From an uncultured Chloroflexia bacterium (GTDB taxonomy: Bacteria > Chloroflexota > Limnocylindria > Limnocylindrales > CSP1-4), in contig CAVVCZ010000004.1 in the NCBI GenBank assembly GCA_963746845.1, forward strand, positions 1,216,001 to 1,280,000: 64,000 nucleotides of DNA. The letters run 5' to 3'. Each line of letters begins with the position of its first letter. Positions within the stretch are counted from its first letter, which is position 1. The position numbers and the translations under genes are program-made. Shown one piece after another: positions 1-64,000 of this stretch. The notes under the pieces are model-generated. The model ran no database searches. It saw nothing but the letters and a program-made list of their open reading frames with translations, and was not told where the DNA came from.

Positions 1-225
1 CGGCACGCCGAGCTTGTCGCGCTTGAAGTCGATCCTGCGGTAGTGCTGCTTCTCACCGCCACCGCGGTGGCGGACCGTCATCCGTCCGGCGTTGTTCCGG
101 CCGGAGCCGCGCTTCTGTGGCTCGAGGAGCGGCTTGTGCGGCTCGTCGGTCGTGATCTCCTCGAACGTCGAGCGGGTCATGAACCGACGACCGGGAGAGG
201 TCGCCTTGTACGAACGAAGCGGCAT
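1..225 (-). CDS. rplB: 50S ribosomal protein L2 (5' part, runs off the window)
   Basis: Manual translation from ATG at 225: [24 protein letters not shown]...[16 protein letters not shown]...YRRIDFKR; follows rplW as in the S10 operon. Confidence 0.97.
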
Positions 226-227
226 CG

Positions 228-566
228 TCAGACCCCCTCGAAGAACTCGATCTTCTGGCCGGGGGCCAGGGTGACGATCGCCTTGCGCCACGGCGTGGTG
301 AAGCCGAGAATCCGGCCGCGCTTGGTGCCGCGGCGCTTCTCCTTGGCCTTCGTCGTCAGGACGTTGACGCTGACGACGGTGACCTTCTCCTTGGCGTAGA
401 GCTCCTCGATCGCCTCCTTGATCTGGATCTTGTTGGCGTCGTGGTGGACGGCGAACGTGTACTTGTTGCCCACGCGCGGGTTCCGGTCGGTCAGGGTCGA
501 GACGTCGATCGACTTCTCGCTGATCACCGGGCGCAGGATGATGTCGGTGGCGGTCAGGACGCTCAC
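228..566 (-). CDS. rplW: 50S ribosomal protein L23
   Basis: [10 protein letters not shown]...KYTFAV...[11 protein letters not shown]...WRKAIVTL; S10 operon position. Confidence 0.97.
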
Positions 567-1186
567 GCGTACACCTCCTCCATCCGGGCGAGGGCGGGCT
601 GCTCGATCAGGACCACGTCGGCCTTCAGCAGGTCGACGACGTTGAGCGAGTCGGCGAGGATCACCTCGACGGTCGGCAGGTTCCGCGCGGACAGCTCGAG
701 CTTGTCGTCGCGGCCCGGGGCGACGACGAGGACCCGGCCGTGGGCCTCGAGCGCCCCGAGGACGCCGGCGAGGTCGCGAGTCTTGATCGCCTCGAGCCCG
801 AACGCGTCGATCACCTTGATCGCCTCGTCCCCGAGCTTCGCGGTCAGGGCGCCGCGCAGGGCGAGGCGCTTCATCTTCCGCGGCAGGCGCTGCTCGTAGC
901 TGCGCGGGTGCGGGCCGAAGACGGCCCCGCCGCCGCGATAGTGCGGCGCGGTGCGCGAGCCCTGGCGGGCGCGGCCGGTGCCCTTCTGGCGGTACGGCTT
1001 CTTGCCGCCGCCGCGGACCTCGCCGCGGGTCTTCGTGTCGTGCGTGCCGATCCGGCGGCCGGCCAGCTGGGCCGTCACCACCTGGTGGAGGACGGCGGCG
1101 TTGACGGGCGCGGCGAACAGCGCGTCGGCCAGCTCGACGCTGCCGACGGACTTGCCGGTCCGGTCGTAGAGGGTGGTCTGCGGCAT
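563..1186 (-). CDS. rplD: 50S ribosomal protein L4
   Basis: [27 protein letters not shown] motif. Confidence 0.98.
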
Positions 1187-1188
1187 CG

Positions 1189-1812
1189 TCAGGCCTTCTT
1201 CACGAGGATGAGCGAGCCACGCGCGCCCGGCAGCGACCCCTTCACGAGGAGGAGGTTCTTGTCCGGGTCGGCGCGGACGACCCGCACCTTCTTGATCGTC
1301 GCCCGCTGGTCGCCCATGTGGCCGGCCATCCGGAGACCCTTGTAGACGCGGCCCGGGGTCGTGCCGGGGCCGATCGAGCCGGGCTCGCGGTGATGGTCCG
1401 ACCCGTGGGTCTTGGGACCGCGCTTGAAGTTGTGGCGCTTGATCTGGCCGGCGAAGCCCTTGCCCTTCGAGACGCCCGTGACGTCGACAAGGTCGCCGTC
1501 GGCGAAGACGTCGGCGAGCGCGATCGTCTGGCCGACCTCGTACCCGTCGACGCTGTCGAGCCGGAACTCGCGGATCGTCGCGAGGGACTGGCCGGCCTTC
1601 GGCAGGTCCTTCAGCTGGCCCGCCTCGGGCTTCGTGAGCCGCTTGGCCGGATGCGTCCCGAGCTGGACGGCCGTGTAGCCGTCGCGCGCCTCGGTCCGGA
1701 GGCGGGTCACGGTATTCGGTTCGATGGCCAGGACGCTGACGGCCACCATCGTGCCGTCGGCCTGGAACACCTGGGTCACGCCGACCTTGCGGCCGATCAA
1801 TCCAATGCTCAT
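1189..1812 (-). CDS. rplC: 50S ribosomal protein L3
   Basis: GLIGRKVG...DGYTAVQLG...SKGKGFAG...HREPGSIG...MAGHMG. Confidence 0.98.
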   Translation of the reverse strand: MSIGLIGRKVGVTQVFQADGTMVAVSVLAIEPNTVTRLRTEARDGYTAVQLGTHPAKRLTKPEAGQLKDLPKAGQSLATIREFRLDSVDGYEVGQTIALADVFADGDLVDVTGVSKGKGFAGQIKRHNFKRGPKTHGSDHHREPGSIGPGTTPGRVYKGLRMAGHMGDQRATIKKVRVVRADPDKNLLLVKGSLPGARGSLILVKKA

Positions 1813-1822
1813 GACGCTCTGA

Positions 1823-2131
1823 TCACATCTTGATTTCGATGTCGACGCCCGCGGCCAGCGAGAGTCGCATCAGGGCGTCGACCGTCTTCGAGCTCGGGTC
1901 CAGGATGTCGACGAGCCGCTTGTGCGTGCGGATCTCGAACTGCTCCCGGCTGTCCTTGTCGATGAAGGGCGACCGCAGGACGGTGAACTTCTCGATGCGC
2001 GTGGGCAGCGGCACCGGACCGACGACGTCCGCGCCGGTCCGCTGGGCCGTCTCGACGATCTGGGCCGCCGACTGATCGAGCAGCCGGTGGTCGTAGGCCT
2101 TGAGGCGGATCCTGATCCGCTGCTTTGCCAT
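1823..2131 (-). CDS. rpsJ: 30S ribosomal protein S10
   Basis: [15 protein letters not shown]...GPVPLPT...[13 protein letters not shown]; start trimmed to ATG at 2131. Confidence 0.98.
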
Positions 2132-2138
2132 GTCGTCC

Positions 2139-3335
2139 CTACTCGACGATCGTGACGATGGCGCCGGCGCCGACGGTCCGGCCACCCTCGCGGATGGCGA
2201 ACCGCTGGCCGACCTCGAGGGCGATCGGGGTGATCAGCTCGACGCTCATCTCGACGTTGTCGCCGGGCATGATCATCTCGGCCCCGTCGGGCAGCCCGAT
2301 CGCACCGGTCACGTCGGTCGTGCGCAGGTAGAACTGCGGCCGGTAGCCGTTGTAGAAGGGGGTGTGGCGGCCGCCCTCCTCCTTGGTCAGGACGTAGACC
2401 TGCGCCGTGAACTTCGTGTGGGGCTTGACCGAGCCGGTCTTGGCCAGGACCTGGCCGCGCTCGATCTCCTCGCGCTCGATGCCCCGGATCAGGCAGCCGA
2501 CGTTGTCGCCGGCGCGGCCCTCGTCGAGGAGCTTCTTGAACATCTCGACGCCGGTCACGACGATCTTGCGGGTGGCCTTCACGCCGACCAGCTCGACCTC
2601 GTCGCCGACCTTGACGATGCCGCGCTCGATCCGCCCGGTGGCGACCGTCCCCCGGCCCTTGATCCCGAACACGTCCTCGACCGGCATGAGGAACGGCTTG
2701 TCGATCGCCCGCTCGGGGGTCGGGATGTACGCGTCGACCGCGTCCATCAGCTCCTGGATCGGGGCGTACGCCGGGTTGGACGGATCGTCCGGTGCCTCGA
2801 GCGCCTTGAGGGCGCTGCCGCGCACGACCGGCAGGTCGTCGCCCGGGAAGTTGTACTTGCTCAGCAGCTCGCGGACCTCGAGCTCGACGAGGTCGAGCAG
2901 CTCCGGGTCGTCGACCATGTCGACCTTGTTGAGGAACACGACGATGTACGGGACCTCGACCTGGCGGGCGAGCAGGATGTGCTCGCGGGTCTGGGGCATC
3001 GGGCCGTCGGTCGCGGCGACGACGAGGATCGCGCCGTCCATCTGGGCGGCACCGGTGATCATGTTCTTGATGTAGTCGGCGTGGCCCGGGCAGTCGACGT
3101 GGGCGTAGTGGCGCTTGTCGGTCTCGTACTCGACGTGGGCGATCGCGATCGTGATCCCGCGCTCCCGCTCCTCGGGGGCGTTGTCGATCGTGTCGAACGC
3201 GCGGTACTCCGCCTCGCCCTTCAGGGCGAGGTACTTGGTGATCGCCGCGGTCAGGCTCGTCTTGCCGTGGTCGATGTGGCCGATCGTGCCGATGTTCACG
3301 TGCGGCTTGGTGCGCTCGAACTTCTTCTTGGCCAT
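2139..3335 (-). CDS. tuf: Elongation factor Tu (copy in str operon)
   Basis: [17 protein letters not shown] motifs; follows fusA. Confidence 0.99.
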
Positions 3336-3372
3336 CTCGTGACTGCTCCCTGGCTCCTGCCCCTCCGGGCGC

Positions 3373-5448
3373 CTAGACCTTCGACTTCTGGACGAGCTCC
3401 GAGGCCAGGCTGGCCGGGACCTCGGCGTAGTGACTGAACTCCATCGACGACGTCGCGCGACCCTGGGTCATCGACCGCAGGTCCGTGACGTAGCCGAACA
3501 TCTGGGCCAGCGGGACGAAGGCCCGGACGACCTGGGTCGATCCGCGCGACTCCATGCCCTCGATCTGGCCGCGACGGCTGTTGAGGTCGCCGATCACGTC
3601 GCCCATGAACTCCTCGGGCATCGTGACCTCGACCCGCATGATCGGCTCGAGGATCGCCGGATCGGCCTTCGCGAACGCGTCCTTGATCGCGAGCGAGCCC
3701 GCGATCTTGAACGCCATCTCGGACGAGTCCACCTCGTGGAACGACCCGTCGAACAGGGTGACCTTGATGTCGACGACCGGATACCCGGCGTAGATGCCGG
3801 TCTGGAGCGCCTCCTGGATGCCCTGGTCGATCGGCTTGATGTACTCGCGCGGGATCGCGCCGCCGACGATCTTGTCGACGAACTCGTAGCCCGCGCCCTT
3901 CTCGGTCGGCTCGATCCGGATGATCGCGTCGCCGTACTGGCCCTTGCCGCCGGACTGACGGACATGACGGCCCCGTCCCTCGGCGGCGCGCCGGATCGTC
4001 TCGCGGTAGGAGACCTGCGGCTTGCCGATGTTCGCGGCGACCTTGAACTCGCGGATCATCCGGTCGACGAGGACGTCGAGGTGGAGCTCGCCCATCCCGG
4101 CGATCAGGGTCTCGGACGACTCCGGGTCGGTGTGGACGCGGAAGGTCGGATCCTCCTCGGCGAGCCGCTGGAGGGCGACCGCGAGCTTGTCCTGGTCGGC
4201 CTTCGTCTTCGGCTCGATCTTGACTTCGATGACCGGCTCCGGGAAGGTCATCGACTCGAGGATGATTTGGTGATCCGGATCGGTCAGCGTGTCGCCGGTG
4301 AAGGTGTCCTTCAGCCCGACGGCGGCGGCGATGTCGCCCGCGTAGACCTCGTCGATCTCCTCGCGATGGTTCGCGTGCATCTGGAGGATGCGCCCGATCC
4401 GCTCCTTCTTGCCCTTGGTCGGGTTCGTGACGTACGAGCCCGCCTTGAGCGTGCCGGAGTACACCCGGAAGAAGGCGAGCTTGCCGACGAACGGGTCCGC
4501 GGCGATCTTGAAGGCGAGAGCGCTGAACGGCTCCGTGTCGTCCGGGGTGCGGATCACCTCGTTGCCGGTCCGGACGTCGATGCCGATCATCGGCGGCACG
4601 TCGAGCGGCGACGGGAGGTAGTCGACGACCGCGTCGAGCATCTTCTGGATGCCCTTGTTGCGGAGCGCCGAGCCGGTCAGGACGGGGATGATCTTCGTCG
4701 TGAGGGTCCCGAGACGGAGGCCGCGCTTGATCTCGGCGACCGTCAGCTCCTCGCCCTCGAGGTACTTGTGGGTGAGGTCGTCGTCCATCTCGGCGACCGC
4801 CTCGATCATGACGTGGCGATGCTTGTCCGCCTCGGCCCGCAGCTCGGCCGGGATGTCGACGACCTCGATGTTGTTGCCGAGGTCGTCCCGGTAGTAGATC
4901 GCCTTCATCTCGACGAGATCGATGACGCCCTGGAACTGGTCCTCGCGGCCGATCGGGATCTGGATCGGCACCGCGTTCGCGCCCAGGCGGTCGCGGATCG
5001 AGTCGACGCCGCGCCAGAAGTCGGCGCCGGTCCGGTCGAGCTTGTTGATGAAGCAGAAGCGCGGCACGCCGTAGCGGTCGGCCTGGCGCCAGACCGTCTC
5101 GGACTGGGGCTCGACGCCGGCGACGCCGTCGAACACGACGACCGCGCCGTCGAGGACCCGGAGGCTCCGCTCGACCTCGACCGTAAAGTCCACGTGCCCG
5201 GGCGTATCGATGATGTTGATGCGATGATCGCCCCAGAACGCCGTCGTCGCCGCAGCGGTGATCGTGATCCCCCGCTCCTGCTCCTGGGGCATCCAGTCCA
5301 TCGTGGCAGCGCCCTCATGGACCTCGCCGATCTTGTAGATCTTCTTCGTGTAGAAGAGGATCCGCTCGGTGACGGTCGTCTTGCCGGCGTCGATATGCGC
5401 AATGATTCCGATGTTCCGCGTGCGTGCGAGCGGAACCTGACGTGCCAC
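3373..5448 (-). CDS. fusA: Elongation factor G
   Basis: [27 protein letters not shown]; 691 aa. Confidence 0.99.
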
Positions 5449-5470
5449 GGTGTTCTCTAGGCTCCTGGGT

Positions 5471-5938
5471 CTACCACTTGAAATGGCTGAAGGCGCGGTT
5501 CGCCTCCGCCATCTTGTGCGTGTCTTCGCGGCGCTTCACGGCGGCGCCGAGGCCGTTCATCGCGTCGACCAGCTCCTGGGCGAGCTTGTCGCTCATGCTC
5601 TTGCCGCTCCGCTTGCGGGCCGCCTGGACGAGCCAGCGGACGCCGAGCGACAGGCGGCGATCGCCGCGGATCTCGACCGGGACCTGGTAGGTCGCGCCGC
5701 CGACGCGGCGGGGCTTGACCTCGATGATCGGGGTGGCGTTGCGGAGGGCCGCCTCGAGGACCTCGAGGCCGGGCCGATGGGCGGTGGCCTCGGCGCGCGC
5801 GAGGGCCTGGCGCAGGATCCGATCCGACAGGTTGCGCTTGCCGTTCGCCATGAGCTTGGCGGTGAAGCGCGCCGTCGTGCGGTTCGCCGGCTCCGTGTGG
5901 TACTTGGTCATGCGCGGGATCGACTGACGGCGGGGCAT
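5471..5938 (-). CDS. rpsG: 30S ribosomal protein S7 (divergent N-terminus)
   Basis: [17 protein letters not shown]...[15 protein letters not shown]. Confidence 0.98.
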
Positions 5939-6369
5939 TACTTCCTGCCTCCGGGCCCGGTCGCCGCCTTCGCTCCGTACTTGCTGCGGCCCTGCTTGCG
6001 ATCCCGCACGCCGGCCGCGTCGAGGGTGCCCCGGATGATGTGGTACTTGACCGACGGGAGGTCCCGGACGGGGCCCCCACGGACCAGCACGACCGAGTGC
6101 TCCTGGAGGTTGTGGCCGATCCCGGGGACGTAGGCGGTCACTTCCATCTGGTTCGACAGCCGCACGCGCGCGATCTTGCGCAGCGCCGAGTTCGGCTTGC
6201 GGGGCGTCATCGTCCGGACCTGGAGACAGACACCGCGCTTCTGCGGGGCGCCCGGAATGGACACCTGCTTGCGGTCCAGGCCGTTCCAGCTCTTGCGCAT
6301 GGCCGGCGCCTTGATCTTGGAGATCTTGCGGGTGCGGCCGTGTCGCACGAGCTGGCTGATCGTCGGCAC
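5938..6369 (-). CDS. rpsL: 30S ribosomal protein S12
   Basis: GTG start, PTISQLVR...PQKRGVC...PNSALRK...HNLQEHS. Confidence 0.98.
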
Positions 6370-6532
6370 GAAGACGCTGCTCCTTTCGGTCCGATGTGTC
6401 ACTGGGCGGGGGTCGCCGGCGTGTCGCCGGCGGCGCGAGCGGTCAGGCTCGCGGGACCCTCCTGGGGTGGTGTTCTCGTCGGGTGGTCGACGCGCAGTCG
6501 ACCGCGGACCCCTCCCGAGGCCACGAACGCGG

Positions 6533-6562
6533 AGTGTATCAGCGGCCCGAAAACCGTGTCAA
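6533..6562 (-). promoter_or_regulatory. sigma70-type promoter of the str operon
   Basis: TTGACA (6562-6557), 18 nt, TACACT (6538-6533), preceded by TGA (extended -10). Confidence 0.75.
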
Positions 6563-6628
6563 ACGAGAATCGGGCCGCCGTCACGTTCAAAACGCACCAC
6601 CCGAACGACGCTCCGGGGGTGCCCGGGA

Positions 6629-11140
<4,512 letters not shown>

Positions 11141-11247
11141 GGTTCTCCTCGGCGCCACCGCCTGGCCCGGCGGCGCGATGCGGCCTCAGGACGAGCGAGG
11201 CCGGTCCGGCCGGGCCTCCACCCGGCCGGTGCGAAAGCAGTGTTCGG

Positions 11248-14200
11248 TCAGTCCTCGAACCCGGCGAGGTTGATCCCGCCGAGATCCGGGAGCATGTAGC
11301 CGGAGACGTCGTCTTCGGCGAGCTGGATCTCCTCGTCGTTCTGATCGAGGATCTCCGCGTTCAGCCCGAGGCTGCGCAGCTCCTTGATCAGGACCTTGAA
11401 GGACTCGGGGACGCGCGGCGGCTGGATCTCCTCCCCCTTCACGATGGCTTCGTACGTCTGGACACGCCCGAGGACGTCGTCCGATTTCACGGTCAGCAGC
11501 TCCTGGAGGATGTTCGCGGCCCCGTAGGCCTCGAGCGCCCAGACCTCCATCTCGCCGAACCGCTGGCCGCCGAACTGGGCCTTGCCACCGAGCGGCTGCT
11601 GGGTGATCAGGCTGTACGGGCCGGTCGACCGGGCGTGGATCTTGTCCTCGACGAGGTGGTGGAGCTTGAGCATGTAGATGTAGCCGACGGTGATCGGACG
11701 ATCGAACTTCTCGCCCGTCCGTCCGTCGCGAAGGACGATCTTGCCGTCCTCGGGCAGGCCGGCCTCCTTGAGCTCGGCCTTGATCTGCTCCTCGGTCGCG
11801 CCGTCGAAGACGGCGGTCGCCGCCTTTTGGCCCTTCTCGTGGAGCGCCCAGCCGAGGTGCGTCTCGAGGATCTGGCCGATGTTCATCCGGCTCGGCACGC
11901 CGAGCGGGTTGAGGATGATGTCGACCGGCGTCCCGTCCGGCAGGAACGGCATGTCCTCCGCCGGCAGGATCTTGGCGATGACGCCCTTGTTGCCGTGGCG
12001 GCCGGCCATCTTGTCGCCGACGCTGATCTTCCGCTTCTGGGCGACCGACACCCGGACCAGGCGGTTGACGCCCGGCTGGAGGTCGTCGTTCAGCTCGCGC
12101 CGGAACTCCCGGATCTCGACGACCTTGCCGCGCTCGCCGTGGGGCAGGCGCAGGCTCGAGTCCTTCACCTCGCGGGCCTTCTCGCCGAAGATCGCCCGGA
12201 GGAGGCGCTCCTCCGCGGTCAGCTCCGTCTCGCCCTTCGGGGTGATCTTGCCGACGAGGATGTCGCCGGGCCGGACCTCCGCCCCGATGTAGACGATCCC
12301 CTCCTCGTCGAGGTCCTTGAGGGACTCCTCGCCGACGTTCGGGATGTCGCGGGTGATCTCCTCGGGCCCGAGCTTCGTGTCGCGCGACTCGATCTCGTGC
12401 TTCTCGATGTGGATGCTCGTGAAGAGGTCGTCCTTGACGAGGCGGTCGCTGATGACGATCGCGTCCTCGTAGTTGCCGCCCTCCCAGCTCATGAACGCGA
12501 CGAGCACGTTCCGGCCGAGGGCGAGCTCGCCCTCCTGGGTCGACGAGCTGTCGGCGATCGGCTGGCCGTCGCCGACGCGATTGCCGACGTCGACGATCGG
12601 GCGCTGGTTGATGCAGGTGCCCTGGTTGCTGCGGACGAACTTCTGGAGCTTGTACTCGTCGAGCTCGCCCGAGTCGGTCTCGATCCGGATCCGTTCGGCG
12701 GTCACGCTGGTGACGACGCCGGCGCGGCCGGCGACGAGGACCTGGCCGGAGTCGCGCGCGGCGCGCTCCTCCATGCCCGTGCCCACGATCGGCGACTCCG
12801 GCTCGAGGAGCGGCACGGCCTGACGCTGCATGTTCGAGCCCATGAGGGCGCGGTTCGCGTCGTCGTGCTCGAGGAACGGGATGAGCGCCGTCGCGACCGA
12901 GACGACCTGCTTCGGGCTCACGTCCATGTACTCGATCTGGCCCGGGCGCGCCTCCGGGAACGTGTCGCGGTAGCGCGACGGGACGCGCTCGGCGATGAAG
13001 TGGCCGGCCTCGTCGAGCGGCGCGTTCGCCTGGGCGACGACGTGCTCCTCCTCCTCGTCGGCCGGGAGGTACTCGATCTCCGCGGTCACGATCGGCCGGA
13101 TCGGGAAGGCATTGGCCTTCTGCTTCTTCAGCTCGGCGATCGCGGCCGGGGTGAACGCGGCACCGGACTTCAGGACGGTGTCGCCACCCTTCGACAGGAG
13201 GTCGCCACCGGCCTCGTACTCGGCGAGCTTCGGGTCGTCCCAGGCCACCGTCCGCTTGACGCGTCGGTACGGCGTCTCGATGAAGCCGTAGCTATTGATC
13301 CGCCCATAGGTCGCGAGGGACCCGATCAGGCCGATGTTCGGCCCCTCCGGGGTCTCGATCGGGCAGATCCGGCCGTAGTGGCTGTGATGGACGTCGCGGA
13401 CGTCGAACCCGGCCCGTTCTCGGGACAGGCCGCCCGGGCCGAGGGCGCTGAGGCGCCGCTTGGACGTCAGCTCGGCGAGCGGGTTCGTCTGGTCCATGAA
13501 CTGGCTCAGCTGGCTGCCGCCGAAGAACTCCTTCATCGCGGCCACGACGGGCCGGATGTTGATGAGGGCGTTCGGGGTCGCCTTGTCGATCTCCTGGATC
13601 GTCATCCGCTCGCGGACGACGCGCTCCATCCGGAGGAGGCCGATCCGGAACGCGTTCTGGATCAGCTCGCCGTTGGCCCGGATCCGGCGGTTGCCGAGGT
13701 GGTCGATGTCGTCCTTGGCATGGAGGCCGCGGTTCGACTCGATCAGGTTGCCGACGATCGCGGCGATGTCCTCGCGGGTGATCGTCCGCTGCTCGCGCTG
13801 GAGCTCGATGCCCATCCGGCCGGCGACGCCGTCCAGCTTCTTGTTGAACTTGTATCGCCCGACCCGACCGAGGTCGTACCGGCGGAAGTTGAAGAAGAGG
13901 CTCTCGACGAGCTGGCGGGCGTTGTCGCCGGTCGGCGGATCGCCCGGGCGGAGCTTCTTGTAGACCTCGATCAGGGCTTCCTGCTGGGTCTTCGTGAGGT
14001 CCTTGTCGAGCGTGTTCGCGATGAACGGATGCTCGGGATCCGTGTCGACGCTCGAGAAGAGCGCGGCGATCGCGTCGTTCTCCTCGTAGCCGACGGCGCG
14101 GAGGAGGGTCGTCGCGGCGATCTTGCGCTTGCGGTCGACCTTGACCCAGAGCTGGTCCTTGTTGTTGGTCTCGAACTCGAGCCAGGCGCCGCGGTTCGGG

Positions 14201-14700
14201 ATGACCTTCGCGCTGAACAGCATCCGCCCGGAGGCCGGGTCCTCGAGCTCGCTGTAGTAGACGCCGGGCGAGCGGACGAGCTGGCTGACGACGACGCGCT
14301 CGGCGCCGTTGATCACGAAGGTGCCCTGGTCGGTCATCCACGGGTAGTCGCCCATGTAGACCCGCTGGCGCTGGATCTCGCCGGTCTCCTTGATCAGGAG
14401 CTCGACGTTCACGTAGAGCGGCCGGGAGAAGGTGAGGTCCTTGGTCCGGCACTCCTCCTCGGAGTACTTCGGGTCCCCGAACTCGTAGTCCAGGAACTGG
14501 AGCTCCATCACCTTGCCGGTGAAGTCCTTGATCGGGCTGATCTCGTCGAAGAGCTCTCGCAGCCCCTTGTCGATGAACCAGGCGAACGAGTCCAGCTGGA
14601 GCTCGATCAGGTTCGGGATCGGGAGAACTTCGGGGATCCGGGCATAGCGCGTGCGCGCCAGCGCCGAGGCCGTCCGGTTCGACGACTCAGCAGACAGCAT
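11248..14700 (-). CDS. rpoB: DNA-directed RNA polymerase beta subunit
   Basis: [44 protein letters not shown]. Confidence 0.99.
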
Positions 14701-14762
14701 GAAACACCACTCCTTGACGGAGGTTGGGAGAGAGGGAGAGGGCCGCGCTCACAGAATTGAAT

Positions 14763-14790
14763 AGGATACCGCGCTCCCGCCCAATGTCAA
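14763..14790 (-). promoter_or_regulatory. Putative rpoBC promoter
   Basis: TTGACA (14790-14785), 16 nt, TATCCT (14768-14763), upstream of GGAG SD and rpoB ATG. Confidence 0.65.
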
Positions 14791-14844
14791 ACGGGCGCCG
14801 GCCTCCCGGCCAGCGCCCATTCGATGGCAGACGCCCCGTCGGGG

Positions 14845-14937
14845 CTAGCGGATCTCGACCTTTGCATCCTCCGGCCGAGGGCTGGCGGGAGCCTGACCTC
14901 GGCCGTCGGAGAATGCCTACCGGATCTCGACCTTTGC
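14845..14937. repeat. 21-bp direct repeat of the rplL 3' end (1 mismatch) bracketing a palindromic element
   Basis: ctaGcggatctcgacctttgc at 14845-14865 vs ctaCcggatctcgacctttgc at 14917-14937, offset 72 bp. Confidence 0.85.
14867..14911. repeat. 45-bp palindromic (REP-like) repeat, copy B
   Basis: tcctc-cggccgagg-gctggcgggagcctga-cctcggccg-tcggag; aligns with copies at 16203, 18362 and 51255. Confidence 0.8.
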
Positions 14938-15318
14938 TCCTTGCTCTTCAAGGGCAGTCTTGATCTTCTCCGCCTCGTCGCGGGCGACGCCTTCCTTGAC
15001 GGGCTTCGGCGCGGCGTCGACGAGGTCCTTGGCCTCCTTGAGGCCGAGCTGCGTCAGCTCGCGGACGACCTTGATCACGGGGATCTTGTTCGGGCCGACC
15101 TCGGTGAGGACCGCGGAGAACTCGGTCTGCTCCTCGGGCGCCGCGGCAGCGGCGCCGTCACCGGCGGCGGCACCGGCGGCCGGGGCCGCGGCAACCGCGA
15201 CCGGGGCCGCGGCGGTGACGCCGTAGCGCTCCTCGAAGCGCTTGATGAACTCGGACAGCTCGAGGACGGTCATCTTGTCGATCGCCTCGAGCAGGTCGTC
15301 CTGGGTCAGGACTGCCAT
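14917..15318 (-). CDS. rplL: 50S ribosomal protein L7/L12
   Basis: [23 protein letters not shown]...EEQTEF...[10 protein letters not shown]; AGGAG SD. Confidence 0.98.
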
Positions 15319-15391
15319 GGCATGTCTCCTTGTCGGTGGGCCGGCGGACCGGCCTGGATGGTCTGGCTCATGCGTCGTGGATGGACGCGGG

Positions 15392-15919
15392 TCAGGCGCC
15401 CTCGGCCGCGGCCTTCTGGTCGCGGAGCTGGGCCAGCCCGGAGCCGAGGTTCCGGATGTTGGCGCCGAGCAGGCCGGCCAGGGTCGCGACCGGTGCCTGC
15501 ATCCCGCCCGCCAGCTTGGCGAGGAGGACGTCGCGCGACGGCAGGGTGGCCAGGCTGCGGACGCCGTCGGCGTCGATCGCCCGGTCCCCGAGCACACCGC
15601 CGGTGATCGTCACCAGCTTGAACGGCCGGGTCGCGTCGATGACCGCCTTCGCGGTCGACGACTCGTCGTTGCCGAACGCGATCGCCGTGGGACCGGTCAG
15701 GAGCGGCCCGAGGGCCTCACCGATCGTGTCCCGGGCGGCGATCCGCATGAGGCGGTTCTTCACGACGCGGTAGCTCACGTCCTGCTTGCGCAGGGCGCGA
15801 CGGATCTCCGCGATCTCCTTGACGGTGAGGCCGCGGTACTCGGAGACGATCAGGGTCCGGCTGCCGGCAAGTGCTGCCTGGAGCTCGGCGACGGTCTCCT
15901 TCTTGGCCTCGGTGGGCAT
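15392..15919 (-). CDS. rplJ: 50S ribosomal protein L10
   Basis: [10 protein letters not shown]...EYRGLTV...VVKNRL...[14 protein letters not shown]; AGGAGG SD. Confidence 0.97.
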
Positions 15920-16059
15920 GCTGCCCTCCTCGTTCGTGCGCACGGCCGGTGCGCGGCGGTGGCGCGGCGCGGTCCGGAGACCACGACGCCCCTGCGACGG
16001 CGCCTGTTCGGCTGGCCTGACACGCAGGGGCGCTGCCACCGCGAACGGTGGTTGCACTG

Positions 16060-16190
16060 GTCCTGCCTCGGCGTGCTCGCCGTCGTCCCCGGCGCGGTTG
16101 CCACCGCGCCGATCCGATCCGGCGGATCAAGCCCCGACCGTCACCCCGTGATCGGGGTCGCGGTCTGCGGGCGCAGGCTGTCTCTGGCTG
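16060..16190 (-). promoter_or_regulatory. Probable L10 leader (autoregulatory RNA) in the long rplJ 5' UTR
   Basis: CCAGAGACAGC...GCCGAGGCAGG resembles the AGAC...CCGAGG core of L10 leaders; position upstream of rplJ. Confidence 0.45.
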
Positions 16191-16202
16191 TCCCGTCGAT
16201 GT

Positions 16203-16246
16203 TCCTCGGACCGAGCGCTGGCGGAGCCTGAGCTCGGTCCTCGGAG
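16203..16246. repeat. 44-bp palindromic (REP-like) repeat, copy A
   Basis: tcctc-ggaccgagc-gctggcggagcctga-gctcggtcc-tcggag. Confidence 0.8.
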
Positions 16247-16297
16247 GGTTGCGAAGTATGCCACAGGCCGCTGGAGCGGCCGGAGCTCCTACGCGGT

Positions 16298-17005
16298 CTA
16301 GCCGCCGGCGGCGGCGAGGACCGCCGGGACGTCGACCCGGATGCCCGGGCCCATCGTCGTGGCGATCGTGAGGGTCTTGAGGTACTGGCCCTTCGCCCCT
16401 GCCGGTCGGGCGCGGTTGATCGCGTCGACGAGGGCGGCAAGGTTCGCGACGAGCGCCTCCGCCTCGAAGCTCGACCGGCCGAAGGCGGTGTGGACGATCC
16501 CGGCCTTGTCGACCTTGAACTCGACCCGGCCACCCTTGACCTCCTTGATCGCGCGCTCGAGGTCGAAGGTGATCGTCCCGGCCTTCGGGTTCGGCATCAG
16601 GCCACGCCGGCCGAGGATCTTGCCGAGCTTGCCGACCATGCCCATCGAGTCGGGGGTCGCGAGCGCGACGTCGAACTCGAGCCAGCCGGCCTCGATCTTC
16701 TTGACCAGGTCCTCGCCGCCGACCTCGTCGGCACCGGCGCGGAGCGCCTCCTGGGCCTTGTCGCCCTGGGCGAAGACCGCGACCCGGACGACCTTGCCGG
16801 TCCCGTGCGGGAGGACGACCGTGCCGCGGACCATCTGGTCGGCGTGGCGGGGGTCGACCCCGAGTCGGAGGTGGGCCTCGACGGTCGAGTCGAAGTTGAC
16901 GACCGCCGTGTCCCGGGCGAGCGCCGCCGCCTCATCCGGGCTGTAGACCTTCTCGCGGTCGACGAGCTTCGCCGCCTCGAGGTACTTCTTGCCATGCTGT
17001 GCCAT
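16298..17005 (-). CDS. rplA: 50S ribosomal protein L1
   Basis: [24 protein letters not shown]...[10 protein letters not shown]...TMGPG. Confidence 0.98.
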
Positions 17006-17012
17006 GTCGGTT

Positions 17013-17050
17013 CGGTCCCTTTCGTCGACTGGCGGTCCAGTCTCCCCCTG
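17013..17050 (-). promoter_or_regulatory. L1-binding translational operator before rplA
   Basis: GGGGAG-ACUGG-ACCG-CCAGU-CG...ACC matches the GGGAG-stem-loop L1 site architecture and overlaps the RBS. Confidence 0.6.
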
Positions 17051-17105
17051 CATGTCCGTTGGTCCCGCGGCCGGGGTGCTGCCGCGAGCGGATCCCCTAG
17101 AGGCG

Positions 17106-17528
17106 CTAGACGACCTCGATGCCCATCGACCGGGCGGTGCCCTCGACCTGCTTCATCGCGGCCTCGATGTCGTTCGCGTTCAGGTCGGTCATCTTCGTCT
17201 CGGCGATCTGGCGGACCTGGTCGCGCGACACGCGGCCGACGGTCTCGCGGCGCGCCATCCCCGACCCCTTCTCGAGCCCGGCGGCCTTGCGCAGGAGGTC
17301 CGCGGCCGGCGGGGTCTTCAGGATGAACGAGAACGACCGATCCTCGAAGATCGTGATCTGGGCCGGGATGATCTGGCCCGACTTGTCGGCGGTCTTCTCG
17401 TTGTAGGCCTTGGTGAACTCGACGATGTTGATGCCGTGCGGGCCCAGCGCCGTGCCGACCGGCGGGGCGGGCGTCGCCTTGCCGGCTGGCAGCTGGAGGG
17501 TCAGGACGATTCGGATCTTCTTGGCCAC
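17106..17528 (-). CDS. rplK: 50S ribosomal protein L11
   Basis: [15 protein letters not shown]...FILKTPPA...[10 protein letters not shown]. Confidence 0.98.
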
Positions 17529-17546
17529 GGGACGGGGAATTCCTTT

Positions 17547-18140
17547 CTAGAGCTTCTCGACTTGCAGGAAGTCGAGCTCGACCGGTGTCTCGCGGCCGAA
17601 GATGCTCACGAGGACCTTGACCTTGTTCCGCTCGGGGTTGACCTCGTCGACCGTGCCGATGAACTCGGCGAACGGCCCGTCGGTCACGCGGACGCTCTGG
17701 CCCTTCGTGAAGGCGACCCGGAACTTGGGCGTCTCGACACCCATGTGCCGGAGGATCTGCTTGACCTCGTTCTCGTCGAGCGGGATCGGCTCGCTGCGGA
17801 CGCCCGGGATGTTGGCGCCGCCCACGAAGCTCGTCACCCCCGGGGTGTTGCGGACGACGAACCAGCTGTCCGGGTCGAGGATCATCTCCACGAGGACGTA
17901 GCCGGGGTAGACCTTCTTCTGGACCGTGTGCCGCTGGCCCTGGCGGATCTCGATCTCGTCCTCCATCGGGACGAGGACCTGGAAGATCCGATCCTCCATG
18001 CCCATCGACTCGATCCGGTGCTCGAGGTTCGCCTTGACCTTGTTCTCGTAGCCCGAGTAGGTGTGGATGACGTACCAGCGCTTCTCGGGCGCCTTGCTGG
18101 TCTCGGTCGTGGTCGTCTCGGTCATCGTCGTGTCCGTCAC
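17547..18140 (-). CDS. nusG: Transcription termination/antitermination factor NusG
   Basis: [15 protein letters not shown]...YPGYVLVEM...DGPFAEF...[10 protein letters not shown]; GTG start overlaps the secE stop (alternative ATG at 18125). Confidence 0.97.
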
Positions 18141-18319
18141 CCGACCAGCCGTCCGACGAGCTGCGCGAACACGAAGTCGAGCAGCGTGATGTACACGCCG
18201 ACGGCGAAGCTGACCACGAAGACGAGCACCGTCAGGTTGCGCACCTGCTGGCGTGTCGGCCAGGAGACCTTCTTCAGCTCGGACCACGCTTCGTTGGCGA
18301 AGCGGCGGATGCGTTTCAC
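18137..18319 (-). CDS. secE: Preprotein translocase subunit SecE
   Basis: ELKKVSWPT plus a single TM helix; position between tRNA-Trp and nusG. Confidence 0.95.
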
Positions 18320-18361
18320 GTCGATTTGGTTCTCAACTACGAAGCTTGACTGTGTGGGCCT

Positions 18362-18406
18362 CTCCGAGGACTGAGGCGACGCTCCTGCGAGCCATCAGCC
18401 CGAGGA
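18362..18406. repeat. 45-bp palindromic (REP-like) repeat, copy C, abutting the tRNA-Trp CCA end
   Basis: ctccga-ggactgagg-cgacgctcctgcgagc-catcagccc-gagga; opposite orientation to copies A and B. Confidence 0.7.
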
Positions 18407-18407
18407 T

Positions 18408-18483
18408 TGGCAGGGGCGATAGGACTCGAACCTACAACCGCTGGTTTTGGAGACCAGTGCTCTGCCAATTGAGCTACACCCCT
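18408..18483 (-). tRNA. tRNA-Trp(CCA)
   Basis: Cloverleaf; anticodon loop CT-CCA-AA; encoded CCA end. Confidence 0.97.
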
Positions 18484-18497
18484 GCGATCGGCCGCCC

Positions 18498-18662
18498 CTA
18501 CTTCGCTTCGCGGTGAAGCGTGTGCCGGCGGTCCCGGGGACAGTACTTCATCAGCTCGATCCGGTTCGGATCGTTCTTCTTGTTCTTGCGCGTCGTGTAC
18601 GTCCGCTCCTTGCACTCGGTGCAGGCGAGCTGGATCGTCGGACGCGCTTCGACTCGAGCCAT
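18498..18662 (-). CDS. rpmG: 50S ribosomal protein L33 (zinc-ribbon type, CxxC...CxxD)
   Basis: [18 protein letters not shown]...[14 protein letters not shown]. Confidence 0.96.
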
Positions 18663-18669
18663 GTCGTCC

Positions 18670-19866
18670 CTACTCGACGATCGTGACGATGGCGCCGGCG
18701 CCGACGGTCCGGCCACCCTCGCGGATGGCGAACCGCTGGCCGACCTCGAGGGCGATCGGGGTGATCAGCTCGACGCTCATCTCGACGTTGTCGCCGGGCA
18801 TGATCATCTCGGCCCCGTCGGGCAGCCCGATCGCACCGGTCACGTCGGTCGTGCGCAGGTAGAACTGCGGCCGGTAGCCGTTGTAGAAGGGGGTGTGGCG
18901 GCCGCCCTCCTCCTTGGTCAGGACGTAGACCTGCGCCGTGAACTTCGTGTGGGGCTTGACCGAGCCGGTCTTGGCCAGGACCTGGCCGCGCTCGATCTCC
19001 TCGCGCTCGATGCCCCGGATCAGGCAGCCGACGTTGTCGCCGGCGCGGCCCTCGTCGAGGAGCTTCTTGAACATCTCGACGCCGGTCACGACGATCTTGC
19101 GGGTGGCCTTCACGCCGACCAGCTCGACCTCGTCGCCGACCTTGACGATGCCGCGCTCGATCCGCCCGGTGGCGACCGTCCCCCGGCCCTTGATCCCGAA
19201 CACGTCCTCGACCGGCATGAGGAACGGCTTGTCGATCGCCCGCTCGGGGGTCGGGATGTACGCGTCGACCGCGTCCATCAGCTCCTGGATCGGGGCGTAC
19301 GCCGGGTTGGACGGATCGTCCGGTGCCTCGAGCGCCTTGAGGGCGCTGCCGCGCACGACCGGCAGGTCGTCGCCCGGGAAGTTGTACTTGCTCAGCAGCT
19401 CGCGGACCTCGAGCTCGACGAGGTCGAGCAGCTCCGGGTCGTCGACCATGTCGACCTTGTTGAGGAACACGACGATGTACGGGACCTCGACCTGGCGGGC
19501 GAGCAGGATGTGCTCGCGGGTCTGGGGCATCGGGCCGTCGGTCGCGGCGACGACGAGGATCGCGCCGTCCATCTGGGCGGCACCGGTGATCATGTTCTTG
19601 ATGTAGTCGGCGTGGCCCGGGCAGTCGACGTGGGCGTAGTGGCGCTTGTCGGTCTCGTACTCGACGTGGGCGATCGCGATCGTGATCCCGCGCTCCCGCT
19701 CCTCGGGGGCGTTGTCGATCGTGTCGAACGCGCGGTACTCCGCCTCGCCCTTCAGGGCGAGGTACTTGGTGATCGCCGCGGTCAGGCTCGTCTTGCCGTG
19801 GTCGATGTGGCCGATCGTGCCGATGTTCACGTGCGGCTTGGTGCGCTCGAACTTCTTCTTGGCCAC
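18670..19866 (-). CDS. tuf: Elongation factor Tu (second copy, tRNA operon)
   Basis: Protein identical to 2139..3335; GTG start. Confidence 0.99.
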
Positions 19867-19926
19867 GAGACCGTTTCACTCCATTTCAGGCGCGGCTTCG
19901 CCGCAAGGGTGCCCCTGGGGCTTGGG

Positions 19927-20002
19927 TGGAGCCCACAATCGGACTTGAACCGATGACCTCTTCCTTACCAAGGAAGTGCTCTGCCAGCTGAGCTATGTGG
20001 GC
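19927..20002 (-). tRNA. tRNA-Thr(GGT)
   Basis: Cloverleaf; loop TT-GGT-AA; CCA end. Confidence 0.96.
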
Positions 20003-20024
20003 CCGAGTCCAGTCGCGGGATCAG

Positions 20025-20109
20025 TGGTGGGCAGGGAGGGAATCGAACCCCCACAGTCAGAGACGGCTGATCTACAGTCAGCGGAGCTCACCACCTGCTC
20101 AACCTACCC
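20025..20109 (-). tRNA. tRNA-Tyr(GTA)
   Basis: Loop CT-GTA-GA, long variable arm, CCA end. Confidence 0.93.
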
Positions 20110-20173
20110 ACTGGATGAGCGACGAGTCGAGACTGCGGCCCCGTGGTGAACCCATCGCCCGGACATCTGCACT

Positions 20174-20249
20174 TGGAGCCGACGACGGGACTCGAACCCG
20201 GAACCGGCGGTTTACAAAACCGCTGCTCTACCAATTGAGCTACGTCGGC
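20174..20249 (-). tRNA. tRNA-Thr(TGT)
   Basis: Cloverleaf; loop TT-TGT-AA; CCA end. Confidence 0.96.
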
Positions 20250-20293
20250 GCGGCGCAGGGCCATACCGCAGAAGGACCCTTCGGCGCCGGGGA

Positions 20294-20323
20294 ATGATAC
20301 GGTCCGGCCAACGGGCCGGTCAA
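20294..20323 (-). promoter_or_regulatory. Promoter of the tRNA-tuf operon
   Basis: TTGACC, 18 nt, TATCAT. Confidence 0.65.
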
Positions 20324-20339
20324 GCGCGCCGGAGCGAGG

Positions 20340-22283
20340 TCAGCCGCCCCCGGGACCGCCCGGCAGCAGGTCGTCCGATCCGCCGCCGGCCGCCGCCTCC
20401 GGCTTCCGCCTTGTCCCCGTCGCCGGCTTCGCCTTGGTCGCCGGCCTCGGCGTTGTCGCGGCCTTCGCCTTGGTCGCGGCCTTGGCCTTGGTCGCCGGCT
20501 TCGGCTTGGTCGCGGCCTTCGCCCTGGTCGCGGTCTTCGTGGTCGACTTCGACGTTGTCGCGGCCGTCTTCGCCGGCTTCGACTTCGCCGTTGCGCCCGC
20601 CCGCGGCGACGCGGGTGCTGCGACCGTGGCGGACGCCTTCGTCGATGTCGCCTTCGCTCGCGGCTTCCGGGCGGGCTGTGCAGGCTCGGCCGCGGCCACC
20701 GGCTCGGGTTCGGCCGCCCGCGGCGTCCCGGCGTCGTCCCCGACTGCCTCGATCGCCGACACGACCGGAGCCGCCGCGCCGGCCGGACGCTGGGCGACCG
20801 CGGCGAAGAGGAGGATCGAGCCGGCCACGGCCGCGTTCAGGGACTGCACCGCCCCACGCATCGGGATCCGGACCGCGAGATCGGCGCGCCGTCGGATCGC
20901 CGGCGACAGGCCCTGGCCCTCGCTGCCGACGACGATCGCCAACGGGCCCCGGAGGTCCGCCTCGGCGGCCGTCAGGGGTGCGTCCGCCTCGGCCGCAGCG
21001 ATCCGGAGTCCGCGGATCCGCAGGTCCGACATCGTCCCCGGCAGATCGTCGACCGGGCAGAGCAGGAGGTGCTCGACGGCGCCCGCCGAGGCCTTGACGG
21101 CGGCCGGACTGAGCGGCGCCTGATGATGAGTGGGAAAGACGACGCCGTGGACGCCGGCCGCCTCGGCGCTCCGGAGGAGCGTGCCGACGTTCTGGGGGTC
21201 CTCCAGCGAATCCATGACGAGGACGAACGGCGGCTCGCCCCGCTCGACGGCCCGGGCGAGGATGTCGTCCAGGCCGGCCCACGTCCGGGGCTCGACGACG
21301 AGGGCGATGCCCTGGTGGCCGTCGAAGCCGGCAATCGAGGTGAGCGTGCCGCCCTCCACCTCGACGACGGGGATCCGCAGGCTCGTCGCGTGGAGGACGA
21401 GCCGTTCGAGCGCCTGCCGGCGCTGCGGCACGACGAGCAGACGACGGGCGGGCCGCTTCGCGACGAACGCCTCCTCGACGGGCCGTCGACCGGCAATCAG
21501 CTCCTCGTCGGCACCGAGGAGACCGGCTTCGGCGAGCGGAGGCCGGACGGGCGCGCCGTACGGTGGCCGCGGCGGCCGATCGGGACTGCCATGGGCCGGT
21601 CGAGGAGGTCGAGGCGGGCCGCCATCCGGCGGTCGCGGCGGTCGATCCTGCCACGGACGCGACGGGCGGCCGCCGGCGAACGGCGGGGGCCCACCGGGTC
21701 GCGGCCGACCCGGCGCGGGTCGCGCGGTTCGTGGCCACGACCGGTCCCCGGCGTCGGGGTTCGGACGCGGCGGCCCATCGGCGCGCGGACCGGATCGGTG
21801 GTCCGGGCGGACTCCGGGCGGTCGATCCTGACGGGGTGCCTGGTCGAAGTCCCGACGGGGACCATGTGGCGGCGGGCCGTGGCGGCCGCGGTCGGGGCGG
21901 AACCCGCGATCGGGCCCGGCATGGCCACGATGGTCGCGGGCCGGCGGGCCGCTTCTCGGCGGGCCGCCGCCGGGCCGGTGGTCCGGTCGGGCATCATCGG
22001 CGGACGATCGCGGACGCGGATCACCGTCGGCGCTGAAACCGAACCCGCGCCGGCCTCGGTCGTCGAACCCCGACGAGGGATGCGGTCGCGGACCGCCGGA
22101 CGATCGCGGCGGCCCGGCATGGGACGCGCCGCCCGACCGAGGAGCTGCGTCGCGGTGGCCGTGCTGGCCGCCAGGCCGTCCGGATCCGACTGGCTTGCGC
22201 GATCCGCCGGGCTTGCCGGACTTGCCGGGCTTGCCGGACTTGCCGGGCTTGCGGCCGCTGTCTCCCTCCGGCCGGTCAGCCAC
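20340..22283 (-). CDS. rlmB: 23S rRNA Gm2251 methyltransferase RlmB with long low-complexity N- and C-terminal extensions
   Basis: SPOUT core HQGI, DSLEDPQNVGTLLRSA, VGSEGQGL, IPMRGAVQSLNAAVA; follows cysS; GTG start overlapping the end of cysS. Confidence 0.92.
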   Translation of the reverse strand: MADRPEGDSGRKPGKSGKPGKSGKPGGSRKPVGSGRPGGQHGHRDAAPRSGGASHAGPPRSSGGPRPHPSSGFDDRGRRGFGFSADGDPRPRSSADDARPDHRPGGGPPRSGPPARDHRGHAGPDRGFRPDRGRHGPPPHGPRRDFDQAPRQDRPPGVRPDHRSGPRADGPPRPNPDAGDRSWPRTARPAPGRPRPGGPPPFAGGRPSRPWQDRPPRPPDGGPPRPPRPAHGSPDRPPRPPYGAPVRPPLAEAGLLGADEELIAGRRPVEEAFVAKRPARRLLVVPQRRQALERLVLHATSLRIPVVEVEGGTLTSIAGFDGHQGIALVVEPRTWAGLDDILARAVERGEPPFVLVMDSLEDPQNVGTLLRSAEAAGVHGVVFPTHHQAPLSPAAVKASAGAVEHLLLCPVDDLPGTMSDLRIRGLRIAAAEADAPLTAAEADLRGPLAIVVGSEGQGLSPAIRRRADLAVRIPMRGAVQSLNAAVAGSILLFAAVAQRPAGAAAPVVSAIEAVGDDAGTPRAAEPEPVAAAEPAQPARKPRAKATSTKASATVAAPASPRAGATAKSKPAKTAATTSKSTTKTATRAKAATKPKPATKAKAATKAKAATTPRPATKAKPATGTRRKPEAAAGGGSDDLLPGGPGGG

Positions 22284-23688
22284 GGCTCGGCTCCAGGAGC
22301 CGCCGCCAGCGCTGGCCGTCGCGGGTGTCCTCCACGGAGATCCCGATCGCCGCCAGCTCGTCGCGCAGCCGGTCGGACGCCGCCCAGTCACGGTTCGCCC
22401 GCGCGGCGGCGCGCTCGTCGAGGAGCCGTCGGACGTCGTCGCCCAGCTCGTCGGCCGGGTCGGGCAGCACGCCGAGCACCTCGTCGAACGAGCGCAACGC
22501 CTCGAGCGCCCGCTCGGCGTCCGCCGTCGAGAGCGCCCGGCCGTCGATCCGGCGGTTCAGCTCGCGGACCAGGTCGAACACGACGGCGAGTGCAACGGAC
22601 ACGTTGAGATCGTCGTCCAGTGCCGCGCCGAAGCCGGCGTCCGCGTCGTCGAGCAGACCGGCCAGGCTCGCGTCGTCCGGCCCGTCGTTCCGATATGCCC
22701 CGAGGGCAGAGACGGCGGCGTCCAGTCGGTCGAGCGCCGCGCCGGCAGCGGCCAGCGCCTCGTCGCTGTACTGGTTGGCAGCGCGGTAGTGGACCGAGAT
22801 CAGCGCGTAGCGGAGCGCCCGTGGTGCCACGCCGGCGTCCAGCAGGTCGCCGACGCGGGCGATGTTTCCGGTCGACTTCGCCATCTTCGCCCCGCTCGAC
22901 TGGAGGTGGGCGCAATGGAGCCACGTCCGGACGAACGGCTGGCCCGTCGCGGCCTCGCTCTGGGCGATCTCGTCCTCGTGATGCGGAAAGATCAGGTCGA
23001 CCCCGCCCGTGTGGATGTCGAACGACGGCCCGAGATGCTTCATCGACATCGCGGAGCACTCGATGTGCCAACCGGGCCGGCCAGGACCGATCGCGGTGTC
23101 GAAGGTGGGCTCGCCGGGCTTCGGGCCCTTCCACAGGGCGAAGTCGCGGACATCGTCCTTCGCATAGTCGTCGCTCTCGACCCGCTCGCCGACCCGGAGC
23201 TGGTCGGGATCGAGCCTCGCGAGCCGCCCGTACGCCGGCCACGACGCGATCCGGAAGAAGATCGATCCGTCGTCCGTCCGGTAGGCATGCCCGCGATCGA
23301 GCAGCGTCCGGATCAGGGCCACCATCACGTCGATGTGGGCGGTCGCCCTCGGCAGGACGTCGGGATGCGTCATCCGCAGCCGCTCGGCGTCGTCGAGGAA
23401 GACGGCCAGCCAGCGATCGGCCAGCTCGCCGATCGTCGTCCCGGCTTCGGCCGCGCCGCGGATGATCTTGTCGTCGATGTCGGTGATGTTCATCACCCAG
23501 GTCACGCGCAGGCCGCGGCGCCGGAGGTGCCGGACCAGCAGGTCGGCGAACAGGAAGCTCCGGAAGTTGCCGATGTGGGCCGGCCCATAGACCGTGGGAC
23601 CGCAGCTGTAGATCCGGACGTGACCGGGCTCGAGCGGATCGAGCGGCCGGGTCTCGCCCGACAGCGTGTCCTGGAGGCGGATCGTCAT
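22276..23688 (-). CDS. cysS: Cysteine-tRNA ligase
   Basis: YSCGPTVY, HIGN, DFALWK, GRPGWHIEC, KMAKS; ATG at 23688. Confidence 0.97.
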   Translation of the reverse strand: MTIRLQDTLSGETRPLDPLEPGHVRIYSCGPTVYGPAHIGNFRSFLFADLLVRHLRRRGLRVTWVMNITDIDDKIIRGAAEAGTTIGELADRWLAVFLDDAERLRMTHPDVLPRATAHIDVMVALIRTLLDRGHAYRTDDGSIFFRIASWPAYGRLARLDPDQLRVGERVESDDYAKDDVRDFALWKGPKPGEPTFDTAIGPGRPGWHIECSAMSMKHLGPSFDIHTGGVDLIFPHHEDEIAQSEAATGQPFVRTWLHCAHLQSSGAKMAKSTGNIARVGDLLDAGVAPRALRYALISVHYRAANQYSDEALAAAGAALDRLDAAVSALGAYRNDGPDDASLAGLLDDADAGFGAALDDDLNVSVALAVVFDLVRELNRRIDGRALSTADAERALEALRSFDEVLGVLPDPADELGDDVRRLLDERAAARANRDWAASDRLRDELAAIGISVEDTRDGQRWRRLLEPSRG

Positions 23689-24909
23689 CGCGGGTCGGAC
23701 GCGCGCGGGCCGCCTGCCAGCGTCACGATCGCCAGCGCCGAGCAGCCGCGACCGGCCCCTTCGAACCCGGCCAGGTTGCCCGTGGACGCTTTCACGTTGA
23801 CCGCGCCGGCGCCGGCCCCAACGAGCTCGGCGATCCGGGCCGCCATCGCCGGCAGCGCGTCGCCGAGTCGCGGCCGCGCGGCCACGACCGTCACGTCGAC
23901 GCCGGACACGTGCAGGCCCGCCGCGTCGACCCGGCGGACGATCTCCTCCAGGAGGTCGCTGCTCGCGACCCCCCGCGGCGTCTCCGGTCCGGCCGGGAAG
24001 AGCCGGCCGAGGTCGCCGAGACCTGCGGCGCCCAGGATCGCGTCGGCGACCGCGTGGAGCACGACGTCGCCGTCCGAGTGGCCGGACAACCGGGGAGCGC
24101 CCGGGATCGTGACCCCGCCGAGCACGAGCGGAGCGTCGGGCCCGAACGGGTGGAGGTCCTGGCCGATCCCGACGCGGACGATGGATGCGGGCGTCGCTCC
24201 GCAGGGCCGCCTCGACGCGGTCGAGGTCGCCGGGCACCGTCACCTTGAGGTTGGCGGGGTCGCCTGCGATCGCATGGACGGGAATGGTACAGGCCTCCAG
24301 CAGGGCGGCCTCATCGGTCCAGGCCTCGGGCCCGGCCGGCGGGAAGCGCTCGAACGCCGAGCGGAGCAGCCCGCGCCGCACGCCCTGCGGGGTCTGGGCG
24401 GCGGCCAGGCCCTCGCGGTCGACGGTGCCCCCGATCAGCCCGCCGTCGACGCGCTTCAGCGTCTCCGTGACCGCGACGACCGGGATCGCGGCGCCGTGCT
24501 CGCTCGTCGCCGCCACCACCCGCGAGACGAGCTCCGGCGCGACCAGCGGTCGGGCGCCGTCGTGGACGAGCACCACCCGCTCGTCGACCGGGCCCGTGCC
24601 GCCGAGGATGTCGAGGGCCGCCAGACCGGCCGCCACCGACTCGTGACGACGGGACCCACCCGGGACCACCGCCCGGACGGCCTCGGGCAGCCAGTCGGAC
24701 GCCACGATCCGCTCGATCCGTTCGGGCGCGGTCACGAGCGCGATCGACTCCACCTCCGGGCTGGCCGCGATCGCGATGAGCGCGTACGCCAGCAGCGGTC
24801 GGCCGGCGACGACGCGGTCGAGCTTGTCGATCCCGTGCATCCGTCGCGAGGACCCGGCCGCGACGACGATCGCGTCGGCGATGGGCGTCTCGGAGGTCGC
24901 CGCCGCCAT
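23685..24909 (-). CDS. ispDF: Bifunctional IspD/IspF (MEP pathway), with an apparent +1 frame break near 24185-24200
   Basis: IspD motifs (AAGSSRRM, RHESV, VHDGARP, QTPQ, TDEA, NLKVT) in one frame; IspF (RVGIGQDLH, GHSDGDVVLHA, LGDLG, VNVKAST) in the +1 frame with no start codon of its own. Confidence 0.85.
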
Positions 24910-24922
24910 CGGCCCGGGGACG

Positions 24923-25981
24923 TCAGTCCAGCCGGGGCTGGGCGAAGATCATCCGGCCCGCCACGGTCTGGAGGACGCGCGTGACGGACACGTCGAGGTC
25001 CTTGTCGATGTAGCGCACGCCGCCCTCGACGACGATCATCGTCCCGTCGTCCAGGAACCCGACGCCCTGGCCGGCCTCCTTGCCCTCCTGGATCACCCGG
25101 ACCCGGAGCTCCTCGCCGGGGAGCACGGCCGGCTTGACGGCGTTCGCGAGCGAGTTGATGTTCAGGACGCGGACGCCCTGCAGCTCGGCGACCCGGTTCA
25201 GGTTGTAGTCGTTGGTCAGGATCGCCTTCGATCGCGCCCGGGCCAGGGCGACCAGCTTCGCGTCGACCTCGGCGATCTCCGGCAGTGGCTCGTCGACGAT
25301 CTCGATCGGCGTCGGCGAATCCTTCTGCATCTTCGCGAGGATCTCCAGACCGCGACGACCGCGGTTGCGCCGGAGCGTGTCCGAGCTGTCGGCGATGTGC
25401 TGGAGCTCGTCGAGGACGAACTTCGGAACGACGAGCGTGCCGTAGATGAAGCCGGACTCGACGATCTCGGCGATCCGGCCGTCGATGATCGCGCTCGTGT
25501 CGACGACGATGTGGGGATCGCCGGAGGCGGACCCGCGGCCCGTCTCGGGCACGGGTCGGCGGACCAGCCCGATGGCCTCGGCGGCGATGATCAGGTCCTC
25601 CCGTTTCGCGACGGTCAGTCCGAGCATCCCGAGGCCCAGGAACAGGGACACCCCGAGGGGCAGCCACGTCCCGAGCGGATCGGGGAAGGCGGACAGCGGC
25701 AGCCCGAGCAGCAGCCCCATCAGGAGCCCGATCAGGAGGCCCGCGACGGCGGTCACGAACTCGGCGGTCGAGAGCTGCTCGATCTGGCGGAGGACCCAGA
25801 CGGCGGGCACCACGGTCAGGTACGGGAGGATCGCGAAGCCGACGACGATCCACGCGACGACCCAGGCGAAGAGCAGCCAGCCGCTGTCCGCCGACTGTTC
25901 GAACAGGTGCGCCGACGCTGCCAGGCCGAGCCCGACGAGCCCGCCGAGGGCGGCACCGAGGAGGCGGATGTTGCGGATCAC
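24923..25981 (-). CDS. Membrane PIN/TRAM domain protein (YacL family)
   Basis: 4 TM helices, DTSAIIDGRI, RGRRGL, TNDYNLN, GKEAGQGVGFLDDGTMIVVE; radA-yacL-ispD synteny. Confidence 0.92.
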   Translation of the reverse strand: MIRNIRLLGAALGGLVGLGLAASAHLFEQSADSGWLLFAWVVAWIVVGFAILPYLTVVPAVWVLRQIEQLSTAEFVTAVAGLLIGLLMGLLLGLPLSAFPDPLGTWLPLGVSLFLGLGMLGLTVAKREDLIIAAEAIGLVRRPVPETGRGSASGDPHIVVDTSAIIDGRIAEIVESGFIYGTLVVPKFVLDELQHIADSSDTLRRNRGRRGLEILAKMQKDSPTPIEIVDEPLPEIAEVDAKLVALARARSKAILTNDYNLNRVAELQGVRVLNINSLANAVKPAVLPGEELRVRVIQEGKEAGQGVGFLDDGTMIVVEGGVRYIDKDLDVSVTRVLQTVAGRMIFAQPRLD

Positions 25982-26051
25982 GTGGTCCTCGCGTCGTCCC
26001 TCTCGAGGCGCCGAGGCCCGTCGCCCTCGCTCACGCCGCAGCGGCCGTACC

Positions 26052-27506
26052 TTAGCATCGGGCCGACCCCACCGCCACGCGTCCGGACCGCTCCGGACCA
26101 CCCACGAGCGCCGCGTCGATGGCGTCGCGAGGGCTCGTCACGGCGATGACTTCCAGACCCGGGATGTCCGGAGGGGCGGTGCCGCGCGCGAGCCGTGGCA
26201 CGATCGCCCGACCGAACCCGAGACGGGCCGCCTCCCGCAGCCGGCGCTCCAGACCGACGACCGCCCGGAGCTCGCCGAGCAGGCCGACCTCGCCGATCGC
26301 GACGGTGCCGACCGCGACCGCCCGGTCCCGGAGCGACGACGCGAGGGCCAGCGCGAGCGGCAGGTCCAGCCCGGGCTCGTCGACGGTGAGGCCGCCCGCG
26401 AGATTGACGTAGACGTCGTGCGTCGCGAGCCCGATCCCGGCGCGCCGGCCGAGGACCGCGACGAGCAGCGCGACCCGGTTGGTGTCGACACCGCTGGCCG
26501 TCCGGCGCGGCGTCCCGCCCGGTCCGGCGGCGACGAGCGCCTGGACCTCGACCAGGAGCGGCCGGGACCCCTCCATGGTCGGTGCGACGACGCTGCCCGG
26601 CGCCGGCCCGTCGTGCTCGGCGAGGAACGCCCGGGCCGGATCGGCGACCTCGCGCAGGCCGCCATCGCCCATCTCGAACACGCCGACCTCGTCGGTCGAC
26701 CCGAACCGGTTCTTCGAGGCGCGGAGCAGCCGCACCGCGGCGTACCGCTCGCCGTCGAGGGTCAGGACCGCATCGACGAGGTGCTCGAGGGTCTTCGGGC
26801 CGGCGATCGAGCCGTCCTTGGTCACGTGGCCGACGAGGACGACCGCGATCCCGTTCGGCTTCGCGACCTCCATCAGCCGGAGCGCCGCGGCCCGGACCTG
26901 GCCGACGCTGCCGGCGGCGCCGTCCAGATCGTCGACGGTCGCGGTCTGGACCGAGTCGACGACGAGGAGCGCGGGCGCCGGCGACTCGAGCGCAATCTCG
27001 GCGATCCGGTCGATGGACGATTCGGCGGCGATCCGGATTCCGGCGGCCGCACCGTCCAGCAGCCCGAGGCGCTCGGCGCGGAGGCGGATCTGGGCCGCCG
27101 ACTCCTCGCCGGTCGCGTACAGGACGCGCTCGGGACCGACCGTTGCTGCGACACCGGCGGCGGCCTGGAGGAGGAGCGTCGACTTGCCGATCCCCGGCTC
27201 GCCGCCGACGAGGACGACCGAGCCCGGGACGAGCCCGCCGCCGAGGACGCGATCGAGCTCCGGCATGCCGATCGCCAGCCGCGCGTGCTCGGATGGGCCG
27301 ATGTCCGCGAGACGCGTCGTGATCGTCGCTCCGCCGAACCCGGGACCGGTCGCGGCCCGTGTCGCCCGCGCCTCGGTCCGAACCGCGGTCTCGACGAGGC
27401 TGTTCCACGCCTGGCAGGCGCGGCACTGGCCCTCCCAGCGAAGGAATGCCTCGCCGCACGACTGGCAGACGTAGCGCGTCTGGGCGCGACCGGCCGACTT
27501 GCTCAT
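26052..27506 (-). CDS. radA: DNA repair protein RadA/Sms
   Basis: C4 zinc finger, GEPGIGKSTLL, KNRFG, Lon-like C-terminal domain. Confidence 0.97.
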   Translation of the reverse strand: MSKSAGRAQTRYVCQSCGEAFLRWEGQCRACQAWNSLVETAVRTEARATRAATGPGFGGATITTRLADIGPSEHARLAIGMPELDRVLGGGLVPGSVVLVGGEPGIGKSTLLLQAAAGVAATVGPERVLYATGEESAAQIRLRAERLGLLDGAAAGIRIAAESSIDRIAEIALESPAPALLVVDSVQTATVDDLDGAAGSVGQVRAAALRLMEVAKPNGIAVVLVGHVTKDGSIAGPKTLEHLVDAVLTLDGERYAAVRLLRASKNRFGSTDEVGVFEMGDGGLREVADPARAFLAEHDGPAPGSVVAPTMEGSRPLLVEVQALVAAGPGGTPRRTASGVDTNRVALLVAVLGRRAGIGLATHDVYVNLAGGLTVDEPGLDLPLALALASSLRDRAVAVGTVAIGEVGLLGELRAVVGLERRLREAARLGFGRAIVPRLARGTAPPDIPGLEVIAVTSPRDAIDAALVGGPERSGRVAVGSARC

Positions 27507-27534
27507 CCCGGTCGCCGACTGGACCGGCGGGCGC

Positions 27535-30006
27535 TCAGGCCTCGACCGGCGTCAGCGGCTCGGCGGCGTGGATCTCGAGGCCGGCCTCCGGGTCGCGGTC
27601 GACGACGATCGTCGTGCCCGGCTCGTACTTGCCGAGCAGGAGGTGCTCGGCGAGGACGTCCTCGACCATGTTCTGGATGACCCGGCGGAGCGGCCGCGCG
27701 CCATAGGCGACGTCGTAGCCGAGCTTGATGATGTGCTCCTTCGCCGCCTGGGTGATCTCGAGGTTCATCTGCTGGGCACGGAGCTGGTCGTGGACCCGGG
27801 CGAGCATGAGATCGACGATCTGGGTGATCTCCTCGACCGTCAGCGACCGGAAGACCACCGTCGCATCGATCCGGTTCAGGAACTCCGGCCGGAAGTTGTT
27901 CTTCAGCTCGGCCGCGACCTTCTCCTTCATCACCTCGTAGGAGGCCTCGGCCTGCGTCTCCGCGCTCTCGCCACGGTTCCGGAATCCGAGCGTCGAGTTC
28001 GTCTGGAGCTGCTTGGCCCCGAGGTTCGAGGTCATGATGATGATGCAGTTCCGGAAGTCGACCCGACGGCCCTTGGCGTCGGACAGATGCCCATCCTCGA
28101 GGATCTGGAGGAGGATGTTGAACACTTCCGGATGGGCCTTCTCGACCTCGTCGAGGAGCACGACCGCGTAGCTCTTCCGGCGGACCGCCTCGGTCAGCTG
28201 GCCGCCCTCGTCGAACCCGACGTAGCCCGGAGGGGCCCCGACGAGCCGGCTCACGTTGTGGCGCTCCATGAACTCGCTCATGTCGATCTTGATGAGCGCG
28301 TCCTCGCTGCCGAACATGAACTCGGCGAGGGCCTTGGCGAGCTCGGTCTTCCCGACGCCGGTGGGGCCGAGGAAGATGAACGAGCCGATCGGGCGCTTGG
28401 GATCCTTCAGACCGGCCCGGGCGCGGCGGACGGCCTTCGAGATGACCTCGATCGCCTCCTGCTGGCCGATGACGCGGCTGTGAAGGGCCTCCTCCATGTG
28501 GAGCAGCCGCTCCGACTCCTCGGCGGCGATCCGGGTGACCGGGATTCCGGTCCACATCGCGACGACCTGGGCGATCTCCTCCTCGTCGACCGTCGGCTGG
28601 TCGCTCGAGACCTGGGACTGCCACTCGGCGCGGAGCTTGTCGACCGTCTCGCGGGCGGTCGCCTCCGCCTCGCGCAGGCGCGCCGCCTCTTCGTACTCCT
28701 GGTTGTTGATCGCCGCGTCCTTCTCCTTCGTGACGCGATCCAGCTCCTTCTGCCCCTCGCGCAGCGCGGGCGGGGCGGACGCGTGGCGGAGGCGAACGCG
28801 TGAGGCGGCCTCGTCGATCAGGTCGATGGCCTTGTCCGGCAGGTGGCGGTCCGTGATGTACCGGCTCGACAGGTCGGCGGCGGCCTTCACCGCGTCGTCC
28901 GTGATCGTGACCTTGTGGTGCTGCTCGTAGCGCTCACGGATGCCCATGAGGATGTCGACGGTCTGTTCGAGCGTCGGCTCCTCGACCATCACCGGCTGGA
29001 AGCGGCGCTCCAGGGCGGCGTCCCGCTCGATGTACTTGCGGTACTCGTCCAGCGTCGTGGCGCCGATGCACTGGAGCTCGCCGCGCGACAGCGGCGGCTT
29101 GAGGATGTTGGCCGCGTCGATCGCGCCCTCGGCGGCGCCGGCCCCGACGAGCGTGTGGAGCTCGTCGATGAACAGGACCGCGTCGTTCGTGTTGCGCAGC
29201 TCCTCGATGATCTTCTTGAGCCGCTCCTCGAACTCGCCCCGGTATTTCGTGCCGGCGACGAGCGAGCCGATGTCCAGGGTCAGGACCCGCTTGTTCAGCA
29301 GGGTCTCGGGGACGTCGCCGGCGACGATCCGATGGGCGAGGCCCTCGGCGATCGCGGTCTTGCCGACGCCGGGCTCGCCGATCAGCGCCGGATTGTTCTT
29401 CTGGCGCCGCGACAGGATCTGGATGACCCGCTCGATCTCCTTGTCCCGGCCGATGACGGGATCGAGCTTTCCGGACCGGGCGAGCTCCGTGAGGTTGATC
29501 CCGAGCTGGTCGACGGTCGGGGTCTTGCTGGCGCGCTTCGTCTCCTGGGCCGGGCCGGCGGACGAGCTCTGCGACAGGACCCGGATGACCTCGTGGCGGA
29601 CCTTGTCCAGGTTCACGCCGAGGGACTCGAGGACGCCCGCGGCGATCCCCTCCCCTTCGCGGACGAGGCCGAGCAGCAGGTGCTCCGTGCCGATGTAGTT
29701 GTGGCCGAGCCGCCGGGCCTCGTCGATCGCGAGCTCGATCACCCGCTTGGCCCGCGGCGTCAGGCCGACCTCGCCGACGACCGGCCGGTCGCCGCGCCCG
29801 ATGATGAACTCGACCGCGGTCCGGACCTTGGCGAGCTCGACGTTCATGTTCTCGAGGACGCGCGCCGCGACACCCTCGCCCTCGCGGACGAGGCCGAGCA
29901 GCAGGTGCTCGGTGCCGATGTAGTTGTGGTTGAACCGCTGCGCCTCGTCCTGCGCCAGGGTCAGGACCTTGCGCGCGCGATCCGTGAACTTGTCGAAGCG
30001 GTCCAT
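27535..30006 (-). CDS. clpC: ATP-dependent Clp protease ATP-binding subunit ClpC
   Basis: Two Clp-N repeats, GEPGVGKT and GPTGVGKT Walker A motifs, UVR domain, LGF loop. Confidence 0.97.
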
Positions 30007-30212
30007 CGAGTCGAACGTCTGTTTCCCTGTGAGCGTCCGAACGGACGCCTTTGGCCATGCTAGCACGGAGCCCTGACCCCACAACCAACCGATGGAGCCA
30101 CCCCATCTGGGTGGTCCGGTGTGGTCGGGTCGCCCGATCCCGTGGCCGGATCATCCACGAGACGCCGCAGGCTTGCGTCGGGATCCGGTCATCGACATCC
30201 GTGAAGGAATCG

Positions 30213-30241
30213 AAACGACCCGCCGGGATCCGGCGGGTCGT
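30213..30241 (-). terminator. Putative intrinsic terminator after rpsA
   Basis: ACGACCCGCCGG-ATC-CCGGCGGGTCGT-TT hairpin with short U tail. Confidence 0.55.
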
Positions 30242-30269
30242 CGGGAGATCGCGTGTGCGCGACGGGTCG

Positions 30270-32624
30270 TCAGCCTTCGGGCTCGTCGTCCTTCGCGTCC
30301 CTGGCCGTCTTGGCGTCCCTGGCCTCGTCGGCGGATCCGCCCTTCGGGGCCTTGGCGCTCTTCGTCTCGGGCTCCTCGACCTTGGCATCCTCGACCGTGG
30401 CGTCGGCCTCGGTCGCGTCCGCCTCGACGGCACCTGCGTCCTCGAAGAGGGCGGTCTCGAGCGTCGCCTCGTCCTCGGCCACGTCTTCGACGATCTCGGC
30501 GATCGCATCGGCCGCGACGGCCTCCTCGGCCTCCTCGGCCGCGGCGACTTCCTCCACGATGTCCACGACCTCGGCCTCGGCAGCCGGGGCGTTGTCGTCG
30601 TTGGCGGCTGCAGCGTCGACGAGCTGGTCGATCTGCCCGGCGGCCTCGGCCTCCATCTCGGTCTCGTCGGCGGCCACCGCCTCGACGATCTCGTCGATCG
30701 CCTCGGCTGCCGCGGTCTCCTCGACCCCCTCGGCCGCAACGACCTCGTCGACATCGCTCGAGAGGCGCGCCTCCTCCGACGCGGCGAGCTGGTCGCGAAC
30801 CTGGGCGAATGCCGCCGCGAGCGTGTTGTCGATGCCGCCCTCGGGCTCCTGGACGGCGTCGCTCGCCGACCAGCCCCGATCGGGACGTGGGCGTCGCTCG
30901 CCGCGCGGTGCGGCGGCCGCGGGTGCCCCCGCCTCCGGTGCCGGTCGAGCCGGCGGCTCCTCCGCCTGCTTGAGGCTGAGGCCCAGGCGATGCCGCTCGG
31001 AGTCGAGCGAGATGATCTTCAGCTTGAGCGTCTGACCCTCGTGGACGACGTCGCCCGGATGGGCGACGCGCTGATGGGACAGCTCGCTGATGTGGATCAG
31101 GCCCTCGAGCCCGTCGCGCACGCGGACGAAGGCGCCGAAGTTGACGAGCTTGGTGACGGTGCCATCGATGATGTCGCCGACCTTGAAGTCGGCCACCGTC
31201 GAGTGCCACGGGTCCGGCTGCAGGCGACGGATCGACAGGCTGATCCGTCCGCGCTCGTGGTTGATGTCGATGACCTCGGCCTCGACCTCGTCACCGACCT
31301 TGTAGCCGGCCTCGGGGTTGTTGACCTTGTTCCACGACAGCTCGCTCTTGTGGACGAGGCCGTCGATCCCGCCGAGGTCGATGAAGACGCCGAACGGGGC
31401 GATCGAGCGGACGGTGCCGGTGACCTTCTGGCCGACCTGCAGGCTGCTGAACAGCTCGTCCCGCTTCTCGCGCCGCTCCTCGTAGAGGGCGACCTTCTCC
31501 GAGAGGATCAGGCGGTTCGCCTTGCGGTTGACCTCGAGGATCTTCAGGCGAAGCTTGCGGCCGACGAACGGCATCAGCTTCTCCGCGATCTCCTGGGCGG
31601 CGTCGCGCGGCTGGTCGTTCTGCGGCCGGCGCGGGAAGTCGACGATCTGGCTGATCGGCACGAAGCCACGGATGCCGCAGTCGACGATGAGCCCGCCCTT
31701 GTTGTGGTCGATGACGGGCGCCTCGATGATCACGCCCGCCTCGAACTGCTCCTGCATCGCGCGCCACTTGCGCTCGAGGCCCGCCCGGCGCAGCGACAGG
31801 ACCGCGTGGCCCTCCTGCGATTCCGGCTGGAGGACATAGACGAGGACGGTGTCACCGATCGCCAGCTGAGGCTGGGACTCGGCATGGCGTCCGTAGAGCT
31901 CGCGATTGCTGACGACGCCCTCGGACTTCGCGCCGATGTCGACGAGGATCTCGTCCTTGTCGATCCGGACCACGGTGCCCTCGACGACGTCGCCGTGCTT
32001 GAAGCTCTTGATGTCCGAGTCCTGCTCGGCGAGGAGCTCCTCCATGGTCGTCGGCTCGGGCCCCAGGTCGCGCGGCGCGGGGGCGGGGGTCTCGTCCTCG
32101 TCGGCCGCGGACGGCGCATCGAGGGTGTCCTCGGCGCTCAGGCCGGGGTCCGTCGTGACGTCGGCTGCCGCCGGGGCGGCCGCCCCGGCGTCGGCGGCGA
32201 CGGGCTCGGCAGCGGCCTCCGGCTCGGCGACAGACGCAGTCTCCGGCTCCGGCTCGGCGACAGGGGCGGTCTCGGGGTCCGGCTCCGAGACAGGCGCGGT
32301 CTCGGGCTCGGCGGCGGCCACGGGCTCCGGCTCGGCGACAGGCGCGGCCTCGGGCTCAGCGGCGGCCACGGGCTCCGGCTCGGCGACGACGGGAGCGGCC
32401 TCGTCGGCGGTGACCGCTGCAGCCTCGACCTCGCCTGCGGCGGGTTCGGCGCTCTCGGCGGCGGCCTCGGCCCCCACCTCGACGGCCGGGGTGTCCTCGG
32501 TCGCCACGGAGGCGACGGGCTCATCGGCGACGGCGGTCGCGGCGGCGGCTCGGTCGGGGTTCTGGTCCACGCCCGCGGCGCTTGCCTCGGCCTGGACGGC
32601 CCCGTCCTTCAGTTCATCGGTCAA
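30270..32624 (-). CDS. rpsA: 30S ribosomal protein S1 (4 S1 domains) with long acidic N- and C-terminal extensions
   Basis: VDIGAKSEG, NKGGLIVD...RGFVP, FGVFIDLGGIDGLVHKSEL, FGAFV...EGLIHISEL; TTG start inferred from the AGGAG SD. Confidence 0.9.
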   Translation of the reverse strand: MTDELKDGAVQAEASAAGVDQNPDRAAAATAVADEPVASVATEDTPAVEVGAEAAAESAEPAAGEVEAAAVTADEAAPVVAEPEPVAAAEPEAAPVAEPEPVAAAEPETAPVSEPDPETAPVAEPEPETASVAEPEAAAEPVAADAGAAAPAAADVTTDPGLSAEDTLDAPSAADEDETPAPAPRDLGPEPTTMEELLAEQDSDIKSFKHGDVVEGTVVRIDKDEILVDIGAKSEGVVSNRELYGRHAESQPQLAIGDTVLVYVLQPESQEGHAVLSLRRAGLERKWRAMQEQFEAGVIIEAPVIDHNKGGLIVDCGIRGFVPISQIVDFPRRPQNDQPRDAAQEIAEKLMPFVGRKLRLKILEVNRKANRLILSEKVALYEERREKRDELFSSLQVGQKVTGTVRSIAPFGVFIDLGGIDGLVHKSELSWNKVNNPEAGYKVGDEVEAEVIDINHERGRISLSIRRLQPDPWHSTVADFKVGDIIDGTVTKLVNFGAFVRVRDGLEGLIHISELSHQRVAHPGDVVHEGQTLKLKIISLDSERHRLGLSLKQAEEPPARPAPEAGAPAAAAPRGERRPRPDRGWSASDAVQEPEGGIDNTLAAAFAQVRDQLAASEEARLSSDVDEVVAAEGVEETAAAEAIDEIVEAVAADETEMEAEAAGQIDQLVDAAAANDDNAPAAEAEVVDIVEEVAAAEEAEEAVAADAIAEIVEDVAEDEATLETALFEDAGAVEADATEADATVEDAKVEEPETKSAKAPKGGSADEARDAKTARDAKDDEPEG
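32215..32390 (-). repeat. Imperfect tandem repeats encoding (V/A)AEPEP/T units in the S1 N-terminus
   Basis: Recurring ggctccggctcggcgaca-type units. Confidence 0.8.
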
Positions 32625-32838
32625 CGGTTCGAACGCTCCTGTCGGTGAAGTCCCCGGACACGACGACGGCCCGGGCAACGCCCGAGCCGGTTCCGAGACG
32701 ATCAGAGGTGGTCCGTGGAGGATGGGCCGCGGTCCGCTCCCTTCGTTGCGAAGCAGGCTTGGGACGTCGTCTTCAGCTGTCGCCCGCTAGGGCCGGGAGA
32801 GTCTAGCACGGGGTTTCCACCGCTACAATCGGCCGACC

Positions 32839-33711
32839 GTGCCGGAATTGCCCGACCTGGCGGTCGTCGCCGACGCCTTCCACGCCGCCCTCGCGGGTCG
32901 CCGGATCACCTCCGTCACGGCACCGGGACCGCTCGCGATCCGCGGCACGCCCGCCGAGATGGGGGCGCTCGTCGGTCAGGAGATGGTGGAGCTCAGGCGC
33001 CGCGGGAAATTCCTGATCGCGCGCCTGGACCGGGACCGGATCGTGTTCAGCCCGATGCTGACCGGTCGCTTCCAGCTCGCGCCTCCGGGCACGCCGTTGC
33101 CGTCCAGGACCGCGGTGGTCCTGGCATTCGGTCCGCGCGCACGCGGGCCGCGCGACGCCGCGCGATGGACGCGGAAGGCGGCGTGGCTCCCCGCGGACGA
33201 CGCACCGACGGAGATCCGCTACCGCGACCCGACCCAGATGGGAAAGGTCTACGTCCTGCCCGAAGGCGTGAGCCGACCCGTGGCGGGGTTCGACGACGAT
33301 CTCGGGCCCGATGCCGATGACCCCGCGCTGACTCTCGACGTCTGGCGCGGGCGGATCCGGCGGCACCCGGGCGAGCTGAAGAACCTGCTGAAGAACCAGG
33401 CCTTCGTGGCGGGCATCGGCAATGCCTACAGCGACGAGATCCTGCATGCCGCCCGGCTTCTGCCCTTCCGGAAGCGTTCAAGCCTCGGGAACGACGAGGT
33501 CGACGCCCTGTACGCGGCGACGGTCGCGACGCTCTCGACCGCGATCGAGGAGCTGCGAGCCCGCGTCCCGCCGACGTTCGAGAAGCAGGCACGCGACTGG
33601 CTCGCCGTCCACGACAAGGGCGGCCAGCCGTGCCCGCGTTGCGGGACGAAGATCAGCGAGGTCAAGCCCGGCGGTTTCGTGACGTCCTTCTGTCGCGGCT
33701 GCCAGCGCTGA
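32839..33711 (+). CDS. Fpg/Nei family DNA glycosylase/AP lyase
   Basis: N-terminal PELP, RRGKFL, H2TH motif GIGNAYSDEIL, CPRC...CRGCQ zinc finger. Confidence 0.9.
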   Translation: MPELPDLAVVADAFHAALAGRRITSVTAPGPLAIRGTPAEMGALVGQEMVELRRRGKFLIARLDRDRIVFSPMLTGRFQLAPPGTPLPSRTAVVLAFGPRARGPRDAARWTRKAAWLPADDAPTEIRYRDPTQMGKVYVLPEGVSRPVAGFDDDLGPDADDPALTLDVWRGRIRRHPGELKNLLKNQAFVAGIGNAYSDEILHAARLLPFRKRSSLGNDEVDALYAATVATLSTAIEELRARVPPTFEKQARDWLAVHDKGGQPCPRCGTKISEVKPGGFVTSFCRGCQR

Positions 33712-33715
33712 GCGA

Positions 33716-34519
33716 TCAGGGGATCTTCAGGACCTGGCCGGTGTGGAGCGTCGACGACGTCAGGCCGTTGAGCTTCCGGATCGCCGACGCGGTCGTCTTG
33801 AACTTCGCCGCGACGCCGATCAGCGTGTCGCCCTTCTTGACGGTGTAGGTCGTCCGGAACGACGGCGACGGGCCCCCGGACGGCGCAGCCGACCCCGTCC
33901 CGGACGCCGACGGCTCGACGACCAACGTCGGCGACGGCGTGGGCGCGAGCAGGGACGGCGCGGCGGCCACGAACGACGGATTTGCGGACGGCGCCGGCTC
34001 GCCGCCACCGGACAGCCGGCTCAGGGCCACGATCGCGAACGCGACGACCATCAGCGCCACCAGCGCGACCTGGCCCGGGGCGCGGTCGAGCTGGAGCCGT
34101 GCCGCCTGGTCGATGAGGCGTGGCGGCTCGAGGAGGACGGGCGTCGTCCTCGGCAACGGACGACGGGACTCGTCGGCGGCCGCAACGCGTGCCGGGTCCG
34201 CGCCGGCGGCGAGGGCCGTCTGCCGCGCGGCCCCCGCGGCGGCGAAGATCGTGCAGTCCACGTGCGCGGCGACGAGGCAGTGCTGTCGCTGCTTGACGGT
34301 GGTCTGCGCGGTCGGCGGCGTGAGCGCGAGGCAGCGGTGATTGCGCGACGGGCTCGCCGATCGCCAGGCGCCGGCCGAGCTCGACAGGTACGGGCAGATC
34401 GCGGTCGCGATCTCGCGGGCCGTGGCCGGTTGGACGCGTTCGGTCGGCGAAGGTCCAGCGACAGGCAGCGCGTCGGGGGCCGGGACGGTCGGATCGGGGG
34501 CTCCGACGGGGGCGGTCAT
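33716..34519 (-). CDS. Membrane-anchored LysM protein with N-terminal Cys-rich motif
   Basis: CPYL...HRC...HC...DC, one TM helix, Pro/Ser/Thr linker, C-terminal YTVKKGDTL...NGL...GQVLKIP. Confidence 0.85.
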   Translation of the reverse strand: MTAPVGAPDPTVPAPDALPVAGPSPTERVQPATAREIATAICPYLSSSAGAWRSASPSRNHRCLALTPPTAQTTVKQRQHCLVAAHVDCTIFAAAGAARQTALAAGADPARVAAADESRRPLPRTTPVLLEPPRLIDQAARLQLDRAPGQVALVALMVVAFAIVALSRLSGGGEPAPSANPSFVAAAPSLLAPTPSPTLVVEPSASGTGSAAPSGGPSPSFRTTYTVKKGDTLIGVAAKFKTTASAIRKLNGLTSSTLHTGQVLKIP

Positions 34520-34599
34520 CGCCGCCAAGGATACCGGTCGTCGCGGACCGGCCCCGAGGGGTCCCCGGCGCTCGTGCGAACGCTCCGGGAACGCAAAAA

Positions 34600-34717
34600 T
34601 CCTGGCGACGACCTATTTTCCCGAAAGGCTGCCCTCTCAGTATCTTCGGCGCTGGAGAGCTTGACTTCCGTGTTCGGGATGGGAACGGGTATGGCCTCTC
34701 CGCCAGTGTCACCAGGA
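34600..34717 (-). rRNA. rrf: 5S rRNA
   Basis: CCCGTTCCCATCCCGAACACGGAAGTCAAG core; terminal stem TCCTGG/CCAGGA; ends approximate. Confidence 0.96.
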
Positions 34718-34863
34718 TTTATTGCGTCTGGATGGTTGTTCGGCTGCGTCCTGCGCGGCCATGGAGGCCGGCGCGGGCGCCGTCTGGTTCGATCTTCGAT
34801 CTCGGAGTCGTGTCATGGATCGATCACGATTCCCAGCCACTGACCCCAGGTCAGTTGCTGTAG

Positions 34864-37933
<3,070 letters not shown>

Positions 37934-38040
37934 CCTCCCAGCATCTGACCTGGCGGCCAGTCGCGGGCGGGATCGATCGGGATCGTATCCTTGACTAACT
38001 CGGCGAAATCGAAGATCGATTTACTGCCGAACAACTCTTC

Positions 38041-38056
38041 CAGTTGTAAAGGTGCT
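38041..38056 (-). promoter_or_regulatory. boxA-like antitermination/processing site before 23S
   Basis: AGCACCTTTACAACTG, nearly identical to the leader copy at 40333-40350. Confidence 0.65.
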
Positions 38057-38320
38057 GCCCGCCGAGGCGGGCGTCCCGGTCCGTTGCCGGCCCGGTGGTC
38101 CAGCGGTCCGCTGGTCGGTGAGCTCCTCGCGGAGGTCACGGATCAGGTGATCGATGGTGGTGGACACACGAAGACGGCTCGAGGACCTGCCTCGGAGCCG
38201 TCCTGGAACAGCGCCTTGGGTGTCGGTCGTCCCGGGGTCCACCCGGTGTCTTTGGTTATTGGATTGGTGCGGCCTTGCGCAGGATCGGATCCTCCGCTGT
38301 GGTGCCCGACGGACTGCAGA

Positions 38321-38396
38321 TGGTGGAGACGAGGAGACTCGAACTCCTGACCCTCTCCTTGCAAAGGAGATGCTCTGCCAACTGAGCTACGTCCCC
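38321..38396 (-). tRNA. tRNA-Ala(TGC)
   Basis: Cloverleaf in the 16S-23S spacer; G3:U70; CCA end. Confidence 0.97.
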
Positions 38397-38413
38397 TCGG
38401 ACTCAAGGAAGCG

Positions 38414-38490
38414 TGGTGGGCGTTTCTGGACTCGAACCAGAGACCTCTGCCTTATCAGGGCAGTGCTCTAACCAGCTGAGCTAAACGCCC
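38414..38490 (-). tRNA. tRNA-Ile(GAT)
   Basis: Cloverleaf in the 16S-23S spacer; loop CT-GAT-AA. Confidence 0.97.
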
Positions 38491-38752
38491 GCCGGGGCCG
38501 TGCCGACCGTTAGCGGTCGACGTTTCGATCGCCGCCGGCTGGCTGCACCCTTGACCGTTGAAGAGTGACAGGAACGTCCGTTCCGGATGAACAAATGGGT
38601 TTCGGTGTTGTTGCCAGGTCGCGATCGGTCTCCCCGAGGTCCTTGCGGACGCTCGAGCGTCGCCCACCTGACGGGGCGACCGATGACCGTGCGATCAACC
38701 TGGGAGCCTTCAACGCCCCGACCCCACCGAAGAGTCGGGACTCGGATCTCCC

Positions 38753-40253
<1,501 letters not shown>

Positions 40254-40318
40254 AGATACGCGCAGCTTGCGCTGCGACTTCATCCGAGGGTCTGACCACT
40301 CGCACATCCATCACGGAT

Positions 40319-40350
40319 TTCCTGTCACTCTTCAGTTGTCAAGGTGCAGC
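40319..40350 (-). promoter_or_regulatory. rRNA leader boxA and 16S processing stem
   Basis: GCTGCACCTTGACAACTGAAGAGTGACAGGAA is complementary to the post-16S segment at about 38542-38574. Confidence 0.75.
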
Positions 40351-40385
40351 GTCCGGGGCATGACAGGCCGCGGCGCAGACCCACA

Positions 40386-40414
40386 ATGATGGGGCGTCGC
40401 CGCCGCAGTGTCAA
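40386..40414 (-). promoter_or_regulatory. rRNA promoter P2
   Basis: TTGACA, 17 nt, CATCAT. Confidence 0.65.
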
Positions 40415-40483
40415 ACCCGGCGACCCTCCGGAACCGGCTGTCGGCCCGGCGTTCCGCACCCGGTCGGGGCGGCACGGTCGCGA

Positions 40484-40513
40484 ATGGTAGGGTCGCGCCG
40501 GCGAGCGTGTCAA
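40484..40513 (-). promoter_or_regulatory. rRNA promoter P1
   Basis: TTGACA, 18 nt, TACCAT; the -35 overlaps the stop codon of the upstream VOC gene. Confidence 0.7.
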
Positions 40514-40902
40514 ACGCCTCGAAGGTCCCCCCTGCCACCCGCCTTGCGGGCCAGGTCGATGACGCAGAACCGGTTGCCTTCCGGGTCGGCCAGGATCACG
40601 TAATCCGCGTCGGGCGGCCGCCGGTCCCAGTGGACCTCGGTGGCGCCCAGGCCGACCAGACGAGCGACCTCGGCGGCCTGGTCCTCGGCGTAGAGGTCGA
40701 GGTGGATCCGGGGTGGGACCTGGAAGGTGGAGCGCACCCGATCGAGGGAGATGTTCGGGCCGACGCCGTCCTTCGGCCGGAGAAGGATGAACGTGTCGTC
40801 GTCCCACGTGCCCCGGCGGACATAGCCAAGGGCCGCCTCCCAGAACCTGGCCTGGCGCTCGAGGTCGTCGACGCGGATGACGATCGAGCCGACGCGGAGC
40901 AC
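40510..40902 (-). CDS. VOC/glyoxalase family protein
   Basis: FWEAALG...RIHLDL...LVGLGA...LADPEGNRFCV. Confidence 0.85.
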   Translation of the reverse strand: MLRVGSIVIRVDDLERQARFWEAALGYVRRGTWDDDTFILLRPKDGVGPNISLDRVRSTFQVPPRIHLDLYAEDQAAEVARLVGLGATEVHWDRRPPDADYVILADPEGNRFCVIDLARKAGGRGDLRGV

Positions 40903-40903
40903 G

Positions 40904-41089
40904 TCAGATCGGGCTGCTCTCGACGAGCAGGATGAAGGCGGCGCCGCTGAGCCAGCACAGGAGGGCGAGCTCCGGGCTCGCCGTGGCGCCGAACCCGAGC
41001 ACGAACACGAACCAGAACAGGATCCCGACGAACAGCGCGGCGGCCGCCTTCAGGAGCCGGAGGAGCACCTCGAACAGCAGGTTCGACAT
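40904..41089 (-). CDS. Small two-TM membrane protein (61 aa)
   Basis: GAGGT SD, two hydrophobic helices, fills the gap between recR and the VOC gene exactly. Confidence 0.65.
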   Translation of the reverse strand: MSNLLFEVLLRLLKAAAALFVGILFWFVFVLGFGATASPELALLCWLSGAAFILLVESSPI

Positions 41090-41096
41090 CGGGACC

Positions 41097-41714
41097 TCAG
41101 ACCGCGCGGCGGCCCTGGAGGGCCCGGATCAGGGTCACCTCGTCGGCATATTCGAGGTCGCCGCCGACCGGGAGTCCGCGGGCGATCCGGCTGACGACCC
41201 CGACGCTGTCCTCCAGACGCTCCGCCAGGTACATCGCCGTCGCCTCGCCCTCGAGGGTGGGGTTCGTCGCCAAAATGACCTCGGCGAGGGGCTCGCCCGC
41301 CCGCTTCGCGTCGTCCGCACGGGCGAGCAGCTCGCGGACCTTCAGCCGGTCGGGCCCGATCCCGTCGATCGGCGAGATCGCGCCATGGAGGACGTGGTAG
41401 AGGCCCTTGAACTCCGACGTCCGCTCGAGCGCGAGGACGTCCAGCGGCTCCTCGACGACGCACAGGCGGGAGACGTCGCGCGCCGGGTCCCGGCAGATCG
41501 GGCAGAGCGGCTGGTCGCTGATGTTGAAGCAGCGCTCGCAGAACACGACCTGATCCCGGACGGCGACCAGCGCCGCCGCCAGCGTTCGCGCCTCGGCATC
41601 CGGTGCGCGGAGCAGGTGGTAGGTCAGGCGCTGCGCGGTCTTCGGGCCGATGCCGGGTAACCGGGCGAAGGCCTCGATCAGCCGGGCCACCGGCTCGATC
41701 AGTGTCGACGTCAC
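41097..41714 (-). CDS. recR: Recombination mediator RecR
   Basis: LPGIGPKTAQRL, C4 zinc finger, Toprim YHVLHG...EGEATA...GGDLEYAD. Confidence 0.97.
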   Translation of the reverse strand: MTSTLIEPVARLIEAFARLPGIGPKTAQRLTYHLLRAPDAEARTLAAALVAVRDQVVFCERCFNISDQPLCPICRDPARDVSRLCVVEEPLDVLALERTSEFKGLYHVLHGAISPIDGIGPDRLKVRELLARADDAKRAGEPLAEVILATNPTLEGEATAMYLAERLEDSVGVVSRIARGLPVGGDLEYADEVTLIRALQGRRAV

Positions 41715-41727
41715 GCCGTGGGTGACC

Positions 41728-42033
41728 CTAGAAGCCGGGGATCTTCAGTCCGCCGGTCACGGCGGACATCTTCTCCTCGCCCAGGCGGCGCGAGGCACCG
41801 AGTGCGTCGTTGATCGCCGCGACGATCAGGTCCTGGAGCATCTCGACGTCCGACGGGTCGACCGCGGACGGGTCGATCGTGACCGAGACCAGCTCCTGCT
41901 TGCCGGTGACGACCGCCTTGACGACGCCGCCGCCCGCCGATCCGTCCACCTGGGCCTCGCGCAGCTCGCCCTCGATGCGCTGCATCTCCTGCTGCATCTG
42001 CTGGGCCATCCGCTGCAGGTTGCCCATCCCCAT
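41728..42033 (-). CDS. ybaB: YbaB/EbfC nucleoid-associated protein
   Basis: AQQMQQEM...GSAGGGVV...DVEMLQDLIVAAINDA; AGGAGG SD. Confidence 0.93.
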   Translation of the reverse strand: MGMGNLQRMAQQMQQEMQRIEGELREAQVDGSAGGGVVKAVVTGKQELVSVTIDPSAVDPSDVEMLQDLIVAAINDALGASRRLGEEKMSAVTGGLKIPGF

Positions 42034-42106
42034 GTTCGATCCTCCTGTCGGTGACGCGGCCTCCGTGAGTCTGGCGGAAGCCGGCGCCGGTTGCATGGAC
42101 GCCGGG

Positions 42107-43810
42107 TCAGGACACCTCGCCGACGTCGACGAGGTCGTCGGCGAAGATCCGGCGCGCCTCGCTGATCAGGTCGGCCGTCTCCCCGAGCGGCACGACCGGA
42201 ACATCCTCGAGGTTCGTCGCGACGCAACGGACGCTGACCGCCCGGCCCAGCACTCGCCCGATCCCGTCCTCGAGCATCGGCCGTCGGCGCTCCAGGGCGT
42301 CCTTGAGGAATGCCTGATCTTCCGGGAAGCCGAGCGTCACGACGCTACCGTCGACGCTGATCGGGCGGCACTCGAGGATCAGCGGCTTGACCGCGGGGCT
42401 CTTGCTGATGACCGCGACGACCTCGGGCCAGACGGCGCGAAGGCGGTCGATGCCGTCGCCGCCGGCGACCGAGGGCTCCGCGGTCGGCGGCTCCGCAGTC
42501 GACGGTGTCGGGGTCTGCGGTGTCGGGGTCTGGGCCTTCGCCGTCGTCGGTTCGGCTGGAGCCTTCGCGGCCGGCGGTTCTGCCTTGGGCTCGATCGTCG
42601 GGGCCTTGGCCGGGGCGGCCGGAGCCTCCGACGTGCGCTCCCTGGCCGGCTGTTCGCGCCTGGGGGCCTCGGCGCGCTCCGGTGCCTGGATGGCCATCAC
42701 GCCGACCGTCGCGGGACGCGTCGCGGCGTCGAGGAGGGCCAGCTCGAGCTGGAAGCGGAGTCCGCCGACGCCCCGCCGCTCGGGGTCGATCGCGGCCAGG
42801 CGATGGGCGGCCGAGGCGAGCGCTGCCGCGCGGGGGCCGTCGCCGACGTCCAAAGCGACGGCCAGCTGGGACCGAATCTCGTCGACGACCTGGTCGAGGA
42901 CGACCGCCACATCACGACCCCGCTCGTCGATGGCATCGAGGATGGCGATCCCGGCCGCGGCCCGGCCCTCGACGAGGGCGACGACGAGTCCCGACACCGC
43001 CTCCGCGTCGGCGAGCCCGAGGAGCTCGCGGACCGCGCCCTCGTCGACCGTCGTCCCGGCCGCGGCGAGGACCTGGTCGAGCATCGACTCCGCGTCGCGC
43101 ATCCCGCCCGCCGCGAGGCGCGCGATCAGGTGGACGGCCGCGGGCTCGGCGGTGACGCCCTCGGCGTCGAGGATCCGTCCGAGCTTGCCCTCGATCTCGT
43201 CGACCGACAGGCGGCGGACATCGAATCGCTGCAGGCGCGACAGGATCGCCGGCGGGAAGTCCTGGGGATGGGTCGAGGCGAAGATGAAGACCACGAACTC
43301 GGGCGGCTCCTCGAGCGACTTCAGGAGCGCGTTCCAGGCGTCCTTCGTGATCTGGTGGGCCTCGTCGAGGATGTAGACCTTGCGCCGGAGGTCCGTCGGG
43401 GCGTAGTGAATGCGCTCGCGCAGGTCCTTGATGTCGCCGATGCCGCGGTTGCTCGCCGCGTCGATCTCGATGAGGTCGATCGCGCGCCCCTCGCGGATCG
43501 AGACGCACGCCTCGCAGCGGTCGCAGGGGTCGGCGTCCTGCAGGTTCGTGCAGTTCAGGGCCTTGGCGAGGATCCGAGCGAGGGACGTCTTGCCCGTCCC
43601 GCGCGGGCCGACGAAGAGGATCGCGTGCGACACCCGACCGGTCCGGACCGCGCTCCGGAGCGTCTCCACGACCGCGGTCTGGCCGACGATCTCGGCAAAG
43701 GTCTGGGCGCGCCAGCGTCGGTAGAGCGCCTGATGCGGTGCCGGAATCGGCGCCATGGCGGGCGCGGTCGGCATCTCGGTGTTCGAGGGCTCGGGAGCGG
43801 TCGGACTCAC
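42107..43810 (-). CDS. dnaX: DNA polymerase III subunit gamma/tau
   Basis: ALYRRWR, GPRGTGKTS, EIDAASN, DEAH, NALLKSLEEPP; GTG start with AGGAG SD. Confidence 0.96.
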   Translation of the reverse strand: MSPTAPEPSNTEMPTAPAMAPIPAPHQALYRRWRAQTFAEIVGQTAVVETLRSAVRTGRVSHAILFVGPRGTGKTSLARILAKALNCTNLQDADPCDRCEACVSIREGRAIDLIEIDAASNRGIGDIKDLRERIHYAPTDLRRKVYILDEAHQITKDAWNALLKSLEEPPEFVVFIFASTHPQDFPPAILSRLQRFDVRRLSVDEIEGKLGRILDAEGVTAEPAAVHLIARLAAGGMRDAESMLDQVLAAAGTTVDEGAVRELLGLADAEAVSGLVVALVEGRAAAGIAILDAIDERGRDVAVVLDQVVDEIRSQLAVALDVGDGPRAAALASAAHRLAAIDPERRGVGGLRFQLELALLDAATRPATVGVMAIQAPERAEAPRREQPARERTSEAPAAPAKAPTIEPKAEPPAAKAPAEPTTAKAQTPTPQTPTPSTAEPPTAEPSVAGGDGIDRLRAVWPEVVAVISKSPAVKPLILECRPISVDGSVVTLGFPEDQAFLKDALERRRPMLEDGIGRVLGRAVSVRCVATNLEDVPVVPLGETADLISEARRIFADDLVDVGEVS

Positions 43811-43869
43811 GGCGCTCCTGTCGCGGCGGTCGTCGGCAGTCCCGGCGCGGGGCGCCGGGGAGATGAGTT

Positions 43870-44137
43870 GCCGTGCACCCACCGTCGTCTTGTGGTGCCT
43901 CGCGCCTCCCGCAACGAGCGGCTCGGACCAGGCCGTTCCGCGGCACCCGACGATGATCGCTTAGTGCTGCTTCCTTCCGGACCTGACACGGTTCGCGGTT
44001 CGTCGCTGCGCGGGACCCGATCCTCAACGTCGCTCGAAGCGGCGGCAGTTCGAGGACGCAATCCTCGGGTGGGAATTCAGCCCTGCTGGAGCGGATTGCA
44101 GGTTCAGGGCACCGCTAGTTCCCCGCCTAGCACGGCG
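43870..44137 (-). ncRNA. ffs: Large bacterial SRP RNA (with Alu domain)
   Basis: TCAGGTCCGGAAGGAAGCAGC domain IV; GCCGTGCTAGGCGGGG...GGTGCACGGC termini; upstream of dnaX. Confidence 0.95.
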
Positions 44138-44170
44138 AACCGAGTCTAGCAGGCGCGTCTTCGGCGGCGG

Positions 44171-44860
44171 TCACCCGTGGCCCGACCACGGTCGCCGGTC
44201 GTGGGCGAAGAGGGCGCGGACGGGATCCACGTCGCGCAGCCGACGCAGGGACGCGTCGTAGGCCGGCCGGTCGCGGGCGCTCGTTCGACCCTCGCGGCCC
44301 GTCGATCCGGTCCACTCGTCGAGGCCGTAGACGGCCTGACCGGTCAGCACGACGGGCCCGTCGCGTTGGTCGACGATGAGCGACTGGTGACCGGGCGAAT
44401 GGCCCGGCGTGGCCAGAACCCGGATGCCCGGGACGAGCTCGTGGTCCCCGTGAGCCTCGATGTACCTGACGCCCGGTCCGTCGATCCAGTCGAGGATCGT
44501 GTAGTCACCCGCACGAGCCGTGGCGAGCTCGGCGGCCTGGACATGGATCGGGACGTTCGGGAACGACGCGTTCTGGCCGGCGTGGTCGGGATGGAGGTGG
44601 CAGTTCGCGACCAGGTCGACCTGGCCGACCCGCACCCCGGCCTCGCCGAGGACGTCGCGCATCAGTGGACCGGTCGGGTGATACCGCTCGTCGAGCTCCG
44701 GGTCGCCGAAGCCGAAGCCGGTGTCGAACAGGAGCACGCCCTCGCGGCGGCGGATCGCATAGGCGACGACGACGCCGCCCTTGCCGGCCCACGGCTCGTC
44801 AACGGCGAATCGGAACTCCCCGACATCGAGCGGGATGATCTCGGGAACGGAGCGGGCCAC
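44171..44860 (-). CDS. N-acyl homoserine lactonase-like metallo-beta-lactamase fold hydrolase
   Basis: LFDTG, CHLHPDHAG, TPGHSPGHQS, C-terminal AHD. Confidence 0.8.
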   Translation of the reverse strand: MARSVPEIIPLDVGEFRFAVDEPWAGKGGVVVAYAIRRREGVLLFDTGFGFGDPELDERYHPTGPLMRDVLGEAGVRVGQVDLVANCHLHPDHAGQNASFPNVPIHVQAAELATARAGDYTILDWIDGPGVRYIEAHGDHELVPGIRVLATPGHSPGHQSLIVDQRDGPVVLTGQAVYGLDEWTGSTGREGRTSARDRPAYDASLRRLRDVDPVRALFAHDRRPWSGHG

Positions 44861-44888
44861 GGCGGGTCCGGATCAGCTCACCGGAGAG

Positions 44889-44976
44889 TGGCGGAGAGGG
44901 CGGGATTCGAACCCGCGACGGGTTGCCCCGAACCGCATTTCCAGTGCGGCGCCATAGTCCACTAGGCGACCTCTCC
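44889..44976 (-). tRNA. tRNA-Ser(GGA)
   Basis: Loop CT-GGA-AA, long variable arm, GCCA end. Confidence 0.95.
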
Positions 44977-45029
44977 CCGAGAGAACGAAGCCGACCGGCG
45001 TGTCGCCGGCCGGCCGTGCGGTTGAGTCC

Positions 45030-45115
<86 letters not shown>

Positions 45116-45196
45116 GCCGGAGAGGATAGCAAAGGTCCTCGCCGCGGCCGACCGGACGATCGTCCCGTGGGGCGGGTTCGCATCGTGGTCGCCCGG

Positions 45197-45324
45197 CGGC
45201 CCAACGGACCGGCGGAAGCCGGCGCGCGGCGCGAGCAGTGCCGAATCGGTCGATTCTGGCCGGGTGGCGGCCGATGACGAGCCGATCGCGGCCGCGCCGC
45301 GGGATCGAGCGGTCCGTTGGGCCG
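45197..45324. repeat. Long imperfect inverted repeat
   Basis: cggcccaacggaccg (45197-45211) is the exact reverse complement of 45310-45324; further inner pairings. Confidence 0.7.
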
Positions 45325-45363
45325 TGGAGTGGCCCGCGCAGGACGCCGCAGAGGCGACCGCGG

Positions 45364-45807
45364 TCAGGCGATCGCGGTCGTGCCGGCGAGGAGCTCCATC
45401 GCCTCGTCGCGACGGATGCCGCTGACGATCTGGATGCGGCGTTGGAGATCCGGATGCTGGGCGAGCTGGATGACGGAGCCGGCGGCCCCCTCGGTCTCGT
45501 GCGGGAGCGCGAACACGAGCGCCGCCACGTCGCTCTCGAGGAGCGCGCCGACGCACATCACGCACGGCTCGACGGTCGTGAAGATCGTCGCATCGCTCAG
45601 TCGGTCCAGGCCGAGCTTCCGGGCCGCCTCGCGGAGGGCGACGATCACCGCGTGGGCGGTCGGGTCGTTGGACTCGATCACGCGATCGTGGGCGCGGGCG
45701 ACCATCGCCTCGTCGACGACGGCCACGGCCGCATTCGGGCGCTCCCCCGCGGCGATCGCGTTGCGCGCCTCGGCAAGCGCCTCGCCCATGAAGAGCTCGT
45801 AGTTCAT
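45364..45807 (-). CDS. tadA: TadA-family nucleoside deaminase lacking the catalytic Glu (HAV instead of HAE)
   Basis: FMGEALAEA...NDPTAHAV...TVEPCVMCVGA...GAAGS; synteny with tRNA-Ser-ffs-dnaX; TATAGT -10 six nt before the ATG. Confidence 0.85.
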   Translation of the reverse strand: MNYELFMGEALAEARNAIAAGERPNAAVAVVDEAMVARAHDRVIESNDPTAHAVIVALREAARKLGLDRLSDATIFTTVEPCVMCVGALLESDVAALVFALPHETEGAAGSVIQLAQHPDLQRRIQIVSGIRRDEAMELLAGTTAIA

Positions 45808-45906
45808 GGCCGGACTATACAGGCCCGGATTCGTGCTCCCGTCGCGTCGACCGTCACCATCCCGCAACCGACCGGGAACCCGGACGAGGGGTACGATGCC
45901 CCGCGC

Positions 45907-47103
45907 ATGAGCGGAACACGACGGATCGGCATCCTGACCGGCGGCGGCGACGTGCCGGGCCTCAACTCGGTCATCAAGTCGGTCGTCTATCGGGCGACCG
46001 AGATCGGCGACGAGGTCGTGGGCATCCGGCGCGGCTGGGAGGGCCTGACCCACCTCCGGTTCGATCCCGCGCCCGACCCGAACTACATCGTCCGTCTCGA
46101 CCGCGCCAACACGCGGACGATCGACCGGACCGGCGGGACCTGGCTCCACACGTCCCGGACGAACCCGAAGAAGATGCCGCCGGCGAGCCTCCCGGCGTGG
46201 ATGGATCCCGCGCGCGTGACCGCGATGACCGGGTCCGACGGGATCGTCGACCTGACGCCCGTCGTCCTCGAGAACATCGAGCGGCTCGGGCTCGACGTGC
46301 TCGTCACGATCGGTGGCGACGACACGCTCAGCTTCTCGAGGGTCCTGTTCGACGAGGGTGTGCCGCTCGTCGCGATCCCGAAGACGATGGACAACGACGT
46401 CGCGGGCACCGAGTACTGCATCGGCTTCTCGACCGCGATCACCCGGGCGAAGGAGCTGATCAACCGCCAGCGAACGACGCTCGGCAGTCACGAGCGGATC
46501 GGCGTGTTCCGCATCTTCGGCCGCGATGCGGGGTTCTCGGCGCTCTACACGGCGTACGTGACGAGCGCCCGCTGCGTGATCCCGGAGGCGCCGTACGACC
46601 TCGACCGCCTCGCCGAGATCCTGACCGCCGACCGCGACGCGAACCCGTCGAAGTACGCGGTGGTGGTGACCGCGGAGGGGGCGATCTGGAAGGGCGCCCA
46701 GATGCGCGACGTCGGCGAGGCCGACGCGTTCGGCCATCGCCACAAGGCCAACGTCGGCGAGGCGCTCGCTGTCGAGATCAAGCAACGGACCGGGATCGAG
46801 GCCGTCGCCTCCGAGCTGACCTACGACCTCCGATCCGGCGAGCCGGACGCCCTCGACGCGATGGTCGCCACGACGTTCGCCAACGTCGCGATGGACCTCG
46901 TCCGGGACGGCATCACCGGCCGGATGATGGCGATCCAGGACGGCAAGTACGCCCACACCGAGCTGCCCCATCCGGGGACGCCGGCCCGCCGCGTCGACAT
47001 CGCGGACATGTACAACGAGGAGCGCTTCCGGCCCCGCTACGAGGGCCGGCTCGGCGACCCGATGCTCCTCGTCTCGGTCGGGGGCGGCGTCGCCGTCGGC
47101 TAG
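45907..47103 (+). CDS. pfkA: 6-phosphofructokinase, probably PPi-dependent
   Basis: GILTGGGDVPGLN, GGTWLHTSR, GGDDT and PKTMDND motifs. Confidence 0.9.
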   Translation: MSGTRRIGILTGGGDVPGLNSVIKSVVYRATEIGDEVVGIRRGWEGLTHLRFDPAPDPNYIVRLDRANTRTIDRTGGTWLHTSRTNPKKMPPASLPAWMDPARVTAMTGSDGIVDLTPVVLENIERLGLDVLVTIGGDDTLSFSRVLFDEGVPLVAIPKTMDNDVAGTEYCIGFSTAITRAKELINRQRTTLGSHERIGVFRIFGRDAGFSALYTAYVTSARCVIPEAPYDLDRLAEILTADRDANPSKYAVVVTAEGAIWKGAQMRDVGEADAFGHRHKANVGEALAVEIKQRTGIEAVASELTYDLRSGEPDALDAMVATTFANVAMDLVRDGITGRMMAIQDGKYAHTELPHPGTPARRVDIADMYNEERFRPRYEGRLGDPMLLVSVGGGVAVG

Positions 47104-47121
47104 GCGAGTGCGCGAACGGCT

Positions 47122-48009
47122 CTAGCTCGGGAGCCCGGATCGCTCCCGGATGACCCTCGCGAGCGCGGACATGTCATCGGCGTCGTGGCCCTTCGCGACG
47201 AGATCGGTCTCGAAGTCCGCCGCCAGCTCGGCGACGGGCAGCTCGGCGCCCATCTGGTGGGCGAGGTCGAGCGCGATGCCGAGGTCCTTCCGGTGCAGGG
47301 CGACCTTGAACCCGAGCGGGTAGTCGTTGACCCGCATCCGCTCGCTTCGGTTGGCCAGCACCCAGCTCTGTGCCGCGCCGCCGCCGAGCGCCTCGACGAC
47401 CTGGCCGACGTCCAACCCGGCCTTGATCGCGAGGACGATCCCCTCGGCCACCCCGAGGTAGGTCCCGGCCAGGATGACCTGGTTGACGGCCTTCACGGCC
47501 TGGCCGGCGCCGCTCGGGCCGACGTGCGTGATCGTCTTGCCCATCGCGGTGAGGATCGGTCGGGCTCGCTCCACGTCCGCCGCCTCGCCGCCGCAGAAGA
47601 TCGTGAGGGTCGCCTTCTGGGCGCCCTCGCTGCCGCCCGACACCGGGGCGTCGACGAGCGAGACGCCACGCGAAGCAAGACGCGACGCGAAGTCGCGGGT
47701 CGCCGACGGCGAGATCGTCGAGCAGTCGATCACGAGCTGGCCGTCCCGGGCGCCCTCGGCGAGGCCGCCCGCGCCGAACAGGACGGACTCGACGTCCGGC
47801 GTGTCCGAGACGCAGACGACGATGGCATCCGTGGCACGCGCGACATCCGCCGGGCTGTCCGCGCGGGCGACGCCGAGGTCCTCGAGCTCCGCGGCCCGGC
47901 CGGGTGTCCGGTTCCAGGCCGTGACCGCGAACCCGGCGCCAGCCAGGTTGGCGGCCATCGCCGCGCCCATCGTCCCGAGTCCCAGGAACCCGATCCGGTC
48001 GTCAGCCAT
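47122..48009 (-). CDS. NAD(P)-dependent oxidoreductase, 3-hydroxyisobutyrate dehydrogenase family
   Basis: GFLGLGTMG, DAPVSGG, catalytic KAVNQ, KDL. Confidence 0.9.
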   Translation of the reverse strand: MADDRIGFLGLGTMGAAMAANLAGAGFAVTAWNRTPGRAAELEDLGVARADSPADVARATDAIVVCVSDTPDVESVLFGAGGLAEGARDGQLVIDCSTISPSATRDFASRLASRGVSLVDAPVSGGSEGAQKATLTIFCGGEAADVERARPILTAMGKTITHVGPSGAGQAVKAVNQVILAGTYLGVAEGIVLAIKAGLDVGQVVEALGGGAAQSWVLANRSERMRVNDYPLGFKVALHRKDLGIALDLAHQMGAELPVAELAADFETDLVAKGHDADDMSALARVIRERSGLPS

Positions 48010-48067
48010 GTGCTCCTCGCTGCTACCCTCGCGTCAATTCTGACGGACTCACGGAGGTTCCGGATCG

Positions 48068-48451
48068 ATGCCGCTCATCGCCCAGCTCGCCGCGCTGCTC
48101 GGGGCGGCGATCCACGTCTGGTTCTTCGTCCTGGAGAGCCTCCTCTTCGGGCGACCAGGCGTGGCGGCGCGGTTCGGGCTCCGGACCGACGAGCAGATCG
48201 CCGTGGTCCGGCCGATGGCCTTCAACCAGGGCTTCTACAACCTGTTCCTGGCGGTCGGGATCGCGGCGGGCATCGCCCAGATCGCCGCGGGCGAGGAGGT
48301 CGCCGGTCGGGCGATCGTCCTGTTCTGCTGCGCCTGCATGGTCGGTGCGGGGATCGTCCTGTTCGCGACGAGCCGGCGGTTCCTCCAGGCGTCGATCGTC
48401 CAGGCGCTCCCGCCGCTGGTCGCGATCCTCGCGACGTTCCTCATCCACTGA
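48068..48451 (+). CDS. DUF1304-like membrane protein
   Basis: IHVWFFVLES...AFNQGFYNLFLA...Q..PP pattern; 4 TM helices. Confidence 0.8.
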   Translation: MPLIAQLAALLGAAIHVWFFVLESLLFGRPGVAARFGLRTDEQIAVVRPMAFNQGFYNLFLAVGIAAGIAQIAAGEEVAGRAIVLFCCACMVGAGIVLFATSRRFLQASIVQALPPLVAILATFLIH

Positions 48452-49301
48452 CGGCGGCGTCGGCGCCGCTCGCGACCGGCCGTCGTCGACCGGCGAGGAA
48501 CCAGGTCCGGATCTCGCCCTTGCCCTTGAGGGCGATCGTTCCGCGCGTCTCGAGCATGTAATCGTCCCCGAGGATCTCGGCGACGGCGTCCGAGACGTGG
48601 ATGCGGCCCGGCTGCGAGGTCGACTCGAGACGGCTGGCGACGTTCACCGTGTCGCCCCAGACGTCGAAGGCGAAACGGCGAGACCCGATCACCCCGGACA
48701 CGACGGGTCCGACCGCCACCCCGATCCGGACCTGCCAGTCCGAGGCGGACGCGGCGACGGCGTCGGCCATCGCGAGCGCGAGGTCGGCGGCCGCGCGGAC
48801 GGAGGCCGACGGATCCTCCCCGTCGACCGGAGCCAGACCGGCGACCGCGAGATAGGCGTCCCCGATGGTCTTGATCGTCTCGACGCCGAGGTGCTCGGCG
48901 GCCGCGTCGAACGACGCGAAGAGGGAGCCCAGCCGCTCGACAAGCTCGACGACCGGCAGCCGCCCCGCGATCGCGGTGAACCCGACGATGTCGCAGAACA
49001 CGACGGCGACGTGGTCGTGACGGTCGGCGATCTGGCGCTCGCCCGCATTCAGCCGATCCACGATCCGCCGCGGCAGCACGTTGAGCAGGAGCTCGATCGA
49101 GCGGGCCTGCTCATTCGCGAGCTCCACGCGGAGCCGATCGAGAAGGCGGGAGTTCGTGTCGCGGATGTCCTCGAGCTGGCGCAGCGTCAGCTCGAGTCGT
49201 TCTGCCCGCCGCGTTTGCCGGATGACCTCCTTGCGCAGCTCCTCGGCCGACGGCGGCGGCGCCTCGGATGCGGCACCGGAGCCCGCGTCGGCGTCGGTCA
49301 C
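48441..49301 (-). CDS. Class III adenylate cyclase with N-terminal coiled coil
   Basis: VFCDIVGFT, IKTIGDAYL, FDVWGDTVNVASRLES, LKGKG; GTG start overlaps the FIST gene stop (GTGA). Confidence 0.92.
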   Translation of the reverse strand: MTDADAGSGAASEAPPPSAEELRKEVIRQTRRAERLELTLRQLEDIRDTNSRLLDRLRVELANEQARSIELLLNVLPRRIVDRLNAGERQIADRHDHVAVVFCDIVGFTAIAGRLPVVELVERLGSLFASFDAAAEHLGVETIKTIGDAYLAVAGLAPVDGEDPSASVRAAADLALAMADAVAASASDWQVRIGVAVGPVVSGVIGSRRFAFDVWGDTVNVASRLESTSQPGRIHVSDAVAEILGDDYMLETRGTIALKGKGEIRTWFLAGRRRPVASGADAAVSG

Positions 49302-50455
49302 GTCCCGAGCAGCAGCGCGACGAAGGTCTCGTTGAGGAACCGCGGGTCGCGATCCGGCCCGATCGGACCGATCTCGCCGGTGCAGTACATCCCGGCGAAG
49401 GGCAGATCCGGCAGCGCGGCCCGGGTCAGCTCGGTCTCGCGACCGGTCCGCGAGCCGAGCAGGTATTTCCGGACCATGCACGAGAACACGAGCGCCGCCT
49501 CCGGCGGACCCTCGCCCGGAAAGGTCTCGGCGGCCCGCGCCAACGCGCCGGCCGTTCCGCGAAGAAGGGCCTCGGTGTTCGCGGTGGTCAGCTGGATGCC
49601 GGATCCCACCGGCACGGAGCCGATGATCGAGATCGTCCCGGCCGCCTCGTCCGAGCGGATGGCCACGCGGAGGTAGGGCTCGTCGCTCCCCGGCTCGTAG
49701 ATCGCCATCGGGTTCCCGAACGAGGCCGGTCCGATCGCATCGAGGTAGCGACTGACGAACTCCAGGGCCGGGCGGCCGTCGATCTCGCAGATCAGATTGC
49801 GCTCGGATGCGGTCACGACGCCGCGCGACCCGATCGCCTCCCAACCGGTCCCGATCGCGACGGAGTGGCGCAGCGGCCCGGAGAACAGGACGAGGGCGAT
49901 ACCGTCCTCGGTCAGGGCATCGCCGACGAACTGGTAGGTCGGGGTGATCAGGCCGAGCTCGCTCCGCGCCGACCCACCGCCGATGACCGTGACACCGGCC
50001 GGGAGGATCGATCGGATCGTTCGGATCATGGCCGCCGGGTCGGTCGACGCGGCATTGGCCAGCACGATGCACAGTCGTGGCTCGCGGGTCACCCCCACGA
50101 GCGCCGCGTCCAGCGCATCGCGACAGGCGCGGTCCGTGTCGGTCCCGAGACCGGCGCCGAGGCCGGCGGTGATGTCGATCTCATCGGAGGCGAACAAGGC
50201 GAGCGTGACCGAGTCCTCGCGATATCCGACGACGTTCGAGACCTCGGCTGCCGACGTCGAACCGGCGATCGTCGCGGTCGGGAACGCGGCCTTGACGGTG
50301 GCGAGGATCGAGGGGTCGAAGCTCTCGAACGACGCCACGAGTAGGCCGGCCTGGGGCCGGGCGTCGCCGAGGCGCTCCCGGCACTCCGCGATGACCTGGG
50401 CGATCGCATCCGCGGCGTCGACGTCGTCGCTGTGACCCACCGCCATCGTCAGCAT
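49298..50455 (-). CDS. FIST domain signal transduction protein (NosP-like)
   Basis: AGSTSAAEV, IGGGSA, GWEAIG, EIDGRPAL, FSC, GMYCTGEIGP...LNET: FIST_N plus FIST_C pattern. Confidence 0.88.
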   Translation of the reverse strand: MLTMAVGHSDDVDAADAIAQVIAECRERLGDARPQAGLLVASFESFDPSILATVKAAFPTATIAGSTSAAEVSNVVGYREDSVTLALFASDEIDITAGLGAGLGTDTDRACRDALDAALVGVTREPRLCIVLANAASTDPAAMIRTIRSILPAGVTVIGGGSARSELGLITPTYQFVGDALTEDGIALVLFSGPLRHSVAIGTGWEAIGSRGVVTASERNLICEIDGRPALEFVSRYLDAIGPASFGNPMAIYEPGSDEPYLRVAIRSDEAAGTISIIGSVPVGSGIQLTTANTEALLRGTAGALARAAETFPGEGPPEAALVFSCMVRKYLLGSRTGRETELTRAALPDLPFAGMYCTGEIGPIGPDRDPRFLNETFVALLLGT

Positions 50456-50587
50456 CGGTCGGGCACCTCACGACTCGCTCGCCCGGTCAGCCCTCGGACA
50501 CGTCGATCCACCGCGCCACCATAGCGCGGCGCGGATCGGAGGGTGATTCGGCGATCCGTCGGCGCGGTCCGGCGCCGACCGCCGGGA

Positions 50588-50983
50588 TCAGTCGGTGGCG
50601 CCTGCCACCTCGAGCCGGCCCCGCCAGCAGTCGGTCGTCACGCCGTCGTGGGCGCACTGGATCTCGCTGTAGCTGCCGGTGACCGGCCGGCCCTTGCCCC
50701 AGCCGTCGATGATGACGCCGCTGATCACCGCGTTGAGACCGGTCTGCTCGACATGGACGAGCGCGGTGAACTCGCGCTGGGAGCCGTGGAAGCCATAGAT
50801 TGCCTCGACGGTCGTCGTGGGGCCCGGGTTCATGTCCAGGACCTTGCCCCGGTAGGTTCCCTCGCCGACGGCGCCGCCGACGGTGCCCGCCATCTCGGGA
50901 CCCTCGCCGACCATCCACTTCGTGAACGTGGCGGCACCCGTGCCGACGGGGCTGATGGTGGGCTCGCTGACGATGGTGTCCAT
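50588..50983 (-). CDS. Hypothetical protein (131 aa, beta-rich)
   Basis: GGAAGG SD before ATG at 50983; GC3-biased codons. Confidence 0.65.
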   Translation of the reverse strand: MDTIVSEPTISPVGTGAATFTKWMVGEGPEMAGTVGGAVGEGTYRGKVLDMNPGPTTTVEAIYGFHGSQREFTALVHVEQTGLNAVISGVIIDGWGKGRPVTGSYSEIQCAHDGVTTDCWRGRLEVAGATD

Positions 50984-51125
50984 CGCAGATCCTTCCGACC
51001 ACGGCGTGGGCGGCATCCGGAACGGACGTCTGCGCCGAGCCGTGGCCACCACCGTACACCCGGGTCGTCGTCCGTTCGTCTCGCGCGCGGTGACGCGGCA
51101 GATCGGCAGGGTGAACGGGCGGTGC

Positions 51126-51201
51126 TGGCGCGCCCGGCGGGACTCGAACCCACGACCTTCAGGTCCGCAACCTGACGCTCTATCCACTGAGCTACGGGCG
51201 C
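51126..51201 (-). tRNA. tRNA-Arg with anticodon GCG
   Basis: GCGCCCGTAGCTCAGTGGATAGAGCG-TCAGG-TTGCGGA-CCTGA...GCCA; A20 Arg identity element; anticodon at 51168-51166. Confidence 0.95.
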
Positions 51202-51254
51202 ATGTGCTGGGGAGCGGGAAACCGGCGACCGGTAACGGTCAACCGATGATCGCT

Positions 51255-51299
51255 CTCCGAGGTCCAAGGCGAAGCTCCGCGACGCCATTGGCCCGAGGA
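51255..51299. repeat. 45-bp palindromic (REP-like) repeat, copy D, abutting the tRNA-Ser CCA end
   Basis: ctccga-ggtccaagg-cgaagctccgcgacgc-cattggccc-gagga. Confidence 0.7.
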
Positions 51300-51300
51300 T

Positions 51301-51392
<92 letters not shown>

Positions 51393-51489
51393 GTCGCGCG
51401 GCGGCCGGAATCCTACCATGCACGTTCCGCCCCGCCGCCCGTTCGGCATCTGCTACCGTGCCCGCTCTCCGACCGCCGAGGAGGCCGAC

Positions 51490-52089
51490 GTGACCGACCC
51501 CGGGACCGCTCGAACGCCGCGCACGAAGGAGGCGATCGAGGCATTCACGGTCGGCGAGCTGCAGCCGCTCGCCGGGCCGATCGTCCTCGCCGACCCGGAT
51601 CCGGCGTGGCCCGCGCTGTATGCACGGGAGGAAGCGCGGATCCGCTCGATCCTCGGCGATCGCGTCCTCCGGATCGAGCACACCGGCTCGACGTCCGTGC
51701 CGGGGCTCTCGGCCAAGCCGATCGTCGACATCACGATGCTCGTGGCCGATGCCCTGGATGAGCCGGCCTACGCGGCCGACCTCGGGGCCGCCGGCTACCT
51801 CCTGAGGATCCGCGAGGCGGAGCCCGAGTGGTACGACCACCGCGTCTTCAAGGGCCCCGACACGAACATCAACCTGCACGTCTTCTCGGCCGGCTGCGTC
51901 GAGCTCGAGCGAATGGTCGGGTTCCGCGACTGGCTCCGGACCCACGACGACGAGCGGGAGCTGTACGAGCGGACGAAACGCGACCTGGTCGCGAGCGAGT
52001 GGGACTACGTCCAGCAATACGCGGACGCCAAGGGTGACGTCGTCGAGGCGATCATGGCCCGGGCCGGTCTCCCCGGGCCGCATCCGTGA
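51490..52089 (+). CDS. GrpB/UPF0157 family protein
   Basis: IEHTGSTSVPGLSAKPIVDI, NLHVF, FRDWLR, Y...KRDL, YADAK; GGAGG SD. Confidence 0.9.
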   Translation: MTDPGTARTPRTKEAIEAFTVGELQPLAGPIVLADPDPAWPALYAREEARIRSILGDRVLRIEHTGSTSVPGLSAKPIVDITMLVADALDEPAYAADLGAAGYLLRIREAEPEWYDHRVFKGPDTNINLHVFSAGCVELERMVGFRDWLRTHDDERELYERTKRDLVASEWDYVQQYADAKGDVVEAIMARAGLPGPHP

Positions 52090-52109
52090 CCCCTGTCGCG
52101 GCACCCTCG

Positions 52110-52138
52110 TTGACACGCGTGCGCGCCCGCCGTACCGT
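52110..52138 (+). promoter_or_regulatory. aro operon promoter
   Basis: TTGACA (52110-52115), 17 nt, TACCGT (52133-52138). Confidence 0.75.
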
Positions 52139-52151
52139 CCGCCACACGCAG

Positions 52152-52187
52152 ATGAACACGCTCTTCTACTTTCGACACCCGGCATGA
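52152..52187 (+). CDS. Leader peptide MNTLFYFRHPA of a Phe/Tyr attenuator
   Basis: ATG AAC ACG CTC TTC TAC TTT CGA CAC CCG GCA TGA between the promoter and the terminator. Confidence 0.8.
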   Translation: MNTLFYFRHPA

Positions 52188-52232
52188 CCGACCCCGGAGC
52201 CTAGACCCGGGATCGCGGGTCGTGCCGGGTGG

Positions 52233-52264
52233 AAGCAGAGGTCGCGACCTCTGCTTTTTTGTTT
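52233..52264 (+). terminator. Attenuator terminator upstream of DAHP synthase
   Basis: AAGCAGAGGTC-GC-GACCTCTGCTT followed by TTTTGTTT, 25 nt before the aroF start. Confidence 0.9.
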
Positions 52265-52288
52265 GACCACTGGAGGAACCGAACGGCG

Positions 52289-53371
52289 ATGTTCGTGGTG
52301 ATGGCGCGAACGGCGGGCGAGGCCGAGATCCTCGGCGTGAAGAGCGCCATCCTCGGCGAGGGCCTTACGCCGTACGACCATGCCGGCGTCGAACGGACGG
52401 TCATCGCCGTGATCGGCGAGATCGGCTCGCGCAAGGCCGATCTCAGCGCTCGTCTCGGTGGTCTGCCCGGAGTCGAGACCGTCACCCCGATCAGCCGCCC
52501 GTTCAAGCTGACCTCGCGCGAGTTCCAGCCCGAGGACACGGTGATCCGCGTCCTCGACGCGGTGATCGGCGACGGATCGCTGACCGTGATGGCCGGTCCG
52601 TGCTCCGTGGAGAGCCGGACGCAGCTGTTCGAGACGGCGACGGCCGTGGCCGATGCCGGTGCGACGATCCTGCGCGGCGGCGCCTTCAAGCCCCGGACCT
52701 CGCCGTACAGCTTCCAGGGTCTGGGCGTCGAGGCGCTCCGCGACCTGGCGGAGGCGCGCGAGCGGACCGGGCTGCCGGTGATCACCGAGGTCATGGAGCC
52801 GAACCAGGTCGACATCGTCGCGGAGTACGCCGACATCCTCCAGGTCGGCACCCGGAACATGCAGAACTTCTCCCTGCTCATGGCGGTCGGCCGGGTCGCG
52901 CGGCCGGTCATGCTCAAACGCGGCTTCAGCGCCACGGTCGAGGAGTGGCTGATGGCGGCCGAGTACATCGTCAGCTCCGGCAATCCGAACGTGATCCTGT
53001 GCGAGCGCGGGATCCGGACGTTCGAGACCTACACGCGCAACACGCTCGACCTGTCGGCCGTGCCACTCCTCCGGCAGCTGACCCACCTTCCGGTGATCGT
53101 CGACCCGAGCCACGCGACCGGCAAGCGCTGGCTCGTCCCGTCACTGGCGATCGGCGGCGTCGCCGTCGGGGCGGACGGCGTCATGGTCGAGGTCCACCCG
53201 AACCCCGACGAGGCCCTGTCCGACGCCGAGCAGCAGCTCACCTTCGACCAGTTCCGGGCGATGATGGCCCAGTTGGTCCCGGTCCACGAGCAGGTCCGCG
53301 GGCTGCGGTCGGCGCCCGTCGTCGCCGAAGGCGCGGGAGCCGGCGGCGGCGCCGGGCTCGGCCGGCACTGA
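52289..53371 (+). CDS. aroF: DAHP synthase, class I-beta with N-terminal ACT-like regulatory domain
   Basis: [37 protein letters not shown]; GGAGG SD. Confidence 0.95.
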
Positions 53372-54765
53372 TGACCACGATGACCCCCGTCGATGCCGCC
53401 GTCGTCGAGCGCGCCGCGCGCCTCCGAGGCGAGCTCGCGCTGCCCGGTGACAAGTCGGTCAGCCACCGGGCGTTGATGCTCGCGACGCTGGCTGCGGGCG
53501 AGAGCCGGATCCGGGGCGCCGGGGACGGCGCCGACGTCCGCTCGACCGCCGCCATCTGCCGGGCCCTCGGCGCGAACGTCGAGCGGCAGGACGTCGACCG
53601 GGCGGGGGGTCCGACGGTCGACTACCGGGTCGTGTCGCCGGGCGTCGACGGGTTGCGCGAGCCGGCAGTGGACCTGGACTGCGGCAACTCCGGCACGAGC
53701 CTCCGGCTGTTCTCCGGGATCGTCGCCGGCTTGCCGTTCCGGACCGTCCTCGACGGCGACGATTCGTTGCGGCGTCGACCGGTCGCCCGTATCATCGAGC
53801 CACTTCGGGCGATGGGCGCAACGGTCCATGCCCGGGCCGACGACTCCCTCCCACCACTGACCGTCATCGGTCGTCATCCGCTCATCGCGGTCGATCGCTG
53901 GACCCCCGTCCCGAGCGCCCAGGTCAAGTCGGCGATCGTGCTGGCGGGGCTCCGGGCGGAGGGCACGACCACCGTCCGCGAGACGGTCGCCACGCGCGAC
54001 CACACCGAGCGGATGCTGCGGGCGCGGGGGATCGTGGTCCGGACGGAGCGTCTGACGCTGGACGAGGCCGGCGGGGCCGAGGGGGCCATGGCGATCACGG
54101 TGGAGGGAGGGCGAGCAGTGGCGGCGATCGACGAGCGCGTCCCGGGCGACGTGTCGGCGGCCGCCTTCTGGCTCGTCGCGGGCGCGATCCACCCGGATGC
54201 GGACCTGACCCTGCGCGGCGTCGGGATCAACCCGACGCGCCGTGCCGTGATCGACATCCTCCGCTCGATGGGGGCCGACATCACCGAGACCCCGGCGGAC
54301 GGGTCCGCCGCCGGGGACCACGCGAACGCCGGCGTCGGCGAGCCGCTGGCGGACCTCCGGGTCCGCTCGTCCTCACTCCTCGGGATCGACCTGGGTCCGT
54401 CCGACGTCGCGGCCGCGATCGACGAGATCCCGGTCCTGTGCCTCGCGGCCGCGCGGGCGGCCGGCACGACCACGATCCGCGGCGCCGGCGAGCTCCGCCA
54501 CAAGGAATCGGACCGGATCGCGGGCACGGCGGACGGCCTGCGCGCGCTCGGCGCCGACGTCGAGGTGGACGGCGACGACCTCCGGATCCGCGGCGGCCGC
54601 TCCCTCGCCGGTGCGGTCGTCGACAGCCTCGACGACCATCGACTTGCGATGACCTTCGCGATCGCGGGCCTCGTCGCCGCCGACCGGACGACCGTCCTCC
54701 GTCCGGCCAGCGCCGCGATCTCCTACCCCGGCTTCTTCGACGACCTCGGAAGGGTGGCGTCATGA
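53371..54765 (+). CDS. aroA: EPSP synthase (class II)
   Basis: [49 protein letters not shown]. Confidence 0.96.
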
Positions 54766-55688
54766 CCAAGCGCGTCGTTCTCATCGGGCATCCCGTCGCC
54801 CACTCGCTCTCGGGCGCGATGCACCAGGCGGCGTTCGACGATCAGGGGATCGACGCGGCCTACGAGCTGTGGGACCGTGCGCCGATCGCCCTGCCCGATG
54901 CGATCGGCGAGATCCGCGGCGACGACTTCCTCGGCGCGAATGTCACGATCCCCCACAAGGAGCGGGTCGTTCCGCTCGTCGACAAGCTGACCGAGGAGGC
55001 GCAGGTCACCGGGGCGGTCAACACGATCACCCGCGAGGGCCACCGGCTCGTCGGCCACAACACGGACGTGCCGGGCTTCAAGGTCGCCCTCGACAAGCTC
55101 GTCGGCCGCCAGAAGATGCCGCGCTACGCGATCGTCCTGGGCGCCGGCGGCGGCGCCCGCGCCGTCGTCTACGGGTTGATCCGCGAGGGCTTCCAGCGGG
55201 TCATCATCTTCAACCGCCACCTCCATCGGGCCGAGGGTCTCGTCAAGCACTTCGGGCGGAGCGCGTCGCACATGGAGCTGCGTGCGATGCCGTGGCACGA
55301 GTCGATCATCGAGGCCGAGCTGGCCAAGTCGAAGGTGCTCGTCAATGCCACCTCGATCGGGCTGGCGACCGACGTCTCGCCGATCCCGGCCGAGATCCTG
55401 CCGGCGGAGCTGCTCGTCCTGGACCTCATCTACAAGCACACGCGCCTGCTCCAGGACGCCGAGGCAGCGGGCGCGACAGTGTCCGACGGCGAGCTCATGC
55501 TCCTCCACCAGGGCGCCGCCGCGTTCACGCTCTGGACCGGCCGACCGGCCCCGGTCGACGTGATGCAGAAGGCGCTGTCCGCGGCCCGGGCCGGCGGCGT
55601 CCGCTCGGCCGAGGGTGAGCCGACCGGCGAGCCGGAGGCCACCGCGGCCGGCGCCGGGTCATCGTCCGGCGGCACGGGCGGCGACTGA
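54762..55688 (+). CDS. aroE: Shikimate dehydrogenase
   Basis: GHPVAHSLS, GANVTIPHK, GAVNT, NTD, GAGGGARA. Confidence 0.95.
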   Translation: MTKRVVLIGHPVAHSLSGAMHQAAFDDQGIDAAYELWDRAPIALPDAIGEIRGDDFLGANVTIPHKERVVPLVDKLTEEAQVTGAVNTITREGHRLVGHNTDVPGFKVALDKLVGRQKMPRYAIVLGAGGGARAVVYGLIREGFQRVIIFNRHLHRAEGLVKHFGRSASHMELRAMPWHESIIEAELAKSKVLVNATSIGLATDVSPIPAEILPAELLVLDLIYKHTRLLQDAEAAGATVSDGELMLLHQGAAAFTLWTGRPAPVDVMQKALSAARAGGVRSAEGEPTGEPEATAAGAGSSSGGTGGD

Positions 55689-55712
55689 CGCGGCCCCGCC
55701 GCGAGGACGCTC

Positions 55713-57020
55713 ATGGGTCGACTCCGCTGGCTGACGGCCGGTGAATTGCACGGCCGCTCCCTCGGGGTCACCGTCGAGGGCGTGCCGGCCGGCCTCGCCC
55801 TGTCGTCGGAGACGCTGTCGGTCGACCTCGCCCGGCGTCAGCGCGGCTACGGGCGGGGCGCGCGCCAGGCGATCGAGCACGACACCGCCGACATCGTCTC
55901 GGGGGTCCGCCACGGGGTGACCCTTGGGTCGCCGATCCTCCTGCTCGTCGCCAATCGCGACTGGGAGAACTGGACGGCCGTCATGCAGGTCGAGGACCTG
56001 TCGGACGAGGATGCGTCGTCCCTTGCCGCCGCCGCGGCCGACGGCAACAAGCGGGCGACCCCCGTCACCCGCGTCCGCCCGGGCCATGCCGACCTCGCGG
56101 GGGCGCTGAAGTACGGCTTCAACGACGTCCGCAACGTGCTGGAACGGGCGTCCGCCCGCGAGACCGCCGCACGGGTCGCCGCCGGCGGCGTGGCGCGGGC
56201 GATCCTCGCCGAGCTCGGCGTCGACGTCTGGTCGTTCACGGCGGAGGTGGGCGGCGTCGCCGTGGATCCGGAGCGGGCGACACGCTCGCGCGCGGAGTCG
56301 GATGCGTCCCCGCTGCGCTGCCCGGACCCGGATGCCGAGGTTGCGATGATCGCGCGGATCGACGAGGCGCGATCCAGCGGCGACACCGTCGGCGGCGTGT
56401 TCGAGGTCGTCGCCCACGGGCTGCCGATCGGGATCGGCTCGTATGTCCACTGGGACCGGCGGCTCGACGCCGCGCTCGCGGCCGCGGTGATGAGCATCAA
56501 CATCGTCAAGGGTGTCGAGTTCGGGCTGGGGTTCGAGCAGACGCGTCGGTTCGGCTCGGCAGTCCACGACGTGATCGAGGGTCGGGGCGAGGGCGGCCGG
56601 TGGATCCATCGCTCGAACAACGCGGGCGGCCTGACCGGCGGCGTCACGAACGGCGAGCCGCTCGTCGTCCGGGGAGCGGTCAAGCCGATCTCGACCCTCG
56701 CGCGGCCGCTCCCGTCGGCCGATCTCGTGACCGGCGACGCGGTCGACAAGGCCCACTACGAGCGATCCGACATCAGCGTCGTGCCGGCGGCCGGGGTCGT
56801 CGCCGAGGCGATGGTCATGCTGACCCTCGCCGACGCGATGCTCGACACGTTCGGCGGCAGCACGATCGGCGACACGCGAGCCGCGCTCGACCGGTACGTG
56901 GACCGGATCTCGGGGGCGGTCCCGGCGCCGGTCGCCGGCGGGCGGCGGGGCGACGACGACGCGGTCGGTTCCGTGGCGACGGAGGCCGGCGACGAGGCCG
57001 GCTCCGGCGGCGACGACTAG
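55713..57020 (+). CDS. aroC: Chorismate synthase
   Basis: RPGHADL, ERASARETA, NNAGG, KPIST, ERSD. Confidence 0.96.
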   Translation: MGRLRWLTAGELHGRSLGVTVEGVPAGLALSSETLSVDLARRQRGYGRGARQAIEHDTADIVSGVRHGVTLGSPILLLVANRDWENWTAVMQVEDLSDEDASSLAAAAADGNKRATPVTRVRPGHADLAGALKYGFNDVRNVLERASARETAARVAAGGVARAILAELGVDVWSFTAEVGGVAVDPERATRSRAESDASPLRCPDPDAEVAMIARIDEARSSGDTVGGVFEVVAHGLPIGIGSYVHWDRRLDAALAAAVMSINIVKGVEFGLGFEQTRRFGSAVHDVIEGRGEGGRWIHRSNNAGGLTGGVTNGEPLVVRGAVKPISTLARPLPSADLVTGDAVDKAHYERSDISVVPAAGVVAEAMVMLTLADAMLDTFGGSTIGDTRAALDRYVDRISGAVPAPVAGGRRGDDDAVGSVATEAGDEAGSGGDD

Positions 57021-57035
57021 GCGATCGATCGACCG

Positions 57036-58685
57036 ATGGACGTCGTCCTCGTCGGGCTGCCAGGGAGCGGCAAGAGCGCCGTCGGGCGGCGACTGGCCCA
57101 TCGCCACGGCGCGACGTTCGTCGACCTCGACGCGACGATCGAGAAGGCGGCCGGGCGGCCGATCCCGGAGATCTTCGCCGAGGCGGGCGAGGCAGCGTTC
57201 CGCGCCCTGGAGCGCCGGGCCGTCGAAGACCTGGGCCCGCCCGACACGGGCCCTGAGATCCGGACCGTGGTCGCGACGGGTGGCGGCGCGGTCGTCGAGC
57301 CGCGGAACCGGTGGGCGCTGTACCGCCACCGGGTCCCGATCTGGCTCGACGTCCGACCGGAGGTCCTCGCCCAGCGACTCCGCCGATCTCCGAACGTCCG
57401 GCCACTGATCGTCGGGCGCGATCCGATGGGCGCGATCCGCGAGCTCGGGCGCGACCGGGAGCGCTTCTACACCGCGGCGCACCGGCTGAACGGCGTCGCC
57501 GAGCTGGCATCGATCGTGGAACGGGCGGATGAGCTCGTCGCCCGGGTCGCTCATGCGCCGGAGCCAACGGTCCTGCTCCGTGGACGGTCGCTCGACGGCG
57601 ACCTCGTGATCGGCGAGGGGATCGCCGCGACCGTGGTCGGCGATGCGTTGCGCGGGCTCCGCGCCCGCCGGGCGATCCTCGTCTCCGAGCCGACGGCCTG
57701 GTCGGTCGCCGGCGAGGCGATCGCGACCGCCCTCACGGACGACGGCTGGCCCGTCGAGCGCGTCCTGCTGCCGCAGGGTGAGACGGCGAAGTCGCTCGCG
57801 GTCATCGAGGAGGCGGCCGGCCAGCTTGCCGCGTTGCGGGCGGAGCGCGGCGAGCCGCTCGTCGCGATCGGGGGCGGGGCGCTCGGAGACGCGGCCGGGT
57901 TCCTGGCCGCCTCGTGGCTGCGTGGCGTGCCACTCGTCCAGGTGCCGACGACCCTCGTCGCCCAGATCGATTCGTCGATCGGTGGGAAGACGGGCGTGGA
58001 CCTGCCGGCCGGCAAGAACCTCGTCGGGGCGTTCCACCCGCCGGCGGCGATCGTGATCGACATCGGCTTCCTCCGGACGCTCCCGGAGCGGCAGCGGCGG
58101 GCCGCCCTGGGCGAGGCCGTGAAGATGGCAGCGCTCGGCGACGAGCGGCTCTTCTCGCTTCTCGAGTGCGACGGCGAGGCGATCGCCCGCGGCGATGAGG
58201 CGGCATTCGAGGGCGGGGTGGTCGCCGAGCTGGTCGAGCGCGCCGGGTGGGCAAAGGTGCAGGTGACCGATTCCGACGAGCGCGAGGGGGGCGCTGAGGA
58301 CGGTCGGGTCACGCTGAACCTCGGGCACTCGCTCGGGCACGCGGTCGAGGCAGCCGGCGGATATCGCGACCTGCTCCACGGTGAGGCGGTCGCCCACGGG
58401 CTCCGCGGCGCCGTCCGGATCGGTCGCGAGCTGGGCGTCACCCCGGCGGACCGAGCGGACCGGATCGAGGGCCTCCTGACGCGGCTGGGGCTGGCGACCC
58501 GGCCCCTCCCCTACGCCCTGCCGGCCGTCCTCGGGCATCTGTCGGCGGACAAGAAGCACACGGCCGGCGCGCTGCGCTGGGTCCTGCCGACGGCAGATGG
58601 CTCGGTCGTCCGGTCGGACGTGCCGCCCGAGATCGTCGAGCGCGCGGCGGCGTCCCTGCTCGACCCGGCGGGAGCGGCCGCGTGA
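57036..58685 (+). CDS. Fused shikimate kinase / 3-dehydroquinate synthase (AroKB)
   Basis: GLPGSGKS...FRALE...TGGG followed by GGGALGD, PTT...DSSIGGKTG, KNLVG, LNLGH, HGEAV. Confidence 0.93.
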   Translation: MDVVLVGLPGSGKSAVGRRLAHRHGATFVDLDATIEKAAGRPIPEIFAEAGEAAFRALERRAVEDLGPPDTGPEIRTVVATGGGAVVEPRNRWALYRHRVPIWLDVRPEVLAQRLRRSPNVRPLIVGRDPMGAIRELGRDRERFYTAAHRLNGVAELASIVERADELVARVAHAPEPTVLLRGRSLDGDLVIGEGIAATVVGDALRGLRARRAILVSEPTAWSVAGEAIATALTDDGWPVERVLLPQGETAKSLAVIEEAAGQLAALRAERGEPLVAIGGGALGDAAGFLAASWLRGVPLVQVPTTLVAQIDSSIGGKTGVDLPAGKNLVGAFHPPAAIVIDIGFLRTLPERQRRAALGEAVKMAALGDERLFSLLECDGEAIARGDEAAFEGGVVAELVERAGWAKVQVTDSDEREGGAEDGRVTLNLGHSLGHAVEAAGGYRDLLHGEAVAHGLRGAVRIGRELGVTPADRADRIEGLLTRLGLATRPLPYALPAVLGHLSADKKHTAGALRWVLPTADGSVVRSDVPPEIVERAAASLLDPAGAAA

Positions 58686-59119
58686 CCCGCGTCCTCGTCC
58701 TCCAGGGCCCGAACCTCAACCTGCTCGGGTCGCGCGAGCCGGCGATCTACGGGACCGACACGCTCGACGACATCCATCGCGAGATCGCGGTGCGGGCCTC
58801 GGAGCTGGGTCTGGAGGTCGGGTTCTTCCAGTCGAACCACGAAGGTGCCCTGATCGACCGGCTCCACGAGCGGGACTTCGACGTCGCGATCGTCAACGCG
58901 GGCGGGCTGACCCACACGTCGGTTGCGCTCCGGGATGCGCTGCTCGGCGTCGAGCGGCCCTTCTGGGAGGTCCACCTGTCCGATCCGTCGACCCGCGACC
59001 CGTTCCGCCACGTCAACTTCCTCCACGACATCGCGGCCGGATCGATCGTCGGGCAGGGCAAGCGGGGCTATCTGCTCGCGCTCGAGGCGATCGCCGCGGG
59101 TCCGGAGCCGGACCGGTGA
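58682..59119 (+). CDS. aroQ: Type II 3-dehydroquinate dehydratase
   Basis: GPNLNLLGSREPAIYG, QSNHEG, THTSVALRDA, EVHLS. Confidence 0.95.
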   Translation: MTRVLVLQGPNLNLLGSREPAIYGTDTLDDIHREIAVRASELGLEVGFFQSNHEGALIDRLHERDFDVAIVNAGGLTHTSVALRDALLGVERPFWEVHLSDPSTRDPFRHVNFLHDIAAGSIVGQGKRGYLLALEAIAAGPEPDR

Positions 59120-59484
59120 GCCCGGTGAGCCGCCGAGGGCGCGGGTCGGAACCCGAGAGCGCCGAGCTCCGCCGGCTGCGACGCCGGATCGATGCGCTCG
59201 ACCGGAAGATCGTCCGCCTCCTGAACGACCGGGCCGAGCTGGCCCGCGAGGTCGGCCGCGAGAAGGTGTCTGCCGGGCGGCACGCCGTTCGCGACCCGGA
59301 GCGGGAGCGCGAGGTGCTGCTGCGCGTCTCGATGGCCAACGACGGACCGACGCCCCAGGCCGACCTGCTCGCGATCTACAAGCGCCTCTTCGTGGTCGCG
59401 CGGACGCTCGAGCGGCGCGATCGGACCCGCGCGGCACGGGCCGCCCGGCTCAGCGTGTCAGTGGAGCCCGGCGACGGTCGCTGA
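59116..59484 (+). CDS. Chorismate mutase (type II, monofunctional)
   Basis: LRRRIDALDRKIVRLLNDR...REK...RDPERE; GTG overlapping the aroQ stop. Confidence 0.88.
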   Translation: MSPVSRRGRGSEPESAELRRLRRRIDALDRKIVRLLNDRAELAREVGREKVSAGRHAVRDPEREREVLLRVSMANDGPTPQADLLAIYKRLFVVARTLERRDRTRAARAARLSVSVEPGDGR

Positions 59485-59499
59485 CCCGGGGCCCACGCA

Positions 59500-60352
59500 G
59501 ATCGCGATCCCCCGCTGCGTCCGGACGCGCTTCGCGCCCGCACCGACGGGGTTCCTGCACCTCGGCCACGTGGCGAATGCGTTGTGGGTCTGGGGCGCTG
59601 CCGGGCTGGCGGGGGCATCCGTCCTGCTCCGGATCGAGGACCACGATCGGGAGCGGTCGCGGGTCACGTTCGATGCCGCGCTCCGCGAGGACCTGGCGTG
59701 GCTGGGCTTCGCGGCGGACGAGGGCCCGGTCCGGCAGACCGACCCCGACGCGCGCGCTGCGGAGGTGGCCGCGCTGGAGCGATTGAGCGGTGCCGGACTC
59801 GTGTACCGCTGTGGCTGTTCCCGCTCGACGTTCGCCGCGTGGGCGCGCGAGCACGGCCGGGAGTGGTCGGGCGCCGGATGTCCCGGGGCATGCCGGACCC
59901 GGGTACTCCCCGGTGACGCGGCCACGAGCTTGCGGGTCGCCCTCGGCGAGGGCGCGGAGACCTTCGACGACCTGCTCGTCGGGCGGCAGGTCGGCGATCC
60001 TTCGGCGATGGGCGACCTCGTCGTGCGGGATCGGTCCGGCAACTGGACGTATGGGTTCGCGGTCGTCGTCGACGATCTCCGCCAGGACGTCGACCTCGTC
60101 GTCCGCGGCGAGGATCTCCTGCCCGACACCGCCCGCCAGATCCGGCTCGGCCGGCTCCTCGGTCGCGATGAGCCACCCCGATTCCTCCACCAACCGCTGA
60201 TCCGGAAGCCGTCGGGGGCGAAGCTCTCGAAGTCCGACGGCGACACCGGCGTCCGCGAGCTTCGGGCCGCCGGTCGGTCCCCCGCCGAGGTCCGGGACGA
60301 GGCGGCTCGGCGCGGCCTGGTTCCCGCCGAGATCCGCGTCGCTGCGCGGTAG
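59500..60352 (+). CDS. gluQ: Glutamyl-Q tRNA(Asp) synthetase-like protein (GluRS catalytic domain only); start uncertain
   Basis: RTRFAPAPTGFLHLGH, LRIEDHD, CGC...CPGAC, AVVVDD, VRGEDL, KLSKS; no anticodon-binding domain. Confidence 0.8.
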
Positions 60353-60382
60353 CCGATCGGAGCCTCGGGCCGGCGGATCAGT

Positions 60383-61054
60383 TCAATCGCCGGCGGGCTT
60401 GGTTCGGTCCTCGATCTCCCAGGCATGATCGAGCGCGTGCCAGGCGATCCGGTGGGCGGCGTAGCGAGCGGGCCAGCGCCGGCCGGCCAGCGGCGACCCG
60501 TCCCGGGCGGCGCGAAGGACCTCGAGCATCTGGTCGCGCATCGATCGAGCTGCCGCTGTGTCGTCCGGCGCGAACATCGCGACCTTGATGCCGATCTGGT
60601 TCGCGTAGGCGCGGTCGGCGTCCATCACGTGGGCGATGACCTTCGAGGTGTTCCGGCCGCCTCCGCGTGGACCCTTGCGGAGCTCCTCCGGCGCGGACGA
60701 GGCGATCCGATCACATGCGGTCCAGGCGGCGGCCACGATGCCCGCAAGGCGCTCGGCGGCGAGGGCATCCAGGGGGCGGGCGTCGTGCTCCGTCGGACCG
60801 CTCGGCACGCCGTACTCGGTGCCGGCCGAGCCCGGGTTGCGCTCGACGATCTCGAGATCGCGGGCCGCGACGCGCACCGGGAACGACGCGTCGACGGGCT
60901 CGGCCACCAGCGCGTAGCGCGTGGCGTACGCGGCGAGGGCCTCGAGCGCCAGGTCCTCGGTCTTGCCGGATCGGCTCCAGCCCGGCCAGTCAGCCGCCGA
61001 GGCGAACGTCTTCTTCGGCGTCTGCTCGAGCGTGACGAGGATCGGATCGGTCAT
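60383..61054 (-). CDS. Conserved hypothetical protein (C-terminal DinB-like His triad)
   Basis: DWPGWSRSGK, RKGPRGGGR, HV...AWHALDHAWEIEDR. Confidence 0.75.
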   Translation of the reverse strand: MTDPILVTLEQTPKKTFASAADWPGWSRSGKTEDLALEALAAYATRYALVAEPVDASFPVRVAARDLEIVERNPGSAGTEYGVPSGPTEHDARPLDALAAERLAGIVAAAWTACDRIASSAPEELRKGPRGGGRNTSKVIAHVMDADRAYANQIGIKVAMFAPDDTAAARSMRDQMLEVLRAARDGSPLAGRRWPARYAAHRIAWHALDHAWEIEDRTKPAGD

Positions 61055-61089
61055 CGGCTCAGGGTGTCACGCGATCCGGTCGGATGCCG

Positions 61090-61959
61090 TCAGGTACCCT
61101 GCCGTCCCGTCGAAGCGGCCAGCTCACGGACGAGCCGCGCCATCGCCTCGACGTCGGTGCCGTCGCGGCCCAGGGCATCGACGAGGGCGGACGCCACGAT
61201 GACCCCGGCGGCCCCGGCCTTCGCGATCGCCCGGACGTGGCTCGGCCGGCTGACGCCGAACCCGACGGCGACCGGCACGGGTGAGACGGCCGTCACATCG
61301 CGGACCAGCCGCCCGACCGACGCCGGGAGGGACGCGCGAGCCCCCGTGACGCCGACGAGCGACACGCAGTACAGGAAGCCGCCGCTCCGGGCGGCAACGG
61401 CGGCGCGGCGGGCGGGCGGCGTCGTCGGGGCGACGAGATAGACGACCGCCAGGTCGTGCTCGCGCGCGACGGCCTCGAACGGAGCGCCTTCGTCCGGCGT
61501 CAGGTCGGCCACGATGACCCCCGCGGCGCCGGCAGCCGCGAGCCGCCGAGCCGCCGGCGCCCCGTCGCCTCCGCCGAGGAACTGGTTCGCGTAACCCATC
61601 GGGACGATCGGGATCGATGGGCGGGCGGCGGCGATCTCCTCGATCAGCCGGAGGCTGCCCTCGAGGGTCGCGCCGGCCGCGAGCGCGACCTGGGAGGCGC
61701 GCTGGAGCGTGGCGCCGTCCGCGAGCGGATCGCTGTACGGCAGGCCGACCTCGAGGAGGTCGGCTCCGGAGTCGACCGCAGCGAGCGCGATCCGCAGGCC
61801 AACCACCGAATCCGGGTAGCCCGCGACGACGTATGGGACCAGCGCGATCCGGCCCGCCCCGTGCGCCCGATCGAACGCGGTCCGGATCCGCCGCGCCCCG
61901 GCGGTCGCGTTCGTCCCTGACGCGGCCCCGGGCGCGTCCGGAGTCGCGGTCGCGCTCAC
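61090..61959 (-). CDS. trpA: Tryptophan synthase alpha chain
   Basis: [37 protein letters not shown]. Confidence 0.96.
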
Positions 61960-64000
61960 GAGCCGGCCCCCTCCAGCCAGCGCCCGAACGAGGCGAGGTC
62001 CTTGTCGCCGCGTCCGGACAACCCGACGAGGACCACGGCCTCCTCCGGCCAGCCACGCTCGGCGGCGTGTGCGAGGAGCCGGGGCAGGACCGCGAGCGCA
62101 TGGGCGCTCTCGAGCGCCGGCAGGATCCCCTCCGTCCGCGACAGCCAGCGCATCGCCTCGAACGCCTCGTCGTCAGTCGCCGCGCCGACCTCCAGCCGGC
62201 CGGCCGACGCCAGCGCCGCGATCTGCGGACCGACCCCCGGGTAGTCCAGACCGGCCGACGCCGAGTGCGCCTCGACGACCTGCCCGTCTGCATCCTGGAG
62301 CATCATCGAGCGACTGCCGTGCAGGATCCCGGGCGTGCCGCCCGCGAGCGCTGCAGCATGCCGGCCGGTCGCGATCCCCTCCCCCGCCGCCTCCGCGACC
62401 GCGAGCCGGACCGACGGCTCGCCGATGAACCGGTCGAGCAGCCCGATCGCGTTCGACCCGCCCCCCACGCACGCCAGCACGAGGTCGGGCAGCCGGCCTT
62501 CCACCTCGGCGACCTGGACGGCGGCCTCGTCGCCGATCCGGCGCTGGAGATCGCGGACGATCGTGGGGTACGGGTGCGGACCCATCGCGGACCCCAGCAC
62601 GTAGTGGGTCGTCTCGACGTTCGTGACCCAGTCGCGCATCGCGTCGTTGACGGCGTCCTTGAGCGTGGCCGTGCCGGAGGTCACGGGCCGGACCTCCGCC
62701 CCGAGCGCCTGCATCCGCAGGACGTTCGGCTGCTGGCGCTCGATGTCGACCGCGCCCATGAACACGACGCACGGCAGATCGAGGAGCGCGCAGGCGGTTG
62801 CCGTCGCGACGCCGTGCTGGCCGGCCCCGGTCTCGGCGATCACCCGGGTCTTGCCCAGTCGTCGGGTGAGCAGCGCCTGACCGAGCGCGTTGTTGATCTT
62901 GTGCGCGCCCGTGTGCGCCAGGTCCTCGCGCTTCAGGTGCAGGCGGAGGCGACGGGGCAGCCGCGCGGTCGCGTCGAGGGCCACCGCGCGCTCCAGCGAC
63001 TCGTAGGCGAGCGTATCGGCCCGGTAGAGCGGAGTGGGACGGCCGGCGTAGTGGGCGAGGAGCTCGCGGAGCTCGGACCAGAACACCGGGTCCAGGCGGA
63101 TCTGGCCGTAGGCCGTCTCGAGCCCCTCGAGCGCCGCCATCAGCGTCTCCGGCACGTAGCGGCCCCCGAACTGGCGGTCGATCCCCCAGCGGCCACGCTC
63201 GTCGGCGAGCAGCAGTCCCGGGTGGGCGTCGGTCGGGCGGGCGGGCACGTGTGGCCGGTCCAGGCGGGCGCCGCGGGCGCGCTTCACGAAGATCGCGACC
63301 CGGAGCGGGTCCTTCGTCGGACGCTCGCCGGCGATCCGCGGGCGCTCCGTCCCCGACGCACTGTCGACGCCGGTCGCCGGGATCTCGCGGAGGGCACTCG
63401 CGACGTTGGCGGGATCCAGCCCGCCGGCGAGGACCACCGGGACCTGACGGGCCACGGCAGCGGCAAGCTCCGTCGCGACCCGCGTCCCGGTTCCTCCCGG
63501 ATGTGGTCCGCCCGCCGCGTCGAGCAGGATCCGCTCGGCGCCGGCGGCGAGGAAGGCCCGCGCCCGATCCACGACCGCAGCGGGCGTGTCGCGATCCGCC
63601 GAGACACGGAGGGCCTTCCAGACCGGACGCCCCGTGGCGCGAACGTCGTCGGTCGTCTCGTCGCCCGAGAGCTGGACCGCGTCGGGGTCGACGGCGGCGA
63701 CGATCTCGGCGATCCGCTCCGGGCCCGCGTCGGCGGTGATCGCCACAACCCGCGGCGGGGTCGCCGCGAGCGACCGCGCGATCCGGGCGAGGGCCACGGC
63801 CTCGGTCAGCGTCAGCTCCCGTGGCGTGCCCGGAACGAGGTTGAGCCCGATCGCGTCGGCACCGGACCGGACGGCCGCCAGGACCCCTTCGGCGTCCGTG
63901 ATCCCGCACACCTTCACGAGCGCGGCCGCGCCGCGGTTCGCGGGATCGGTCGGCGGACGACCGGCGGCGACGAAGGCACGGGCCGCGGCGGCCGGGTCCT
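61956..64000 (-). CDS. trpB: Fused (TrpC)-TrpF-TrpB protein, 5' end beyond the window
   Basis: TrpF ([27 protein letters not shown]) in frame with TrpB ([41 protein letters not shown]); frame open to the window edge. Confidence 0.92.

What the first reader, a model, noticed from the sequence alone, without database searches (positions are those of the whole stretch)
45364..51201. Catalytically dead TadA (HAE to HAV, ADAT3-like) together with a tRNA-Arg whose anticodon is GCG, not ACG
Seen: the tadA-position gene reads NDPTAHAVIVALR...PCVMC, so the zinc ligands are kept but the catalytic Glu is Val. Other TadA substrate-contact motifs have also drifted: EVPVGA to ERPNAA, HN to HD, GARDxK to ALPHET, and there is no C-terminal FFxxRR. 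The tRNA-Arg at 51126-51201 has loop TT-GCG-GA and follows tRNA-Ser(GCT), the slot normally held by tRNA-Arg(ACG). Known: the main bacterial TadA substrate is A34 of tRNA-Arg(ACG); Glu to Val is the hallmark of the non-catalytic eukaryotic Tad3/ADAT3 subunit; bacteria using Arg(GCG) usually lose tadA. Inference: this lineage rewired CGN decoding to be inosine-free but kept an intact pseudo-deaminase with a TATAGT -10 six nt before the ATG (apparently leaderless). It may have a new role as an RNA-binding protein or as a partner of another deaminase, paralleling ADAT2/3.
Basis: partly seen in the sequence, partly recalled or inferred. Interest (0 to 1): 0.85.

Follow-up and report, generated by a model that had tools for sequence, protein, structure and literature searches.

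The report
Conserved dead TadA with rewired tRNA-Arg
Two families of Limnocylindria bacteria swapped the arginine tRNA that needs inosine editing for one that does not, yet kept the editing enzyme's gene intact without its catalytic residue, so the protein probably has another job.

Summary
Window 45364..45807 (-) encodes a 147-aa TadA-fold protein. It keeps the zinc ligands H52/C82/C85 but has Val54 where E. coli TadA has the catalytic Glu59. Window 51126..51201 (-) is tRNA-Arg(GCG).

This is a lineage trait, not an error. All 50 orthologues read from two Limnocylindria families lack Glu (49 HAV, 1 HAL) and all are intact. Pairwise dN/dS is 0.16 and 0.24. The active HAE TadA of the sister family gives 0.28.

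The tRNA-Arg(ACG) pattern was found in 0 of 137, 0 of 16 and 0 of 153 genomes of families f1, f2 and f4. It was found in 58 of 92 genomes of family f3, whose TadA sequences read were all HAE. The GCG pattern shows the reverse distribution. The streamlined family f2 has GCG and no tadA-like gene.

The window's genome (92% complete) has no A34 tRNA and no second deaminase-fold gene, so an ADAT2/3-like heterodimer is not supported.

The fold is TadA (TM 0.95) and a homodimer is predicted. Known tRNA-contact positions are replaced and the protein is acidic. A conserved -10 box ends 6-8 nt before the ATG, which suggests a leaderless mRNA.

Best reading: a retained pseudo-deaminase with an unknown non-catalytic role. 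I found no published bacterial precedent.

The parts
45364..45807 (-). tadA-derived gene for a 147-aa protein of TadA fold. Zinc ligands H52, C82 and C85 are kept; the catalytic Glu is replaced by Val54.
   Evidence: ORF and translation. (Pfam, NCBIfam). (alignment to E. coli TadA). (AF2 pLDDT 96.1; Foldseek TM 0.95 to solved TadA structures).
45646..45648 (-). Codon 54, GTG = Val, at the position of E. coli TadA Glu59.
   Evidence: sequence. (alignment). (Val in 49 and Leu in 1 of 50 orthologues).
45814..45819 (-). -10-like hexamer TATAGT, 6 nt before the ATG. No Shine-Dalgarno-like motif lies between, so a leaderless mRNA is likely.
   Evidence: a TANNNT hexamer ends 6-8 nt before the ATG in 21 of 21 f1 orthologues, with no SD-like motif in the last 20 nt. 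The generic -35/-10 scan found no full sigma-70 match.
45030..45115 (-). tRNA-Ser(CGA), directly downstream of the tadA-like gene.
   Evidence: The same adjacency is seen in f1 and f4 loci and next to HAE tadA in L053, L065 and L067.
44889..44976 (-). tRNA-Ser(GGA), second tRNA of the conserved pair downstream of the tadA-like gene.
51126..51201 (-). tRNA-Arg(GCG), anticodon loop UUGCGGA. It fills the role held by tRNA-Arg(ACG) (mostly CUACGAA) in family f3.
51301..51392 (-). tRNA-Ser(GCT), directly upstream of tRNA-Arg(GCG).
   Evidence: tRNA-Ser(GCT) lies beside tRNA-Arg(GCG) in 30 of 30 loci.

Best explanation
This is the positional orthologue of tadA, the tRNA-Arg A34 deaminase gene. In the common ancestor of two Limnocylindria families (f1 and f4) it lost its substrate and its chemistry.

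What changed:
- tRNA-Arg(ACG) was replaced by tRNA-Arg(GCG). With the tRNA-Arg(UCG) and tRNA-Arg(CCG) already present, the four CGN codons are read without inosine.
- The proton-shuttle Glu became Val.
- Several tRNA-contact positions and the basic C-terminal tail were lost.

What was kept: the gene did not decay. It encodes a zinc-site-bearing protein of TadA fold, probably a homodimer, that is more acidic than TadA. It is expressed from a conserved promoter (leaderless in f1) just upstream of two tRNA-Ser genes, and it evolves under purifying selection.

I therefore read it as a pseudo-deaminase with a non-catalytic binding role at the remodelled cleft and dimer surface.

Shown: the loss of Glu, the intact zinc ligands, the fold, the selection, the co-distribution with GCG, and the lack of a partner deaminase in this genome.
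Inferred: catalytic inactivity (from E59A in E. coli TadA), the homodimer, the leaderless transcript, and any binding function. The ligand is unknown.
For: Orthologue state.
- 50 of 50 orthologues lack Glu and have no internal stop: 31 f1 are all HAV; 19 f4 are 18 HAV and 1 HAL.
- H52, C82 and C85 are invariant, and 39 positions are invariant in all 50.
- Among metagenome proteins, 117 HAV and 3 HAI of the 120 closest.

Selection (Nei-Gojobori pairwise dN/dS).
- f1: 0.161 over 210 pairs.
- f4: 0.243 over 170 pairs.
- HAE TadA of f3/f5: 0.282 over 405 pairs.

Sister group. 30 of 30 best TadA loci of the class search are HAE with canonical DVP[IV]GAV, HN and PCxMCAG motifs: 28 f3, 1 f5 and 1 short contig binned in f4.

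tRNA patterns.
- ACG pattern: f1 0/137 plus G000 0, f2 0/16, f4 0/153, f3 58/92, f5 1/2.
- GCG pattern: G000 plus f1 39/44, f2 6/6, f4 46/50, f3 2/49, f5 0/1.
- ARAGORN confirmed GCG in 30 of 30 loci and ACG in 15 of 15 loci.

Phylogeny and range.
- The HAV proteins form one clade (SH-aLRT 99) on a stem of 0.42.
- The clade-type protein was found only in f1 (14/15) and f4 (15/15) among 301 Chloroflexota genomes.

Orthology. The tadA-like gene followed by tRNA-Ser(CGA) and tRNA-Ser(GGA) is conserved. tRNA-Ser(CGA) also lies downstream of HAE tadA in L053, L065 and L067.

Own genome. No A34 tRNA among 60 ARAGORN calls. One deaminase-fold gene only.

Inactivity. E59A inactivates E. coli TadA (PMC6506237, passages read).

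Structure. AF2 pLDDT 96.1. TM 0.95 and rmsd 1.0-1.1 A to TadA 1wwr, 2b3j and 1z3a. Homodimer model ipSAE 0.81 against a best control of 0.00. The mark was reached by 20 of 30 proteins solved as pairs and 1 of 23 solved as single chains. The runs agree in 100% of their contacts and partner pLDDT is 92. TadA dimers are solved, so this pass may come from likeness.

Promoter conservation.
Against: - No biochemistry exists. Inactivity is inferred from one residue.
- The protein is dispensable in some relatives. Family f2 (genomes of about 1.1 Mb) has tRNA-Arg(GCG) but no tadA-like gene or remnant: 0/16 and 0/6 genomes, and the syntenic stretch was read.
- The gene was not found in 5 of 44 f1 genomes that are 90-97% complete.
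- The co-distribution reflects one evolutionary event, perhaps two with G089, so it is not a statistical correlation.
- Exceptions:
  - G137 (76% complete) has HAE plus both ACG and GCG. Its GCG contig is 99% identical to the window's (f1) tRNA gene, so it is probably mis-binned.
  - G088 (f4) carries an HAV copy and also an HAE copy, the latter on a 3.4-kb contig.
  - 34 of 92 f3 genomes gave no ACG pattern match. At least one of these is a pattern miss: G047, found with a looser pattern.
- The median pI of 5.1-5.4 and net charge of -6, against 7.8 and +1 for full-length HAE TadAs, argue against the ancestral mode of RNA binding.
- Evidence of expression is weak. One 252-nt contig at 89% identity in one soil metatranscriptome could be carried-over DNA and belongs to a relative.
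- Pairwise dN/dS in a genome of 71% G+C is approximate.
Confidence: 0.7

Rival explanations
1. The protein is still an enzyme. Another residue has taken over the proton-shuttle role, for example Asp41 at the position of E. coli Asn46, which is Asp in all 31 f1 and 13 of 19 f4 orthologues. Or the zinc site now carries out a different reaction on a substrate other than A34.
For: The zinc ligands and the EPCxMC motif are invariant in 50 of 50. Purifying selection is as strong as on active TadA. Cleft positions have changed to new residues that are conserved within each family, rather than varying freely, for example D41, and D93 and R123 in f1.
Against: Position 54 is always hydrophobic: V 49 and L 1 of 50, and V or I in the 120 closest metagenome proteins. 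E59A abolishes E. coli TadA activity. Position 41 is not conserved across the whole clade: f4 has D 13, R 4 and Q 2. The genome offers no A34 tRNA. I know of no Glu-less active member of this fold (recalled, not searched).
Confidence: 0.08
2. ADAT3-like role: the dead subunit forms a heterodimer with an active deaminase paralogue and supplies substrate binding.
For: The loss of Glu to Val parallels Tad3/ADAT3 (PMC3239186, table text read). ADAT3 chains are among the sequence and fold matches. Some f1 and f4 genomes show additional weaker deaminase-fold matches of 60-90 bits; I did not examine them.
Against: The window's genome (92.4% complete) has only this one deaminase-fold gene, by PF00383, by NF008113 and by two clade HMMs run over 29,488 six-frame ORFs. 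Most f1 genomes also show a single match. There is no A34 tRNA to edit. The protein is a single 147-aa domain without the long N-terminal domain of ADAT3; in 7nz7_B the match lies at residues 176-313 of 317.
Confidence: 0.05
3. The gene is decaying neutrally, or is kept only as cis-acting DNA (promoter and leader) for the two downstream tRNA-Ser genes. Alternatively the Val is an assembly error.
For: The only conserved neighbours are the two tRNA-Ser genes. Family f2 lost the gene but kept both tRNAs.
Against: 50 of 50 orthologues are intact across two families at 54-96% identity to the window's protein, with dN/dS of 0.16-0.24. 39 residues are invariant. Val is encoded in every genome read, so an error is excluded.
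Confidence: 0.03

Closest known systems
Bacterial TadA (tRNA adenosine-34 deaminase; E. coli 1z3a, S. aureus 2b3j, A. aeolicus 1wwr)
   Same: Same fold (TM 0.95, rmsd about 1 A). Same zinc ligands and EPCxMC motif. A predicted homodimer. Same genomic position, upstream of tRNA-Ser(CGA), as the HAE tadA of relatives. 33-40% identity.
   Different: Glu59 is Val. Asn46, Lys110 and Asn127 are replaced throughout the clade, and Gly31, Arg98, Asp108 and His128 in f1 as well. The C-terminal helix is truncated: profile matches end near position 140-147 of 165, against 152-161 for HAE proteins. The protein is acidic. It scores below the NCBIfam cut-off. There is no tRNA-Arg(ACG) substrate in the genome.
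Eukaryotic Tad3/ADAT3, the non-catalytic subunit of the ADAT2/ADAT3 heterodimer
   Same: A TadA-derived domain that kept the zinc site but lost the HxE glutamate, to Val in this case too, and persists under selection.
   Different: ADAT3 works with an active paralogue, and its deaminase-like domain follows an N-terminal region of about 175 residues (the match in 7nz7_B lies at residues 176-313 of 317); that this region binds tRNA is recalled. Here there is no paralogue, no extra domain, and no I34 system at all. The loss is independent: the protein clusters with bacterial TadA of its own class.
Mollicutes that decode CGN without TadA (Yokobori et al. 2013, PMC3711424)
   Same: The same rewiring of the tRNA set: tRNA-Arg(ACG) replaced by tRNA-Arg(GCG) with tRNA-Arg(UCG) present, and no inosine needed (abstract and passages read).
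   Different: In Mollicutes tadA itself is lost, as in Limnocylindria family f2. In f1 and f4 the gene is retained intact without its catalytic residue. These are free-living soil and freshwater bacteria with 71% G+C, not reduced parasites.

Membership tests
TadA (NCBIfam NF008113 equivalog; TadA-Tad2 clade of Iyer et al. 2011) | H-x-E motif with the catalytic Glu (E. coli E59) | tested here: not met
   The motif is HAV. Val54 aligns with E59. Glu is found in 0 of 50 orthologues.
TadA (NCBIfam NF008113 equivalog; TadA-Tad2 clade of Iyer et al. 2011) | Zinc ligands His plus the two Cys of the EPCxMC motif | tested here: met
   H52, E80-P81-C82, M84 and C85 are invariant in 50 of 50.
TadA (NCBIfam NF008113 equivalog; TadA-Tad2 clade of Iyer et al. 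2011) | Score at or above the curated equivalog cut-off of 150 bits | tested here: not met
   120.2 bits. f1 and f4 orthologues score about 87-128 bits, while f3/f5 HAE proteins score about 129-157 bits.
TadA (NCBIfam NF008113 equivalog; TadA-Tad2 clade of Iyer et al. 2011) | Conserved Asn in strand 2 (E. coli N46) | tested here: not met
   Asp41 here. Asn is found in 0 of 50: D 44, R 4, Q 2. The feature is taken from PMC3239186.
TadA (NCBIfam NF008113 equivalog; TadA-Tad2 clade of Iyer et al. 2011) | Basic residue after strand 4, and a C-terminal helix with conserved E and F that contacts the anticodon loop | tested here: not met
   The K110 position is T here and is K in 1 of 50. The model has one C-terminal helix at 133-144 and then ends. 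There is no FF motif, whereas several f3 HAE proteins read LLSGFFA. My mapping of 'basic residue after strand 4' to R107/K110 is an inference.
TadA (NCBIfam NF008113 equivalog; TadA-Tad2 clade of Iyer et al. 2011) | A substrate tRNA with A34, tRNA-Arg(ACG), encoded in the genome | tested here: not met
   No A34 anticodon among 60 ARAGORN calls in G000. The ACG pattern was found in 0 of 137 f1 and 0 of 153 f4 genomes.
TadA (NCBIfam NF008113 equivalog; TadA-Tad2 clade of Iyer et al. 2011) | Descent from tadA (orthology by position and phylogeny) | tested here: met
   The gene lies upstream of tRNA-Ser(CGA), as does HAE tadA in L053, L065 and L067. TadA is the best family and the best structure match.
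TadA (NCBIfam NF008113 equivalog; TadA-Tad2 clade of Iyer et al. 2011) | A-to-I deaminase activity | not testable with these tools
   This needs an enzyme assay or tRNA sequencing.
Tad3/ADAT3-type non-catalytic deaminase subunit | Lacks the Glu of HxE while keeping the zinc site | tested here: met
Tad3/ADAT3-type non-catalytic deaminase subunit | Works as a heterodimer with a catalytically active Tad2/ADAT2-type paralogue encoded in the same genome | tested here: not met
   Only one deaminase-fold gene is found in G000, which is 92.4% complete.
Tad3/ADAT3-type non-catalytic deaminase subunit | Additional N-terminal tRNA-binding domain | tested here: not met
   The protein is a single 147-aa domain. 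ADAT3 chains match only over residues 176-313 of 317.

The most novel reading that the evidence does not exclude
TadA has a second, deamination-independent function, for example recognising an anticodon loop or another RNA or protein through the zinc-site cleft of the dimer. The Limnocylindria protein isolates that function. Freed from editing once tRNA-Arg(GCG) took over, the protein was retuned as a dedicated non-catalytic reader or regulator. That would make it the first bacterial counterpart of the ADAT3 type of pseudo-deaminase, arisen independently and working without an active partner.
Probability: 0.2. Interest if true: 0.85.

Novelty: new variant of a known kind. Interest (0 to 1): 0.7.

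Why it matters
TadA is treated as a near-universal, single-purpose bacterial enzyme. In the Mollicutes case read here, lineages that dispense with inosine-34 also lose the gene.

Here an abundant free-living bacterial group gave up the substrate and the catalytic residue but kept the protein under purifying selection across two families. That implies a function unrelated to deamination.

The case offers three things:
- A natural experiment on how CGN decoding is rewired. Family f3 genomes with ACG also carry UCG and CCG, and ACG becomes GCG in a genome where CGC and CGG make up 84% of Arg codons.
- A graded series within one class: active enzyme (f3/f5), a Glu-less form that keeps some contact residues (f4), a more diverged form (f1), and complete loss (f2).
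- A bacterial parallel to the origin of the ADAT3 pseudo-subunit.

All of this can be tested with a recombinant protein and tRNA sequencing.

Automatic annotation currently names these proteins 'tRNA(adenine34) deaminase'. For this clade that name is probably wrong.

Tried and rejected
- Sequencing or assembly error: rejected, because every orthologue read lacks Glu.
- Hidden tRNA-Arg(ACG) or second tadA in the window's genome: not found. The genome is 92.4% complete, so the gap is covered by relatives (0 of 137 f1 and 0 of 153 f4 genomes).
- ARAGORN's second 'tRNA-Arg(gcg)', 100 nt on contig C3: rejected, because Rfam gives no match at E <= 1.
- First DNA query for ACG tRNAs at E <= 1e-12: too strict, as it found only 14 f3 genomes. 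I replaced it with anticodon-arm patterns. The strict pattern still misses some real ACG tRNAs, for example in G047, so 58 of 92 is a lower bound.
- Conserved upstream neighbour as a clue to function: none. The divergent neighbour is PFK in f1 and a PMT-family glycosyltransferase in f4. One Pfam query, window:45900-47103:+, was in the wrong frame and gave nothing.
- Generic sigma-70 and terminator scan of 44800..46000: 0 sites.
- P0211, which looked like an HAE protein inside the HAV clade: its N-terminal half resembles RibD and its C-terminal half is f1-like. It is probably a chimeric 1.5-kb metagenome contig, so I did not count it.
- Names for the outlying Glu-less proteins P0194, P0204 and P0205: none given.
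- Public runs. The holders are soil metagenomes with small shares of the sampled words. No listed 100%-identical contig spans codon 54. Parts of the stretch had no cover. The one RNA run gave only a relative's fragment. None of this is used as evidence of absence or of habitat.
- Literature. Searches found no report of a conserved catalytically dead bacterial TadA, nor anything on Limnocylindria tRNA decoding.
- One search was an empty script.

Full report
THE OBSERVATION

On the - strand, ATG 45807..45805 to TGA 45366..45364 encodes a 147-aa protein.
- It matches Pfam PF00383 and PF14437.
- Its best NCBIfam match is the TadA equivalog NF008113, at 120.2 bits against a cut-off of 150.
- Against solved structures the best sequence matches are E. 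coli TadA and its engineered variants.

In the alignment to 1z3a, query residue n corresponds to E. coli residue n+5.
- H52-A53-V54 aligns with H57-A58-E59, and C82/C85 with C87/C90.
- EVPVGAV reads ERPNAAV, WNR reads HDR, and FGARDAKTGAAGS reads FALPHETEGAAGS.
- The protein stops six residues after the aligned part.

Codon 54 is GTG at 45648..45646.

ARAGORN and Rfam both call tRNA-Arg(GCG) at 51126..51201 (-) (71.5 bits). Its loop is UUGCGGA and it lies just downstream of tRNA-Ser(GCT).

THE WINDOW'S GENOME

The assembly has 3.56 Mb in 12 contigs and is 92.4% complete.
- ARAGORN makes 60 tRNA calls. The Arg anticodons are GCG, CCG, UCG, CCU and UCU. There is no ACG and no anticodon beginning with A.
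- A second, 100-nt 'GCG' call on contig C3 is not supported by Rfam.
- PF00383 and NF008113 each find only this one gene. So do two HMMs that I built from the clade's own alignments and ran with filters off over 29,488 six-frame ORFs.
- The genome therefore has no canonical TadA substrate and no active paralogue.
- In 1,268 long high-GC3 ORFs, Arg codons are CGC 39.0%, CGG 45.4%, CGU 6.2%, CGA 6.6%, AGA 0.3% and AGG 2.4%. The genome is 71.2% G+C. G34 pairs by Watson-Crick with the dominant CGC codon.

DISTRIBUTION

Sources name near-identical proteins as from Candidatus Limnocylindrales or Chloroflexota, and often annotate them 'tRNA(adenine34) deaminase'. The genome handles give five families in the class: f1 (own), f2 (same order, genomes of about 1.1 Mb), f3, f4 and f5.

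Glu-less clade.
- In the genus, 19 of 24 other genomes have the gene. With G000 that makes 20 of 20 reading HAV without stops.
- Eleven more f1 genomes from other genera all read HAV.
- Nineteen f4 genomes read HAV (18) or HAL (1).
- In total 49 HAV and 1 HAL of 50. H52, C82 and C85 are invariant, and 39 positions are invariant overall.

Active clade.
- The 30 best TadA loci of a class-wide family search are all HAE, with canonical DVP[IV]GAV, HN and PCxMCAG motifs and, in several, LLSGFFA at the C-terminus. They comprise 28 f3, 1 f5 and one 3.4-kb contig binned in the f4 genome G088.
- In that search f2 had no match (0 of 6; also 0 of 16).

Metagenome proteins.
- Among the 120 closest by word index, 117 are HAV and 3 are HAI.
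- Among the 149 representatives of the exhaustive search examined (one search lists 150; P0089 already stood in the first set), 35 are HAV and nearly all of these share at least about 50% identity with the query. 87 are HAE, nearly all at about 50% identity or less.
- In a sample of 301 Chloroflexota genomes, the clade-type protein (E <= 1e-36) occurs only in f1 (14 of 15, plus G000) and f4 (15 of 15). It occurs in none of 268 genomes of other families, nor in 2 f2 genomes.

THE tRNA SIDE

- ARAGORN reads tRNA-Ser(GCT) beside tRNA-Arg(GCG) in 30 of 30 loci around the best DNA matches to the window's tRNA. These are 28 f1 loci including G000, one f2 locus, and G137.
- The f4 regions show the same pair.
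- f3 genomes carry tRNA-Arg(ACG) with the classic loop CUACGAA, alongside UCG and CCG species.
- An anticodon-arm pattern for ACG matched 0 of 137 f1 genomes (G000 also 0), 0 of 16 f2, 0 of 153 f4, 58 of 92 f3 and 1 of 2 f5.
- The same pattern with GCG matched G000 and 39 of 44 f1, 6 of 6 f2, 46 of 50 f4, 2 of 49 f3 and 0 of 1 f5.

The strict pattern misses some true ACG genes, for example in G047. MAGs are incomplete, so non-matches in f3 are not absences.

The two f3 genomes with GCG are:
- G137 (76% complete). It also has ACG and HAE. Its GCG contig is 99% identical to the window's (f1) gene, so a binning artefact is likely.
- G089 (86% complete). Its GCG tRNA sits next to tRNA-Arg(UCG) in the f3-type arrangement, and no TadA was found. 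This may be a second, independent switch, here with loss of the gene.

ORTHOLOGY AND HISTORY

- In f1 and f4 the gene is always followed by tRNA-Ser(CGA) and tRNA-Ser(GGA).
- tRNA-Ser(CGA) also lies downstream of HAE tadA in L053, L065 and L067.
- In a quick IQ-TREE of 95 proteins, the f1 and f4 proteins form one group (SH-aLRT 99) on a stem of 0.42 substitutions per site. The f3/f5 HAE proteins form another (99) among other bacterial TadAs.
- The simplest history is a single change in the ancestor of f1, f2 and f4, followed by loss in the streamlined f2. There, the stretch between tRNA-Arg(GCG) and the tRNA-Ser pair holds only a dehydrogenase and a small ORF, with no tadA remnant.
- Because this is one event, perhaps two, the perfect co-distribution is not a statistical correlation. 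The order of the two changes is unknown.

SELECTION

Pairwise Nei-Gojobori dN/dS:
- f1: median 0.161 over 210 pairs.
- f4: median 0.243 over 170 usable pairs.
- Restricted to the core aligned with TadA: 0.147 and 0.231.
- The active HAE genes of f3/f5: 0.282 over 405 pairs.

The Glu-less gene is thus at least as constrained as the enzyme it came from. These are approximate figures for a G+C-rich genome. I could not run codon-model tests.

WHAT CHANGED IN THE PROTEIN

I compared 52 Glu-less and 63 HAE sequences and the 50 locus-derived orthologues.

Changed throughout the clade:
- E59 to V/L.
- N46 to D/R/Q.
- Y81 to F.
- K110 to a variable residue.
- N127 to a variable residue.
- The C-terminal part is missing. 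Family-profile matches end at about position 140-147 of 165, against 152-161 for HAE proteins.

f4 still keeps G31, D108, H128, R74 and, in 9 of 19, R98. f1 has moved on to A31, N/H108, R128 and D98. This looks like stepwise loss of the ancestral substrate-contact surface.

That these positions contact the anticodon loop is recalled from the S. aureus TadA-RNA structure. It is only partly backed by passages of PMC3711424, which name the region between Lys111 and Phe149, and by the family features listed in PMC3239186.

New residues are conserved within the clade, including the invariant N2-Y3-E4-L5. The proteins are acidic: median pI 5.1 (f1) and 5.4 (f4), net charge -6. Full-length HAE representatives have pI 7.8 and net +1.

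STRUCTURE

- AlphaFold2 with a 115-row alignment gives pLDDT 96.1 and pTM 0.90.
- Foldseek ranks TadA structures first (1wwr, 2b3j, 1z3a; TM 0.95; rmsd 1.0-1.1 A). ADAT2 and ADAT3 rank lower.
- A two-copy model scores ipSAE 0.81, against 0.00 for the best of 3 controls.
  - The mark was reached by 20 of 30 proteins solved as pairs and 1 of 23 solved as single chains.
  - The runs agree in 100% of their contacts and partner pLDDT is 92.
  - The interface runs along the helices that bear H52 and C82/C85.
  - Because TadA dimers are solved, this pass may reflect likeness only.

EXPRESSION SIGNALS

- In 21 of 21 f1 orthologues a TANNNT hexamer ends 6-8 nt before the ATG (TATAGT, TATCAT, TATGAT, TATCGT and others), with no Shine-Dalgarno-like motif. 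This fits a leaderless mRNA.
- In f4 a conserved TAGACT box lies 6-9 nt before the start in 9 of 19 (8 of them with GTG starts). In the other 10 it lies 29-54 nt upstream, and 9 of those have an SD-like motif.
- A generic -35/-10 scan finds nothing.
- In public data, one soil metatranscriptome holds a 252-nt contig covering 45524..45771 at 89% identity. This is at best a weak hint that a relative's gene is transcribed.

COMPARISON WITH WHAT IS KNOWN

- Mollicutes provide the precedent for inosine-free CGN decoding through ACG to GCG plus UCG. There tadA itself disappears (PMC3711424, abstract and passages).
- Tad3/ADAT3 is the precedent for a TadA-type domain lacking the Glu. It is eukaryotic, has an extra N-terminal domain and needs an active partner (PMC3239186).
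- E59A inactivates E. coli TadA (PMC6506237, passages).
- Four searches found no report of a conserved Glu-less TadA in bacteria.

VERDICT

Two Limnocylindria families decode CGN without inosine and keep a TadA-derived pseudo-deaminase under purifying selection. The ADAT2/3-like partner idea is not supported. The function is unknown. I favour a non-catalytic binding role of the dimer's remodelled cleft, and the ligand may not be RNA.

Noticed in passing
L152 (G089:C21) 2627-2785: An f3 genome (86% complete) has tRNA-Arg(GCG) with loop UUGCGGA directly beside tRNA-Arg(UCG), the place where its relatives have tRNA-Arg(ACG). No TadA was found in it. This may be a second, independent ACG-to-GCG switch, here with loss of the gene.
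   Followed up: partly
proteins P0194, P0204, P0205 (metagenome representatives): TadA-like proteins outside the Limnocylindria clade that also lack the Glu (HAV, HPI, HSI). P0194 and P0204 fall among HAE TadAs in the tree. Glu-less TadA homologues may therefore have arisen more than once. No organism names were available.
   Followed up: partly
protein P0211 (1.5-kb metagenome contig): The N-terminal half resembles the RibD deaminase, with HAE. The C-terminal half is nearly identical to f1 HAV proteins. This is probably an assembly chimera, less likely a natural recombinant.
   Followed up: partly
L053 (G088:C60) and L122 (G088:C56): One f4 genome carries a typical HAV copy and also a canonical HAE tadA (184.5 bits) on a 3.4-kb contig followed by tRNA-Ser(CGA). 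This is either a contaminant contig or a rare genome with both forms.
   Followed up: no
window 44000-44135 (-): The 5' part of a bacterial large SRP RNA (74.1 bits, cut off by my search boundary) lies downstream of the tadA-like gene, the tRNA-Ser pair and a metallo-beta-lactamase-fold gene at 44171-44860. From recall, B. subtilis has a similar tadA-scr order.
   Followed up: no
window 51126-51201 compared with f3 loci: The switch from A34 to G34 comes with C32 to U32 and A37 to G37 in the anticodon loop (CUACGAA becomes UUGCGGA). This holds in f1, f2 and f4 and also in the separate G089 case, which suggests the loop is co-adapted to the wobble base.
   Followed up: partly
G000 whole genome: PF00383 finds only the tadA-like gene, so no RibD-type deaminase domain was detected in this 92%-complete genome. 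Weak hits of 41-53 bits in long frames in some f3 genomes may be RibD.
   Followed up: no
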